From the NCBI GenBank assembly GCA_964608215.1, contig CAZSMV010000001.1:1410-65409 (forward strand): a stretch of DNA of 64,000 nt, read 5' to 3'. The notes beneath the pieces are model-generated. The model saw only the letters and a list, made by a program, of their open reading frames with translations. It did not search any database and had not been told where the DNA came from. The position numbers and the translations under genes were made by a program. Source of the DNA: an uncultured Staphylococcaceae bacterium. GTDB taxonomy: Bacteria; Bacillota_I; Bacilli_A; RFN20; CAG-826. Positions 1 to 64,000 of the stretch are shown piece by piece; positions within the stretch are counted from its first letter, which is position 1, and each line of letters starts with the position of its first letter.

Positions 1-28
1 TTTAGATAAATTTAACGAAGAACCTTCT

Positions 29-283
29 ATGGAGACATTGTCTGAAATAGCTAAAATTATCAGCTATAACATTTTTCAAATGGATGGAATCAAATTTGTT
101 ATCCCATTTAGTTGCCATAAAGAAGAATCAATGCAATTGTCGCTATTTGACGATGATGAACCTAAGCTGGAAGAATGCGCAGGGTGCAAAACCGGCAATC
201 ATTTTAAACATAACGGGATTTACGCGACAATCAAGGATTGGCGTAGCAATAGGATAGTTAGATTTATCGATTTAACAAAATAA
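29..283 (+). CDS. hypothetical protein; the frame is open to the window edge, so this may be the C-terminus of a longer ORF
   Basis: ORF track. The frame stays open from nt 2. The stop lies 15 nt before the next gene, whose AAGGAAGG SD overlaps it. No motif recognised. Confidence 0.35.
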   Translation: METLSEIAKIISYNIFQMDGIKFVIPFSCHKEESMQLSLFDDDEPKLEECAGCKTGNHFKHNGIYATIKDWRSNRIVRFIDLTK

Positions 284-298
284 AGGAAGGGCGTATTT

Positions 299-3200
299 AT
301 GGAAGGAAAAAACGAAAGATTTGAATCGACATTTGAATATAAGCTGATTTACATATTTGGCATCAATGATGGAAATCATGAGGGCGTTTTAAAAATCGGC
401 GATGCAACTTTAAAGACGAATGAAAAATACGATTCTTTTCAACCTAACTGCCATGAATTAAATGCTGCCGCAAGAAAAAGAATAGATGAATATACTGCAA
501 CTGCTGGGATTCAGTATCAACTTTTACATACAGAAATCGCTGTCATGAATTCAAACGGGGTCATTAAAGCGTTTAGAGATCATAAGGTTCATAGCGTTTT
601 AAAACGCTCCGGTATTAAAAATGTCTATTTTGATACGACGCATAAGCAAAACGAATGGTTTGAATGCAAACTCACGACCGCAATAGATGCGATAAAAGCG
701 GTTAAAGAAGGGAAGACTGCTTTGGCTGGTTATCAAATTGCAAATGGTAAAAGCCCAATAATATTGCGCCCTGAGCAAGAAGAAGCCATTAAACAGACAA
801 TTAAACAATTTCAATTCAACCATCATATGCTTTGGAACGCCAAGATGCGTTTTGGTAAGACTTTATCGACTCTTGAATTGGTAAAGAGAATGAAATTCAA
901 TAAAACAATTATCATTACCCATAGACCTGATGTAGATAAGGGATGGTTTGAGGACTTTAATAAGATTTTCTACGAAGATAATACAGCTTATTCTTATGGC
1001 TCAAAACAAATCGGGAAAACTTTAAAGGAACTTTTAGCATCAAACAAGCCCTTCGTTTACTTTGCTTCTATCCAAGATTTAAGAGGATCTGAAAAGGCGG
1101 GTGGCAAATTCGATAAAAACGATGATGTTTTCAAGACAAAATGGGATTTAGTAGTAACTGATGAAGCTCATGAAGGCACCCAAACTGAGCTTGGTAAAAA
1201 TGTTAGAGATTTGCTTATTAGCGATGATAATTACGATTTGAGTTTATCTGGAACCCCATTTAACCTTTTCGATCAATACGCTTCAGAAAATACTTTTACT
1301 TGGGATTATATAATGGAACAAAAAGCCAAATACGATTGGATTAGAGATCCAAATAAGCTCGGAGATTCTAACCCATATGAAGAATTGCCTAAGTTAAATA
1401 TATTCACATATCAATTAGAGAGATTGATTAAAACGGATTTTGATTTGGAAGACAAAGCATTTAATTTTAAAGAGTTTTTTAGAGTTTGGACCGGTGATAA
1501 AGAAAAAGACCATGCAGAAAATCTGGATGAAGTCCATATTGGCAAATTTGTTCATGAAGATGCGGTTAAAGCGTTTCTTGATTTATTAGTTACTAAAAGC
1601 GATACGACTAATTATCCATTTTCAACCGAGGAATACAGAGATTTCTTTAGGCATACACTATGGATGATTCCAGGAGTCAAAGAAGCTAAAGCCTTAACAG
1701 AACTATTAAAAGCACATCCTGTCTTTGGACAATTCTCTATTGTTAATGTAGCAGGGGACGGAGATTACGATTATAAAGAAGAACAAAAAGCTAGGGATAA
1801 ACTCTCTAAAGCCATGACTAATCACCCTGAAAACACTAGAACAATCACACTTTCTTGCGGAAGGCTTACAACTGGTGTAACGGTTCCGGAGTGGACTGGT
1901 GTTTTGATGTTATATGGCACATATATGACTGATGCTAAGTCATATCTTCAAACTATTTTTAGAGTTCAATCTCCAGGCAATATAAATGGTAAAATCAAAG
2001 AGAATTGCTATGTTTTTGATTTTGCTCCAGATAGAACGTTAAGAGTAGTTTACGATTCTGTTCAAAAGATGTCAAAGATGAGAAAACCACAAATAGATGT
2101 CGCTTGCTTGATGGGTGAGTTTTTGAATTTCTGTCCAGTCATTGCTTTGACTGATGTCTCTTATATGAAAACTTTAAGTACCAACGAGTTGCTTCAAGAA
2201 GTCAAAAGAGTATACGCAGAACGTGTTGTTGAATCAGGATTTGATGACAGATGCTTATATGACGATCTTAAATTGAAACAACTCGATAAAGATGCATTAG
2301 ATAAATTTGAGAAATTAAGAGAGATTGTTGGAAAGACTAATCAAACCAAAAAGACTGATGTAAAGGTCAACGAGAATGATTTGACCGCTGAGCAAAAGAA
2401 AGAACTTGAAGGTCTGGAAACAAAGCAAAAGGAGAAAAAAGAACTTTCTGAAGAAGAGAAGAAGAGACTTGAGGAACTCAAGAAACTTCAAGACAAAAAA
2501 AGAACTGCTATCTCGATTCTTAGAGGGATATCAATAAGAATTCCGTTGCTTGTTTATGGCATGGACATCGATTACTCTACGGATATCACTATCGATGAAT
2601 TTGCAGATAAGATCGATGATGCTTCATGGAAGGAATTTATGCCAACTGGCGTCACTAAGGATATATTTAAACAATTTATTGAATATTATGATAAAGACAT
2701 ATTCATAAAAGCTTGTAGAAATATAAGAACAATCGCAAAACAATGCGATGATCTAAAACCAACTGAGCGTATCCAAAAGTTGGCGGATTTATTCGCTAAA
2801 TTTAAAAATCCTGATAAAGAAACTGTCTTAACTCCTTGGAGAGTCGTAAATATGCATATGTCTCAGACTATTGGCGGTTATTGTTTTTTTGATGAAAATT
2901 TCGAAAAAGAGATAGAAAAGCCTGAGTTTAAAGATATAAAAGATATAACTAACAACATATTTAAGGATGATGGTAAAGTTTTAGAGATTAATTCAAAGAC
3001 TGGTTTATACCCATTATATGTTGCGTACACTTTCTATAGAGAGAAAGTTAAAGATAAAGAAGACTCTTTATCATTTGATGAATACAAAAAGCTATGGAAT
3101 GATGTTATAGAAAATAACATTTTTGTAATTTGTAAAACCGAGATGGCTAAGCAAATTACTAGAAGGACATTGCTTGGTTATACAAAAGGAAAGATCAACG

Positions 3201-4321
3201 CTCATGCATTTGATGATTTGATAAATCAAATGAAAGAAAAGCAACAACAATTAGTAGACAAAATTTTAAGACCATCATTTTGGAATAAAGGAGGCAAAGA
3301 TATGAAGTTTAATGCAGTAGTTGGAAATCCACCATATCAACAAGAAATAGAAAATAGCCATAGGCCAACGCCTGTTTATAATTTCTTTTATGATATTTCT
3401 TTTAGAATTAGTGATTTTGTTTCACTGATTTCTCCAGCTAGATTTTTATTTAATGCAGGGCAAACTCCATCTGAATGGAATAAGAAAATGCTAAATGATG
3501 AGCATATTAAAGTTGTTAAATACTTTAAGGATTCACATGATGTTTTTGCTACGGCTGATATTAAAGGTGGAGTGGCTATTCTTATTAGAAACTCTAATAT
3601 TGAATACGGAGCTATAAAAATATTTTCCGAAAATCCGATATTAACTTCTATTATAAAAAAAGTTTCCGATAAACATATGGAAAAATTATCTTCTATTGTT
3701 TTCAGCAAAAGTACATATGGATTAACACCTGAGTTATATAAGGACTATCCGGAATATTTTTCAAAAATGACAAAAGGCAATGAATACATTGTGGATGCCT
3801 CGATATTTGAACTAATGCCTTTAGTTTTTAGGAATGAAAAAAAAGAGTTGAATGAACTGAAGGTTTATGGGAGACATTCTAATACTAGGACATTCAGATT
3901 TATTAATAAAAAGTATGTAAAGGATATAACTAATTTACATAATTATAAAGTTATTTTACCAGGTGCAAATGGATCGGGTAAATTAGGAGAAAAATTAGGC
4001 GAACCATTTATAGGCGAACCTAGCGAATTTTATACTCAAACATATATGAGCATAGGAAATTTTGAGAAAAAAGAAGAAGCTTATAATTTATTAAAATACA
4101 TTAAAACAAAGTTTTTAAGAATAATGTTAGGTACTTTAAAAATAACACAAAATACAGCGAAAGATACTTGGGATAATATTCCATTGTTTGATTTTACTAA
4201 TCAATCAGAAATTGATTGGAACAAAAATGTAATTGATGTTGACAAACAACTATATAATTATTTTGATTTATCTTCTAACGAGATTGAATTTATAGAAAAA
4301 ACGGCTATTGCAATGAAGTGA
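299..4321 (+). CDS. 1340-aa multidomain protein: T5orf172/GIY-YIG-superfamily-like N-terminal domain, SF2 DEAH helicase, K/E-rich coiled coil, gamma-class N6-adenine methyltransferase-like module
   Basis: N-terminus: YKLIYIFG...LKIGDAT...NEWFEC pattern. Helicase: Walker A AKMRFGKT, VTDEAHEG (DEAH), LSGTPF, QTIFRVQS. MTase-like: VVGNPPYQ (aa 1010-1013), with a motif-I-like VLEINSKTGLYPL 116 aa upstream. SD AAGGAAGG precedes the ATG. Confidence 0.85.
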   Translation: MEGKNERFESTFEYKLIYIFGINDGNHEGVLKIGDATLKTNEKYDSFQPNCHELNAAARKRIDEYTATAGIQYQLLHTEIAVMNSNGVIKAFRDHKVHSVLKRSGIKNVYFDTTHKQNEWFECKLTTAIDAIKAVKEGKTALAGYQIANGKSPIILRPEQEEAIKQTIKQFQFNHHMLWNAKMRFGKTLSTLELVKRMKFNKTIIITHRPDVDKGWFEDFNKIFYEDNTAYSYGSKQIGKTLKELLASNKPFVYFASIQDLRGSEKAGGKFDKNDDVFKTKWDLVVTDEAHEGTQTELGKNVRDLLISDDNYDLSLSGTPFNLFDQYASENTFTWDYIMEQKAKYDWIRDPNKLGDSNPYEELPKLNIFTYQLERLIKTDFDLEDKAFNFKEFFRVWTGDKEKDHAENLDEVHIGKFVHEDAVKAFLDLLVTKSDTTNYPFSTEEYRDFFRHTLWMIPGVKEAKALTELLKAHPVFGQFSIVNVAGDGDYDYKEEQKARDKLSKAMTNHPENTRTITLSCGRLTTGVTVPEWTGVLMLYGTYMTDAKSYLQTIFRVQSPGNINGKIKENCYVFDFAPDRTLRVVYDSVQKMSKMRKPQIDVACLMGEFLNFCPVIALTDVSYMKTLSTNELLQEVKRVYAERVVESGFDDRCLYDDLKLKQLDKDALDKFEKLREIVGKTNQTKKTDVKVNENDLTAEQKKELEGLETKQKEKKELSEEEKKRLEELKKLQDKKRTAISILRGISIRIPLLVYGMDIDYSTDITIDEFADKIDDASWKEFMPTGVTKDIFKQFIEYYDKDIFIKACRNIRTIAKQCDDLKPTERIQKLADLFAKFKNPDKETVLTPWRVVNMHMSQTIGGYCFFDENFEKEIEKPEFKDIKDITNNIFKDDGKVLEINSKTGLYPLYVAYTFYREKVKDKEDSLSFDEYKKLWNDVIENNIFVICKTEMAKQITRRTLLGYTKGKINAHAFDDLINQMKEKQQQLVDKILRPSFWNKGGKDMKFNAVVGNPPYQQEIENSHRPTPVYNFFYDISFRISDFVSLISPARFLFNAGQTPSEWNKKMLNDEHIKVVKYFKDSHDVFATADIKGGVAILIRNSNIEYGAIKIFSENPILTSIIKKVSDKHMEKLSSIVFSKSTYGLTPELYKDYPEYFSKMTKGNEYIVDASIFELMPLVFRNEKKELNELKVYGRHSNTRTFRFINKKYVKDITNLHNYKVILPGANGSGKLGEKLGEPFIGEPSEFYTQTYMSIGNFEKKEEAYNLLKYIKTKFLRIMLGTLKITQNTAKDTWDNIPLFDFTNQSEIDWNKNVIDVDKQLYNYFDLSSNEIEFIEKTAIAMK

Positions 4322-4333
4322 TGAGGTATATAA

Positions 4334-4666
4334 ATGAAGGAAAAATCTTATGAAAGTCTTAAAAAGAATTTAATTGATGATCTATCTAATTGTTCAAGAA
4401 AAGAACTTGATTTAATATATAAAATGCTGAAAGAGTGTTTAAAGAAATTTGATAGGGATGGAATATTTAAAAACTGCCGAGATTTCTTTAAGTTAATTTT
4501 TAAAAATAAAAAAGAAAAATGCTTGTACTTTATTAATGATGTCGAAGATTCGAAAGATAAATTAACTGATACTGAAAAAGAAGAATTGAGAAAATATTTT
4601 CTTAGTATAAGTAATGTTCATAGGACTTTTCTAGAAAATTTACAAGCTTTATTTGGTGCTTCATAA
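4334..4666 (+). CDS. hypothetical 110-aa soluble, K/E-rich (probably helical) protein
   Basis: Starts 13 nt after the large ORF, with a GAGG SD. Its stop overlaps the next start (TAATG). Confidence 0.55.
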   Translation: MKEKSYESLKKNLIDDLSNCSRKELDLIYKMLKECLKKFDRDGIFKNCRDFFKLIFKNKKEKCLYFINDVEDSKDKLTDTEKEELRKYFLSISNVHRTFLENLQALFGAS

Positions 4667-5106
4667 TGAAAAAATTCTTTATTAAATCTCTAGTATTCTT
4701 CTTATATTTTTGCCTAATTCTATTGGTAGCCTATATTTTTAAATGGCCTCAAGAATTTGATAGCCATGTTTATATTGACAATGATTTCAAGGTTTCGAGC
4801 TACATTTTGCTAATTATTTATAGAATTCTAATTTATTTTACATTTCCATTTATCGTTTCCTTGTTTGAGTTTTTAAAGAACAAAATGAAACTAAAATATC
4901 GAAAACTTTTAATCCAAAATTTTAATATTCAATTTTTTACTTATGCTTTGATTAGTGGCATTTATGTTTTTTTTGGACTAGATAAATTGTTAAATGTTGA
5001 AATTTTTGGAGCCTCAGATGCTATGCTATTCATTACAGGATTTGTTTTTACAACAATTATAGATAAAACTACTCCTTTTTTAATTTCTGATAATAAAGAA
5101 ATGTAA
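4666..5106 (+). CDS. hypothetical 146-aa membrane protein with about 4 predicted TM helices
   Basis: Four hydrophobic stretches (FFIKSLVFFLYFCLILLVAYIF, SYILLIIYRILIYFTFPFIV, FFTYALISGIYVFFGL, AMLFITGFVFTTII). 1-nt overlap with the upstream ORF. Confidence 0.6.
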   Translation: MKKFFIKSLVFFLYFCLILLVAYIFKWPQEFDSHVYIDNDFKVSSYILLIIYRILIYFTFPFIVSLFEFLKNKMKLKYRKLLIQNFNIQFFTYALISGIYVFFGLDKLLNVEIFGASDAMLFITGFVFTTIIDKTTPFLISDNKEM

Positions 5107-5136
5107 ATTTTATCGATACTATCGTTATTTTTCCAA

Positions 5137-5196
5137 GGGTGCTAAAGGGTGCTAAAAATCTACACGATTTAAGTAGAGGGTGCTAAAATCGTATCA
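5137..5196. repeat. three GGGTGCTAAA copies (5137, 5147, 5178) plus TACACGATTT; contains the left copy (5147-5170) of a 24-nt direct repeat
   Basis: Read directly. GGGTGCTAAAAATCTACACGATTT matches 11145-11168 with 1 mismatch. Confidence 0.85.
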
Positions 5197-5227
5197 ATAA
5201 AGCATACCTTAGACATCTAAGAAATAT

Positions 5228-5259
5228 AGGTTTGATACAATATCAAACCTTTTATTTTT
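5228..5259 (+). terminator. rho-independent terminator closing the 299-5106 operon
   Basis: Perfect 10-bp stem AGGTTTGATA/TATCAAACCT, 3-nt loop, then TTTATTTTT. Confidence 0.7.
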
Positions 5260-5402
5260 GCCTAAAATAGCCAATAAATAAGCGTTTTTCTTGATTTTAA
5301 TGCTTTGTAGATGATTTAGTGTAAATAAATCAAAAAAAGTTTTTTAAGTCTTTTCAATTTATATTTAATTATTTTAAATAATTAAATCATAAATATATTA
5401 AT

Positions 5403-5431
5403 TTGACATAATATTTAATGAAAACTATAAT
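5403..5431 (+). promoter_or_regulatory. sigma-A type promoter for the lipoprotein gene
   Basis: TTGACA, 17 nt, TATAAT (both hexamers match consensus exactly). Lies 28 nt upstream of the ATG at 5459. Confidence 0.65.
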
Positions 5432-5458
5432 TTGAATATTTGAATTAAAAAGGTTTTT

Positions 5459-8400
5459 ATGAAAAAGAATTATTTCTTGTCAGCTATTGCTATTTTGTTA
5501 GTTCTTTGTTCTTGTTCTGCTCAAAGTCATGAACATACTTATAGTGATACTTGGAGTCATGATAAAACTTATCATTATCATGAGGCTACATGTGGTCATG
5601 ATGTTAAAAAAGATGAAGAAAAACATACTTTTGTTGATATAGTAGTTGCTCCTACATATGATAAAGATGGATATACAAAACATACTTGTAGTATTTGCGA
5701 ATATACATATACAGATACTGTTACTCCTAAATTAAATCATAATTATTCTAGTGTTTGGAGTTATGATGAATCTCAACACTGGCACGTTTGTACTGATAGT
5801 GGATATGAAACATTAAAAACTGATATAGCAAATCATAATTTTACTGAGACCATAATTAGTCCAACATATGATGAAGCAGGATATACTTTACATGAATGTA
5901 GTGATTGTAAGTATTCATATAAGAGTGATTATACAGATAAATTAATTAGAACTTATAATTTAGTTTTTGATTTTAATGGTGGAACATCTTTAAGTCATGG
6001 CTCATCATTTAGTAAAGTTATTCAATCTTTTTCTAAAGATGATTTCTTTTATGATTTATATAAAGATGGATATATTTTTAGAGGGTGGAAATATAAAGGA
6101 GAAGTTGTTGTTAATGAAAATGGTGTATGGAATATCACCCCAAATTTAGAAGATACAATGACATTTACTGCTATATTTTCTGATAAAGTAAATCTAAATA
6201 TTAATATAAATATTGAAGGAGCTGGTACAGTAGACGGGAATGGTGAATATACTTTAAATACTTTTGTTAGTTTAAATGCAACACCTGCTCAAGGATATAA
6301 GTTTACTGGATGGTATAACGAAGGAACTTTACTTTCAGATAATAAACAATATACCTTTAAAATTACTAAAGATATGGATTTAGAAGCTAGATTCTCATTA
6401 GATTCGTTTACATTAACAATATCATCAAATAACTTAACATATGGTGAAGTTTTACCAATTGATGATAGTGGTGATCAAAAACAAGATACATATACTTTAA
6501 GTAAAGACTATAATGATTCTATTACTATTAAAGCTGTATCTAAAACTGATTCAGTTAGTTTTCTTGGCTGGTATGATGAAAATAATAATTTAGTATCTTC
6601 TAATTCTTTATATACATTTACTATGCCAAATCATGATTATTCATTAGTTGCTAAATGGAATTATTTTAAAATTGAATATAACTTAAATGGTGGGGTAAAT
6701 AGTGATGATAATAAGGATCATTATTCTACTGATAAAGTACCTACTTTAAATAATCCTGCCAAAAAAGGATATACATTCTTGGGATGGAAATATAAAGGAA
6801 ATTTTGTTACATCTATTGATTCTAGTTGGCTTACTGATATAAGTTTAGATGCTATTTGGGAAACTACAACATATAATGTAACTTATCATCTTGATGGAGG
6901 AGAAAATAATAGTAGTAATCCTAAGACTTTTACAATAAAAAGTGAAGATATTACTTTAGCCTCACCTACTAAAAAAGGATATGACTTTATGGGATGGTAT
7001 ACATCATCTTCATTAAGTGATGAAACAAGTATTACTACAATTACAAAAGGATCCACTGACGATGTTAATTTATATGCTAAATGGAAAATTATTACCTATA
7101 CAATTACATATAATGTAGGTTTAGGAAAAAACGATACTTCTAATCCAAAAACATATACTGTAGAAGATGAAATTACATTAGCTAATGCTACAAGAGATGG
7201 CTATACATTTACTGGTTGGAAAGGTGATAAAGGTGTAGTTGAAGAAATTAATAAAGGTACAGTTGGCAATCTTACTTTAACTGCAATGTGGTCTACTAAT
7301 TTAAATAGTTTATCAGTTTCTACTGAAGATCAAAATATGGGGTCTGCTAGAATTGTAAGTGGAGAAGGCTATACAGATGAAGAAATTACTATTAAAGCTA
7401 TAGTAAATAGTGGTTATTTATTTAAAGGTTGGTATGAAGGAGATACTAAAGTTTCTCCTAAAGAAGAATATACATTTACAATGGGAACAACTGATAAAAC
7501 ATTAGTCGCTAAATTTTATAATAAAGATGAAGTAAAAGAAATTTATAAAAATCAAGGAAGAATACCTGTAGTTAGTAGTGATTCAAAAACAGTAACTTAT
7601 GGTTTATATCCTCAAACTGTAGTAAGCGATACTGAGCTTATTAGCGAATTAGATAAGTTAACAACAACTGCATCTAATGGCTGGTATTTATATGATAATA
7701 CCTATTATGTTAAACAAAGCGTTACTAAATATGTATCTGATTGGGCAATGGAAACGGTTGGCACTTATAAATTTAGTGATGGATCAGAAGTAGTTACTGG
7801 AGATACGCGTTGGTTTAAATGTGAACCAATATCTTGGAAAGTGTTAACAATATCTACAACCGGATCAGGTTATTATACATATAGTTTAGTTTCTAATTTA
7901 ATATTAGATAATCAAAGATTTAATGAAAGATTTAATGGACAAAATGAAGAAGGATACTATGCTAATAACTATGAACAATCAGAGATTAGAAGCTGGTTAA
8001 ATGGTGAATTTTATAATTTAGCATTTGGTTTAGATAAATCTTATATTAAGAATATTACAATTGATAATAGTGAATCTAGCACTCAAACAACAACAAGTAA
8101 TCCATATGTATGTAATGATACGAATGATTATGTATATTTATTAAGCGATGCTGATTATCAGAATACATCTTATGGATTTTCAACTGAAACTTCTTCAGAT
8201 AAAGCGTCCTTAAGATGTCAGGTAACTGATTATTCTTTAGCAAAGAGTATTCAAATGTATGATGGATCTGACTATTCTAGATGTGGAACTTATTATACTC
8301 GTTCACCAATTGATAAAGTATCTACTCAAGCTTCTTTAGTTGAGTATTGGGGTGATTTATTCCCTGGAAGAGAAGGCAGCACATATGGTGTTTATAAAGA

Positions 8401-8467
8401 TTATTATGTTGATAAATATGAAGGTGTTAGGCCTGGTATTACAATAAAAGTTCAAACTGAAAATTAA
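5459..8467 (+). CDS. 1002-aa surface lipoprotein: two Cys/His-rich modules, about 7 or more Listeria-Bacteroides (Flg_new-type) repeats, C-terminal uncharacterised domain
   Basis: Signal peptide plus lipobox-like LCSC. Repeated GY(T/K/D/I/L)F.GW motifs (GYIFRGW, GYKFTGW, VSFLGW, GYTFLGW, GYDFMGW, GYTFTGW, GYLFKGW). Duplicated H..Y...W..D...H.H...PTYD..GYT.H.CS.C.Y.Y module. Confidence 0.85.
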   Translation: MKKNYFLSAIAILLVLCSCSAQSHEHTYSDTWSHDKTYHYHEATCGHDVKKDEEKHTFVDIVVAPTYDKDGYTKHTCSICEYTYTDTVTPKLNHNYSSVWSYDESQHWHVCTDSGYETLKTDIANHNFTETIISPTYDEAGYTLHECSDCKYSYKSDYTDKLIRTYNLVFDFNGGTSLSHGSSFSKVIQSFSKDDFFYDLYKDGYIFRGWKYKGEVVVNENGVWNITPNLEDTMTFTAIFSDKVNLNININIEGAGTVDGNGEYTLNTFVSLNATPAQGYKFTGWYNEGTLLSDNKQYTFKITKDMDLEARFSLDSFTLTISSNNLTYGEVLPIDDSGDQKQDTYTLSKDYNDSITIKAVSKTDSVSFLGWYDENNNLVSSNSLYTFTMPNHDYSLVAKWNYFKIEYNLNGGVNSDDNKDHYSTDKVPTLNNPAKKGYTFLGWKYKGNFVTSIDSSWLTDISLDAIWETTTYNVTYHLDGGENNSSNPKTFTIKSEDITLASPTKKGYDFMGWYTSSSLSDETSITTITKGSTDDVNLYAKWKIITYTITYNVGLGKNDTSNPKTYTVEDEITLANATRDGYTFTGWKGDKGVVEEINKGTVGNLTLTAMWSTNLNSLSVSTEDQNMGSARIVSGEGYTDEEITIKAIVNSGYLFKGWYEGDTKVSPKEEYTFTMGTTDKTLVAKFYNKDEVKEIYKNQGRIPVVSSDSKTVTYGLYPQTVVSDTELISELDKLTTTASNGWYLYDNTYYVKQSVTKYVSDWAMETVGTYKFSDGSEVVTGDTRWFKCEPISWKVLTISTTGSGYYTYSLVSNLILDNQRFNERFNGQNEEGYYANNYEQSEIRSWLNGEFYNLAFGLDKSYIKNITIDNSESSTQTTTSNPYVCNDTNDYVYLLSDADYQNTSYGFSTETSSDKASLRCQVTDYSLAKSIQMYDGSDYSRCGTYYTRSPIDKVSTQASLVEYWGDLFPGREGSTYGVYKDYYVDKYEGVRPGITIKVQTEN

Positions 8468-8497
8468 TAAGTAAATACATTAAATAATTAAAAATAA

Positions 8498-8526
8498 AAG
8501 GTTAGAATTTTGTTTCTAGCCTTTTT
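8498..8526. terminator. bidirectional rho-independent terminator
   Basis: 10-bp stem AAGGTTAGAA/TTCTAGCCTT (one G-U pair), 6-nt loop. A-run upstream and T-run downstream. Confidence 0.6.
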
Positions 8527-8964
8527 AGATTTTAAATTTCTTTTGCATCTTTTTTGACCATGAAAGATAAGAAGTTATATCTTTGATTACGTTGAGTCCA
8601 AATTCATCAAACAAGTATTCAAGATAGGGAATTTGTTTTAAATTATTTTCAAGCGCGGTTTGAACTAATGAATAATAGTTACAGGTTGTCCGAGCGCTTT
8701 TTTCAGTAAATGAGAACATCCAGTTTTTACAACCAATGACAATACTCTTAACTTTTCTTTCTGAAGGGTTTTTGTCAAGTTCAAGTCTTCCATCAAGTAG
8801 TATGTTATAAATTGATTTCTTGTTTTTAATTGCAAAATTCAATGCATCACCAAGTTTTGATTTTGGAAGAACGTTTGAATAATATTTCTCGCAAGTTTTA
8901 AAGAAATCATTGAACAATGGTTTGATAATTTCTTCTCTTTTTTCTTTATAAAATCAAAGTTTGA
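8525..8964 (-). pseudogene. IS66-family transposase, C-terminal fragment only (truncated remnant)
   Basis: LPKSKLGDALNFAI...LLDGRLELDKNPSERKVKSIVIGCKNWMFS...YYSLVQTALENNL fits the conserved IS66 C-terminal pattern. An in-frame stop lies just upstream of EEIIKPLFN. No DDE core is present. Confidence 0.7.
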
Positions 8965-9238
8965 ATAATTAAATGAAAATCAAAGCAAACAAGATAAGAA
9001 AGAGCTAGAGAAATATTTAACTGTAGTTAAAAGCATTTTAGTCAAATTGGAACGATACCGAAAATTTCTTTCTGTACTGTTGTAGCCACGTGAGGAAAGA
9101 TGGTATGAAAAACGTCGTTGAGTACATGTTCCAAAGGTTCTATGGAACGTCCAAAAAAACAAATACGGCGAATCGTTCTTAAAAATGTCGATTTGGTCGT
9201 AAGCTTCGTCCCTTATTTGCGCCAATATTTAGAATAGT

Positions 9239-9267
9239 TTGACTTTTGGGGTGCAAATTAATATAAT
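9239..9267 (+). promoter_or_regulatory. sigma-A type promoter for the Fic/Doc-like gene
   Basis: TTGACT, 17 nt, TATAAT. The spacer contains GGGGTGCAAA. Confidence 0.6.
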
Positions 9268-9301
9268 TATCATAAAAATTCACCCTAAAAGAGAGATTAA
9301 T

Positions 9302-10240
9302 ATGGATAATCAATATTTGCAAATTCAAACGTTGTTAGAACAAAGAGCAGAAATTAATGCAAGATTAAATTTGATTCCTTATGATGGTTCCATTGAAATA
9401 AAGGATAGAGATGGAAAAAAATATATTTATATTAGAAAACGTATTTTAGGTCGTAATACATCTACTTATGTTGATTTATATTCCGATGAACTTTTTGCTT
9501 CAATCTCTAGATTATTAAAAGATAGAAAAGAATATAAGAAGCAAATTAGAAAAATAAATAATAAATTAGTAAAGTTAGGTTATACTGAACAAGAATTATC
9601 TTCTAGAGTCTTATTAAATATTGATTTTGCTAGAGCTAATATGAAATCAAATATATATGATCAAGCTATACTTGAAGGCATTGCTACTACGTTTCCTGAC
9701 ACCGAAACAATTATTGAAAATGGAAAAGTTAGTGGAATGACCTCAACGGATGTGCAAAAAATATTAAATTTAAAACATGCTTGGGAATTTATTATGGATA
9801 AAGATGTAGTAGCATCTAAATCAAGTTATTCGATCCTTTGTTATATAGCTAGTCTTGTTAATGAGGGATTTTATACTTATGGTGGTAGAATTAGATGTGT
9901 TCCTGTAACAATTGGAGGAACATCTTATATTCCGCCAATACCAAATGAAAATGTTATCAAAGAAAAGATTAAGGAAATATTAAATAAAAATGATGAACCA
10001 GTTAATATAGCAATTGAGCTTTGTTTATATTGCATGAAAACTCAAATTTTTAATGATGGAAATAAAAGAGCCTCAGTAATATTTGTTAACCATTTTTTAA
10101 TTTCAAAAGGAGCAGGATTATTGGTTATTCCAGAGAGTAAAGTTCCTGAATTTAAGAAAATGTTAGTTACTTATTATGAAGATAGAGATAATGGTGAAAT
10201 ATTAGAATTCATGAAAAAATATTGTTGGAAAAATTTTTAA
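9302..10240 (+). CDS. Fic/Doc (Fido) family protein with a variant active-site motif
   Basis: QIFNDGNKRASV aligns to the Doc-type H.F.(D/N)(A/G)NKR motif, with Gln where the His is expected. The preceding GGRIRCVPVTIGGTSYIPPIP matches the Fic core. Start moved to ATG 9302 because the TTG at 9239 is the -35 box. Confidence 0.7.
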   Translation: MDNQYLQIQTLLEQRAEINARLNLIPYDGSIEIKDRDGKKYIYIRKRILGRNTSTYVDLYSDELFASISRLLKDRKEYKKQIRKINNKLVKLGYTEQELSSRVLLNIDFARANMKSNIYDQAILEGIATTFPDTETIIENGKVSGMTSTDVQKILNLKHAWEFIMDKDVVASKSSYSILCYIASLVNEGFYTYGGRIRCVPVTIGGTSYIPPIPNENVIKEKIKEILNKNDEPVNIAIELCLYCMKTQIFNDGNKRASVIFVNHFLISKGAGLLVIPESKVPEFKKMLVTYYEDRDNGEILEFMKKYCWKNF

Positions 10241-10393
10241 TAGGGTGCAATTACATTTAATAAAACAAAAATCACTCCACAAACTGTCATTGATGATTTT
10301 ATTTATTAATAAGCACAGGAACAAATGGATTTATAGTGTACACACACCCTATAAAAGAAAAAAAGCTATTAAATTGAAAGAGAGGTTCATAGT

Positions 10394-11035
10394 ATGAAAG
10401 ATGGAAAAATGCCTAATCCAAATAAAAGAAATCCTATTGCAGGATACGATAAAGAAATATATATAAAGCCAACAATAAAGAATAAAAATATTATTGTAGG
10501 AGATTTTTCATATATTGCAGATTCTGATTTTGAAAGTCATGTAACACATCATTACGATTGGAATGATGATAAATTAATTATAGGAAAATTTTGTCAGATA
10601 GCATCGGGTGTTGAATTTATTATGAATGGAGCAAATCATCAAATGAATTCGGTTTCAACGTTTCCATTTTATACTTTAGAAGGATGGGAACAAACACCAC
10701 CAACACAAAATGACTTACCAATAAAGGGAGATACTATCATTGGCAATGATGTATGGATAGGACAAAATGCAACTATTCTTCCAGGAGTTCATATTGGAGA
10801 TGGTGCAATAATTGGTGCTAATAGTGTTGTTGGAAGTAATGTTGATCCATATACAATAGTTGCAGGAAATCCTGCAAAAGTAATAAGAAAAAGATTTGAT
10901 GATGAACTAATAGAAAGTATGGAAAAATTAAAATGGTGGGATAAGGGCATTGATGAAATAAACAAACTAATTCCCATCTTGACTTGTGGTGATTTGGATA
11001 AAGTGAAGTCTGAAATAAAAAAGCAATTAGATTGA
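10394..11035 (+). CDS. vat: Vat-family streptogramin A O-acetyltransferase (xenobiotic hexapeptide-repeat acetyltransferase)
   Basis: HHYDWNDDKLIIGKFCQIASGVEFIMNGANHQM...FPF...LPIKGDTIIGNDVWIGQNATILPGVHIGDGAIIGANSVV...VAGNPAKVIRKRF closely follows the VatD-type sequence pattern. Length is 213 aa. SD GAGAGG. Confidence 0.85.
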   Translation: MKDGKMPNPNKRNPIAGYDKEIYIKPTIKNKNIIVGDFSYIADSDFESHVTHHYDWNDDKLIIGKFCQIASGVEFIMNGANHQMNSVSTFPFYTLEGWEQTPPTQNDLPIKGDTIIGNDVWIGQNATILPGVHIGDGAIIGANSVVGSNVDPYTIVAGNPAKVIRKRFDDELIESMEKLKWWDKGIDEINKLIPILTCGDLDKVKSEIKKQLD

Positions 11036-11144
11036 TAGACTTTGATTTGATAAGTTAATTAAGTTAATAGCAAAAGAAATCAAGGATGAATCGAATTACT
11101 TAATTGATTTAATTATTTTTGCCGATGATATCGACATTTTTTAG

Positions 11145-11194
11145 GGGTGCTAAAAATTTACACGATTTGAAGTGAATTTTTACACGATTTAGCA
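11145..11194. repeat. right copy of the 24-nt direct repeat (11145-11168) plus a second TTTACACGATTT (11179-11190) ending in TTTAGCA
   Basis: Read directly. GGGTGCTAAAAATTTACACGATTT. Confidence 0.85.
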
Positions 11195-11245
11195 TGGTAA
11201 AAGTGCAATATTATATTTACATAGACTATAAAACAATAAATGAGA

Positions 11246-12547
11246 TTAGAACATTATTACAAGGCCAATAACAGAGCCAATTAAAGCAATCAAACAAATA
11301 ATAGATCCATATTTCATGAATGAAAGGAATGAAAAATCTAATCCATATTTCTTTAATATTGACATCCACATGATCCCAGCCAAAGCTCCTATTGGAGTAA
11401 GATAGGCACCGATATTAGATCCGATGATTGTTGAAAACAAAGCAACCTCGCTTTTACCTTCTAAGATAGAAGAGAACAAGACAGCCATTGGAATGTTGTT
11501 GATGAGATTGTCAAACAAGACTGAAGAGATTGTATATGTAAAAGCTTCAGCATATTTGTTGATGGACATAGAATCTAAAAAACTTTGAAAATAAGATATA
11601 ACGCCATTTTCTTTTAAAGCAAAGACAAGAACAAACATGGAAAGTATAAAAGGAATTAGGTTGTATGGTAATCTTTTATATGTCTTCAATAAGTATGATG
11701 AATCATGTTTTTTGATAGAATAGATAAGTAAAATTAAAGAAAGAATAAGCATTGAACTTAGACATATAATCCACATTTCAAGTTGAATATAGTTAGATAT
11801 TACTAAAAGAATAGTAGTTAAAGTCAATATAACAAGATTAATAATAACTAATGGTTTGTTTTTTAGTTTGACTTCTTTAATTTCAATCTCTTCGATCTTC
11901 TTAGAGAGAGACTTTCTAAAAATCAAAAGAATAATAATCATAGTTAATATACCAGCTAGTAAGGTAGGAAGACACATTTTGGATAAGTAATATAAAAAAC
12001 TAATATTCATATTAGCTGATAGGTAAATGTTTGTTGGATTGCCAATAGAAAATAACATTGAATATGTATTGGCGTTAACAAATTCGCATATTAAATAAGG
12101 AAGAGGATTTATCTTGGCTTTTTTACTAAATAAAAGAATAAATGGAGTAAAAGTAAGAATGACAATATCATTGGAGGTAAATATAGTCAAAAAAGCTACC
12201 AAAAAATAGATAGAAAAGAATATCTTATATTGGTTTCCTTTAGCTTTGTTTAAAACTTTACTAGATAAATAATTAAAGAAATTAAGTTCATCTAATGATA
12301 TTGAGATCATCGATAAGGAAATGAATAAAACCAATATCTTGATAGGGTTCATACTACCACTTGTCATCGAACTAAATAAAGAGGATACATTGATTGTATT
12401 ACTGCATATAATAATTAAGGCACCTAATAGAGTAACAATCCAAAAAGTCTGGACTGTTATTTTATTAATTTTTAATGATGGGAAGAATATAATACAGCCG
12501 ATCATTAACACGATAGTGAGTATAAATATAACAATTGAAAGAATCAT
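11246..12547 (-). CDS. ArsB/NhaD (CitMHS-like) superfamily permease
   Basis: 433 aa, polytopic, about 10-12 TM helices. SIGNPTNIYLS and GSNIGAYLTPIGALAG resemble the duplicated hairpin-loop motifs of this superfamily. Confidence 0.6.
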   Translation of the reverse strand: MILSIVIFILTIVLMIGCIIFFPSLKINKITVQTFWIVTLLGALIIICSNTINVSSLFSSMTSGSMNPIKILVLFISLSMISISLDELNFFNYLSSKVLNKAKGNQYKIFFSIYFLVAFLTIFTSNDIVILTFTPFILLFSKKAKINPLPYLICEFVNANTYSMLFSIGNPTNIYLSANMNISFLYYLSKMCLPTLLAGILTMIIILLIFRKSLSKKIEEIEIKEVKLKNKPLVIINLVILTLTTILLVISNYIQLEMWIICLSSMLILSLILLIYSIKKHDSSYLLKTYKRLPYNLIPFILSMFVLVFALKENGVISYFQSFLDSMSINKYAEAFTYTISSVLFDNLINNIPMAVLFSSILEGKSEVALFSTIIGSNIGAYLTPIGALAGIMWMSILKKYGLDFSFLSFMKYGSIICLIALIGSVIGLVIMF

Positions 12548-12715
12548 AAATTAAACTCAATTATTATATTCATATTAATATTCGATTCAATTGTTTTATA
12601 GCTTTTAAGGATATTCCATGTAGTTAAATTATATTAAGGATATTTTATTTAAGTTTATAAAGTTATATTAATTACTCTATAAAAAATTTGTTAATGTAAT
12701 AATGAAAATGTCTGC

Positions 12716-13010
12716 ATGCCCGCTTTAGAAAATCATTCTCTATTGGACTTATGTGGTGATTTTTGGAATGAAGAAAATTGTGCATCTATTAAAAAATTAA
12801 ATGTTGATGTTGTTTTGTGGCATGTTTATAGCGATTTTAATTATAAAGAGCGCAATACATTAATTAAATTGAATATTAAAAACAAGCAGCCAAAATCCGT
12901 GATATGTTCTTTATGTAAATTCCTATTGTTTTAATACTGAAGATAATAGGAATTGCACGTGGAGGTACCGTTTTATTTCAAGATGGGAAGATTATTTTTT
13001 GAATCGCATG
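12716..13010 (+). pseudogene. possible decayed carbon-nitrogen hydrolase (nitrilase-superfamily) fragment
   Basis: LLDLCGDFWNEE...VDVVLW resembles the catalytic-Cys strand (ICYD..FPE). A second piece, IARGGTVLFQDGKIIF, lies in another frame. No intact ORF. Confidence 0.3.
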
Positions 13011-13136
13011 CGCCGGTAAAAAAGATGTTCTAATTATTTAGTTTGAATAAGGGTAAAACCAAAACAGTATTTATGTGTGTTCCAAACAAATCTACTTTAG
13101 GTTCATTGGCGATTAAAATTGTAAAACTATAAAATG

Positions 13137-13164
13137 ACCGGATTGTCATAAAAGACAACCCGGT
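13137..13164. terminator. stem-loop downstream of the minus-strand lipoprotein gene
   Basis: 11-bp stem ACCGGATTGTC/GACAACCCGGT (1 mismatch), 6-nt loop. Modest U-run on the minus strand. Confidence 0.45.
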
Positions 13165-13216
13165 TAATTTTATAGAGTCTCATTTATTTGAACAGGTTTA
13201 ATAGTTTATTTTTAAA

Positions 13217-15580
13217 TTAATAGACTGTTACAACAAGATGCACATGTCCATCGCTTGTTTGATATACATAGAATGTAAGTGATATGTTATAGGTATATCC
13301 TTCTTGATATGCTAATTCTGATGGGTTTGTAAATGAATAGCCAATACTTTGACATGAAATTTCATTATCATTTGAATCATGCCATATATCGTCTTCCCAA
13401 TCACAATCAACCATATCTCCATTTTCGTTTTCAGTTTGATATACTTTAAAACCCTCAGGAATGACATCAGTTTTTATTAATGCTTTTAGTTCATCTAAAG
13501 TAGTTGAAGTTCCACAATCATAAGTTTTAACATATTTACCATTGCCTAATTCATCTTCTTTATAACTTGCTGATGTTTGTGTATAACCTTTATTAACTAA
13601 AGTTGTATCAATAGAAGTTGAAACATCTTCGGTTTTATATGCTAAAAGTTTTGTAGTTTTCACTATACATGTTGCAGTTTTAGCTTTACCATCAACTATA
13701 ATAGAAGCAGTAATAGTAGCAGTTAATCCTTCTTCGCAATCACTAGCAACTGTAACTTTACCAGTTTCATCAACAGTAATTTTACCTGTAGTATCGCTAC
13801 ATGAATACATTACATCATGTGGAAGCATTTTCTTGATTAAGTTAAGTTGTGTTTCTTCTCCAATGTATACCTCAACTTCAGATGATTCAAATTCAAATTG
13901 TTTTTCATGAATATTTCCTGAACCATATCCAATTTGAATATATGTTGGTCCTTCATCATCGTGAGATGGGTTTGAATATCCACTAAATTTAATAGAAACT
14001 GAACCTGTTGGATCTTCATAATATGTATCTCCCCACATATCATAATCCATATACCACCCAGCTTTATATAATATATTTTCATAAGCATCTCTGCCTTTGA
14101 AATTTACATCATATATTGAAATTTGAAGATATATATTTTGTTTAGCCAATTTATCAGCCATTACTTTAATTTCATCTTCTGTAGGATTGTCAGGAAGATC
14201 GTAGTAAGAAGGATAATTTTTACATTCATTTAGATAATATTCATAATAAGTAGAATAATCATCTAATCCAACCATTTCTGATTTTAGTTTTTTACCTGTT
14301 TGAGGAATTAATGAATCATTTAATTCTGGAATTGTAACTCCATCAATTTTTAAAGTTGATAAAGCACTACTAATTGTGCTTGTTGGCCAATTTTGTGAGA
14401 ATGAACTTGTTGGAATAGCAGGAGTAATAACGAGTTGAACGCCAATATTTTGAGAATCTGAATCTTTTAAGTAGTATGAATCAATTGCAGCTGTTTCATC
14501 CCAATTAAATCCAATCCAATTAAGGTTATCATCTAAATAATTATCATAATCAAATTCGTTACTAAGATTAACTGTATAGATGAAATATGAATCATTCTTT
14601 TTAAAAACTTGGTATGTTCCATTTGTTGCAATATCAAATTGAGGAATTTCAAGTCCTGTTTTTTGTTTGATTTCAGAAATAACTTCTGTTGGCCAAGAAG
14701 TATAACTTGTTTCATTTGGCAAATAATAGAAATAGAAGTTATTACCATTTAAATAATAAATTATTGCTTGAATTGCAGAACCATCTTTCAATTTCTTAGT
14801 TAAAATATAGGAGTTATATTGATTACTTAATGATTTATCTAATATATAGCCATCATTTTCTAATAATTTAGAGTATTCATTAGATAAATCTTTATAATAA
14901 GTATCGTAAATTGTTAAACCATTATAATTTGATTTGTATACATTGTTAGATGCGCCAAGATTGATGAATGGTAATGTAGTAGTGATTGCATCTTGCATAA
15001 TAGCTGTTTGAGAATCGTTCCAAGCCGTTTCTTCAGTAGTTTTTGCTGATAAATCGTTATAACATTTTAAAACGTTAGCAGAAAATTCATTTCCATCATC
15101 ATCGCTATTGCTTTGTGAGAAAAAGTATTGAATTTCATACCCCATGGTTTTGTCTTCATTTGCTTTTGTAACTTCAACAAAAGGAGCACCATTGGTATCA
15201 ACTTGAACTACATCTTTGTTATAGCCTGTGATTGCTTCCCAACCAAATTCTTCTAATTGAAGATAATAATCTTGAACAGTAAAACTTTTTGCATGATCAT
15301 AGATTTGGACATAAGATAATTCATTATAAGAATCTTCGACTAGTTCTACTACGACTTCCCCCTCAAATAAATCAACTGGGTAAGGTATAACTTCCCCGCA
15401 ATAAGTTTTTAATAATTGTTTTTGTTCATCGGTCCACATTTCAAAGTGTCCATTTGGGGTAGTATCATCTGGATCAACTGTAGTATCAGATTTAGTATCA
15501 TTACATGAAGTTAAACTACTAACTAAGCCAAATAAACATAAAGCGGATAGACAAACAATTCTAATTTTGTTTTTCTTCAT
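13217..15580 (-). CDS. 787-aa surface lipoprotein with a Big_2-like Ig domain
   Basis: Signal peptide plus lipobox LTSC. VEVYIGEETQLNL...YSCSDTTGKITVDETGKVTVAS...TATITAS resembles a bacterial Ig-like group 2 domain. Confidence 0.8.
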   Translation of the reverse strand: MKKNKIRIVCLSALCLFGLVSSLTSCNDTKSDTTVDPDDTTPNGHFEMWTDEQKQLLKTYCGEVIPYPVDLFEGEVVVELVEDSYNELSYVQIYDHAKSFTVQDYYLQLEEFGWEAITGYNKDVVQVDTNGAPFVEVTKANEDKTMGYEIQYFFSQSNSDDDGNEFSANVLKCYNDLSAKTTEETAWNDSQTAIMQDAITTTLPFINLGASNNVYKSNYNGLTIYDTYYKDLSNEYSKLLENDGYILDKSLSNQYNSYILTKKLKDGSAIQAIIYYLNGNNFYFYYLPNETSYTSWPTEVISEIKQKTGLEIPQFDIATNGTYQVFKKNDSYFIYTVNLSNEFDYDNYLDDNLNWIGFNWDETAAIDSYYLKDSDSQNIGVQLVITPAIPTSSFSQNWPTSTISSALSTLKIDGVTIPELNDSLIPQTGKKLKSEMVGLDDYSTYYEYYLNECKNYPSYYDLPDNPTEDEIKVMADKLAKQNIYLQISIYDVNFKGRDAYENILYKAGWYMDYDMWGDTYYEDPTGSVSIKFSGYSNPSHDDEGPTYIQIGYGSGNIHEKQFEFESSEVEVYIGEETQLNLIKKMLPHDVMYSCSDTTGKITVDETGKVTVASDCEEGLTATITASIIVDGKAKTATCIVKTTKLLAYKTEDVSTSIDTTLVNKGYTQTSASYKEDELGNGKYVKTYDCGTSTTLDELKALIKTDVIPEGFKVYQTENENGDMVDCDWEDDIWHDSNDNEISCQSIGYSFTNPSELAYQEGYTYNISLTFYVYQTSDGHVHLVVTVY

Positions 15581-15805
15581 ACCATTTTTCCTTTCTTATT
15601 TGAAAGATTTTATTCCTTATCTATCATAAAAAAAATAAGTAATACTTAATTTTTTTAATATTGTTTTAACCAAAGTATTTGTTTATGTTTATTAGAAATA
15701 TTTTATTTTTATATATAAGTTGATAATTAGTATATTATTAGTAGATATTTATGTAATGAATATTTTTTTATTGTTTAAATAGTGCTTAATTTATGCAGGT
15801 AAAAG

Positions 15806-15834
15806 TTGCATGAAGCATCTTCGAAATATAAAAT
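15806..15834 (+). promoter_or_regulatory. sigma-A type promoter immediately upstream of the PAP2 gene
   Basis: TTGCAT, 17 nt, TAAAAT. The -10 box ends 9 nt before the ATG at 15844, and no SD is present. Confidence 0.45.
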
Positions 15835-15843
15835 ATATCTTAT

Positions 15844-16773
15844 ATGAAAAAGTATTTAAAAATTTATAATTCTATTTTTACAATATTATTTATTATTTTG
15901 ATTAGTGGAGTAATTTTATCATCTTTTTTTGATTTAAAAATTAATATAGCAATTACTAATTTTAATAGTGCATTTGGAATGATTTGTGCAAGCTTTGGAC
16001 AATTGCCTTGTTGGTGCATGATGAGTTTTTTTGGGATAATGGCTTTTAGAATTTCGCATCTTATAAAAAGAAAAATTTATAAAATTTTATTGATTATTTT
16101 TTCATTTTTTATAATAGGTGTTTCTACTTACTTGATTTTTAATGATATGAATAGCCAATATAATGGTTTTTATAAGATTAGTAACTTTTATATTAGAATT
16201 GTTCTAGCCTTTTTGTTTGAAATTATAATGTGTTTTATTGGATATAAACTCATAAATACGGATGACTTAAGTGTATTACTAAGATTGTGGATTATATTAA
16301 TGATTACATTTTTTATTGGGTTATTAATTGTCTTTATTATGAAAAGGATTTGGGCAAGGCCAAGATATAGATTAATCTATAATGGTTGCAATAGTTATAC
16401 TGTTTTTGAATTGTTTAAACCATGGTATAAAGTTGGACCAGGATTAACTGAAAGTTTGTATTTAGATGAAATAAATAGTGACGACTTTAGATCATTTCCA
16501 TCAGGGCATAGTTATGATAGTATGGCAAGCATATTAATTTCGTATATTCCATTTTTAAATAGAAACCAAAAAGATAAACCATGGATTAGTTGTTTAATAC
16601 TAGGAATTACATCTTGTTATGCATTGATTATTGGATTCTCGCGTATTTTGTATGGAGCACATTTTTTAAGTGACGTTTGTTTTGGAGGCCTTATTTGTAT
16701 AAGTTGTGCCTTTATTATCCCTTATATTGGATTTAAAATCAGTTTGAGAAAAGAAAATGTTAAGAATTGTTAA
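15844..16773 (+). CDS. PAP2-family membrane phosphatase
   Basis: PSGHS and SRILYGAHFLSD (SR...H...D) acid-phosphatase motifs. Multiple TM helices. Confidence 0.75.
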   Translation: MKKYLKIYNSIFTILFIILISGVILSSFFDLKINIAITNFNSAFGMICASFGQLPCWCMMSFFGIMAFRISHLIKRKIYKILLIIFSFFIIGVSTYLIFNDMNSQYNGFYKISNFYIRIVLAFLFEIIMCFIGYKLINTDDLSVLLRLWIILMITFFIGLLIVFIMKRIWARPRYRLIYNGCNSYTVFELFKPWYKVGPGLTESLYLDEINSDDFRSFPSGHSYDSMASILISYIPFLNRNQKDKPWISCLILGITSCYALIIGFSRILYGAHFLSDVCFGGLICISCAFIIPYIGFKISLRKENVKNC

Positions 16774-17254
16774 ATTAAATTTATATAATTTCAAATTATT
16801 TCGTGTTTTGATAGATGAATGGACTAAATATGATGATAAATTAGACATTTTTTTAAGTGAAACTTTAAAAATAAATAAGGAATTTAAACCTGTTGATATT
16901 GTTCAAATTATTCAAAAAGAAGAAAAAAGACAATATATGAATGTTAATCCAGGTACTCTTTATTTTCTTTTTGATACAAATGAAAATGCTTTTGTTGGAT
17001 TTTCTCGCGTATCGTTTACTATTGTTGAAGAAGATAATAAAGATTTCAATATTGAAGCAAAAATATGTCCTAAATTTAAAAATAGAAATTATGAATCAGT
17101 CTTTATTGATTTGCTAAGTAAAATATTTAAAGAAAGAAACAATTTTTTGCCAATTTATAGATTTTATAAAGAAGATATAACTTTTTGTGAAATTTTACAT
17201 TCAAAAAATATGTCTTTAGTTAAATCTACGGATAAATACATTTTTTTTAAATAA
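16757..17254 (+). CDS. hypothetical protein, possibly GNAT-like
   Basis: 165 aa, with a 17-nt overlap with the PAP2 gene. FVGFSRV...AKICPKFKNRNYESVFIDLL is weakly reminiscent of GNAT motif A. Confidence 0.4.
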   Translation: MLRIVKLNLYNFKLFRVLIDEWTKYDDKLDIFLSETLKINKEFKPVDIVQIIQKEEKRQYMNVNPGTLYFLFDTNENAFVGFSRVSFTIVEEDNKDFNIEAKICPKFKNRNYESVFIDLLSKIFKERNNFLPIYRFYKEDITFCEILHSKNMSLVKSTDKYIFFK

Positions 17255-17459
17255 TTTCCTTAAGTTTTTGTTTATTAAATTATCATGTAAAATGCTTAGA
17301 TTTCAAATTTGATTTTTTATTGTCGCTATCGTTTGTTTTTTAAATTTAAAGTTTTAATGTTTTATCAGCGAAAGATGCATTAATTTAAAAGAATTGTTTT
17401 TTGATAAAAAAGCTTTACTTTCAGTGGTAAAAAATAACCAACTTTAATATAATATTTGC

Positions 17460-20036
17460 ATGAAAAAATTATTTGACAAAATTACTAAAGATTCTTATTT
17501 CTTAAAAGGCATAATTGGATTGACTCTTTGCCTTTTTTCAATTTATGGAGCATTAAATACAGGCGTTGTTTCTAGTTTTATTACATGGGTTATTGCATTT
17601 TTATTCGGCTGGCTATTGTATGTTTTTTACTTAATCATATTTTTGATTGGGGTTAGATTTATATTCGCTAAAAAGGAGTTTAAATTACATTGGGGAATTA
17701 CGATTTCTGGAATTGTAATTTTATTTTTTGGTTGCTTGATTATTATTACTAATAACAAAACTGGAACTGGGAATGATGATATGCTAACTTTTAACAACTT
17801 TAATGAACTGTTTTCAAAAAGTGTTCAAGGATTTCCTAAAGTTAAATTTAATGATGAACTTTCTGGTGGTTTTTTTGGTTTTCTTCTTGTTGCTATTTTA
17901 AATAGTTCAATAAAGTATATTGGTACTAATGTTGTTGGGGGTATATTAATCGGCGCAGGCTTAATTTTGATGTTTATTAAAACGTTCATTCGTTTAGCAA
18001 AAAATATTAAAGATTATAAAAATCGCCATATTAGTAAAATTGAATCAGAATTTAAGGAAGCAAATGATCAAACTGCCTTTACTACAACTCAAATTATGGA
18101 AAATTCAAGAGCAACGACAGTTATTACTCCTGATTCTGAAATTTCAAAAGAAAATACACAATCTATTGCTATTCAAAATCCAAATGGAGGTGTTGGAGTT
18201 GGCTTAACAAGCATAAATAAGGCTCCTACAGGTCTTAGAAAAGCAAAATTTTCAAATGAATTTTTATATGAAACCGAAGACGAAACAACTTCTTTAGAAA
18301 ATAAACCAGCAATTTCTTCACCTGTTGAGCAAGCAACTAAAACGGTTAATGAGCCTCCTAAAATTATAAATGAAGAAACAAAAGTGGAAGATGTTCCAAT
18401 TGCGAAACCTGCAAGTTTTAAAGAACATCATTCTTTGAATGAGGAAACAATTAAGTTAGCTCAAACGCCTTATGAAAAACTTGATGGAGCTGCATTAAAT
18501 TCAAATATGGGCAACTCTAATGTAGAGGCTAAAAAGGTTATTAAATATGTTTATCCACCATTGAACTTATTGACTGATAGAGCTTCTAGTATAAATTCAC
18601 CTGAAAATATTGTTGTGTGCGAAGCAAGAAAAGATTTACTTAATGAAATTTTTGATGAATTTGAAATTCATGGAAAAGTAATTTCTTATACTATTGGTCC
18701 AGTTGTTACTCGTTATGATATTGAAATGGATCGTGGCGAATCTTCTAAGAATATTGAAAAATATCTCAATGATATTGCCGCTAAACTTGGTGGCATTCCT
18801 TGTAGATTTGTTTCAGTTATTGAAGGCAGAACAACAAGTGGCCTTGAAATTGCAAATAAGAAAGGATCACTCGTTAATTTTAAAGATTGTCTTAAAAATT
18901 TAAGTAGAGATCCTGGAACTGAATTTTTGGTTCCTTTTGGTAAAGATATTAATGGTAATTTTATACAAGCTGATCTTAAAGATTTCCCACATTTATTAGT
19001 TTGCGGAACTACTGGTAGTGGTAAATCTGTTTTTATGCATAGTTTGTTAATGACCTTGATTATGCGAAATAACTTAGATTCATTAAAACTTGTAATTATT
19101 GATCCAAAAAGAGTTGAATTTAATAAATACAAAAACATCCCATTTTTATTATGCAATCCTATAAACACTGCTGACGAAGCATGTTTAGTCTTAAATGAAC
19201 TTTGTGTTCTTATGGAAGAAAGATATGATATGTTTGATGAAACCGGTGTTGAAAATTTAAAACAATACAATAAGTATTTACTTGATCATGGAGAGCACAT
19301 TTTGCCAAGAATAGTCGTATTAATCGATGAATATGCAGATTTGGTTGGTGAAAATAAGCGTTTGCAGGAACCAGTTCAAAGGCTTGCTCAAAAGGCTCGT
19401 GCTTGTGGAATTCATCTTGTTGTTGCTACACAACGTCCATCAGTTAATGTTATTACTGGTGTTATTAAAGGAAATATTCCAACTCGTGTTGCTTTACTTT
19501 GCTCATCCGTCGCTGATTCAAGTGTTATTTTGTCTCAAGGTGGAGCAGAAAAACTTCTAGGAAATGGTGATATGCTTGTTATGTCGCCATTAATTTCAAA
19601 AACAGGATTAACTCGTGTTCAAGGTTCTTATGTTGATAATGCTGAAATTAAGAATGTTTGCGATTATTTGCGAAATAATTATGGTCCAATGTTTGATGAT
19701 AGATTTGTTGATTTAAAAGAAAAATCACAACTTGATACAAGTGATGCTGAAGTTTTAAGTTATGATAAAGCTGCTAGTGATGAAGAAAAATATTTGCAAA
19801 TTAGAGATGATATTATGAGAAGAGATTATGCTTCAATTTCATATATTCAAAGAACATATTCTGTTGGTTTCCCAAAGGCTGGTAAGATTTGCAATAGACT
19901 TGTTAAAGAAGGTGTAATTTCTGCAGAAAACGAAGGAAATAAAGGGCAAAAAGTTTTGCTTCATAGTGTAGGTCCAGAAGAAAGAACTGGCTCAGTAGAA
20001 CAATCAACTTTTATTCCAAATAAAGATAACGATTAA
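17460..20036 (+). CDS. ftsK: DNA translocase FtsK/SpoIIIE
   Basis: N-terminal TM helices, Walker A GTTGSGKS, VVLIDEYADL, ATQRPS, C-terminal winged-helix gamma domain. Confidence 0.9.
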   Translation: MKKLFDKITKDSYFLKGIIGLTLCLFSIYGALNTGVVSSFITWVIAFLFGWLLYVFYLIIFLIGVRFIFAKKEFKLHWGITISGIVILFFGCLIIITNNKTGTGNDDMLTFNNFNELFSKSVQGFPKVKFNDELSGGFFGFLLVAILNSSIKYIGTNVVGGILIGAGLILMFIKTFIRLAKNIKDYKNRHISKIESEFKEANDQTAFTTTQIMENSRATTVITPDSEISKENTQSIAIQNPNGGVGVGLTSINKAPTGLRKAKFSNEFLYETEDETTSLENKPAISSPVEQATKTVNEPPKIINEETKVEDVPIAKPASFKEHHSLNEETIKLAQTPYEKLDGAALNSNMGNSNVEAKKVIKYVYPPLNLLTDRASSINSPENIVVCEARKDLLNEIFDEFEIHGKVISYTIGPVVTRYDIEMDRGESSKNIEKYLNDIAAKLGGIPCRFVSVIEGRTTSGLEIANKKGSLVNFKDCLKNLSRDPGTEFLVPFGKDINGNFIQADLKDFPHLLVCGTTGSGKSVFMHSLLMTLIMRNNLDSLKLVIIDPKRVEFNKYKNIPFLLCNPINTADEACLVLNELCVLMEERYDMFDETGVENLKQYNKYLLDHGEHILPRIVVLIDEYADLVGENKRLQEPVQRLAQKARACGIHLVVATQRPSVNVITGVIKGNIPTRVALLCSSVADSSVILSQGGAEKLLGNGDMLVMSPLISKTGLTRVQGSYVDNAEIKNVCDYLRNNYGPMFDDRFVDLKEKSQLDTSDAEVLSYDKAASDEEKYLQIRDDIMRRDYASISYIQRTYSVGFPKAGKICNRLVKEGVISAENEGNKGQKVLLHSVGPEERTGSVEQSTFIPNKDND

Positions 20037-20040
20037 CACT

Positions 20041-20358
20041 ATGAAAATTGGGGTTGATTTAACATTTATGCCAAGATTTGCTGGTAAAGATAGATTGGCC
20101 AAAGAAATTCTTTCTAATGATGAATATGCTTTATATTCTAAATCATTAAAAAAAGAACAATATTTGGCTTCTCGTTTTGCTTTAAAAGAAGCTTTTATTA
20201 AAGCAACTGAACAATCAATTTTAGGTTTAAATTTGCGTGAGATTGAGACTAGAAAAAAAGATAGTGGAGCAATTTATATTGTTTATAAAAATAAGGAGTA
20301 TAGTTGCTCTTTATCACATGAAAATGAATATTGTATTGGGGTGGTTTTAAATGATTAA
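20041..20358 (+). CDS. acpS: holo-[acyl-carrier-protein] synthase
   Basis: About 105 aa. IGVDL..., KEAFIKA, SLSHE motifs. Confidence 0.8.
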   Translation: MKIGVDLTFMPRFAGKDRLAKEILSNDEYALYSKSLKKEQYLASRFALKEAFIKATEQSILGLNLREIETRKKDSGAIYIVYKNKEYSCSLSHENEYCIGVVLND

Positions 20359-22495
20359 TACTTTTTTTAGTGCAAAATTGACAAGTTATGAAACGATAGC
20401 TGTTTTTATTTTTAGTGAAGTAAGAAAGCCTGAAAATAACAAAATTAAGTTAATTAAAAATGGGGAAGAAACTTCTAATTTGGATATTGTTAGACAATCT
20501 TTCATAAATGGTCTTGAATTTTACGAATGCAAACCAAAAGAAAAGATTGTATTAGGCAATGATTATTGTATTTCTATCGAATCATTTGGTGTTACATCAC
20601 TTATTTTAGATGATGTAACTTCTTTTAAAGGATTTGATGAAGAATATTATTATCAAGGTGACGATTTAGGCTTTACGTATTCGAGAGAGAAAACCACATG
20701 GAAAGTATGGGCTCCATTAGCATCGAAAGTTGTTTTGTTTTTAAGAAAAGATCATGAAAATTTTGAGACTTTCAAAATGGAAAGAGGAAAATTTGGAGTT
20801 TATTCATTAACTTTATTTGGAGATTATGATAATTATAAATATCGATACCAAGTTACAAATAGTGGTCGTGTAACTTTAACTACTGATCCATATGCAAAAG
20901 CTAGTACCGCAAATGGTAGGGATTCAGTCATAGTCGATTTTTCTAAGACTAAGATTGACTTATTTGAAAATAATTTAAGAAATTATGATAATTATGTTGA
21001 TACAGTAATTTATGAACTTCACGTTCGTGATTTCACAATTGATGAAAATACAAATATTGTAAATAAAGGTAAATTTTTAGGATTAGTTGAAGAAAATAAA
21101 GTAACTAAAGGAAATAATCCTTGTGGTATTGATTATTTGAAATCTTTGAATATTACGCATGTACAATTGTTACCTATTTATGATTATAAAACCGTAGATG
21201 AATTACATCCTGACACAACTTATAACTGGGGCTATGACCCTCAACAATATTTTGTACCGGAGGGCAGCTATTCGACTAATCCAAATGATGGATATAGTCG
21301 AATAATTGAATGTAAAAAAATGATTGCAGCACTCCATAAAGTTGGTTTAAAAGTTAATATGGATGTTGTTTACAATCATGTTTATAACTACGATTCTTCT
21401 GTTTTTGAACTTATTGTTCCTAACTATTATTTTAGAAAACAACAAAATGGCTTATTGTCGACTGCTAGCGGATGCGGAAATGAACTCGATACAGAGCGTC
21501 CAATGGTCAGAAAATTAATTTTGGATTCTTGTATCCATTGGATTAAAGAATATGGCGTAGATGGCTTTAGATTTGATTTAATGGGCTTAATTGATATTGA
21601 AACAATTAAGTTAATTACAAAAGCCGCAAGAAGCATTAAAAAAGATTTCATGATTTATGGAGAAGGTTGGAATATGCCATCTTCTTTGCATGAAAGCAAA
21701 AGATCAACAATTTTGAATGCTTTTAAGCTTCCCGAGGTTGCATTTTTTAACGATACTTACCGCGATATTGTTCGAGGTCCTAGTGGTTTTGGAAAGAATG
21801 ATCCAGGCTATATGCTTGGTAATTTGAACTATAAGGAAGGTTTTAAGTTTGCTTTACTTGGAAGTTGTGTAGATTTTTGTTATCCAAAAAGATTTTTAAG
21901 TGCAAATCAATCTATTAATTACGTTGAATGTCATGATAATGGTACGCTTTATGATAAAATTAAGTCTTCATTAAATAATATTGACGATGAAGAAGTTTAT
22001 AAAGTAGTTAATTCAATAAATGCAACTATTGCTTTATCGTTTGGAATTCCTTTCTATCATGCTGGTCAAGAAATTGGTTTAACAAAATTTGGACATGATA
22101 ATACTTATAATAAAGGCGATAAATATAATAAATTTGATTGGTCTTTACTCGATAAAAGACATGATATGTATTTATATTTTAAATCGATTTTAGCCTTTAG
22201 AAATGAATATTTAAAGAGTTCAAAGAGTGAAGATATTGAAAAAAATAATTATTTTATAAATTATGATAATGGAGTAATTGGTTTAAAAACTGAAAAAAGA
22301 TTTGTGAATGGAGAGAAAAGTGAATGTATCTTTGCTTTTAATCCAAATGATATTGAAGTTGATATAAAATTAGATGATTATTATATTGTTGTTTGTGCAC
22401 TTGCCGGTTATTTAAAAGATAGTACATTATATAGCGGACAAAACGAAAGTTTAGTTCCTCATCAAGTAGAAGTGTTAGGACTTAGGAAAAAATGA
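20351..22495 (+). CDS. pulA: type I pullulanase (GH13)
   Basis: WKVWAP CBM48-like start, YNWGYDP signature, GFRFDLM, YGEGW, ECHDN. Confidence 0.85.
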   Translation: MINTFFSAKLTSYETIAVFIFSEVRKPENNKIKLIKNGEETSNLDIVRQSFINGLEFYECKPKEKIVLGNDYCISIESFGVTSLILDDVTSFKGFDEEYYYQGDDLGFTYSREKTTWKVWAPLASKVVLFLRKDHENFETFKMERGKFGVYSLTLFGDYDNYKYRYQVTNSGRVTLTTDPYAKASTANGRDSVIVDFSKTKIDLFENNLRNYDNYVDTVIYELHVRDFTIDENTNIVNKGKFLGLVEENKVTKGNNPCGIDYLKSLNITHVQLLPIYDYKTVDELHPDTTYNWGYDPQQYFVPEGSYSTNPNDGYSRIIECKKMIAALHKVGLKVNMDVVYNHVYNYDSSVFELIVPNYYFRKQQNGLLSTASGCGNELDTERPMVRKLILDSCIHWIKEYGVDGFRFDLMGLIDIETIKLITKAARSIKKDFMIYGEGWNMPSSLHESKRSTILNAFKLPEVAFFNDTYRDIVRGPSGFGKNDPGYMLGNLNYKEGFKFALLGSCVDFCYPKRFLSANQSINYVECHDNGTLYDKIKSSLNNIDDEEVYKVVNSINATIALSFGIPFYHAGQEIGLTKFGHDNTYNKGDKYNKFDWSLLDKRHDMYLYFKSILAFRNEYLKSSKSEDIEKNNYFINYDNGVIGLKTEKRFVNGEKSECIFAFNPNDIEVDIKLDDYYIVVCALAGYLKDSTLYSGQNESLVPHQVEVLGLRKK

Positions 22496-23280
22496 GAAAA
22501 TATTTAAGAGCAATTATTATTGTTGGGTGGCGAATTATTTTTGCTTATTTTAATTGGATGATTCGTTTTTCAAAGCATCCAAAAAAATATTCTATTGAAA
22601 AAAGATTTGATAAAATTCATAAACTAAGTATTAAAGTATTGAAAGCATTGCATGTTAAATATGATGTGAATGGTTTGGATGAATTTTATAAGAGTAAAAA
22701 GCCTGGAGAAAATACATTAATTGTATGTAATCATCTTTCTGATGCTGATCCGATTATTATGATGGCACTTGCAAAATCGCCATTAACTTTCGTTGCTAAA
22801 AAAGAATCTGAAAAGTTCCCATTTGTTGGCAAAGTTTTAAAAAGTATAGATGGAATTTTTCTCGATCGTAGCGACTTAAGACAAGAAATTAAGCAAATTA
22901 TGAAAGTTCAAGATATGATTAAAAATTATCCAAATTTAGATATTGTAATTTTTCCAGAAGGGACAAGAAATAAAAATCCTTTAAGTGATACTTTAGAATT
23001 TAAACATGGATCATTTAGGCCCGCTATGAAAAGTGGTTCTGATGTTGCAGTTTTTTCAATTTATGGCACACAAAGGGTTTTAAGTTTTAAATGCAAAAAT
23101 AATTGGAATCCTGTAGAAGTCAGATATATTAAAACCTTTACACCTGATGATTATAAAGACAAAACAACACCAGAAATGGCGGAATTAACGCACGATATGG
23201 TATTAAAGTCAGTCAATGAATCTCGAATAAGAGATAAAGAATTAATGAAAGAACTTAATAAAAGGCATTTTGACGATTGA
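22492..23280 (+). CDS. plsC: 1-acyl-sn-glycerol-3-phosphate acyltransferase
   Basis: NHLSDADP (H.4D) and FPEGTR motifs. Confidence 0.8.
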   Translation: MRKYLRAIIIVGWRIIFAYFNWMIRFSKHPKKYSIEKRFDKIHKLSIKVLKALHVKYDVNGLDEFYKSKKPGENTLIVCNHLSDADPIIMMALAKSPLTFVAKKESEKFPFVGKVLKSIDGIFLDRSDLRQEIKQIMKVQDMIKNYPNLDIVIFPEGTRNKNPLSDTLEFKHGSFRPAMKSGSDVAVFSIYGTQRVLSFKCKNNWNPVEVRYIKTFTPDDYKDKTTPEMAELTHDMVLKSVNESRIRDKELMKELNKRHFDD

Positions 23281-24537
23281 TTAATGTCTTAACCCTTTTG
23301 GGTAGAAGTTTTTAAGTTTATCTCCTACAATATGAACATAACCAAGGTTGATGCCTTGATATGAAACGACATAAAAACCATTTTCTAAGTTGGTTATTTT
23401 TATTATTTCCTCACCATGAATATATTTTTTTGCCTCATCATCAGTTAATTTAATTGAATTTTTTGTATCTAAATAATGAGCATAATGAAACGATGGAATC
23501 TCATTATTTCCTTTTAAGGTTGATTTAAGCAAACCTTTTCTTATGATTGTCAAATGTGTTAAATCTAATGGATTGTTGTATAAATATATTTTGTCTTGAA
23601 TTTTTTCCTTAAACTGGAATTCTTTATTATTATTATTATTATTATTTGTTGCTTTTTTTGTTAATATGCCATCCTTTTTTAATAAGCAGATAAATTGACC
23701 TTCACCTTCATATTTATTTGGAAATAAATGAATAGATTCTTTTAAGTTTTTTCCTCTTATAAATGATGGGTTTTCAAATATATTTAATGCTTTAAAATCT
23801 GAATGTTTGTTTAGAAAATCAATTATAACTTGTTCATTTTCTTCATATGAAAATGAACAAGTAGAATATGCCATAATTCCGCCATTTTTAAGCATACTTG
23901 CAGCTTGTGCAATTAATTCTTTTTGTTCTGATTGGCAACGCAGGACTTTGTTGTAATTCCAGTCATTTTTCATGTCTTCGCTTTTTCTAAACATAGCACT
24001 CCCAGAACATGGTGCATCAAGTATGATTTTATCAAAAGTAGTTTTATAGTGGTTTACTAGTGAAGATATAGTAGAACATGTAATAATTACATTTGAAAAA
24101 CCCATCTTTTCTATGTTGGAAGAAAGGGTGCAACTTCTTTGGTAGTTTATGTCGTTAGAAATTAGATTTATATTAGGATTTTTTAGGGACAAAAAAATTG
24201 ATTTTCCGCCAGGTGCAGCACACATATCCAAAACATTATCTCCATCATCAATAGGCAGCAAAAATGGTACCATCATTGATGCGGAATCCATAATGTAAAA
24301 AAGACCATTATCAAAATAAAAACTTTTACCAAAATCGTAATCATTTTTGCTGTAAAAATATGCATGCGGAATGATTGAATGTGGTATGACTTTTGGAAAC
24401 TTTTCTTTAAATGTTTTATCATTCATTTTGTTTGTATTGAGAATTAAACAATTTGTTCTTTCTTTATGCATAGAATTAAGCAAATCATCAACAAAATTAT
24501 TATCTAAATAAGTTAGTAAATTTTCTTTGAAATCCAT
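23281..24537 (-). CDS. RsmB/RsmF-family rRNA (cytosine-C5) methyltransferase
   Basis: DMCAAPGGKS, DAPCSGSAMFRK and YSTCS motifs. Start moved to ATG 24537 because the TTG at 24573 adds 12 implausible residues. Confidence 0.8.
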   Translation of the reverse strand: MDFKENLLTYLDNNFVDDLLNSMHKERTNCLILNTNKMNDKTFKEKFPKVIPHSIIPHAYFYSKNDYDFGKSFYFDNGLFYIMDSASMMVPFLLPIDDGDNVLDMCAAPGGKSIFLSLKNPNINLISNDINYQRSCTLSSNIEKMGFSNVIITCSTISSLVNHYKTTFDKIILDAPCSGSAMFRKSEDMKNDWNYNKVLRCQSEQKELIAQAASMLKNGGIMAYSTCSFSYEENEQVIIDFLNKHSDFKALNIFENPSFIRGKNLKESIHLFPNKYEGEGQFICLLKKDGILTKKATNNNNNNNKEFQFKEKIQDKIYLYNNPLDLTHLTIIRKGLLKSTLKGNNEIPSFHYAHYLDTKNSIKLTDDEAKKYIHGEEIIKITNLENGFYVVSYQGINLGYVHIVGDKLKNFYPKGLRH

Positions 24538-24612
24538 ATAAATTATATTAATTTTCTTGTATTTAAAACTCAATGTTTTTTAGTTATAATATTAAAAAAA
24601 TAAGGAGTTATT

Positions 24613-25917
24613 ATGACTATTGAAGAGATAATAGAACATAAAAGAGATGGTCATGTGCTTACAAGAGATGAAATAAGATTTTTCATTAAAGGATATGTTG
24701 CTGATGAAATTAAAGATTATCAAGCGAGTGCTTTATTGATGGCAATATACTTAAATGGTATGAACAAACAAGAAACCGCAGATTTAACCGAAGAAATGCG
24801 CGTTTCTGGTGATGTTTGGGATTTAAGTGATATTCCAGGATTAAAAGTTGATAAACATTCAACAGGTGGCGTAGGAGATAAAGTTTCCCTAATTTTAGGC
24901 CCTATGATTGCTTCTTGCGGAGCAAAACTTGCTAAAATGAGCGGGCGTGGGCTTGGCCATACTGGTGGAACACTTGATAAGATGGAATCAATTCCAGGAA
25001 TGAACATTTATAAAACTCAAGATCAATTTAAAAAACAAATTAAAGATATAGGAATGGCAATAATTGGTCAAAATGAGCACTTAGATCCTGCTGACAAGAA
25101 ACTTTATGCTTTAAGGGATGTTACCGGAACAGTAGGTTCAATTCCTTTAATTGCTTCATCTATTATGTCAAAAAAATTGGCATCTGGTGCTGATTGTATA
25201 TTACTCGACGTTAAATATGGTAGTGGTGCATTTATGAAAACTATTGAAGATGCAAAAAAATTAGCTACTACTATGGTTGAAATAGGTAAATCTTTAAATA
25301 AAGACGTACGTGCTGAAGTTACTGATATGGATCAACCATTAGGCTGTGCTGTTGGGAATAATCTTGAAATTAAAGAAGTTATTCAAACTTTGCAAGGTAA
25401 TGGCCCTAAAGATTTAACTGAAATTTGTCTTTCTAGTGGCGCAATTTTGCTTCAGATGTCAAAAATTTATACATCTTTGGAGGAAGGTAGAAAAGCTTTA
25501 ATTGAAAACATTAACAATGGCAAAGCTTTTGAAAAGTTCAAAGAATTTGTTAAGGCTCAAGGTGGGGATATTTCTTACATTGAAGATCCTAAAAAGTTTA
25601 AATTATCAAAACATATAGTGGATGTTGTTAGCGCTTCTAGTGGTTATATCAAAAGAATTGATGCTTTAACAATAGGTGTTGGAAGCATGCATCTTGGTGG
25701 TGGAAGAGAAAAAATGGATGATGTAATTGATATGTCGGCTGGAATTGTTTTGAACAAGAAAATTGGTGACAAAATTGAAAAAAATGAGGTCCTATGCAGA
25801 CTTTATACTGACCATGATGAATATAGTGAAGTTTATGACAATGTGCTAAAAGCTTTTGAAATTGTAGATAAAAAAGTTAAATTAGATAATCAAATGACAA
25901 AATGTTTAATTGAATAA
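24613..25917 (+). CDS. pdp: pyrimidine-nucleoside (thymidine) phosphorylase
   Basis: DKHSTGGVGDK, SGRGLGHTGGTLDK. 434 aa. Confidence 0.9.
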   Translation: MTIEEIIEHKRDGHVLTRDEIRFFIKGYVADEIKDYQASALLMAIYLNGMNKQETADLTEEMRVSGDVWDLSDIPGLKVDKHSTGGVGDKVSLILGPMIASCGAKLAKMSGRGLGHTGGTLDKMESIPGMNIYKTQDQFKKQIKDIGMAIIGQNEHLDPADKKLYALRDVTGTVGSIPLIASSIMSKKLASGADCILLDVKYGSGAFMKTIEDAKKLATTMVEIGKSLNKDVRAEVTDMDQPLGCAVGNNLEIKEVIQTLQGNGPKDLTEICLSSGAILLQMSKIYTSLEEGRKALIENINNGKAFEKFKEFVKAQGGDISYIEDPKKFKLSKHIVDVVSASSGYIKRIDALTIGVGSMHLGGGREKMDDVIDMSAGIVLNKKIGDKIEKNEVLCRLYTDHDEYSEVYDNVLKAFEIVDKKVKLDNQMTKCLIE

Positions 25918-25923
25918 TTGAAA

Positions 25924-27183
25924 TTATTTTTTCTTTAATTCTCTTAAATTTGAACTGCGCTTAATGTTTGATAATTTTTTATAATTATCGTTAAGCGCTT
26001 TTTCAAATGCTGATTTATCTTCAGGAAAATAAAATTTCTCATTTTTGATTAATTCTGGTAAATATTGGATTTTTTCCCATAAGTCAGGTCGATCATAAGG
26101 GTATTTATCCTCTTCTTTTACGTTTACAGGCGTATATTTTAAGTAATCCATAACTTCTAATGGTTTTGAGTTTGCAAGCTCCATAGCCCTTCCTATTGCA
26201 TTTATCGCAGATTTACTCTTTGGCGATAAAGCAAGTTCGATTACGCTTACACTAAGAGGGATTATTGCTTCTGGTAATCCCACTTCTAATGCGGAATCAA
26301 TTGCAATTTTACAACGCATACATGCTCCTGGATTTGCTAGTCCCACATCTTCATAGGCAGTTACTAAAAGTCTCCTTGCAATCGATTCTAGGTCATTTAC
26401 GACGCATAATTTTGCAAGATAATAAAGCGATGCATCAACGTCACTTCCTCTTATTGATTTTTGGAGTGCACTAACAGCGTTATAATGATCATCTTCATCT
26501 TTATCCATTGCTAAATTTGGAACTTTATTAATTGATTTAGTCATTTCTAAATCAATTTTTTCGTTCTTGTATGTTAAATCAACAATTTCTAAAAAATTTA
26601 ATGCAAAACGGAAGTCTCCATTACTAATTTTTGCAATATATTTTAATGAGTCATCATCAATTTTTAGTTTATTATCAAAACCATCTTTATTTGAAATAGC
26701 TCGCTTCAAACCTTCGAAAATTTCTTTTTCAGTTAATCTTTTGACTTCTAAAAGATGGCATCTACTCCTTATAGCTTTATTTATTGCAATATATGGGTTG
26801 CTAGTTGTAGCGCCAATTAAATAAATTGTTCCATCTTCAATATATGGCAATAAAATATCTTGTTTATCTTTGTTTAATCGATGAACTTCATCAATGATTA
26901 AAATTGTTGGATGAAACATCCTTGCTTCTTTTATACATGCCTCAATTTCACTTTTATTTGATGAGACAGCATTTATTTTGATTGAATGAACGCCTAGTGA
27001 ATTTGCATAACATTCAGCTATTGTTGTTTTTCCTGAACCAGGAACACCATAAAGAATAAAAGAAATAGGTAATTTTTCTTTTATTGAGTTTGTTAGGATG
27101 CCATTCTCACCCAGTATATCTTTTTGACCGATTACATCTTCTATTTTTGTAGGTCTAATTCTAAAAGCTAAAGGTTTTAACAT
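25924..27183 (-). CDS. rarA: replication-associated recombination protein A (AAA+ ATPase)
   Basis: MLKPLAFRIRP N-terminus, Walker A GVPGSGKTT, IIDEVHR, MgsA C-terminal domain. Confidence 0.88.
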   Translation of the reverse strand: MLKPLAFRIRPTKIEDVIGQKDILGENGILTNSIKEKLPISFILYGVPGSGKTTIAECYANSLGVHSIKINAVSSNKSEIEACIKEARMFHPTILIIDEVHRLNKDKQDILLPYIEDGTIYLIGATTSNPYIAINKAIRSRCHLLEVKRLTEKEIFEGLKRAISNKDGFDNKLKIDDDSLKYIAKISNGDFRFALNFLEIVDLTYKNEKIDLEMTKSINKVPNLAMDKDEDDHYNAVSALQKSIRGSDVDASLYYLAKLCVVNDLESIARRLLVTAYEDVGLANPGACMRCKIAIDSALEVGLPEAIIPLSVSVIELALSPKSKSAINAIGRAMELANSKPLEVMDYLKYTPVNVKEEDKYPYDRPDLWEKIQYLPELIKNEKFYFPEDKSAFEKALNDNYKKLSNIKRSSNLRELKKK

Positions 27184-27229
27184 GCAAATATTATACACAA
27201 ATAAGTTTTATTTTTATATAATAACGAGC

Positions 27230-27685
27230 ATGAGAATTGTTGCACAAAATGTAGATGAAGCTTATGTAAGAATTGATGGAAAAATTATTTCTAACATTGA
27301 TAAAGGTTATATGATTTTAGTCTCTTTTACAAATGGCGATTCAGAAGAAATTTGTGAAAAAATGGCTCAAAAATTGGTAAATTTAAGAGTTTTTCCTGAC
27401 GAAAATGGAAAGACTAATTTATCAATAAAAGATATTTGTGGTTCAATATTAAGTGTTTCTCAATTTACTCTTTATGCTGATTGCCATAAAGGAAACAGAC
27501 CATCTTTTGTTTTAAATTGTTTAGATCCAAAAGATGCTACCAAATTGTATGATTATTTTAATTCTTGTTTAACACAACTTGGAATTAATGTTAAAACAGG
27601 AATTTTTGGCGCAGATATGAAGGTTGGACTCATTAATAATGGGCCATTTACAACGATTTTAGATAGTAAGGAACTTTTCAAATGA
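27230..27685 (+). CDS. dtd: D-aminoacyl-tRNA deacylase
   Basis: MRIV..., SQFTLYAD, GNRPSF, NNGPFT. Start moved to ATG 27230. Confidence 0.88.
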   Translation: MRIVAQNVDEAYVRIDGKIISNIDKGYMILVSFTNGDSEEICEKMAQKLVNLRVFPDENGKTNLSIKDICGSILSVSQFTLYADCHKGNRPSFVLNCLDPKDATKLYDYFNSCLTQLGINVKTGIFGADMKVGLINNGPFTTILDSKELFK

Positions 27686-28812
27686 AAGTAATGCTAGGAT
27701 TAAGTGGTGGCGTTGATAGCGCAGTTAGTGCATATCTACTAAAAGAAGCTGGATATGATGTTGTATGCTGTTTTATGCGTAATTGGGATTCAATGGCCAA
27801 TAATGATGTTTTAGGTAACCCAACACTAGAAAATAATATATGCCCTCAAGAACAAGATTATCTTGATGCCGAGGCTGTTGCTAAGAAATTAAATCTTCCT
27901 ATGATGAGAATAGATTTTATTAAAGAGTATTGGGATAATGTTTTTACGTATTTTTTAAACGAATATAAGAAGGGTAGGACACCAAATCCTGATATTTTTT
28001 GCAATAAATACATTAAATTTGGGCCTTTTTTAGATTTTGCGAAAAAGAACGGTTGCGATATGATTGCTATGGGTCATTACGCAAAAAGAGTTGATAAAGA
28101 TGGCAAAGTATATTTGTACAAAGCAAAAGACTTAAATAAAGATCAGAGTTATTTTCTTTCACAAATATCATATGATCAACTCTCATCTTGCTTATTTCCT
28201 TTAGGAGACATAACAAAGACTGAAGTGCGTGAAATTGCAAAAAAACTTGATTTAAAGAGCGTGATGAACAAAAAAGACTCTACAGGAGTATGTTTTATTG
28301 GCGAAAGACACTTTAAAGAATTTTTAGAGAATTATTTGCCTGCAAAACAAGGTAATATTGTTGATATAGAAACAGGTCGAATTCTTGGAAAACATGATGG
28401 AGTCTTATATTATACAATTGGTCAAAGAAAAGGACTTGGAATTGGTGGCATAAGTGGTGAAGTTGCAAAAGGTTGGTTTGTTTGCTCAAAAGATGTTAAA
28501 AACAATATTCTCTATGTTGCTAGTGGTAATGAGGATGAACATCTTCTTAGTGATGCTGCTGATATAAATATGATCAATTTATTTAATGGACCAATTGAAG
28601 ATGGCACACATATAAATTGCAAATTTAGATATAGACAAGTTGATCAAGGTGTAACACTTTATAATAATAGTGATGGAAGTGTAAGACTAAAATTTGATAA
28701 ACCATATAAAGCAGTTACACCAGGTCAAGGATGCGTTTTTTATCAGGATGATGAATGCTTGGGTGGTGGGATAATCGATAAAATTTATTATAAAAACAAG
28801 TTAATGAAATAG
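27682..28812 (+). CDS. mnmA: tRNA 2-thiouridine(34) synthase
   Basis: LSGGVDSAV PP-loop, NPDIFCN, YFL motifs. Confidence 0.9.
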   Translation: MKVMLGLSGGVDSAVSAYLLKEAGYDVVCCFMRNWDSMANNDVLGNPTLENNICPQEQDYLDAEAVAKKLNLPMMRIDFIKEYWDNVFTYFLNEYKKGRTPNPDIFCNKYIKFGPFLDFAKKNGCDMIAMGHYAKRVDKDGKVYLYKAKDLNKDQSYFLSQISYDQLSSCLFPLGDITKTEVREIAKKLDLKSVMNKKDSTGVCFIGERHFKEFLENYLPAKQGNIVDIETGRILGKHDGVLYYTIGQRKGLGIGGISGEVAKGWFVCSKDVKNNILYVASGNEDEHLLSDAADINMINLFNGPIEDGTHINCKFRYRQVDQGVTLYNNSDGSVRLKFDKPYKAVTPGQGCVFYQDDECLGGGIIDKIYYKNKLMK

Positions 28813-28860
28813 TAGGAAAAGTGCATTTTTGTTAAAAAAATGCCTTTTTTTACCGATTAC

Positions 28861-28899
28861 TAATTCGGTATTTTCTAAAATAATTCGGTATTTGCTAAA
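28861..28899. repeat. tandem 19-nt direct repeat with 20-nt period, TAATTCGGTATTT(T/G)CTAAA x2, preceded by the palindrome TACCGA-N8-TCGGTA
   Basis: Read directly; 1 mismatch between copies. Confidence 0.8.
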
Positions 28900-28962
28900 T
28901 ATTAGTAATAAAATAGTAGATTAGTAGTATAAATTGAAAAATATCGGTAAAAGCAATAACTA

Positions 28963-28991
28963 TTTACATATTTTCGTTTTTTATATATAAT
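28963..28991 (+). promoter_or_regulatory. promoter of the alaS T-box leader
   Basis: TTTACA, 17 nt, TATAAT. Confidence 0.55.
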
Positions 28992-28999
28992 TTTTAAGG

Positions 29000-29190
29000 A
29001 AATTAAGTTTATCATTTTCATTTTAGAGAGAATTCGTTGGTGCAAGAATTTATGAAAACTAAACAAGCCATTTCCTTTAAAGAGGTTAAGAGCCCGCTTA
29101 CAGCGTTAAAGTAATTAATTAAGTGCTTGAATAAAGAATTAGGATGGTACCGCGATACAATCGTTCCTATGTGTTAGGAACTTTTTTATT
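29000..29190 (+). ncRNA. T-box riboswitch leader (Ala specifier)
   Basis: AGAGAG box at 29035. Candidate GCC specifier at 29067-29069. F-box-like GCGTTA. T-box AATTAGGATGGTACCGCG at 29138-29155. Terminator GTTCCT/AGGAAC plus T7 at 29163-29187. Confidence 0.85.
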
Positions 29191-29207
29191 TATAGGAGTT
29201 TAATTTT

Positions 29208-31799
29208 ATGAAAAAAATGACATCTCAAGAAATCAGACAAATGTGGTTAGATTTCTTTAAATCAAAAGGACATGTTATTGAACCAGGTGCAAGTTTAATA
29301 CCTCATAATGACCCTACATTGTTATGGATTAATGCAGGTGTTGCTGCTTTAAAAAAATATTTTGATGGTAGTGAGGTACCTGAATCTAAAAGAATTACTA
29401 ATGTTCAAAAGTGCATAAGAACTAATGATATTGATAATGTTGGTCGTACCGCAAGACATCACACATTTTTTGAAATGTTAGGTAATTTCTCAATTGGCGA
29501 TTATTTTAGAAAAGAAGCTATAGGCTATGCCTGGGAAATTTTAACAAGTGAAAAGTATTTTGATTTACCAAAAGATAAATTATATTTTACATACCATCCA
29601 TCTGATTTAGAAACTAAAAAGTTTTGGATGGAACAAGGATGTGATGAATCTCATTTAATTCCTTTGGAAGGAAATTTTTGGCAAATAGGCGAAGGTCCAT
29701 GTGGTCCTAATACAGAAGTTTTCTTTGATAGAGGAGAGAAATACGATCCAAATCATATTGGAATTGATTTACTTGCGAAAGATATGGAAAACGATCGTTA
29801 TATCGAAATATGGGGAATCGTTTTTTCTCAATATAATGCCGTTAATGGAGTTGAAAGAAAAGATTATAAAGAATTGCCACATAAAAACATTGATACTGGC
29901 GCTGGTCTTGAAAGAATTACTTGTGTTATGCAAGAAACTGAAACAAATTTTGAGACTGACTTATTTTATCCTTATATAGAAGCTACACAAAAATTATGTA
30001 ATAAGCCTTATGAGGGGAAATATTTAATGCCTTATAGAGTAATTGCAGATCATATTAGAAGTTGCACTTTTGCTCTTGCTGATGGTGCAATGTTTTCAAA
30101 TGAAGGAAGAGGTTATGTTTTAAGACGTGTTTTACGTAGAGCTATGAGATATGGCCAAAAATTAGGATTATATGAACCATTTCTTTATAAAATAGTTGAT
30201 GTTGTTTGTGATAACATGAAATGTTTCTATCCTTATTTAATAGATAGAAAAGAAATTGTCAAAAAGATGATAAGATCTGAAGAGGAAAAATTTATTAAGA
30301 CTTTAAATAGTGGTGAAGAAATTTTAGATAATATGATTAAAGGCAAAAAAGTTTTATCTGGAGAAGATGCTTTTAAGTTATATGATACCTATGGTTTCCC
30401 AATTGAATTAACTAAAGAAATTTGTAGTGATAATAAGGTTTCTGTTGATTTAGATAAATTTGAAGAATGCTTGAAACATCAAAAAGAATTAGCTCGTTCT
30501 AGTCGTAAGAATATTGAATCTTTTAATAAACAATCTAAAGATTTATTAGAATTTAAGGAAGAATCTATCTATAACTATGGTTCGAACGATGTCAAATCCA
30601 AGGTAATCGGTTTATTTAAAGATGGAGTTAAAGTTGATGAAATAAGTGATGAAGGTGATGTTGTTTTCAAGGAAACTAATTTCTATGCAGAAATGGGTGG
30701 GCAAGTAGCAGATGCTGGATTTATTGAAAACGAAAACTGCCGAGCAGATGTTGAAAATGTCAGTAATGCACCAAATAAGCAGCATTTACATCATGTTAAA
30801 GTCTTATATGGTTCAATCAAGAAAAATGATGAATTTTTACTTTCAATCAATAAACAAAGACATTTTGCAATTTCTAAAAACCATAGTGCAACTCACTTGT
30901 TACAAAGTGCTTTAATTAAAGTTCTAGGAGAAGATATTAAGCAAAAAGGAAGCTTTGTAAATGAAGAATACTTGCGTTTCGATTTCACACATTTTGAGAA
31001 AATTAGTGATGTTGATCTTAAAAAAGTTGAAAGAATAGTAAATGAATTTATACGTGATTCAATCGATAATAATACACAAGTGCTCCCTATTGAAATAGCT
31101 AAGAAGTCTGGGGCAATTTCATTGTTTGATGAAAAATATGGAAAAGAAGTCCGTGTAGTTTCTTTTGGAGATATTTCAAAAGAATTTTGTGGTGGTAATC
31201 ATGTTAAAAATACCTCCGATATTGGTTTATTTGTAATTGAATCAGAAGGGAGTATTGCTAATGGTGTAAGAAGAATTCAAGCTCGTACCTCGTTTGCAGC
31301 TTTTGAATTATTAAAACAAAGGGAAGAATTACTTAATGAAATTAGAGAAAATGTTGGTGCAAAAAGTTATAAAGAGTCTATTGATAGAATTAAAGCGACT
31401 GAAAACCAATTAACTGAAATTTCATATAAATATAAAGTTTTATTTGATGATTTAGCAAAAGAAAAAGCAAAAGAACTTGATGCCAGTTTTGAAAAATCAC
31501 ATATGCTTTTTGAATATTTAAAAGATTATAGTATGGAAACACTTATGAAAATTTATGATTCTTTGAAGGTTAAATATGATGATTATACTATTGTTTTAAT
31601 TGGCGATGATAATGGCAAACATCCAGTAATTTGTGGTATTGGTAGTAAATTAGTAGATAATGGTGTAAAAAGTAGAGATGTTTTAAAAAACATAACCGAT
31701 ATTCTTGGCGGAGCGGGTGGTGGGAAACCTGATATGTCTAAAGGGAATGTTCTTTCTCTTGAAAAAATTGATTCTGCTAGAAAGGTTGTTTTAAAATAG
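29208..31799 (+). CDS. alaS: alanine--tRNA ligase
   Basis: 863 aa. Class II core, editing-domain HSATHLL, C-terminal DHHA1 GGGKPDM. Confidence 0.95.
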   Translation: MKKMTSQEIRQMWLDFFKSKGHVIEPGASLIPHNDPTLLWINAGVAALKKYFDGSEVPESKRITNVQKCIRTNDIDNVGRTARHHTFFEMLGNFSIGDYFRKEAIGYAWEILTSEKYFDLPKDKLYFTYHPSDLETKKFWMEQGCDESHLIPLEGNFWQIGEGPCGPNTEVFFDRGEKYDPNHIGIDLLAKDMENDRYIEIWGIVFSQYNAVNGVERKDYKELPHKNIDTGAGLERITCVMQETETNFETDLFYPYIEATQKLCNKPYEGKYLMPYRVIADHIRSCTFALADGAMFSNEGRGYVLRRVLRRAMRYGQKLGLYEPFLYKIVDVVCDNMKCFYPYLIDRKEIVKKMIRSEEEKFIKTLNSGEEILDNMIKGKKVLSGEDAFKLYDTYGFPIELTKEICSDNKVSVDLDKFEECLKHQKELARSSRKNIESFNKQSKDLLEFKEESIYNYGSNDVKSKVIGLFKDGVKVDEISDEGDVVFKETNFYAEMGGQVADAGFIENENCRADVENVSNAPNKQHLHHVKVLYGSIKKNDEFLLSINKQRHFAISKNHSATHLLQSALIKVLGEDIKQKGSFVNEEYLRFDFTHFEKISDVDLKKVERIVNEFIRDSIDNNTQVLPIEIAKKSGAISLFDEKYGKEVRVVSFGDISKEFCGGNHVKNTSDIGLFVIESEGSIANGVRRIQARTSFAAFELLKQREELLNEIRENVGAKSYKESIDRIKATENQLTEISYKYKVLFDDLAKEKAKELDASFEKSHMLFEYLKDYSMETLMKIYDSLKVKYDDYTIVLIGDDNGKHPVICGIGSKLVDNGVKSRDVLKNITDILGGAGGGKPDMSKGNVLSLEKIDSARKVVLK

Positions 31800-31803
31800 A
31801 AAA

Positions 31804-32229
31804 ATGAAAAAATATATTTGTGTTGATTTAGGGACTACAACATTAGGAATTGCTAAGAGTGATGTTATTGGTATTTCTCATCCTTATGAGGAATTTCGTT
31901 TCAATCATGGCAATTATAAAGTTGCCAAAGAACATTTAATTAATGTTTGTGAATCGACACAAATATTTGATGTAGTTATAGGCTATCCACTTCAAATAGA
32001 TCGTAAAATTGGTGAAAGGTGTGAATCAGTCGATAGATTTATCAATGAAATTAACGAGGTAAATAATAAAATTAATTTTATTAAATATGATGAATCTTAT
32101 TCAACTATTGAAGCTCATGAACGATTGAAAGATAGTGGCTATAATAGTAAAAAAATTGCAGAAGTTATAGATATGTATAGCGCTGTGGTAATATTAGAAG
32201 ATTTTTTAAGAAATTATAAAGAAAAATAG
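31804..32229 (+). CDS. ruvX: Holliday junction resolvase-like protein RuvX/YqgF
   Basis: 141 aa. CVDLGTTTLGIA N-terminus. Conserved position after alaS. Confidence 0.85.
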   Translation: MKKYICVDLGTTTLGIAKSDVIGISHPYEEFRFNHGNYKVAKEHLINVCESTQIFDVVIGYPLQIDRKIGERCESVDRFINEINEVNNKINFIKYDESYSTIEAHERLKDSGYNSKKIAEVIDMYSAVVILEDFLRNYKEK

Positions 32230-32242
32230 GAGTCTAAATAAT

Positions 32243-32509
32243 ATGAATCACTTAAATGAAAATGAAGTAGTTTTAAAAGACGATGATGGTAATGAATATT
32301 TATTGAAAATATTATTTACATATCATAATCCACAAAGAGATGCTGATTATGTTTTTGCTTATGATTCAAGCGATCCAGATACCGTTTACATTTTAAAATA
32401 TGGTGATAACGACGAGGTTTTAGAAGTAACTGATGAGGAAGAATTTGAAGAAGCACAAGAAGTATTTGATGCTTATAATGAAGATCCTAAAATCCAAGAA
32501 ATCAAATAA
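32243..32509 (+). CDS. DUF1292-family small acidic protein
   Basis: DDGNEYLLKILF...YVFAY... and an acidic tail. Typical alaS-ruvX-DUF1292 neighbourhood. Confidence 0.7.
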   Translation: MNHLNENEVVLKDDDGNEYLLKILFTYHNPQRDADYVFAYDSSDPDTVYILKYGDNDEVLEVTDEEEFEEAQEVFDAYNEDPKIQEIK

Positions 32510-32571
32510 TTATTTATAGATTATAGGCGTTATTTAAGGTATAATTATTCAGAAAAAACGAGGAAATTAAT

Positions 32572-33045
32572 ATGAGTAAAGAATTTGTATTAACTAAAGA
32601 AGGTTTGGACCAACTTAATAAAGAATATAGAGACTTAATTGATGTTCAACGTCCAGAAGTTATCGAAGCATTAAATAATGCCCGTGCTATGGGTGATTTA
32701 TCTGAAAACGCTGATTATGATGCAGCTAGAAATAGACAGGCTCAAGTTGAAGGTCGTATTAAAGAAATCGAAACAATTCTTGCAAATGCAAAGATTGTTA
32801 CCGAGAAAAAAGGAAGAACAATAAATATTTCTAATATTGTTACTTTTAAAGATTTGTCTTGCGGAGAAACTTTAGAGGTAAAGATTGTTTCATCAATTGA
32901 ATCTGACCCATTAAGCGATCCTAAACATATGAAAATTTCAAATGAATGTGCTTTAGGTCTTGCCTTAATTGGCAAAAAGGCAGGCGATAAAGTACTTGTT
33001 AAAGCTGACGAACCATACGAAATTGAGATTATTGATGTCAAATAA
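32572..33045 (+). CDS. greA: transcription elongation factor GreA
   Basis: GDLSENADYDAAR motif. 157 aa. Confidence 0.92.
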   Translation: MSKEFVLTKEGLDQLNKEYRDLIDVQRPEVIEALNNARAMGDLSENADYDAARNRQAQVEGRIKEIETILANAKIVTEKKGRTINISNIVTFKDLSCGETLEVKIVSSIESDPLSDPKHMKISNECALGLALIGKKAGDKVLVKADEPYEIEIIDVK

Positions 33046-33093
33046 TTAAAAAAATGTAAAAAAATTAAATTTTTTGATAAATTTTTAGAATTC

Positions 33094-33127
33094 CCTCCCT
33101 ATATAACTTATATAAGGAGGATTTTTT
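33094..33127 (+). terminator. greA terminator hairpin whose 3' arm is the comEA Shine-Dalgarno
   Basis: CCTCCCTATATA/TATATAAGGAGG (12 bp, 1 mismatch), 3-nt loop, T6, then ATG at 33128. Confidence 0.55.
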
Positions 33128-33691
33128 ATGTTAAAAATCATTTTGGCTGTTGTAGTTGTAACTATTATAGGAATAGTTGTTATGCAATTTGTTGATCCAA
33201 ATATGGGAAATAATATTTTTAGTACCCAACAAACTGACGATTCTAATACTACCACATATTCGGATGATGACGAAAAAGGAGCGTTTACAATTAAAGGCAA
33301 TGTTGTTAATCCTGGTAAGTATTTATTAACTTATGAGGGAACAACAATGTCTGATTTAATTAATGCAGCTGGAGGCGTAACAAGTAATGCTGATGATCGT
33401 TGTTATTATCTAGAAGCAACATTAACACCAAATGAAACATATTATATTTCTACTAAATTTGATGTTACAGATGTTTGTGGTGATGATGAAATTAAAAAAG
33501 TTAATGTTAATGCTGATGATTCTGATGTATTGCAAACTATAAGTGGCATAGGAAGTGTAATTGGCAGTTCTATTGTTGAGTATAGAGAATCAAATGGAAT
33601 GTTTTATACCATTGAATCGCTAAAAAATGTTAATGGAATTGGAAATAGTGTATTTGAAAAAATAAAAGATTATGTAATATTACATGAGTAA
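33128..33691 (+). CDS. comEA: competence protein ComEA (helix-hairpin-helix DNA receptor)
   Basis: N-terminal TM helix, SLBB-like region, tandem HhH (ISGIGSVIGSSIVEYR, VNGIGNSVFEKIKDY). Confidence 0.85.
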   Translation: MLKIILAVVVVTIIGIVVMQFVDPNMGNNIFSTQQTDDSNTTTYSDDDEKGAFTIKGNVVNPGKYLLTYEGTTMSDLINAAGGVTSNADDRCYYLEATLTPNETYYISTKFDVTDVCGDDEIKKVNVNADDSDVLQTISGIGSVIGSSIVEYRESNGMFYTIESLKNVNGIGNSVFEKIKDYVILHE

Positions 33692-35717
33692 TTTATTTTT
33701 ATATTTTCTTTTATATTTATCGATTATTCTTTTAAGTGAAACAAAATTATTAGTTTATGGTATATTCTTATTATTTTTTGTTGTAGTTTTCTTTATCAAG
33801 AAAGGAAGAAAAGATAAAAAAGTATTGATCACAGGCTGTATAATTATTTTTGTTTCGCTGCTTAGAGTAACTATTGCAAAAATAGATTTTCCGATTAAAA
33901 ATGAAGTTGTTGGGGTTGTACTTAAAAGGCGTGAAAATTATTTGATTATTTTTAATGGATTTAATAAATTTTATGTTCCTATTAAAAATTTAAATATTGA
34001 TGAATTTGATATAGTTAAAATTACAGGAAGTTGTGAAAATTACTATTTTTCTACTTTGGAAAATGGATTTAACTTTAATGAATATCTTTCTCAGCAAGGT
34101 ATAAGAAAACAAATAAGCATTAAAAATATTGATGCAATCATTGATTTTCCAATTAATTTTTATACATATAAGAGTTTTATTCTTAATAAGTTATCATCTG
34201 AGAATTCAAAATCTTTTGTTGGTGGTATGCTTTTTAATTTGTTTGATAATTCAAATGAATTTGCAAGACAAGTTAAGATGCTTAATCTGACAATACTTTT
34301 TTCTACTACCGGCATTTATTTAAATTTCTTTTTATTTACCGTTTCAAAATTATTGTCGCTTAAATTAAGTGAAAAAAAGTCAGATATTATCGCTATTTTA
34401 ATGTTTTCCCCATATTTATTTTTTAATATAACTAGATTTACAACAATTAAGGTGACAAATGCATTTATTTTTCGTCTTTTTAATAAATATAAATTAAATA
34501 ATTATTTTTCAAAGTTAGATAGATTATCTATATTAGGAATTATTTATTTAATTGTTAATCCTTTTTTAGTTTTTAATATGTCTTTTTATTTATCATATTT
34601 AATTAGCATTTTTATGAATTATTCATCGTTATTTTTAATGCAATATAAGAAAATCAAAAAGAATATAATGATGCATTTATTACTATTTTTAATAACTTTA
34701 CCATTTTGTATAAAAAGTACACATACAATCAATATTTTTAATAGTGTAGTTAGTTATTTGCTTATGATATTTTTTAAACCATTATTTGTTTTCTTATTGC
34801 CTTTATTTCTAGGAATATATTTACCTTTTTATGAAGTAATCATAAATGGTATAACAAGTTTTATTTTAAAACTAAATTTTAGGTATTTAGATATTAATGT
34901 TCCGGAACTAAATCCAATAATTTTGTCTTTTTATTATTTAATAATAATCTTCATTATTTACTTTATGGAGGTAAATAACAAAAAAAGCGCAATGAAAATT
35001 ATAACATTAGCTTCAATTTTATTTTCTACATATGCTCTTCCAATATGCAATATGTTTACTTACGAAGTTGATTTCATAAATGTGGGTCAAGGAGATTCTG
35101 CATTAATTAGATATCAAAATACTACTATTCTTGTTGATACTGGCGGCTTAACTTATCAAGATTTAGCAACAAGTAATTTGATACCATTTTTAAAAGAAAA
35201 TAGGATATATAAACTTGACGCTGTTTTTATAACACATCAAGATTTTGATCATTGCGGTGCTTTAGATTCTTTAAAAAAATATTTTAAAATTAGAAATATA
35301 ATTGATTATAACGATTATTTTCCTTTAAGCATTGGCGGAATAACATTTAACAATTTAAATAATGATTTTAAAAATTATACTGAAGAGAATTATAAATCAC
35401 TAGTTTTAGAATTTAGTCTTAAAGATGTTAATTTTTTATTGATGGGGGATGCTCCAAAAGAAATTGAAAGAAACATTTTAGAAAATAACAGAGAATTAAG
35501 TTGTGATTATTTAAAAATTGGACATCATGGGAGTAATACATCAACTAGTGAAGATTTTATTAAAAAAGTTCGACCAAAAGAGGCGATAATCAGTTGTGGC
35601 TATAACAATCGATACCATCATCCCCATGAAGAAACACTTAAAATTTTAAATAAATATAAAATAAAGATACGAAGAACGGATCTTGAAGGAACAATTAAAT
35701 ACAAATTTCTTATTTAA
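33684..35717 (+). CDS. comEC: DNA internalization competence protein ComEC/Rec2
   Basis: Polytopic membrane domain plus C-terminal metallo-beta-lactamase fold (FINVGQGDSALI, THQDFDHCG, KIGHHGS). Confidence 0.88.
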   Translation: MSNLFLYFLLYLSIILLSETKLLVYGIFLLFFVVVFFIKKGRKDKKVLITGCIIIFVSLLRVTIAKIDFPIKNEVVGVVLKRRENYLIIFNGFNKFYVPIKNLNIDEFDIVKITGSCENYYFSTLENGFNFNEYLSQQGIRKQISIKNIDAIIDFPINFYTYKSFILNKLSSENSKSFVGGMLFNLFDNSNEFARQVKMLNLTILFSTTGIYLNFFLFTVSKLLSLKLSEKKSDIIAILMFSPYLFFNITRFTTIKVTNAFIFRLFNKYKLNNYFSKLDRLSILGIIYLIVNPFLVFNMSFYLSYLISIFMNYSSLFLMQYKKIKKNIMMHLLLFLITLPFCIKSTHTINIFNSVVSYLLMIFFKPLFVFLLPLFLGIYLPFYEVIINGITSFILKLNFRYLDINVPELNPIILSFYYLIIIFIIYFMEVNNKKSAMKIITLASILFSTYALPICNMFTYEVDFINVGQGDSALIRYQNTTILVDTGGLTYQDLATSNLIPFLKENRIYKLDAVFITHQDFDHCGALDSLKKYFKIRNIIDYNDYFPLSIGGITFNNLNNDFKNYTEENYKSLVLEFSLKDVNFLLMGDAPKEIERNILENNRELSCDYLKIGHHGSNTSTSEDFIKKVRPKEAIISCGYNNRYHHPHEETLKILNKYKIKIRRTDLEGTIKYKFLI

Positions 35718-35734
35718 AAGAGTAAAATATTTAT

Positions 35735-36694
35735 ATGGCTTACATAGTTTTTGGATCACAACAATTGATGGTTAAAAAGCAAGTCAAGAAAGTTATTTCT
35801 GATTGTTTTAAGGACAATAAAAACTATGAAGTTTTACATTTCGATTCTGGAAAAATTACTGAAGATGAATTGTTGAATGAATGCGAACAATTTTCACTTT
35901 GCGATGATAGTAAAGTAATTATTGTTGAAAATTCGAATTTTTTAACGGCTGAACGTGATGCATATAAGTTTGAATATACCGAAAGATTGGTAAAATATTT
36001 AAAAAATGAGAATCCATCGACAATTTTAATTTTCAGTGTAGTTTATAGCAAGAAATTAGATAGTAGAAATAAAATCTATAAAGTAATAGATGAAGCTGGT
36101 AAAGTTATTATCTGTAAAGAAATAAGTGAAAAGGAATGGCCAACCCAAGTTTCCTTATATTTTAATAAAAAAAATATCTCAATTACAAAAGATGCAATAA
36201 ATGAAATTTGTAGAAGATGCAGTGGAGATTTTGGTGTATTTATAAATGAAAGCAATAAATTGGTGCTATATAAAAATGATAATATTACGCTAGATGATGT
36301 TAAAGAGATTGTTGCAATGCCGTTATTTAATAGTATTTTTGAAATACAAAATAACTTATTGTTATCAAATAAGGAAAAAGCAATTCAAATATTTAGAGAA
36401 GTTCAATTTTCTAAAGATGTTGACCCTGTGTCTTTAATTTCAATTTTTACTAATCAATTACTTTTGCTTGATAGAATTTTATATCTTAATAAAAAAAGAT
36501 TATCATATTCTACAATTGCATCTGAAATTGGAGAATCGCCATATATCGTAATTAGAAATTTGAATGCTTTTAAAAATGTTAACCCTTTACTAATAAAAAA
36601 AGCCTTACAAGACTTATATTTGCTTGATAAGGCAATAAAACATAGTAAAGTTAATAAATTTTATGGTTTTGAATTGTTTTTAATTAATTTCTAA
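35735..36694 (+). CDS. holA: DNA polymerase III delta subunit
   Basis: 319 aa. Conserved position after comEC and general delta-subunit pattern. Confidence 0.7.
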   Translation: MAYIVFGSQQLMVKKQVKKVISDCFKDNKNYEVLHFDSGKITEDELLNECEQFSLCDDSKVIIVENSNFLTAERDAYKFEYTERLVKYLKNENPSTILIFSVVYSKKLDSRNKIYKVIDEAGKVIICKEISEKEWPTQVSLYFNKKNISITKDAINEICRRCSGDFGVFINESNKLVLYKNDNITLDDVKEIVAMPLFNSIFEIQNNLLLSNKEKAIQIFREVQFSKDVDPVSLISIFTNQLLLLDRILYLNKKRLSYSTIASEIGESPYIVIRNLNAFKNVNPLLIKKALQDLYLLDKAIKHSKVNKFYGFELFLINF

Positions 36695-36702
36695 AATAAA
36701 AA

Positions 36703-36721
36703 ACTTCGCAGTCAGCGAAGT
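36703..36721. terminator. bidirectional terminator between convergent holA and rpsT
   Basis: ACTTCGC/GCGAAGT 7-bp stem, 5-nt loop, flanked by an A-run and a T-run. Confidence 0.7.
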
Positions 36722-36730
36722 ATTTTTTGT

Positions 36731-36991
36731 TTATAAAGAATTAACTAAATGTTGAATTTCTGCTTTTTGACGTGCAGCAGTTTTCTTGTGTTGAATACCT
36801 TTAGCTACTGAACGATCAATTAATGAAATAGCAATTTTGAGATCTTTAGTAGCAGCATCTTTGTTTTTCTTTTCAACATCTAATCTAACATTTTTAATAG
36901 CAGTTCTTAATTTTGATTTGTAATGAACATTTCTAATACGTGCTTTTTCGTTAGTAATGATTCTTTTCTTTTGTGACTTAATATTTGCCAT
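36731..36991 (-). CDS. rpsT: 30S ribosomal protein S20
   Basis: MANIKSQKKR N-terminus. 86 aa, basic. Confidence 0.95.
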   Translation of the reverse strand: MANIKSQKKRIITNEKARIRNVHYKSKLRTAIKNVRLDVEKKNKDAATKDLKIAISLIDRSVAKGIQHKKTAARQKAEIQHLVNSL

Positions 36992-37019
36992 AACACACTA
37001 TCCTTTCGATACGAGTAAG

Positions 37020-37048
37020 ATTATAAACAAAACATCTACAAAATGCAA
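37020..37048 (-). promoter_or_regulatory. rpsT promoter
   Basis: On the minus strand: TTGCAT, 17 nt, TATAAT. Confidence 0.6.
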
Positions 37049-37124
37049 AGATTTATAACAAAAATTGTAATATTTTAGTTAATGCATTATAACTCTTCAA
37101 CTTTTGTTGTATAATCCTAATATT

Positions 37125-38075
37125 ATGAATAAAGAAATCAATCCAAAAAGAATAAAAATTTTATGGCTTGGGACACCATTAATTAGCGCAATCGTTTTAG
37201 AAAAACTTATTAAGGAAAATTATAATATTGTTGGTGTAGTCGCGCAAATTGATAAACCGGTTGGGAGAAAAATGAAATGTGAACCAGTGCCTACTAAAGT
37301 TGTTGCTAATAAGTATTCAATTCCTATTTATCAACCAGTAAAAATAAGGAATGAATTTGAATTTATTAAAGATATTAAACCCGATTTAATTATTACTTTA
37401 GCTTATGGACAAATTATTCCTCATGAGATGCTAATAATTCCAACTTTTGGATGCCTAAACCTACATGGTTCTTTACTTCCAAAATATCGTGGGGCTGCTC
37501 CTATGCAATATGCACTTTTAAATGGAGACAAAATTACTGGCATTACCTTAATGGAGATGGTTGACAAAATGGATGCAGGAAAAATGTATTATAAAAAAGA
37601 AATTAGAATTGAAGATGAGGATAATATTGATTCTTTGACTTTAAAAATGGCTAATTGTGCATATGAGACTTTAGTTGAAGGCTTACCAGACTATTTAAAT
37701 GGTTTAAATAATGGAATTGAGCAAGATGAAAATCTTGCTACTTTTACTTCAAAAATAAAACCAGAAGATCAAATAATTTCTTTTGATGATAGTGCTAAAA
37801 ATATTCATAATAAAATTAGGGCTCTTAATTCTGAACCTGGTTGTTATTTTGTTTATAAAAATGTTAATTATAAAGTTGGTAGTAGTAGAATAGTAGATAA
37901 TAAGTGCAAAGTTGGTGAAATTATAAATTATGATAAGAATGGATTATATATAGGAACAGCTGATAAAATATTGCAAATAATATCTATTCAAAAACCAGGT
38001 AAGAAGATGATGTCTATTTCTGACTTTTTTAATGGGAATAGAAATTTATTTATTAAGGGTGATTTTTTAGAATAA
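37125..38075 (+). CDS. fmt: methionyl-tRNA formyltransferase
   Basis: ILWLGTP, HGSLLPKYRGAAP motifs. Start moved to ATG 37125 because the TTG at 37104 overlaps a TATAAT box. Confidence 0.88.
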   Translation: MNKEINPKRIKILWLGTPLISAIVLEKLIKENYNIVGVVAQIDKPVGRKMKCEPVPTKVVANKYSIPIYQPVKIRNEFEFIKDIKPDLIITLAYGQIIPHEMLIIPTFGCLNLHGSLLPKYRGAAPMQYALLNGDKITGITLMEMVDKMDAGKMYYKKEIRIEDEDNIDSLTLKMANCAYETLVEGLPDYLNGLNNGIEQDENLATFTSKIKPEDQIISFDDSAKNIHNKIRALNSEPGCYFVYKNVNYKVGSSRIVDNKCKVGEIINYDKNGLYIGTADKILQIISIQKPGKKMMSISDFFNGNRNLFIKGDFLE

Positions 38076-40423
38076 TGCCAATATTACTTAAATTAAGCGT
38101 TCATCAAATGGTGGATTTTTTGCTAAGACAAGGAGATATCGATGATAGAATTTTTAATTCCGAGACAATGGAAGAAGGGACTAAAATTCATCGTAGTTTT
38201 CAGCTTAAGCAAAAAAATAATTATATAAGTGAAGTTGATTTAAAAACAACAATTAAATACGGCATTTATGATGTTATATTGCATGGAAGAGCGGATGGTG
38301 TAATTTTAGAAAATCCCATTACAATTGATGAAATTAAATCGACTAATTCATCATTATTGGAGTTTAACGATCAAAATGAAGAATGGCATTTAGGTCAAGC
38401 TGAATGTTATGCATACATGTATGCTAAAATACATAACTTAAAAAGAATTAATATTAGACTTACGTATATTTCACAAAGTAATAAAAAATGTTTATATAAG
38501 TTTTTCGAATATACTTTTGATGAATTAGAAATAAAAATAACTGATTTAATAAGTAGGTATATAAGTTTCTATGAAATTATTGAAGAAAAGAAAAAAGAAA
38601 AAGAAATCTCGATTAAGTCATTAGTTTTTCCATTTTCATTAAGAAAAGGACAAAGTGAAATCATTAAAACAAGTGAGAAAACTATAATTGATAGAAAATG
38701 TAGATTCATTGAAGCAAGCACTGGCTTAGGCAAAACTATTAGTGTTATTTTTGGAGCATTAAAGGGTTCACTGAAGGCAAAAACAGATAAATTATTTTTT
38801 CTATGCGCTAAGAATAGTGGTTTTAAGAGCGCAAACGATTGTTTAAATGAATTAAGAAAAAGTGGTTTGAAAATTACAAGTTGTGAAATAATAGCAAAAG
38901 AAAAGATGTGCTCAAATAAAAATCACGGATGTCTACCAGAATGTAACCCAGATGTTTGTCCTTTTGCAAAAGATTATTACACTAAATTGAATGCTGTTTT
39001 TACTAAAATTTTAAATGAATATGATAATTTTGATAGCGATACAATTTTAAAAATAGCTAACATAAACAAAATATGTCCATTCGAATTATCCTTGGACATT
39101 TCGTCATATTGCGATTTTATTATTTGCGATTATAACTATGTTTTTCACCCAATAAGTTATCTAAAAAGGTTTTTTGATGGTGTTGATTATAAATATAGTA
39201 AATTTTTAATGATTGATGAAGCACATAATTTGATTGATAGGAGTAGAGATATGTTCTCAACTTCTTTAAGTTATAAAAGTTATTTAAAAGCAAAAAAAGA
39301 TTATGAAAAAGTTAAGACTAAATCCTTAATAAATATTATTAATAAGTTAGATAATGATTTTAAATTGTTTGATAATTTTCAATGCGAAACTGAGAACTTG
39401 CTTTTAGAAACGATTGATCAAAGTTTTATAAATCATTTAGAAAAATTTAAAAATGAAACTAAAGATTATCAAAAGAAGCATCCAAAATTTAAACTTAGAT
39501 GGAGCAAAGACTTTTCACTTGATGTTCATAAATTTTTAACAATATATGAATTTTTAGATGATAACTATCGTATTTATTTCAATCGTGAAACACTTGATGA
39601 TTTCACTATTTTCTTAAAGTGCATTGATGCTTCAAGATATATTCAAAACAAAATAGAGTCTTGTGATGGCACTATTTTATTTAGCGGCACTTTAACACCT
39701 ATTGATTATTATAAAAAGTCATTATTTACGAATGGAGAATATGAATCAATTGAACTTACCTCACCTTTTGAAGATTGCAATTTGAAAGTATTAATTAATG
39801 CCGAGATATCTATTAAATATAAAGATAGACTTGAAACACTTGATTTGGTTATTAAAAATATAAACACATTTATAACTAGGAAAGTAGGAAATTATATTGT
39901 TTATGTTCCATCTTTTGAATATTTAAGGTTAATTAGAAATAAATATAGAAATAGTAAGATTAATATGTTTTTTCAGGATGAATTAATGGGCAATAATGAG
40001 AAAACCGAATTTTTAACCAAATTTAAACCAAATCCAACAATATCAACGGTTGGAATTTGTGTATTAGGTGGTTCTTTTGGCGAAGGAATTGATCTTGTTG
40101 CTGATAGATTAATTGGTGTTGCAATAGTGGGGGTTGGGCTTCCTTCTATAAGCTTTGATAATAACTTGATTAAAGATTATTATTCAAATATTGGGCTTGA
40201 TGGCTATACTTTTGCATATGTGAACCCTGGAATTAATAAGATAATGCAAGCTGTTGGTAGAGTGATTCGTAGTGAAAATGATCGTGGTATAGCTCTTTTA
40301 ATTGATGAACGTTATTCCTATAAAGCTTATAGTTATTTATTTCAAAATAATTGGAAAAATCACAAGTTTATTAAATCAATAGATAGTTTAGAAAAAGAAA
40401 TAGATTCTTTTTATAAAGATTAA
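38075..40423 (+). CDS. XPD/DinG-family (Rad3-like) Fe-S helicase with an N-terminal PD-(D/E)xK (RecB-like) nuclease domain
   Basis: Nuclease: GRADGV...IDEIKS...QAECYAYMY. Helicase: ASTGLGKT, Cys cluster CSNKNHGCLPECNPDVCPF, MIDEAHNL, FSGTL, QAVGRVIRSENDRG. Confidence 0.75.
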   Translation: MPILLKLSVHQMVDFLLRQGDIDDRIFNSETMEEGTKIHRSFQLKQKNNYISEVDLKTTIKYGIYDVILHGRADGVILENPITIDEIKSTNSSLLEFNDQNEEWHLGQAECYAYMYAKIHNLKRINIRLTYISQSNKKCLYKFFEYTFDELEIKITDLISRYISFYEIIEEKKKEKEISIKSLVFPFSLRKGQSEIIKTSEKTIIDRKCRFIEASTGLGKTISVIFGALKGSLKAKTDKLFFLCAKNSGFKSANDCLNELRKSGLKITSCEIIAKEKMCSNKNHGCLPECNPDVCPFAKDYYTKLNAVFTKILNEYDNFDSDTILKIANINKICPFELSLDISSYCDFIICDYNYVFHPISYLKRFFDGVDYKYSKFLMIDEAHNLIDRSRDMFSTSLSYKSYLKAKKDYEKVKTKSLINIINKLDNDFKLFDNFQCETENLLLETIDQSFINHLEKFKNETKDYQKKHPKFKLRWSKDFSLDVHKFLTIYEFLDDNYRIYFNRETLDDFTIFLKCIDASRYIQNKIESCDGTILFSGTLTPIDYYKKSLFTNGEYESIELTSPFEDCNLKVLINAEISIKYKDRLETLDLVIKNINTFITRKVGNYIVYVPSFEYLRLIRNKYRNSKINMFFQDELMGNNEKTEFLTKFKPNPTISTVGICVLGGSFGEGIDLVADRLIGVAIVGVGLPSISFDNNLIKDYYSNIGLDGYTFAYVNPGINKIMQAVGRVIRSENDRGIALLIDERYSYKAYSYLFQNNWKNHKFIKSIDSLEKEIDSFYKD

Positions 40424-40447
40424 CTTTTTATGATATAATCACACACG

Positions 40448-42259
40448 ATGAAATACGAACAAAGTAAAATTAGAAATTTTTCAATTATTGCGCATATAGA
40501 TCATGGCAAATCTACTTTCTGTGATAGAATTTTAGAGTTGACTAACACAATCACAAAAAGAGAGATGGTTAGCCAAGTTTTAGATTCCATGGATCTTGAA
40601 AGAGAAAGAGGGATTACTATTAAATTAAATGCAGTAACGGTTGAATATAAAGCAGATGATGGAAACACATATATTTTTAATTTAATTGATACTCCAGGGC
40701 ATGTAGATTTTAGTTATGAAGTTAGCAGAAGTTTAGCTGCATGTGAAGGAGCTTTGCTTTTAATAGATGCAACGCAAGGTGTACAAGCTCAAACATTAGC
40801 AAATATGTATTTAGCTGTTGATAATGATTTATGGATTGTTCCTGTTATTAATAAAATTGATTTGCCAAGCGCTTCAATTGATTTATGCAAATCTGAAATT
40901 ACTAATAGATTGGGACTTGATGGTAATGATAGTTGTTTGATTAGTGCAAAAACTGGTGTTGGGATTAAGGAAGTTCTAGAAAAAGTTGTTGCAGAAATTC
41001 CTTCTCCTTCAGGAAGTAATGATAATCCTTTAAAGGCTCTTATATTTGATAGTTTTTATGATTCTTATCGTGGAGTCGTTGTTTTTATAAGGATTAAAGA
41101 TGGTTGTGTTAAAGTTGGTGATAAAATACACTTAATGACTAATAATCAAGATTATATTGTCACAGAACTTGGTATCAGGACTCCAAAAGAAATAAAAAGT
41201 GATGCATTGTATTGTGGTGAAGTTGGATATTTATGTGCACAAATTAAAGATATTAAAGATGTCATGGTTGGTGATACTATTACTAAAACAGATAATCCAG
41301 CAAAAGAAAAATTACCTGGCTATCGTAAAATTACACCAATGGTTTATTGTGGAATCTATCCTACAGATTCTCAAAAATATGAAGATTTGAAAGTTGCTCT
41401 TGAGAAACTTTGTTTAAATGATGCTTCTTTAGTGTACGAGCCAGAAACTTCTCAAGCTCTAGGTTTTGGTTTTAGATGTGGATTTTTGGGTTTGTTACAT
41501 ATGGACGTTATTCAAGAAAGACTTGAAAGAGAGTATGGTCTTGATTTGATTTTGACAGCCCCATCAGTTATTTATAAGGTTAATTTAACTTCCGGTGAAC
41601 AAATTAGTTTAACTAATCCAAGTGAATTACCAGAACTAAGTAAAGTATCTTCAATTGAAGAACCATTTGTTGCAGTTGAAATAATGACTCCAAAAGAATT
41701 TGTTGGTCCCTTAATGCAACTTTGCCAAGATAGAAGAGGAGTTTACAAAGATTTAGAATATTTTGATGATACTCGTAATATCCTTAAATACGATATGCCG
41801 TTATGTGAAATAATCTTTAATTTTTTTGATAAATTAAAAAGTTATTCGAAAGGTTATGCTTCTTTAGATTATGAACTTGTTGATTATAGAGCCACAAATT
41901 TAACGAAAATGGATATTTTATTAAATGGCGATCCAGTCGATGCTTTGTCATCTATTGTTTATAGAGGAAGTGCTTATAATAGAGCTTTAAAACTTGTTAG
42001 TAAATTAAAAGATGTCATTCCTAGACAACAATTTGAAGTACCGATCCAAGCTGCTATTGGAGGAAAAGTTATAGCTAGAGCAAATGTAAAAGCAGTTAGA
42101 AAAGATGTTTTAGCGAAATGCTATGGTGGAGATATTACAAGAAAACGAAAGCTTTTAGAAAAACAAAAAGAAGGAAAAAAACGTATGAAAGCTATAGGTT
42201 CTGTTGAAGTACCTCAGGAAGCATTTATGTCTATTCTTTCTATAGATGATGAAGATTAA
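40448..42259 (+). CDS. lepA: elongation factor 4
   Basis: [28 protein letters not shown], LepA C-terminal domain. Confidence 0.95.
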
Positions 42260-42301
42260 ATTTTACTAGTCGTTTTTTAGTAATAAAATAGTTAATTATA
42301 A

Positions 42302-42330
42302 TTGTAAAATTTACTAGTTAAATTTATAAT
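42302..42330 (+). promoter_or_regulatory. candidate promoter with an embedded TTTACTAGT repeat
   Basis: TTGTAA, 17 nt, TATAAT. TTTACTAGT at 42310-42318 lies in the spacer, and a second copy is at 42262-42270. Confidence 0.45.
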
Positions 42331-42361
42331 TTAAAAAGTATGAATTTTTGGAGGAAAACAC

Positions 42362-43783
42362 ATGAACAATACTCAACTAGCTATTAAGTTCAGTAATGAA
42401 AAATATTGTACTAAAAAAGAAGTTGTAGAGGCAATGAAGACACCATTAATTGATAGTGTTTGGAATTCGGTCTTGGAATATAGATCTAATTTTTCAGTCG
42501 TTTTACCTTTAAAACATATTAATAACACATCTTATTCTGTATGTATAACTCCAAATATGAGCGATAGATTATGCAGTATTGACAGAAAATTATCGAAGTT
42601 ATCGACTAATTTTGATCGTATAAGCAATCAGACTGATGGTAAATTATTTGAAGTTAGATCATATGTTAAAATTTTACAATGTGTTGCAAGAAGATATGGC
42701 TTAAAGTTGGAAGATTCTGTTGTTGAAAATATTGTTAATGGAAATATATCAACTTTATCTCCAGATTTAATGATTTTAAATAGATACTATCAATGTTTAT
42801 TAGATATTGAGAAAGATCCGATTTCACCAATCAATGATGAGTTATTAAGTAAGTATTATGGTTTCTTGCTTGGAACAACCGAATTAAATAAATTTTATAG
42901 GACTGAAGAAATTCAAGGGAACATGAGTAAAACTTTGATTGGCAAGGTGTATTTAGGAGTACCTGTTAATACAATTGAAAGAAATATGCAGCAACTTTAC
43001 TCTTTTTTAGAAACTTCACATGTTTCTATGTTTATTAGAGCGTTAAGTGCTTTCTATTTTATATATTATGTTAAACCTTTTGATGAATATACCGAAGAAA
43101 TTGCAACTTTGGTCATGAAGAAGGTTTTAGCATTGAATGATATTGGCAGTTTTAGTTCATTAATTGATTTTGAAGATTTAATTTCTAATAAAGAAGAGTT
43201 AGAAAATGTAATTATTGAATCACAAAAATCGTTTGATTTAACATATTTAGTTGACTATATTCTTGAAAAAGCTGATCCAATGCTCCAAGAAATGCAAGAA
43301 TGTTTGTTTGATTCCCAAAAAACAGTTATGCATTATGAAATGAATCAGCCGGAAGAAAATAATATTTTAAATAAGATTGAAAGTGTAAATGCTAGCAACG
43401 AAAATTCTTTTAAGAATATTCCAACTTCACCAATTAATAATGTTGTTGAAACAAAAGTTGAACAGCCAAAAGTTGAAGGAATTATTGATTATAATCAATC
43501 GATAGCTATTAGCAATTTGCCAACAGGGTTAAGCGAAGAAGAAGCTATAAGACTTGAAAATCATTTAATGGAATTAAATCCAAACTTAAGTCATGGTCAA
43601 GCATATTTTTATGCAAGACATTGTACTCTAGGAATGAATTATACAATTTCTCAATATAAGAAGGAACTAGGCTGTGCCTATGAAACTGCACGAAGTAGTA
43701 TGGATCATTTGGTATATCTTGGCTACTATAGAAAAGAATTGTTAAAAAATAAATATATTTATACTCCAGTTAAGAAAGGTTGA
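42362..43783 (+). CDS. Fic-fold-like protein with a degenerate active-site motif and a C-terminal winged-helix-like region
   Basis: KFYRTEEI...VYLGVPVNTIERNMQQLYSFL...ALSAFYFIYYVKPFDEYTEEIATLV parallels the Fic core, but HPF.DGNGR is replaced by KPFDEYTEE. The C-terminal YETARSSMDHLVYLGYY is wHTH-like. Confidence 0.5.
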   Translation: MNNTQLAIKFSNEKYCTKKEVVEAMKTPLIDSVWNSVLEYRSNFSVVLPLKHINNTSYSVCITPNMSDRLCSIDRKLSKLSTNFDRISNQTDGKLFEVRSYVKILQCVARRYGLKLEDSVVENIVNGNISTLSPDLMILNRYYQCLLDIEKDPISPINDELLSKYYGFLLGTTELNKFYRTEEIQGNMSKTLIGKVYLGVPVNTIERNMQQLYSFLETSHVSMFIRALSAFYFIYYVKPFDEYTEEIATLVMKKVLALNDIGSFSSLIDFEDLISNKEELENVIIESQKSFDLTYLVDYILEKADPMLQEMQECLFDSQKTVMHYEMNQPEENNILNKIESVNASNENSFKNIPTSPINNVVETKVEQPKVEGIIDYNQSIAISNLPTGLSEEEAIRLENHLMELNPNLSHGQAYFYARHCTLGMNYTISQYKKELGCAYETARSSMDHLVYLGYYRKELLKNKYIYTPVKKG

Positions 43784-43788
43784 TAAAA

Positions 43789-44070
43789 ATGAGATTGATT
43801 GTTTTAGCCAGTAATGGTCTTAATGTTTTTTGGATTTTAATTGCTCTTATCGCATTTTTTGCGATTGTTGCACTTGTTGTGTTTTTCTTGAGAAAATATT
43901 TAAAAATTAGTAATAAAAACGAAAAACCAACTGATGAAGTTAAAATTGCCGATGAAAATTTATCACGTTATTTGCAAGATGTTGATGATGATGAAACTAA
44001 AAAGCAATTTGATAATTATGCAAAAGAACATCAAAATGATTTAGATGAGAATGAAAAGGAAAATAAATAG
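43789..44070 (+). CDS. small single-pass membrane protein with an acidic tail
   Basis: One TM helix (VFWILIALIAFFAIVALVVFFL). Start set at ATG 43789. Confidence 0.5.
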   Translation: MRLIVLASNGLNVFWILIALIAFFAIVALVVFFLRKYLKISNKNEKPTDEVKIADENLSRYLQDVDDDETKKQFDNYAKEHQNDLDENEKENK

Positions 44071-45157
44071 TTTATATATACATATTCCTTTTTGCAGAAA
44101 TATTTGTCCTTATTGTGATTTTGTGAAACTTTACAAAACTAGTGATTTTGAGGATAGATATATTGATCAATTATTAAAAGATTTGTCTTTAGTTAAGGGC
44201 AAATTTTTTAAGTTTAAAACTATATATATTGGCGGTGGAACACCATCATATCTTTCTTTTATAAATTTGGAAAAAGTATTGCTTGTATGCAGCAAAATGC
44301 ATACAAGCAACTATGAATTTTCAATTGAAGCTAACCCAGAGGATATTAATGAAAATTTTCTTAAATTAATAAAAAAATATGGCGTAAATCGTTTATCGAT
44401 AGGCATTCAAACTTTTGACGAAAAAATTTTAAATTCAATAAATAGAAATTATCATTTGAATTATAAGAAGATGATTGATTTAGTTAAAAAATATATTTAT
44501 AACATAAACCTTGATTTTATATATGGATTACCTGGTTATAATAAGAGGGTTTTGAGCAATGATTTAAAGACCTTTTTTGAACTAGATGTTAATCACGCTT
44601 CTTTTTATAGCCTAATAGTTAGCCATGGTACGTTATTTTTTAATAATGGCGTTAAAGAAATTGATGAAGATGCATCATGTGAATACTATCTTAATATTTT
44701 AAGAGAAATGAGAAAACATGGTTTTGAACGTTACGAAGTAAGCAATTATTCAAAAAAAGGTTATGAATGCAAACATAATTTAACGTATTGGAAAAACAAA
44801 GAATATGTAGGTATTGGTTTAAATAGCAGTGGATATATTAATAATATTAGATATAAAAATACAACAAATTTTTCTGATTATATTTCTGGGAAAAATGATA
44901 TCAAAAAAGAAGAGATTACTTATAAACAACTAGAAGAATACTATTTAATTACTAACTTACGTTTATCTAAAGGCTTCAGTTTAAAAGAATATAAAAAAAT
45001 TTTCGGGATTGATTTTATTAAAAAATATAAAAACGAAATTGATTTAATGATTAAGAAAAAACAAGTTTATGTTGATAGAAATAATTTTGCATGTACTGAT
45101 ACAGGATTATTGGTACTTGATCTTGTTTTATTAAGGCTATTTGAGCATGAAAAATAA
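44045..45157 (+). CDS. hemW: radical SAM heme chaperone HemW (HemN-like)
   Basis: HIPFCRNICPYCDF (C.3C.2C). Conserved lepA-hemW-hrcA neighbourhood. Confidence 0.85.
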   Translation: MRMKRKINSLYIHIPFCRNICPYCDFVKLYKTSDFEDRYIDQLLKDLSLVKGKFFKFKTIYIGGGTPSYLSFINLEKVLLVCSKMHTSNYEFSIEANPEDINENFLKLIKKYGVNRLSIGIQTFDEKILNSINRNYHLNYKKMIDLVKKYIYNINLDFIYGLPGYNKRVLSNDLKTFFELDVNHASFYSLIVSHGTLFFNNGVKEIDEDASCEYYLNILREMRKHGFERYEVSNYSKKGYECKHNLTYWKNKEYVGIGLNSSGYINNIRYKNTTNFSDYISGKNDIKKEEITYKQLEEYYLITNLRLSKGFSLKEYKKIFGIDFIKKYKNEIDLMIKKKQVYVDRNNFACTDTGLLVLDLVLLRLFEHEK

Positions 45158-45191
45158 AGACTAAATCGGAATTTTATGATATTTAAAACTT

Positions 45192-45218
45192 TTAGCAATT
45201 TAGACTTGACAGTGCTAA
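45192..45218. promoter_or_regulatory. CIRCE operator 1, overlapping the -35 box
   Basis: TTAGCAATT-N9-CAGTGCTAA versus consensus TTAGCACTC-N9-GAGTGCTAA (15/18 matches). Confidence 0.8.
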
Positions 45219-45233
45219 TTTTCTTTTTATAAT
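45206..45233 (+). promoter_or_regulatory. hrcA operon promoter
   Basis: TTGACA, 16 nt, TATAAT. Confidence 0.7.
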
Positions 45234-45237
45234 ATAT

Positions 45238-45264
45238 TTAGCACTTGAAGACATGGGGTGCTAG
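45238..45264. promoter_or_regulatory. CIRCE operator 2, downstream of the -10 box
   Basis: TTAGCACTT-N9-GGGTGCTAG (15/18 matches to consensus). Confidence 0.8.
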
Positions 45265-45275
45265 AAAGGTAAAAC

Positions 45276-46331
45276 ATGAGTTTATCAAGAAAAGATTACA
45301 TACTTAAGCTTATCGTTGAAGATTTTATTAAAACGGCGATACCTGTTGGAAGTAATTATTTAATAAATAAATATAATCTTCCTTATAGTAGTGCAACTGT
45401 TAGAAATGAAATGGCTTCATTAGAAGAAGATGGTTTAATTGAAAAAACACATACTAGTAGTGGAAGAGTCCCATCAACTCTTGGCTACAAATATTATGTC
45501 AATAATTTAAAATCGAATTCTGTTGATTCAAAGCTTAAAAACGAGTTAAAGGTTGTTTTTGATAATACAAAATCAGTTGAAGATGTTTTAGGTGAATCTT
45601 GTAAAGTTTTATCAAATATGACAAATCTCGTAAGTGTATATCTTGGTCCTAATTCAAACAAAGAGAGATTAATAAGTGTTCAATTAATTCCTATTAGTAA
45701 AACAAGTGCGACAGCAATATTTGTAACTGATAGAGGTTATGTTGAAAACAAGACATTTATCTTTGATAAAAATGTAAATCTCGATGATTTATCAAAATCG
45801 ATAAAACTTATAAATGATAGGATTACTGGAACTTATATCAGTGAATTACCTGATAAACTTGAATCAATTAAGCCTTTATTAAAAGATTATATTAACGATT
45901 ACACCTATATTTTTAATTCAATTGCTAAGGCTTTCTTCGAATTTGCATCTGAAAGGAGCGAATTTTATGGAGAGAATAATTTAATTAGTCAACCTGAATT
46001 TAAGGATAATCCTGAAGAATTGAAGAAGATTTTTGATTTATTCTCAAAGCCTGAAAATCTTGTTGATATGTTGCAAAGTCATGATGATATCGGAACAATC
46101 GATGCAGATTCAAATAGCAACATCAAATCTTTCGATAATTTAGCTATTATCAGTAAAGAAATAAAAATTCCTGATTCTGATAAAGAACTTGGAAGAATAG
46201 CAATTGTTGGACCAAAACGTATGGATTATGGGAAAGTTCTTAACGCATTGGATTATGTTGTTAAAGAACTTATGAGCCATTTGTCTAATACAGATATAGT
46301 CGTTCAGGAGGATAATAAAAAGAATGGATAA
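45276..46331 (+). CDS. hrcA: heat-inducible transcription repressor HrcA
   Basis: N-terminal wHTH (PVGSNYL...SSATVRNEM..LE..GL). Operon position. Confidence 0.92.
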   Translation: MSLSRKDYILKLIVEDFIKTAIPVGSNYLINKYNLPYSSATVRNEMASLEEDGLIEKTHTSSGRVPSTLGYKYYVNNLKSNSVDSKLKNELKVVFDNTKSVEDVLGESCKVLSNMTNLVSVYLGPNSNKERLISVQLIPISKTSATAIFVTDRGYVENKTFIFDKNVNLDDLSKSIKLINDRITGTYISELPDKLESIKPLLKDYINDYTYIFNSIAKAFFEFASERSEFYGENNLISQPEFKDNPEELKKIFDLFSKPENLVDMLQSHDDIGTIDADSNSNIKSFDNLAIISKEIKIPDSDKELGRIAIVGPKRMDYGKVLNALDYVVKELMSHLSNTDIVVQEDNKKNG

Positions 46332-46953
46332 CGAAGAAAAAATAAATAGTGAAGAAAAAAAAGAAGAGGAGAAAAAAGAATCTTCTAATATAGATTTTAA
46401 AAAAGCTTATAAAGAAAAAATAAATAAGAAAGAAGAAGAAATTAAGAAATTAAAAGTTGATCTTGATCATTGGAAAAATGAATACTATAAAGCATATGCT
46501 GACATGGCTAATCTAAGAAAATCCATGGAAAAAGATCAAAGGGAGGCATTTAAGTATCGAATTGAAGGTTTTGCACAAAATTTGCTTCAAGTATTAGATG
46601 CATTCGATATGGCTTTTAAACAAGAAGCGACTAATGAAGTTGTTAAAAATTATCTTGTTGGATTTCAATATGTTTATAAGCAATTAGTTAATATTTTAAC
46701 GGATGAAGGGATTGTCGAGATAGAACCAAAAATAGGTGATAAATTCGATGAAACTACTATGCATGCAGTTGATACAGTTGAAGATGATGGCGATGAAAAC
46801 ATTGTTAAAAAGATTAATTTAAAAGGTTATAAACTTTACGAACATCTAATTCGTCCAGCAATGGTTGTTGTTACAAAAAAACCAAACATTGAAAAGAAAG
46901 AAGTAGATGATAAAGAAGATATAAAGGAAAAAGAAGATACAGAAGTCAAATAA
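46324..46953 (+). CDS. grpE: nucleotide exchange factor GrpE
   Basis: [12 protein letters not shown]..., DAFD, MHAV motifs. Confidence 0.9.
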
Positions 46954-46972
46954 AATTAGGAGGTTATATTTT

Positions 46973-48841
46973 ATGGCAAAAGAAGTGATTTTAGGTATTG
47001 ATTTAGGGACAACAAATTCAGTTGTCAGTTATTTACAGGAGGATGGAAAGGTTAAAGTTATTCCAAATCCAGAGGGAACAAATACTACTCCTTCAGTTGT
47101 TGGTTTTAAGGCTAATGGCGAAGTTATTGTAGGAAACGCTGCAAAACGTCAAGCTTTAACAAATCCAGATACTGTCTCATCTATTAAACGTAAGATGGGT
47201 TCAAGTGAGAAGGTACATATTAATTGTATAAACAAGGATTTTACACCACAAGAAATTAGTGCAAAAGTTCTTGCCTATATGAAAGATTATGCAGAGAAAA
47301 ATATTGGACATCAAGTTAAGAAGGCTGTTATTACTTGCCCAGCATACTTTAATGATGCACAAAGACAAGCTACAAAAGATGCTGGTGCAATTGCTGGTTT
47401 AGATGTTGTCCGTATTATTAATGAACCTACAGCCGCAGCATTGGCTTATGGTTTAGGAAAAGATAAATCTGAAAAGATTGTTGTCTTTGATTTAGGCGGT
47501 GGAACTCTTGATGTTAGTGTTCTTGATATTGGTGATGGAACATTTGAAGTTGTTGCTACTGCTGGTGATAATAAACTTGGTGGTGATGATTGGGATAATG
47601 TAGTTGCTGGATGGATTAGAGCACAAATTCAACAACAAACCGGTCAAGATATTGCAGATAAGATGGCTTTGCAAAGATATAAAGATGCTGCTGAAAAAGC
47701 AAAAATTGAACTTTCAAGCAGTTTAGAAACTACAATTTCATTACCATTTATTGGAATGGGTAGTAATGGTCCAATCAGTTTTGAAACAACATTGACTAGA
47801 GCCAATTTTGAGGAAATGACAAAGCATTTACTTGATAGATGTAGAGTACCACTTGAAAAGGCTATGAGTGATGCAAAATTAAATTGGGGCAAAATCAACG
47901 AAGTTTTAATGATTGGTGGTTCAATTCGTATGCCAGCAGTCCAAAATCTTGTTAAACAAATTAGTGGTAAGAACCTTAATTTAAGCGTTAATCCTGATGA
48001 AGCTGTTTCAATCGGCGCTTCATTCCAAGGTGGAATTTTAAGTGGTGATGTTAAAGACGTTATTCTTCTTGATGTAACTCCTTTAACACTTGGTATTGAA
48101 ACAATGGGTGGTATTATGACTCCATTGATTCCAAGAAATACCACGATTCCAACTACTAAATCACAAATTTTCTCAACTGCTGAAGATAATCAACCAGCTG
48201 TTGATATTATGGTTTATCAAGGCGAAAGACAAATGGCTCACGATAATAAATTATTAGGTCATTTCCAATTAACTGGAATTAAACCAGCACCAAGAGGTAC
48301 TCCTCGTATCGAAGTTACATTTAACATTGATGTTAATGGCATCGTTAAAGTTAGTGCTAAAGATTTAGATAGTCAACAAGAACAAGAAATTACAATTAGT
48401 GGAAGCAATGGTTTAAGCAAAGAAGAAATTGATCGTATGATGAGAGAAGCTGAAGCCAATAAAGAAGCTGATACTAAGAGAAAAGAAGAAGTTGAGTTAA
48501 AGAATAAAGCTGAAGGTTATATTAATTCAATCGACCAAGCTTTGAGAGAAAAAGGCGATTCAATTGATCCAAAACAAAAAGAAGAAACTCAAAAATTAAG
48601 AGATGAGTTAAAGACCGCTTTGGATAATAACGATATGAATACATTAAGAAATAAAATAAATGATTTAGAAAAAGCCGCAGCTTATATGCAACAAGCTCAA
48701 GCTAATGCTGGTGCTGGCACAACTGGCGCATCACAAGGCCAATCTTTTAACGATAATACATCTTCAAATTCAGATAATAATGCTGGTTCATCTAAGAAAG
48801 ATGATGATGTATTAGATGCTGATTTTACTGATAAAAAGTAG
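46973..48841 (+). CDS. dnaK: molecular chaperone DnaK
   Basis: [19 protein letters not shown], Hsp70 signatures. Confidence 0.97.
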
Positions 48842-48863
48842 TTATTAAGTAGTTATTTAGTAT

Positions 48864-48888
48864 AAAGGGAAGCAACTAACTTCCCTTT
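48864..48888 (+). promoter_or_regulatory. intercistronic stem-loop between dnaK and dnaJ
   Basis: AAAGGGAAG/CTTCCCTTT 9-bp stem, 7-nt loop, no U-run. Probably a partial terminator or an mRNA-stability element. Confidence 0.4.
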
Positions 48889-48913
48889 AAACTTTAATTA
48901 AGGAGGATTCTTT

Positions 48914-50059
48914 ATGGCGGAAAAACGTGATTATTATGAAGTTTTAGGCGTTAATAAATCTGCATCTGATGATGAAATTAAATCTGCATATAGAAAATTA
49001 GCTCACAAATATCATCCAGACAATAAAGAAACTGGGAATGCTGAAAAATTTAAAGAATGTAGCGAGGCTTATAGTGTTTTAAGCGATCCTCAAAAAAGAA
49101 AAACATATGATAGATTCGGCAGTGCTGCATTTGATCAAACAGCTGGAGGGGCAAATCCATTTGCTGGAAGTGGCTTTGAAGGATTCAATTTTAATTCTGG
49201 AGATTTCACTGATTTAAATGATATTTTAAGTTCAATGTTTGGTTTTGGTGGTAGAAGTCGATCAAGATCTCAAGGGAGTGGAAGAACTAGAGGCGATGAC
49301 TCTCTTATGAGAATTAAAATATCTTTTATGGATGCTTGCTTAGGGACTACTGTTAACTTACCAATTACATATGATGAACCATGTGAACATTGTCATGGAA
49401 CTGGGGCCAAAGATGGAACTGCTTTTGAAACTTGTCCTGACTGTAATGGTCGAGGTTTTGTTGTAACTCAACAAAGAACTATTTTTGGTATGATGCAATC
49501 ACAAACAGCGTGTCCAAGATGTCATGGTACTGGAAAAATTATCAAACAATCATGTTCATATTGTGGTGGAAAAGGTTATACAAAAGTTAAGAAAACTATT
49601 GAAGTCAAAATTCCTCAAGGCATTAACAATGGCCAGCAAATTAGAATTGCTGGAAAAGGCGAAAGAGGGGCGAATGGTGGACCTAATGGTGACTTATATT
49701 TAGAGGTTGTTGTTGCTTCGCATCAAAATTTTGAGCGTGATGGCGATGATATTCATTTAACAGTTCCTATTGATTTTGTTGATGTTTGTTTAGGAACAAC
49801 AATTACAGTTCCAACAATTTATGGGGATGTTGATATGAAAGTTCCTGCTGGAACTCAACCAAATCAAATATTTAAGATAAAGGATAAAGGTGTTAAAAAT
49901 GTACGTGGGAGTAGTTATGGGGATGAATTTGTCCATTTAAATGTAAAAACTCCAACAGAACTTAATAAAGAACAAAAAACTGCTTTACAAGCTTTTAAAG
50001 ATGCAAGTAAGGGAAAAGATTCGTGGTTTGATAAATTTAAAAAAGCTTTTAAAAAATAG
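48914..50059 (+). CDS. dnaJ: molecular chaperone DnaJ
   Basis: J-domain HPD, G/F region, four C..C.G.G zinc repeats. Confidence 0.95.
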
Positions 50060-50118
50060 AATAAAATTGCTACTTTTATCTTGCATGTTGTAGTAATATT
50101 TATCTAGGAAGTTTAGTT

Positions 50119-50571
50119 ATGCCAAAATGTAAATATTGTGGTCAAGCCATTACAAAGTTTGACAAAGAAATATGTCCCTATTGTGGGGGAAAATCGCCAA
50201 TAGATTCGGAAAATCCACAGACTACAGATATAACTGAAGCTATTAATACTGTTAGCCCTACTGATGAAGCAAGAATTAATTTTAAACCAAAGAAAAAGGT
50301 TATAAATGCTTTGCTTTGTATGTTTTTAGGAATTTTTGGGATTGACGAACTTTATTTAGGTTTTAAAAATAGGTTTTTAATTAGACTAAGTGCTAATGCT
50401 GTTTGTTATATTGCATTAATTTTGATTTTTTATTTTACTAAAACAATTGAGTCTAATGGTTTATTATTTAGTTTGCCTTTAATTATTGTATTTTGTTTTT
50501 GGTTTATTGTAGGAATATTCTTTTTTGTTATTAAAAATAAAAAAGATTCAAGTGGAGCATTTTTAAAATAA
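50119..50571 (+). CDS. zinc-ribbon plus TM2-domain membrane protein
   Basis: N-terminal CKYCG...CPYCG. TM2-like LLCMFLGIFGIDELYLGF. Confidence 0.65.
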   Translation: MPKCKYCGQAITKFDKEICPYCGGKSPIDSENPQTTDITEAINTVSPTDEARINFKPKKKVINALLCMFLGIFGIDELYLGFKNRFLIRLSANAVCYIALILIFYFTKTIESNGLLFSLPLIIVFCFWFIVGIFFFVIKNKKDSSGAFLK

Positions 50572-51290
50572 TGCAACGCTATTTTGCTAATAAAATAAAT
50601 GAAAATATCATTTTAAGTGAAAATGATATTTTTCATTTGCAAAGAGTTATGAGGTCTAAAAAAGGTGATAAGTTCCAAATTGTTGTTGATAACGAAGCTT
50701 TTATTGCTGAAATTACATCGTTTTCACCTTTTGAATTTAAAATTCTTGAAAAGATAAATGAATCGCCTGAATTAAATGGTTATATAAGGTTGTTATATTG
50801 TTTGCCAAAAGGCGAAAAACTTGATTTGGTCATTCAAAAATCAGTTGAGTTTGGTGTTAGTGAAATAGTTTTAGTTAATTCTTCAAGGTGCGTTAGAAGA
50901 ATTGATAGTAAAGATAAAGATAAGAAATTAATTAGATTCAACAAAATTATCAAAGAAGCAAGTGAGCAATGCAAGAGAGTTGAATTAATGAAACTTACTG
51001 ATGTCATCGAATATAATGACATCGACAAATATTTAGCTGATAAATCTTTTATTGCTTATGAAAATAGTACTGAGAATTTATCTTCTTTATATGATGATTT
51101 TAAGGATATTAATGGTAAAACTATCAATATTTTAATTGGATCCGAAGGTGGATTTTCTTTAGATGAAGTGAATTACGCCATAAAACATGGTTATAAATCT
51201 ATTAGTTTAGGGAAAAGAATTTTAAGAAGTGAAACTAGTTGTTTTTACGCTTTAAGTTTATTATCCTTTTTTATGGAATCAAATTTATGA
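50571..51290 (+). CDS. rsmE: 16S rRNA (uracil1498-N3)-methyltransferase
   Basis: MQRYF start, GSEGGFS..E, SLG.RILR.ET motifs. Confidence 0.85.
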   Translation: MQRYFANKINENIILSENDIFHLQRVMRSKKGDKFQIVVDNEAFIAEITSFSPFEFKILEKINESPELNGYIRLLYCLPKGEKLDLVIQKSVEFGVSEIVLVNSSRCVRRIDSKDKDKKLIRFNKIIKEASEQCKRVELMKLTDVIEYNDIDKYLADKSFIAYENSTENLSSLYDDFKDINGKTINILIGSEGGFSLDEVNYAIKHGYKSISLGKRILRSETSCFYALSLLSFFMESNL

Positions 51291-52045
51291 AATTATTTAA
51301 GATATTAGAAAAAGAATGTAATAAAAGAAAAATTAATCATAGCGAAGAATATAAGTTTTATAATGCAAACAAATTTGAACTAAGTAAAAATTCATATTTT
51401 GAAGAATATACGGAAGCAAGTGATGTTTTTGACATCATTTGTGGTAACATAGTTATTTGCGGTATAAAAAATAAAGAAATTCTTGATAAGATTATTGATG
51501 AAGAATATTTTTTTTCTAGCGAAAGAAAAATTGAAAATATAAAGAAAGAAATTAATGATAGAATACTTGATTTACCTTATCTTAAAGTTAGGAATATTAA
51601 AGTTTATATTCCATTTTTCAATTTGAATACAAATGCGATTTATTCGATTAATAGCGAAAAAATGAGTGAAGAACCATATTTGAATTTAGTGGATAACTAC
51701 AATGCTTTTTTAACAAATCCATTTACTACTTATGGTGTTGATATTTTTGACTTTTTATCAACAAAGCTTGTACGAATACTTGAATCAAGTACAGCAGTTG
51801 CGTTTTATCATTTTGATTTTAACGTTATTTTTATTATAAATAGACAGGGTAGTTTAGATAATACAATTTATTTATTTGATAAAAGGATTAAAAAACCAAA
51901 TTATAGCCATATAGTCGAAAGAATTAAACCTGTTGTTCAAGCATATTTTGATGGAAACTTGAATGATTTCATCTATCTTTTATATAAAAATGAATTAATT
52001 TCTTATAAAGTTTTTAGAAAAATTTGCAAGGAGAAAAAGTTATGA
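51287..52045 (+). CDS. hypothetical 252-aa protein
   Basis: ATGA overlaps at both ends (rsmE stop and mtaB start). No motif recognised. Confidence 0.55.
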   Translation: MKLFKILEKECNKRKINHSEEYKFYNANKFELSKNSYFEEYTEASDVFDIICGNIVICGIKNKEILDKIIDEEYFFSSERKIENIKKEINDRILDLPYLKVRNIKVYIPFFNLNTNAIYSINSEKMSEEPYLNLVDNYNAFLTNPFTTYGVDIFDFLSTKLVRILESSTAVAFYHFDFNVIFIINRQGSLDNTIYLFDKRIKKPNYSHIVERIKPVVQAYFDGNLNDFIYLLYKNELISYKVFRKICKEKKL

Positions 52046-53304
52046 CATTTGTTATTGATTTTCTTGGGTGTAAAGTTAATAGTTATGAAGTAGAGTGTAT
52101 TGCAAATGAACTGATTAATCGCGGTTATAAACATTGTGATGAAAACGAAAAACCCGATATTGTAATTATTAATACATGTAGCGTAACTGAAACTAGTGCC
52201 TCCAAATCAAGAAAAATGATTAGACATTATAAGATGTTGAATGATAAGGCAATTATTGTAGTTATGGGTTGTGATGTTCAAAATGAATTTGATTATTATG
52301 CAAAACAATTGAATTGTTCAATTGTTTTGGGTACAGCAGATCGAAATAAGATTTGTGATTATATAGATGAATACATAAAAAATTGCAAACAAATTGTTGC
52401 AAAAGAAGACTTAAGGAATGTAAAAAATTATGAATCAATATCAATTCAAAGGTTTTTATATAACACAAGAGCTTATGTAAAAATTCAAGATGGATGCAAT
52501 AATTTTTGCACTTATTGTTTAATTCCTTATATTAGAGGGAGATCAAGAAGCAGAAATGAAGAAGAAATTTTGTCTGAAATTAAAGAATTAATAAAAAATG
52601 GATACAAAGAAATTGTTTTGACGGGTATTGATATGTGTAGTTATGGCTTGGATTTTGATAAAAAAATGACTTTTAGTGATTTGCTTGAAGATATTTTAAA
52701 AGATAATCCAGATTTATATCGTTTAAGAATATCTTCTATTGAAGAATCTCAAATTGATGATCATTTTATAAAACTACTAGGAAACTACCAAAATATTGCT
52801 AATCATTTACATATTCCATTACAATCTGGTTCTGTGTCAATTTTAGAAAAGATGCATAGAAAGTATAATTTAAATAACTTTAAAGAAAAAATCGCTAAAA
52901 TAAGAAAAGTAAGACCAGATATAGCAATAACAACAGATGTCATTGTTGGATTTCCAACAGAATCTGAAGAAAATTTCAAAGAAACTTATGATTTTTGCTC
53001 TGAAATTAAATTCTCTAAAATACATGTTTTCCCTTTTAGTGAAAGAAAAGGAACTGTAGCTGAAAGAATATTCCCAAAAGTTAGTGCAATTGATAAAAAA
53101 ACACGTGTACTCAAACTTATTTCATTATCTAACTCAATGAAAAAAGAATATGAAAAGCAATTTCATGATAAGGAAGTTGAATTTTTATTTGAAAGTTTTG
53201 ATGAAAGTAAAAATGCTTATCATGGGCATTCTTCAAATTATTTAGAAGTATATTTTAAGTCCGATGAGGTGCTTACTGGGAAAATCAAAAAGATTAAATT
53301 TTGA
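52042..53304 (+). CDS. mtaB: tRNA (N6-threonylcarbamoyladenosine) methylthiotransferase MtaB (MiaB-like)
   Basis: FLGCKVN UPF0004 N-terminus, radical SAM CNNFCTYC, C-terminal TRAM. AAGGAG SD 8 nt before ATG 52042. Confidence 0.82.
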   Translation: MTFVIDFLGCKVNSYEVECIANELINRGYKHCDENEKPDIVIINTCSVTETSASKSRKMIRHYKMLNDKAIIVVMGCDVQNEFDYYAKQLNCSIVLGTADRNKICDYIDEYIKNCKQIVAKEDLRNVKNYESISIQRFLYNTRAYVKIQDGCNNFCTYCLIPYIRGRSRSRNEEEILSEIKELIKNGYKEIVLTGIDMCSYGLDFDKKMTFSDLLEDILKDNPDLYRLRISSIEESQIDDHFIKLLGNYQNIANHLHIPLQSGSVSILEKMHRKYNLNNFKEKIAKIRKVRPDIAITTDVIVGFPTESEENFKETYDFCSEIKFSKIHVFPFSERKGTVAERIFPKVSAIDKKTRVLKLISLSNSMKKEYEKQFHDKEVEFLFESFDESKNAYHGHSSNYLEVYFKSDEVLTGKIKKIKF

Positions 53305-53439
53305 TTCTAATTTTGACAATGTAAAAAATATAAATATTGATTGAATCATATTTTTTTGTTGTTTTTTAGATATTATCAAAAAAATATAGAATCAAAAATC
53401 TTATTATTTATAATAATAGAGTCGAAAAGGAGAAGAATT

Positions 53440-53631
53440 ATGGCAGTACCATTTAGAAGAACAAGTAAAACTACAAAAAGAATGAGAAGAAGTCATTACA
53501 AATTAAGCGTTAATGGTTTAAGTGTTTGCTCAAACTGTGGACAAATGATTAAATCTCATACAGTTTGCCCACACTGCGGATATTATGATGGCAAACAAGT
53601 AGTTAAAGGTAAAGATTCAGAAAATAAATAA
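53440..53631 (+). CDS. rpmF: 50S ribosomal protein L32
   Basis: [11 protein letters not shown]..., zinc ribbon C..C...C..C. AAAGGAG SD. Start moved from the spurious upstream extension. Confidence 0.93.
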
Positions 53632-53653
53632 GCCACAATACGGCTTATTTTTA
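53628..53653 (+). terminator. rpmF terminator
   Basis: ATAAGCC/GGCTTAT 7-bp stem, 7-nt loop, T-run. Confidence 0.6.
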
Positions 53654-53670
53654 ATATTAAGGAGATTTTT

Positions 53671-54309
53671 ATGAATTATGCAAATCTAATTGATGATACA
53701 AATTTACATGCAGATGCAGTTGAATCTGATATTATGGCTTTATGTAACGAAGCAAAAGAGATTGGTGCTGCTTCAGTTTGTGTCAATCCTGATTATATCG
53801 AATTATCGAGTAAATTATTAAAAGGTAGTAATGTAAAAGTGTGCACGGTTATAGGATTTCCTCTTGGAGCTATGACAACTGAAAGCAAAGTTTTTGAAGC
53901 TCAAGATGCTATTAAACGTGGTGCTGATGAAGTTGATATGGTAATTAATATTTCTAAATTAAAGGACCATAAAGATGATTATGTTAAAAATGAAGTCGAG
54001 TCTATAAAAAAAGCTTGTGGTGTTCATGTTTTAAAGGTTATTTTAGAATGTTGTTTATTAAATGATGAAGAAATCGAGAGAGCTTGTATAATTTGCAAAG
54101 AAGCCGGTGCTGATTTTGTTAAGACATCAACTGGATTTTCAACTCATGGTGCAACAGTTAAAGATGTTGCATTAATGAGAAAAACTGTTGGCTCAAAAAT
54201 GGGTGTTAAGGCTGCTGGTGGAGTAAGAACTCCTGAAGAATTAAAAGCTATGGTTGAAGCAGGTGCTAATAGAATTGGCGCTTCACATGGGAAAAATTTA
54301 GTAAAATAG
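53671..54309 (+). CDS. deoC: deoxyribose-phosphate aldolase
   Basis: VCV.P, FPLG, DMVIN, VKTSTGF (Schiff-base Lys) motifs. Confidence 0.92.
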   Translation: MNYANLIDDTNLHADAVESDIMALCNEAKEIGAASVCVNPDYIELSSKLLKGSNVKVCTVIGFPLGAMTTESKVFEAQDAIKRGADEVDMVINISKLKDHKDDYVKNEVESIKKACGVHVLKVILECCLLNDEEIERACIICKEAGADFVKTSTGFSTHGATVKDVALMRKTVGSKMGVKAAGGVRTPEELKAMVEAGANRIGASHGKNLVK

Positions 54310-54372
54310 ACTTTTATTTTAAATTGAAATAATGTATATTAATTAGCGCAATCGGATTGGAGGTGAAAAGAT

Positions 54373-54546
54373 ATGTTAAAGGTAGTAGTTAGAGATGGAG
54401 AAAGTTTAGATGAAGCTTTACGTAGATTTAAACGTAATGTTAATAAAGCCGGTACAATCCAAGAATGTCGTAAAAGAGAATTCTTCCTTAAGAAAAATTT
54501 AGCTCGTAAAGTTAAGAGCGAAAATGCTCGTAGAAAATACAGATAG
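54373..54546 (+). CDS. rpsU: 30S ribosomal protein S21 (57 aa; below the ORF-track length cutoff)
   Basis: Manual translation: [66 protein letters not shown]. Confidence 0.9.
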
Positions 54547-54570
54547 TATCGAAATAATTTTAAAAAAAAT

Positions 54571-54598
54571 AACTAGCAAAAATGCTAGTTATTTTTAT
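54571..54598 (+). terminator. rpsU terminator
   Basis: AACTAGCA/TGCTAGTT 8-bp stem, 4-nt loop, ATTTTTAT tail. Confidence 0.7.
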
Positions 54599-54676
54599 AC
54601 ATTTTTCTAAAAATAATAAAAAAATTGATAATTTTTTAAAATTCCCCACCAATTATTTATTGAAAGGGGGAATAAT

Positions 54677-55123
54677 ATGTCCTATTTTATTAAGCAACTA
54701 GGCGATAAAGATTGCGGTTATACTTGCATTAAGATGATTTTAAGTATGTCGTACAAAAAAAGTGATTTTCTTTATTTAAATGAACCTGACATTGATAGGT
54801 CGGCTTCTCTAAGAGAATTAATGATTTTTGCACGAAAAGAAGGACTTGATTTAGGAGCTTATAGAGCAGTCGATAAAAATGAGTTGTTTACAAAAAAAGC
54901 GAATGTACCGCTACTTTTACCTATAGCAAAAGAAAATCTTTTGCACATGATTGTTGTGAGAAAGATTTATAAAAAACATATCCTTGTTCAAGATCCTGCA
55001 AGTGGAATTTATTTTATGAGTAAAAAGAAATTACTTTCTATTTGGAACGGAGAATATCTTGAAATTATTGAGAAAAATGGTTCTGATTTTAAACTTAAAA
55101 AGAAACATTTTGTACCGCCATGA
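54677..55123 (+). CDS. stand-alone C39-like (bacteriocin-processing type) cysteine peptidase domain protein
   Basis: QLGDKDCGYTCIKMIL (catalytic Cys context), HMIVV (His), QDPASG (Asp). 148 aa. Confidence 0.75.
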   Translation: MSYFIKQLGDKDCGYTCIKMILSMSYKKSDFLYLNEPDIDRSASLRELMIFARKEGLDLGAYRAVDKNELFTKKANVPLLLPIAKENLLHMIVVRKIYKKHILVQDPASGIYFMSKKKLLSIWNGEYLEIIEKNGSDFKLKKKHFVPP

Positions 55124-55876
55124 ATGACGTGTTTAACAATATTTTTTGAAATTTTAAGTTTTCTATCTTTAATTACGGCCTTATATTTCATAGATGGCAA
55201 GCAATCTTTTTATGGATCGTTAGCACTTTTTATGGCTTATATAATATTCGAATTTGTTTATCGAAAAATTTTAATCTCATCAATGAAAAAGTTTGATAAG
55301 AATTTAGAAATTGAAAAGCTTGCTTTTAAAGGAAGAGATTTTAAACGAAGATATACGGATATCACAAAATTAAAGGTTTTATCAGTTTCTAATCCAGTTC
55401 AATTATTATCAATAATCATGATGACAGTTTTTGGGATTGTGGTTTTAGGAATTAATAGTCCATTTAATTTAATTTCAATCGGTGCAATCTTACTTTTCCA
55501 ATTTATTTTTAGAATATTTGAAAAAACAACTTATGAGTATAAGAGAAATAAAATTGATGTAATAGAAAATGATTTAGCAAGCAGTGTTAATTTATCAACA
55601 AATAAGTTTTTAGAAAGACTAAATTTATTAAATAAAGAAACTTATAGTTATATTTCATATTGTAATCTTAAGAAATATGTTATGGTCTTCTTAATTATTG
55701 CTCTATCTTTACTTTATGTTAATTTAAGTAATGTCAACTCTTTGAACTTTATGCTATTTCATTTCTTCTTCTATCTTTATTTAAATGATAATTTTGAAAA
55801 AATATTGAATTTCAGTAAGAATTACGAAGAATACAAGAGATATAAAGCACTTTATTTATATTATTTTGGCGACTAA
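55124..55876 (+). CDS. 250-aa polytopic membrane protein, ABC-exporter-TMD-like, with no nucleotide-binding domain
   Basis: ATG directly abuts the C39 gene's stop codon. About 5-6 hydrophobic helices. No Walker A/B or LSGGQ motifs. Confidence 0.6.
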   Translation: MTCLTIFFEILSFLSLITALYFIDGKQSFYGSLALFMAYIIFEFVYRKILISSMKKFDKNLEIEKLAFKGRDFKRRYTDITKLKVLSVSNPVQLLSIIMMTVFGIVVLGINSPFNLISIGAILLFQFIFRIFEKTTYEYKRNKIDVIENDLASSVNLSTNKFLERLNLLNKETYSYISYCNLKKYVMVFLIIALSLLYVNLSNVNSLNFMLFHFFFYLYLNDNFEKILNFSKNYEEYKRYKALYLYYFGD

Positions 55877-55895
55877 TACTATATAATTTACTTAT

Positions 55896-56339
55896 ATGGA
55901 ATTAGATTTTAGCAACGAAACAAACGAAGCATTAGATGGTTATTATGATGAATATCTTAAAATATTCAAAAACACTATTTTAGAATTGAATAAATCAGAC
56001 AATTATATTTGTAGTGTAACTTTTGTAAATGAAGATAAGATTCATGAAATTAATTGTAATTATCGTAAAATTGATAGACCAACAGATGTAATTTCTTTTG
56101 CTTATCTTGATGATAAAAACGAAGTTATTAAAGGGGATATTCCAATTGATTTAGGTGAAATTTATATTTGTTATCAAGTTGCTTATGAAAACGCAAAAAA
56201 ATATGGCAATTCTATACATAGAGAACTTTGTTTCCTTTTTGTTCATGGATTACTTCATCTTTTTGGATATGATCATATGACTAAAGAGGAAGAAGATGTG
56301 ATGTTCCCATTACAAGAGAAAATTTTGGAAAGGAAGTAA
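55896..56339 (+). CDS. ybeY: rRNA maturation endoribonuclease YbeY
   Basis: HGLLHLFGYDH zinc motif. Confidence 0.92.
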   Translation: MELDFSNETNEALDGYYDEYLKIFKNTILELNKSDNYICSVTFVNEDKIHEINCNYRKIDRPTDVISFAYLDDKNEVIKGDIPIDLGEIYICYQVAYENAKKYGNSIHRELCFLFVHGLLHLFGYDHMTKEEEDVMFPLQEKILERK

Positions 56340-56343
56340 AACT

Positions 56344-56748
56344 ATGACAAAAGAAGAATTAGTAGCTGAAGCAATAACTGCAATGGATCTTGCATATGTT
56401 CCATATTCCCATTTTAGAGTCGGCGCAGCTTTACTAACTCGGGATGGCGAGGTTTATTACGGAGCAAACATGGAAAATGCAGCATATGGATGTTGTATGT
56501 GTGGCGAAAGAAATGCTATTTATAATGCATATATGCATGGAATAAGTATTGATGACATCGAGGCTTTAGCAATTGTTGCGGAATGTTCGCGTCCTGTTTC
56601 GCCATGTGGTCAATGCAGGCAAGTCTTAAGTGAACTTTTTCCTCATAATAAGCCTATTTATCTTGCAAATGTTGATGGTGAAATAAAAGAAACAACTATT
56701 GATGAACTTCTTCCATATTCATTTGAAGGAGATGACATGGATATATGA
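56344..56748 (+). CDS. cdd: cytidine deaminase
   Basis: CGERNA and PCGQCRQ zinc motifs. Confidence 0.92.
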   Translation: MTKEELVAEAITAMDLAYVPYSHFRVGAALLTRDGEVYYGANMENAAYGCCMCGERNAIYNAYMHGISIDDIEALAIVAECSRPVSPCGQCRQVLSELFPHNKPIYLANVDGEIKETTIDELLPYSFEGDDMDI

Positions 56749-57620
56749 AGTCTGGATTTGTAGCATTAGTTGGTAGACCAAATGTAGGCAAATCAACTAT
56801 TTTGAATTGTATTTTGGGGAATAAAATTTCAATTGTTACACCTAAAAGTCAAACAACACGAGATAATATTCAAGGTATATATAATGATGGAGATTCGCAA
56901 ATAATTTTTGTTGATACTCCAGGAATTCATAAACCTCATAATGATTTAGGAATAGCTCTTGATAAATTAGCATATCAATCAATTAGAAATTGTGATTTGG
57001 CTGTATTTATAGTAGATTCTTCTAAAGATTTTAACGACGGCGATCAGTATCTTTTTGATCACCTAAAATTTGATTGTCCTTTGATTATTGCTTTTAACAA
57101 GATTGATTTAACGAATATCGAATTAATCACTAAACTTAAGGAAAAATATTGTAGTCAATTCAAAAATGTTGATATAATCGAACTTTCTGCTATTGAGAAT
57201 TTCAATATTGATGGCTTAATCAAAATGATAAAAGATAAATTAGTGGAAGGCCCTCAATATTATGATGTTAGTGTGTTGACCGATAAAGATTTTCGTTGGC
57301 AAGTTCAAGAAGTTATTAGAGAAAAATGTTTAAAATTTCTTTCTGAAGAGGTTCCTCATGGTATTGCTGTAATTTGTGACGATGTAAAAGTTAATTCTAG
57401 AGAAATCAACGCTAATTGTAGAATAATTTGTGAAAAGGACTCACAAAAAGGTATTGTTATTGGTAAAGCTGGTAAAATGATTAAGAAAATTGGTTCAACT
57501 GCTCGTGAAGATTTAGAAGATATAACAAAAAAACATGTGGTTCTTAACATTGTAGTTAGAGTAGTAGAAGATTGGCGTAATTCTAGTAAATATTTAGTAG
57601 ATTTAGGTTATAAGAAATAA
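56745..57620 (+). CDS. era: GTPase Era
   Basis: GRPNVGKST, DTPG, NKID, C-terminal KH domain. Confidence 0.95.
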   Translation: MKSGFVALVGRPNVGKSTILNCILGNKISIVTPKSQTTRDNIQGIYNDGDSQIIFVDTPGIHKPHNDLGIALDKLAYQSIRNCDLAVFIVDSSKDFNDGDQYLFDHLKFDCPLIIAFNKIDLTNIELITKLKEKYCSQFKNVDIIELSAIENFNIDGLIKMIKDKLVEGPQYYDVSVLTDKDFRWQVQEVIREKCLKFLSEEVPHGIAVICDDVKVNSREINANCRIICEKDSQKGIVIGKAGKMIKKIGSTAREDLEDITKKHVVLNIVVRVVEDWRNSSKYLVDLGYKK

Positions 57621-58351
57621 TGGAAAAGATTATTGGAATTATATTGAATATTTCAAATTACAAAAATAGTGATTGCATTTTTAACATTTTAACAAAAGAT
57701 AGATTGATTCCAGTTTTAGGAAAGGGTTCGCTAAATATAAAAAATAAAACTAATAGATTGAATAATCCTTTTATTTATGGCGAATTTGATTTATACAAAG
57801 GGGCGACACAAGGGTATAAATTAAGGGATTGTAAGGTATATGATTATTTTAATAATAATTTTCTTACCTATGAAGATCATATAATTTTTAATTTTTTAAA
57901 TGAATTATTGTTTAAGGTTATTATAAACTCTAGCTCATATGAAGGTTATTTAGATATCATTGTTGATGCTCTATGTGATTATAAAAAAGGGCCTAATAAA
58001 TATGATACAATCGTTCATTTATTTGCAAATATTATTAAAATTAATGGTTTATGTTTAAATACAAAATCATGTATAAATTGTGGTAATGTTAATGAAGATG
58101 ATTTTGTTGCGATAGATTTTATTAATGGTGGGATTGTTTGTAAAAAATGTTTAAGTGATTGTATTAATTTAATAAGCAAAGATATATTAATGATTTACAA
58201 AAATATTTTTGATTTAGAAAAAAAATGCAATTTATGTTTTTTGAATTTAGATAAAAAAATGTTTTTAAGTATTATTGAAAATCTTAGTGTCTTTTTGAAT
58301 TCATCTTTAGATATTAATTTGAAAAGCCTCAAATTGTTAGAGACAATATAA
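57620..58351 (+). CDS. recO: DNA repair protein RecO
   Basis: 243 aa. OB-fold N-terminus, Cys4 zinc finger C..C...C..C. Position after era. Confidence 0.8.
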   Translation: MEKIIGIILNISNYKNSDCIFNILTKDRLIPVLGKGSLNIKNKTNRLNNPFIYGEFDLYKGATQGYKLRDCKVYDYFNNNFLTYEDHIIFNFLNELLFKVIINSSSYEGYLDIIVDALCDYKKGPNKYDTIVHLFANIIKINGLCLNTKSCINCGNVNEDDFVAIDFINGGIVCKKCLSDCINLISKDILMIYKNIFDLEKKCNLCFLNLDKKMFLSIIENLSVFLNSSLDINLKSLKLLETI

Positions 58352-58428
58352 AATACACTCATAGTAGGTTGACAAACTTTTCTGATAATGTATATTACGT
58401 ATTTGTTTTCGTCTGAAAGGAGTTCAAA

Positions 58429-59808
58429 ATGAATAAAGATATAAAATTTGAAACTATTGTTACTCATTTGCAGACTACTGGATATGTATTTCAAGGTTCA
58501 CAAATTTATGGTGGACTTTCTAATACATGGGATTATGGTCCTTTAGGAAGCGAATTAAAAAATAACTTAAAAGAATTGTGGTGGAAGAAATTTGTTCATG
58601 AGTCACCAACAAATGTAGGAATTGATGCAGCAATTTTAATGAATCCAAATGTTTGGAAGGCTACTGGTCATGTTTCAACATTTAATGATCCTCTTATTGA
58701 CTGTAAAGAATGTCATGGAAGATTTAGGGCAGACCAATTAATTGAAGGTCAATTTCCTGATGTAGATGTTAATGCAATGACCCAAGATGAAATGAATGAA
58801 TTTATAAAAACACATAAGGTCAAATGTCCTGATTGTGGTAAGAGTAATTTTACAGATATTAGACAATTTAATATGATGTTTAAAACTCATATTGGTGTAA
58901 CCGAAGATTCTAGTAGTGAAGTTTATTTAAGACCAGAAACTGCTCAAGGAGTTTTTGTTAATTTCAAAAATGTTCAAAGAGCAACACGTCATAAATTACC
59001 TCTTGGTATTTGTAATGTTGGCAAATCATTTAGAAATGAAATTACCCCTGGGAATTTTACTTTCCGTACGAGAGAATTTGAACAAATGGAATGTGAGTTT
59101 TTCTGTAAACCTGGTACTGATTTGGACTGGTTTAAATATTGGAAGGAATTTTCTATTAACTTTGTTAAATCATTAGGTGTTAAAGAAGAAAATTTAAGAT
59201 TTAGGGATCATGAAGCTGCTGAACTTGCTTTCTATTCTAAAGCAACTACTGATATTGAATACCTTTTTCCATTTGGATGGGGAGAAATTTGGGGTATTGC
59301 AGATAGAACCGATTATGATTTAAAACGACATCAAGATTTTTCAAAAGAAGATTTATCTTATTTAGATCCTGAAACTAATGAGAGATATGTTCCATTTTGT
59401 ATCGAACCATCTTTAGGATTAGATCGTTTGTTTTTAATGGTTGTTACCGATTCTTATGATGAAGAAGTTTTAGAAAATGGTGAAACTAGAAAAGTAATGC
59501 ATTTAGCACCATTTTTAGCTCCTTATAAAGCAGCTATTTTGCCTCTTTCAAAGCAATTAAATGGAAAAGCAGAAGAAGTTTTCAAAAACTTAATTCCGTA
59601 TATTAATGTTACTATGGATGTTACTGGTTCCATCGGTAAAAGATATCGTAGGAATGATGAAATTGGAACTCCATATTGCATCACGTATGATTTTGAAAGT
59701 GAAAATGATGGTTGTGTTACAATTCGCGATCGAGATTCAATGAAACAAGAAAGAATTAAAATTAGCGAATTAAAAGAATATTTAATTAATAAAACATTTT
59801 ATAAATAA
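58429..59808 (+). CDS. glyQS: glycine--tRNA ligase (alpha2 type)
   Basis: Class II motifs. [21 protein letters not shown]. Confidence 0.93.
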
Positions 59809-61679
59809 TGAGTGAAAATATTATTCAAATAGCAAATGACATATTAAAACAAGTTAATATTGTTGATATTATTTCAAGTTTTATTAAAGTTACTAAAAAA
59901 GGACGAAATTATGTTGCCCTTTGTCCTTTTCATTCTGATACAAACCCATCAATGATGATTTCGCCTGAAAAGCAAATTTTTAAATGCTTTGTTTGTCAGA
60001 CTGGTGGTGATGCAATAACCTTTGTGAGAAAGTATAAAAATTGTAGTTATTTTGAAGCCGTTAAAACTGTTGCTCAGATTGCTGGAATTAACGATGATAG
60101 GCTTGATAATTACAAATCTAATAGTAATAATGTTAATGATGAAACAAAGAAAATTTATAATTGTTTGAACGAGATTAATAAACTATATGGGATATATCTA
60201 TACAATACAGATGAAGGTAGAAATACCGCATTGGATTATTTATATAAACGTGGTTTAAACGATGAAATTATTAACAAGTTTAAAATAGGGTATTCCATTA
60301 AAGATGGCGAAAAAACTACTAAAACTTTACTAAATAGTGGTTTTTCATTAAAAACTATTGAAAGAACTGGTATTGGAAATATATTTGGCGAAAGAATAAA
60401 AGACAATAATGCTGGACGAGTTATATTTTCTATTACAAATAGTGATGGCCAAATTGTTGGATTTAGTGCTAGAGAATTGAGTAACGATAAAAATGTCGCA
60501 AAATATGTTAATTCTCCAGAAACTGAAGGTGGTGTTTTTCATAAATCTAACATTTTATATAATTACTATAATGCAAAAGATGCGGCTAGACGTGAGAAAT
60601 TCATTTATGTTGTTGAAGGTTTCATGGATGCAATCGCACTTGATAGAATTGGAATAAGCAATGTTGTAGCTTTGATGGGAACCGTCTTAACTCAAGAACA
60701 TATAAGGTTGTTAAAGTATTTAAATGCTGAAATTAGGCTATGTCTTGATAATGATGGACCAGGACAAGATGCAATGATAAAAATCGCTAAACAATTAAGA
60801 AATAGCGATATTAAGTATTTATTTGTTTCCAATAGCCAAGTTGTAAATGGAAAAGATTCTGATGAGATTCTAAAAAACAATGGAGCTGAAGCGTTAAAAA
60901 GTTATTTAAATTCTTTAATTAGTGAAGGTGAATTCATTTTGAATTATTATTCGAAGAAACTAGATATGAATTCATTAGAAGATAAAAAAACTATTTTAAA
61001 TATGTTTGTTCCGTTTTTGGCAAAATTAAAGAATCCATTAGATTTAGAATTATATTGCAATAAATTATCACAAGTTAGTGGATTTTCATTGGAGATTATT
61101 AAATCTCAAGTAAATTCATATAATTCAAATACGAATCAAGAAAACGTCGATGTTTCCTTTGAAAATCTTAAGTTCAAAAAGAAAAATAAGGTTTTCAATA
61201 AGTTAGAATTAAGTGAAAGACAAGTTCTACGATATATGCTGGATAATAAGGCAGCTGTTGAACAGTATAACCTAAAGTTAGGTTATTTGATAAATGATGA
61301 CTATCGTCAAATTGCAAACTTACTTGAAGAATATTTAAATGAATTTAATGGCAAAGATGAATATTCAACTTCAAACATTATAAATTATATAAATTGTTAT
61401 AAACAAGATTTATCTAATGAAGAAAAAGAAAACATTATAAACAAGATTTCATCTATATCTTTAGATGATTATATGATTCCTCCTTATACAGTTCAGACTT
61501 TTGATGATTGTATAAGAGTTATAAACGAAGAAAAAGAATGGCAAAGATCGAATGAAGTTTACCAGCAAACATCTTTTGGAAAATCAAATGATGACAAAAT
61601 TCAGCAAGCAGCAGTCTTGCTTGAAAAGCGTAAAGAATTAATTATTAAAAAAGAAAAAGGAGATAAATATGGCAAATAA
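59808..61679 (+). CDS. dnaG: DNA primase
   Basis: CHC2 zinc finger [10 protein letters not shown]...CFVC. TOPRIM VVEGFMD. Confidence 0.93.
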
Positions 61680-62907
61680 AGGAAAAACTAAAGAAGAAAA
61701 AGAAATTGAACTTGAAGACGATGATGATTCAAAGGAGACTATGAAGGTTCTCCAAGGTATTATCAAATCATTTGAAAAGAAAAATAGTGGAACAAAAGTA
61801 ATTGATCAAGATGCTTTTTATGATGAAACTGCTAAATATGATTTAAGTGATGATGATACTGATTATATTTTTGAGCAATTCAAAAAAGATGGTTTTGAAT
61901 TATCTAATAATGATGATGAAATCGAAGAAGATTTTGATGAATCAAAAATGGCTGATTTAGACGACCCAATGGATGATGATTTAGATGATATTGACGATGT
62001 TAAAATTGATGAAAGTGAAAAAGCTGTTGTAAGTTATGATGCTGATCAATTTAACTATACTGGTGATGTTAAAACCAATGATTCAGTCAAACTTTATTTA
62101 AAAGATATTGGGAAAGTTCCACTTTTAAAACCTGATGAAGAAAAAGAACTGGCAATTAAAATTGCTAATGGTGATCAAAAAGCAAAACAACAACTTATTA
62201 GTGCAAACTTACGTTTAGTTGTTTCTATTGCGAAGCACTATATTGGAAGAGGCATGCAACTTCTAGATTTAATTAGCGAAGGTAATTTAGGTTTAATGAA
62301 AGCTGTTGATAAATTTGATTACACTAAAGGTTTCAAATTTTCAACTTATGCAACTTGGTGGATTCGTCAAGCAATTACTAGAGCTATTGCAGATCAAGCT
62401 AGAACTATTCGTATTCCAGTTCACATGGTTGAGACCATCAATAAGATTACAAGAGCTCAACGTCAACTTGTTCAAGAAATGGGAAGAGAGCCTACAGCCG
62501 AAGAAATCAGTGCTAAACTTGATGGAACTATGTCTGCAGAAAGAATAAGAGAAATTCAAAGAATAGCCCTTGAGCCTGTGTCTTTAGAATCTCCAATTGG
62601 AGAGGAAGATGATAGTCATTTAGGTGATTTTGTCGAAGATAAAGATTCAGTTTCTCCAACTGATTATGCTTCTAGAGAAATGGTTAAAGAACTATTAAAT
62701 AATGTCATGACCGGTTTAAATGAACGTGAAGAACGTGTTTTAAGATTAAGATATGGCATTGATGATAATAAACCTTTAACTTTGGAAGAAGTTGGTAAGG
62801 AATTTGGAGTTACCAGAGAGAGAATTCGTCAAATAGAAGCAAAAGCTATTAGAAAATTAAAAAATCCTTGTAAACAAAAGAATTTGGACCAAGAATATCG
62901 TAATTAA
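61669..62907 (+). CDS. sigA: RNA polymerase primary sigma factor
   Basis: Acidic region 1, region 2 [15 protein letters not shown], region 4 [17 protein letters not shown]. Confidence 0.95.
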
Positions 62908-62908
62908 A

Positions 62909-63568
62909 ATGCTTAGTAATAGACTAAAAATAATTGCGAGTTTTGTTCCGCATGATAGTAATGTTGCTGATATTGGTTGTGATCATGGTTATCTTTTGAT
63001 AAGTTTAAAAGATAACCATTTTAAAGGAAAATTACTTGGTATTGATAATAAAAAAGGACCGTTAGAGACTTTTAGAAGAAATTTAATTTTACATGGATAT
63101 CAAAATTCGATAGCTATGAAGTTATCTGATGGTTTGAAAGATGTTGATGATGATTTTAATACTATTGTAATAGCTGGAATGGGTTTTGATAGTATTAAAC
63201 AAATTTTGTTAAATAATGTGAAGAAACTCGATAATATCGATTATTTCATAATAGACTCTCATACAAAAGAAGATGAAATAAGAAAATTATTTGTTGGTTT
63301 AGGCTATTTTATCGATAAAGAAGCAATTATTAGTGAAAACAATATCTATTATGAAATAATTCGTTTTGCAAAAGGAAATAAAGAATATTCTGATATCGAA
63401 TATAAATTTGGTCCAATTTTAAAAGAAGAAAAAACGAAAATATTTATTAGTAAATGGTCTGAAAAATTGCGAAGAAATAATGAACTTATTTCGATGGAAA
63501 ATATTGATGAAAAAAGAAGAAAAAAATTAATTGAAGAAAATGATTTTATTTATAAAGTAATAAATTAG
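62909..63568 (+). CDS. trmK: tRNA (adenine22-N1)-methyltransferase TrmK
   Basis: RLKIIASFV...ADIGCDHGYL. Position downstream of sigA as in Bacillus. Confidence 0.8.
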   Translation: MLSNRLKIIASFVPHDSNVADIGCDHGYLLISLKDNHFKGKLLGIDNKKGPLETFRRNLILHGYQNSIAMKLSDGLKDVDDDFNTIVIAGMGFDSIKQILLNNVKKLDNIDYFIIDSHTKEDEIRKLFVGLGYFIDKEAIISENNIYYEIIRFAKGNKEYSDIEYKFGPILKEEKTKIFISKWSEKLRRNNELISMENIDEKRRKKLIEENDFIYKVIN

Positions 63569-63606
63569 TAAATATTTAGTAATTATTTGATAAAAGGAGG
63601 CGAACC

Positions 63607-64000
63607 ATGAAATTTAATTCATTCAATTTAAAACTAGAAGTTGTTGAAGCATGTTACAAGTTAGGGTATATAAATGCAACTGCTGTACAAGATGTTGTTA
63701 TCCCTAAAGCATTAAAGAATGAAAATATTGTTGTTCAAAGTGAAACCGGGACTGGGAAAACACACTCTTTTATAATTCCAATTATTAATAACATTATTTT
63801 TAATAAAAAAATTCAAGCAATTATCATTGATCCTACACGTGAATTGGCGAAGCAAACATACGATTTTATAAATGATTTTAAGAAATTTTTCCCAGATTTA
63901 AGTTGCAAATTATTTATTAGTGGTGAAGATCAAACTAAAGACTACGATTCAATTAAAAATGGTTGTCAAATTGTTGTTGCGACTCCTGGAAGATTAAATT
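63607..64000 (+). CDS. DEAD-box RNA helicase, N-terminal part (truncated by the window end)
   Basis: Q-motif region and Walker A SETGTGKTHSF. PTRELA. Confidence 0.85.
   Translation, partial: MKFNSFNLKLEVVEACYKLGYINATAVQDVVIPKALKNENIVVQSETGTGKTHSFIIPIINNIIFNKKIQAIIIDPTRELAKQTYDFINDFKKFFPDLSCKLFISGEDQTKDYDSIKNGCQIVVATPGRLN

Follow-up and report, generated by a model that had tools for sequence, protein, structure and literature searches.

Type ISP restriction-modification enzymes, represented by LlaGI and LlaBIII, act alone: one polypeptide carries a nuclease, which is of the Mrr type (PD-(D/E)xK), an SF2 ATPase, a helical coupler, a gamma-class adenine methylase and a specificity domain (TRD), and the enzymes are encoded on lactococcal plasmids. 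In the DnmA(YeeA)-YeeB-YeeC clusters, an adenine methylase with a TRD, an SF2 helicase and a T5orf172/GIY-YIG protein form one conserved unit, and these clusters are thought to be restriction-type defence (PMC9973331, PMC2731913). The locus described here lies at the beginning of the window, which means the whole 64,000-nt stretch of DNA that was analysed. With a probability of roughly 65%, we consider that this locus encodes an ATP-dependent restriction-modification system resembling Type ISP, in which the product of the gene upstream of the large gene, M317, serves as the partner.

Organization of the Operon

The open reading frames of 1340, 110 and 146 aa reported in the first-pass annotation were confirmed at the positions given in Table 1. 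The motifs, the gene junctions and the terminator were also as described there, except that the gap after the 1340-aa gene is 12 nt and not 13 nt. A GAGG ribosome-binding site is located within this gap, and the 110-aa and 146-aa genes do share the 1-nt TAATG overlap. The same terminator element is found 3' of the large gene in locus L023, which does not contain the small genes. The accessory surroundings noted previously were recovered as well, since an IS66 remnant, a Fic gene and a hexapeptide acetyltransferase gene were found downstream.

The conserved partners of the large gene, which had been missed, lie upstream. The partial ORF at 29-283, for which a co-occurrence check had been proposed, represents the last 84 residues of the 317-aa M317 gene, cut by the window edge; the start of the complete gene (L001 9032-9985) lies 670 nt before the window, and the gene was found directly upstream of every homologue of the large gene examined. 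Across six phyla, 18 genome loci have an M317 homologue in this position, and L015 has a divergent form of it. L023, L025 and plasmids of lactic acid bacteria (LAB) and Enterococcus show this pairing too, and an M317 homologue adjoins the large gene in every locus that has upstream sequence. The operon is headed by a small HTH gene, homologues of which were found in L003, L004, L005, L008, L012 and L023. Its layout, with the small HTH gene placed first and overlapping the methylase start, fits that of a C-protein-controlled restriction-modification operon. The conserved unit consists of this controller-like gene (outside the window), the M317 gene and the gene of the 1340-aa protein.

Table 1. 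Genes, protein domains and other elements of the locus (window coordinates, unless another record is named).
Feature	Position	Strand	Description
HTH controller-like gene (HTH_3)	L001 8841-9032, outside the window		63 aa; heads the operon and overlaps the methylase start
M317 gene, 3' end	1..283	+	Last ~94 codons of the 317-aa methylase N-half gene; stop codon 281-283
1340-aa putative restriction-modification protein	299..4321	+	T5orf172 nuclease, SF2 helicase, linker, methylase N'-half, methylase C-half with TRD
T5orf172 (GIY-YIG clan) nuclease-type domain	347..703	+	Residues 17-135; Pfam 21.7 bits, isolated domain
SF2 helicase-like ATPase	761..2098	+	Residues ~155-600; RPEQ, MRFGKT, THRP, DEAHEG, LSGTP, LTTGV, QTIFRVQSP
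K/E-rich helical linker	2384..2503	+	Residues 696-735; position is that of the Type ISP 'coupler'
Methylase N'-half	2696..3298	+	Residues ~800-1000; X' ETVLTPW, I' LEINSKTGLYPLY, II' FVICKT, III' AHAFDDL
Methylase C-half	3299..4318	+	Residues 1001-1340; GNPPYQ, variable TRD, conserved C-terminal helical part
110-aa soluble helical protein	4334..4666	+	First gene of the putatively inserted two-gene module; co-transcribed
146-aa membrane protein	4666..5106	+	3-4 membrane segments; second gene of the putatively inserted module
Intrinsic-terminator-like hairpin, bidirectional	5228..5250	.	Closes the operon; 10-bp stem and T-run

Domains of the 1340-aa Protein

The reading of the 1340-aa protein as a T5orf172-like N-terminus, an SF2 helicase, a K/E-rich coiled coil and a gamma-type methylase module was borne out by Pfam, by family conservation and by the AF2 model with Foldseek. 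In Pfam, Eco57I (PF07669) matched residues 939-1083 (E = 1.6e-26) and ResIII matched residues 155-321 (E = 2.5e-15), with SWI2_SNF2 also matching the helicase region. The T5orf172 match was weak when the whole protein was used (E = 0.045), and it reached 21.7 bits, against the Pfam gathering cut-off of 20, when the N-terminal 160 aa were used alone (PF10544). Within the family, T5orf172 was matched by 24 of 25 members (best E = 1e-7) and MUG113 by 16, which agrees with the earlier assignment of a T5orf172/GIY-YIG N-terminus unlike the Mrr domain of Type ISP; Y18, R61, E119 and W120 are invariant in this domain. For T5orf172 domains in general, nuclease activity has mostly been deduced.

The helicase motifs Q, I, Ia, II (DEAHEG), III, V and VI, together with GNPPYQ, are invariant in 15 homologues with 43-67% identity, and the full helicase motif set takes up a third of the protein. 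In the N'-half, motif I' contains a single Gly and motif II' (FVICKT) contains no acidic residue; judging from these motifs, this half may bind SAM poorly. Motif IV of the C-half, GNPPYQ, lies at nt 3323-3340 and the variable TRD at about residues 1085-1260. The C-half is homologous to free-standing 348-aa C-half genes, and the PADLOC MTase_II model PDLC03375 (348 positions) matched residues 1002-1334.

According to the AF2 model of residues 141-1340 (mean pLDDT 83), the K/E-rich linker forms long helices on either side of a low-confidence loop, and the N'-half and the C-half together make up a complete Rossmann-type methylase fold. When this model was compared with known structures by Foldseek, LlaBIII (4xqk, E = 7e-21, ~1430 aligned columns) and LlaGI (5ffj, E = 1e-14) ranked first, in line with the Type ISP likeness proposed from the domain order, although the global TM-scores to LlaBIII are low (0.26-0.30). 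The next matches were the adenine methylase CamA (target TM-score 0.51) and SNF2 ATPases, and the helicase region was also matched by SauUSI and RadD. No sequence-level relative was found in the PDB, where phmmer and profile searches with the 1340-aa protein, its N-terminal domain and M317 returned nothing meaningful.

A Methylase Family in Separable Modules

As judged by comparison with its relatives, the family is built from three modules, designated N, C and R-N'. In module N, which is M317, the methylase motifs X, I, II and III are accompanied by a CCCH zinc ribbon; module C contains motif IV (NPPY), the rest of the catalytic half and the TRD; and module R-N' contains the T5orf172 nuclease, the SF2 helicase, the linker and another N-half, which is divergent. 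The modules were observed in three arrangements: all separate, N fused to C, and, as in the window, C fused to R-N'. The fusion of N to C was seen in five of the M317 relatives scanned (650-711 aa), in which an Eco57I NPPY half is attached to M317; the M317 profile retrieved 2367 cluster representatives, and among the 150 best of these about one in four is roughly 590-720 aa long. In viral and proviral loci, the N gene is followed by a 348-aa gene starting 'MGKKLFDYVIGNPPYQ' and then by the gene of a ~1150-aa helicase protein. The latter carries an N-terminal T5orf172-like sequence (with a Pfam MUG113 match in the L059 protein), and its final part can be aligned to window-protein residues ~800-1000, ending ~20 aa short of motif IV. 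The window locus itself has an upstream N-half gene, a C-half homologous to free genes and an N'-half that aligns with the split helicases, and in PADLOC the N-half and the C-half each have an 'MTase_II' model of their own.

The position of motif IV recurs as a junction within the family. Between the window and L023, the TRD is swapped exactly at the NPPY codons, and in L014 and L021 inverted C-half cassettes, which are silent, start at 'AIIGNPPYQ'. In more than 50 phage contigs, an orphan N-half was found with no NPPY-containing gene within 7 kb. The family comprises at least 120 near-full-length clusters at 52% identity or more, and its members occur in six bacterial phyla and one archaeon as well as on LAB and Enterococcus plasmids and in prophages.

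M317 was recognized by the PADLOC MTase_II model PDLC03390, both as the 84-aa fragment (E = 8.6e-22) and as the full protein (E = 1.5e-105), and a profile-profile comparison with the 1340-aa protein by hhalign revealed no relation. It could be argued that the 1340-aa protein needs no partner and, as a Type ISP-like enzyme, does both the methylating and the cutting. M317 would then be the remnant of a once complete second methylase, or else a methylase-like subunit that is catalytically dead and has an accessory or regulatory role, as with the inactive partners Dnmt3L and METTL14. Given the complete modelled fold, the large protein may methylate on its own; its NPPY is invariant, and its motif I' is one that we take to resemble the single-Gly motif I of M.TaqI. 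On the side of M317, no NPPY (motif IV) was found in the sequence, and the model gave no significant structural match (best PglX, E = 0.05). Nevertheless, this explanation is unlikely, because M317 is strongly constrained (61 invariant columns and a mean column identity of 60% in 50 sequences), because in the relatives the N-half is fused to or adjoins the catalytic half and so forms a methylase there, and because the helicase proteins of the split systems are without any C-half.

The 110-aa and 146-aa Genes

The small genes that follow the large one had been described as encoding a soluble protein and a 4-TM protein. The 110-aa protein is indeed without membrane segments, and hydropathy indicates 3-4 segments in the 146-aa protein. 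Only 10 homologues of the 146-aa protein were found among 5.8 billion proteins, and a metagenome scan for it yielded a single extra locus; the 110-aa gene is always paired with the membrane-protein gene, in six contexts. The Pfam candidates Cbl_N and DUF3290 for the two proteins were below the cut-offs and were disregarded.

The first-pass annotation had united these genes with the large gene in one operon, and all three proteins would then form one defence system with the membrane protein as an abortive-infection-type effector. The genes are tightly packed, share one common terminator and have no notable promoter-like site between them. Moreover, the pair stands behind restriction-modification operons in three of the six contexts, and in L028 and L031 it follows, with a 1-nt overlap, an unrelated operon of C, EcoRI-like methylase and GmrSD_N-HNH genes. 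The distribution of the pair, however, makes such a system very improbable. None of the 20 genome loci has the pair, and neither do L023, L025, the plasmid loci, the other homologue loci looked up, or any of the seven viral loci of the window's architecture. In the L023 cassette, which shows 99.5% DNA identity up to the NPPY codons, the pair is missing, and the homology resumes at window position 5107, directly after the 146-aa stop codon. In L026/L027, L032 and L035 the pair occurs by itself, and a TATAAT box and a ribosome-binding site are located just upstream of it in L026 and L032. From these sequence comparisons, the two genes are best regarded as an unrelated module that was inserted between the stop codon and the terminator and is read through from the operon. 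The idea that the C gene and the pair form a frame for swappable restriction-modification genes (the C proteins being 55-59% identical) was not favoured, since the C gene of the window is 98% identical in protein sequence to that of L023 (within the 99.5% block), which is without the pair.

Annotation of the Family

Members of the family are usually annotated as an 'Eco57I domain protein' together with a 'hypothetical protein' or a 'restriction endonuclease'. The trio had been considered not assignable to any named system, which has to be modified in that PADLOC labels parts of it 'Type IIG RM' and 'Type II MTase'. It holds in that the IIG model covers only the C-terminal third, neither NCBIfam nor PHROGs has a model for any of the four proteins, and the literature contained no description that we could find of an architecture with T5orf172, a helicase and an Eco57I-type or split methyltransferase, the only related work being that on YeeABC and Type ISP; papers on lactococcal defence contained no identifiable mention of the family. 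An ordinary Type IIG enzyme (Eco57I-like, ATP-independent, with fixed-distance cutting) accompanied by a Type II methylase, as the PADLOC matches (REase_MTase_IIG, 1.2e-46; MTase_II, 1.5e-105) and Pfam Eco57I would have it, is scarcely credible, because in each of the seven members scanned, which were the window protein and six relatives, the IIG model PDLC03626 covers no more than the last ~340-470 residues, the invariant helicase motifs remain outside such a reading, the structural comparison puts ATP-dependent Type ISP enzymes first, and the 'companion methylase' is without the catalytic motif. The family thus appears to be a widespread and apparently unstudied form of ATP-dependent restriction-modification, parts of which PADLOC already labels as restriction-modification.

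Proposed Mechanism and Implications

In the preferred reading, an ATP-dependent restriction-modification system with M317 as partner, the TRD with the NPPY pocket would recognise an asymmetric site and read or write N6-methyladenine. Where a site is unmodified, the helicase motor would be licensed to move along double-stranded DNA, and the GIY-YIG-type nuclease would then cut, as in LlaGI and LlaBIII. M317 would cooperate with the C-half, most likely as the SAM-binding partner for protective methylation, and the HTH protein would delay restriction when the system enters a new host.

A further proposal, which we put forward tentatively and regard as rather unlikely, is that the C-half (NPPY pocket and TRD) is one specificity module common to two alternative N-halves. 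Together with M317, in which, unlike in N', motif I is canonical and motif II is acidic, it would form the protective methylase; together with N', it would only read the methylation state and license translocation and cutting. If so, this would be a previously undescribed way to guarantee identical specificity for modification and restriction, and the orphan N-halves of phages could borrow the C-half of the host, so that phage DNA would be modified whatever the host specificity; such borrowing would be a Ral-like anti-restriction trick and would amount to a general phage counter-measure. The module logic, if true, would link the Type ISP, IIG and III architectures through a methylase cut and rejoined at motif IV, and would explain the swapping and phase variation of specificity at the NPPY codons. 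For the genetics of starter cultures and gut microbes, the family would represent a common barrier to DNA transfer, with recognition sites that could be read directly from methylomes.

Comparison with Known Systems

The 1340-aa protein resembles the Type ISP enzymes LlaGI and LlaBIII in uniting all of their kinds of domain, in the same order, in one polypeptide, and relatives of its family are likewise found on lactococcal plasmids. It differs in its T5orf172/GIY-YIG domain, in the strictly conserved separate methylase N-half and, often, the HTH controller that accompany it, in the division of the methylase into separate genes among its relatives, and in having no detectable sequence similarity to the Type ISP enzymes.

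The DnmA-YeeB-YeeC unit is set apart by its description: it consists of three separate proteins, whereas the methylase module of the window protein is fused, and its methylase is a complete MmeI-type enzyme (MmeI_Mtase/MmeI_TRD) for which no half-methylase partner is reported; the 1340-aa protein has no MmeI match in Pfam. With Type IIG enzymes of the Eco57I type, the locus shares an Eco57I-family methylase/TRD module fused to a nuclease and a second methylase-like gene adjoining it, but the window protein has a large conserved helicase motor and its companion is without the catalytic half.

Compared with Type III (Mod/Res) and Type I systems, the window family has a gamma-class methylase that is itself split at motif IV, an N-terminal nuclease of the GIY-YIG type, and a restriction subunit with a pseudo N-half of its own. 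The likeness to these systems lies in the split relatives, which consist of a methylase with a TRD and a helicase-nuclease subunit, in the one specificity module that seemingly serves both modification and restriction, and in the shuffling of TRD cassettes by inversion, as in phase-variable hsdS and mod.

Operon Organization and Conserved Linkage

The large gene is preceded on its own contig (locus L001) by an AbiEi-like gene, an HTH gene, a 63-aa HTH_3 gene and M317, a 317-aa methylase N-half gene, and it is followed by the 110-aa and 146-aa genes. The 63-aa gene overlaps the start of M317, and the ORF at the beginning of the window was found to be the 3' end of M317. The four ORFs called in the first-pass annotation were recovered, together with the 1-base overlap between the 110-aa and 146-aa genes and the terminator-type hairpin (10 bp plus T-run). 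The short gap it had described after the large gene was also present, but measured 12 nt and not 13 nt; a ribosome-binding site, GAGG, lies within it. An ArsB/CitMHS transporter gene also lies downstream of the operon. Of the two genes immediately ahead of the operon, the AbiEi-like one (PADLOC E=1.4e-31) overlaps the other, which encodes a 180-aa HTH protein; no AbiEii partner was seen.

Full-length homologues of the large protein were very many, and the 20 genome loci span Bacillota, Bacteroidota, Akkermansia, Mucispirillum, one Rickettsiales MAG and one archaeon. Wherever a locus included upstream sequence, an M317 homologue lay directly upstream of the large gene, clearly so in 18 loci and in a divergent form in L015; no conserved gene was found downstream across the genome loci. 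The pair of M317 homologue and large gene also occurs on plasmids of Lactococcus, Enterococcus, Pediococcus and others, where the first bears the annotation "N-6 DNA methylase", "restriction endonuclease" or "hypothetical protein" and the second [quoted passage not shown]. The large protein of the Lactococcus plasmid L033 has an extra N-terminal DUF4145 domain; those of L034, L036 and L037 (LAB/Enterococcus plasmids) are likewise longer, at about 1410-1460 aa, and the M317-type partners on these four plasmids are shorter (230-306 aa). On an E. faecium plasmid, a DUF262 gene comes next.

The 110-aa and membrane proteins had been proposed as partners in the system, which was not borne out: the two genes were present in none of the 20 genome loci and are missing from L023, a cassette near-identical to that of the window up to the NPPY codons. 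Homology between L023 and the window restarts (89%) immediately past the stop codon of the 146-aa gene, at window 5107, and the pair thus appears to be a dispensable insertion at this locus. Only 10 homologues of the 146-aa protein were found among 5.8 billion proteins, plus one metagenome locus, and a 110-aa homologue always precedes the 146-aa-type gene. The pair is solitary in three contexts (L026/L027, L032 and L035), with a TATAAT box and ribosome-binding site just upstream in L026 and L032; in L028 and L031, it follows, with a 1-nt overlap, a C / EcoRI-like methylase / GmrSD_N-HNH operon unrelated to that of the window. The two genes form a rare, always-linked module that recurs at the 3' end of two restriction-modification operons of unrelated kinds.

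Coordinates of features in the window and in the fetched loci
Feature	Locus	Position (strand)	Remark
M317 3' end	window	29-283
Large gene	window	299-4321	1340 aa
110-aa gene	window	4334-4666
146-aa gene	window	4666-5106
GGGTGCTAAA, three copies	window	5137-5190	between 146-aa gene and terminator
GGGTGCTAAA copies, kept	L023	10075-10135; ~4685-4700
Hairpin	window	5228-5250
Lipoprotein-like ORF, 1002 aa	window	5459-8467	Listeria-Bacteroides repeats, C-terminal DUF6273; block from here to acetyltransferase missing from L023 at corresponding position
IS66 fragment	window	8525-8917
Fic gene	window	9239-10240
Hexapeptide acetyltransferase	window	10394-11035
AbiEi-like and HTH genes	L001	7581-8754
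~107-nt terminator-containing segment	L023	4520-4626; ~10150-10247	both sides of restriction-modification cassette
110-aa + ~141-153-aa membrane-protein pair	window	4334-5106
Same pair	L028	5669-6435
Same pair	L031	5332-6089
Same pair	L026	5669-6426
Same pair	L032	2827-3584
Same pair	L035	5639-6429
Silent C-half/TRD cassettes	L014	11856-12929 (+); 14017-13019 (-)
Silent C-half/TRD cassettes	L021	3577-4602 (+); 5686-4661 (-)
Large-gene homologue with inverted segment	L018	5242-5874 (-); 5914-9165 (+)
DUF4145 extension	L033	3587-4000
Orphan M317-like N-halves	L057, L061-L063, L065, L066, L068-L117		IMG/VR phage contigs

Domains of the Large Protein and M317

Pfam searches placed ResIII at residues 155-321 and Eco57I at residues 939-1083 (E=1.6e-26) of the large protein. 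T5orf172 was marginal against the full-length protein; the isolated N-terminus scored 21.7 bits (cut-off 20), in keeping with the proposal of a nuclease type other than that of Type ISP enzymes, and the domain was matched in 24 of 25 relatives. Across 15 homologues (43-67% identity), conservation covered the GIY-YIG-type positions, every helicase motif and the motifs ETVLTPW, LEINSK.GLYPLY and GNPPYQ, and residues ~1085-1260 were variable, as would be expected of a specificity domain. The suggested analogy with Type ISP enzymes is structurally sound, since the top PDB matches to the AF2 model of residues 141-1340 (mean pLDDT 83) were LlaBIII (E=7e-21) and LlaGI (E=1e-14), followed by CamA, SNF2 ATPases, SauUSI and BrxX; no solved relative was found by sequence or profile searches. 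In L018, the segment corresponding to residues ~48-258 runs opposite to the remainder of the gene, through either a real inversion or a MAG assembly artefact.

M317 was matched end to end by the PADLOC "MTase_II" model PDLC03390 (E=1.5e-105), and no Pfam or PDB relative was found. Constraint on it is strong: across 50 sequences, 61 columns are invariant, and there is no variable region. It carries motifs X (AEVFTP), I (EITCGEAPYL), II (YGFD, acidic) and III (NIFQMDG) and a CCCH zinc ribbon; NPPY is absent. The model was confident (pLDDT 91.6); its structure matches were all insignificant, the leading ones all being Eco57I-like methylases, and the match of the 230-aa plasmid version to Pfam N6_Mtase and MmeI_Mtase was confined to positions 20-103. 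When 1.84 billion representatives were searched with an M317 profile, 2367 relatives were obtained; among the best 150, about one quarter have lengths of roughly 590-720 aa, and in the five long ones scanned (650-711 aa) M317 is joined to an Eco57I NPPY/TRD half, as in the protein P0252 (...KMKFDFVIGNPPYQ...). Two further proteins join M317 in frame with a portion of the large protein, the T5orf172-helicase part in P0283 and the post-helicase part in P0336; these may be deletion derivatives.

Alternative Arrangements of the Methylase Halves

The 80 viral/proviral loci fetched with P0252 as query were sorted into four groups, of which group A (7 loci) has the arrangement of the window. In the split form of group B, the N-half gene is followed by a 348-aa gene beginning MGKKLFDYVIGNPPYQ and then by a ~1150-aa protein whose T5orf172-like N-terminus precedes a ResIII helicase, a linker and a C-terminal region; in the fused form (4 loci), the N-half and the C-half (NPPY plus TRD) make one 650-aa protein, followed by such a helicase protein in two loci (L050 and L059, the latter with a Pfam MUG113 match at the T5orf172-like part). 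At their C-terminal ends, the helicase proteins of group B align with residues ~800-1000 of the large protein, with motifs X', I', II' and III' reading FTP, MKSGMY, CAPT and CDTL versus LTP, NSKTGLY, CKT and FDDL in the window, and they stop about 20 residues short of MKFNAVVGNPPYQ. A separate 348-position PADLOC "MTase_II" model, PDLC03375, covers exactly residues 1002-1334. The large protein is thus the helicase-nuclease subunit, which ends in a second, divergent N-half, joined in one chain with the half that carries catalysis and specificity, and M317 is the other N-half. Because the C-half occurs fused to either type of N-half, there is Rosetta-stone evidence that N-half, C-half and helicase-nuclease would act in one complex.

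Group C (56 loci) consists of orphan N-halves of 260-300 aa on phage contigs mostly of about 30-60 kb. Within 7 kb of them, neither a G[ND]PP[YF] motif in any frame nor a helicase partner was found. They could be an anti-restriction device borrowing the specificity half of the host.

Exchange of Specificity Halves at NPPY

Between the window and L023, DNA identity is 99.5% over a stretch that begins 93 nt upstream of the 63-aa controller-like (C) gene and reaches the NPPY codons. Identity breaks at about codon 1013 of the large gene (window ~3338, L023 9041), and the TRDs beyond share only 13-43% protein identity; specificity has here been swapped in nature at motif IV. Since identity falls to 73% in the flanking ArsB gene, the cassette has moved recently. 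L014 (Bacteroides graminisolvens) and L021 contain silent C-half cassettes that lack start codons, open with AIIGNPPYQ and are in some cases inverted; in L021, the large gene is broken within this same motif. These cassettes suggest TRD switching through inversion at the NPPY-coding sequence.

Comparison With Known Systems

The interest of the locus lies upstream of the large gene and not in the membrane protein. An endonuclease, helicase, methylase and TRD in "large single polypeptides" were noted without study by Morgan et al. (2009; PMC2731913), and literature searches yielded no description of the version with T5orf172, of the partner half-methylase or of the arrangements in which the methylase is split. 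The Type IIG label of the large protein is based on its C-terminal third only. Among characterised systems, Type ISP enzymes and YeeA/B/C clusters come closest. Type ISP enzymes have the same order of activities and are the best structural match, but they are defined by an Mrr nuclease and self-sufficiency, whereas the system in the window has T5orf172 and M317. YeeA/B/C clusters have the same three activities as the large protein, but on separate proteins (PMC9973331, PMC2731913).
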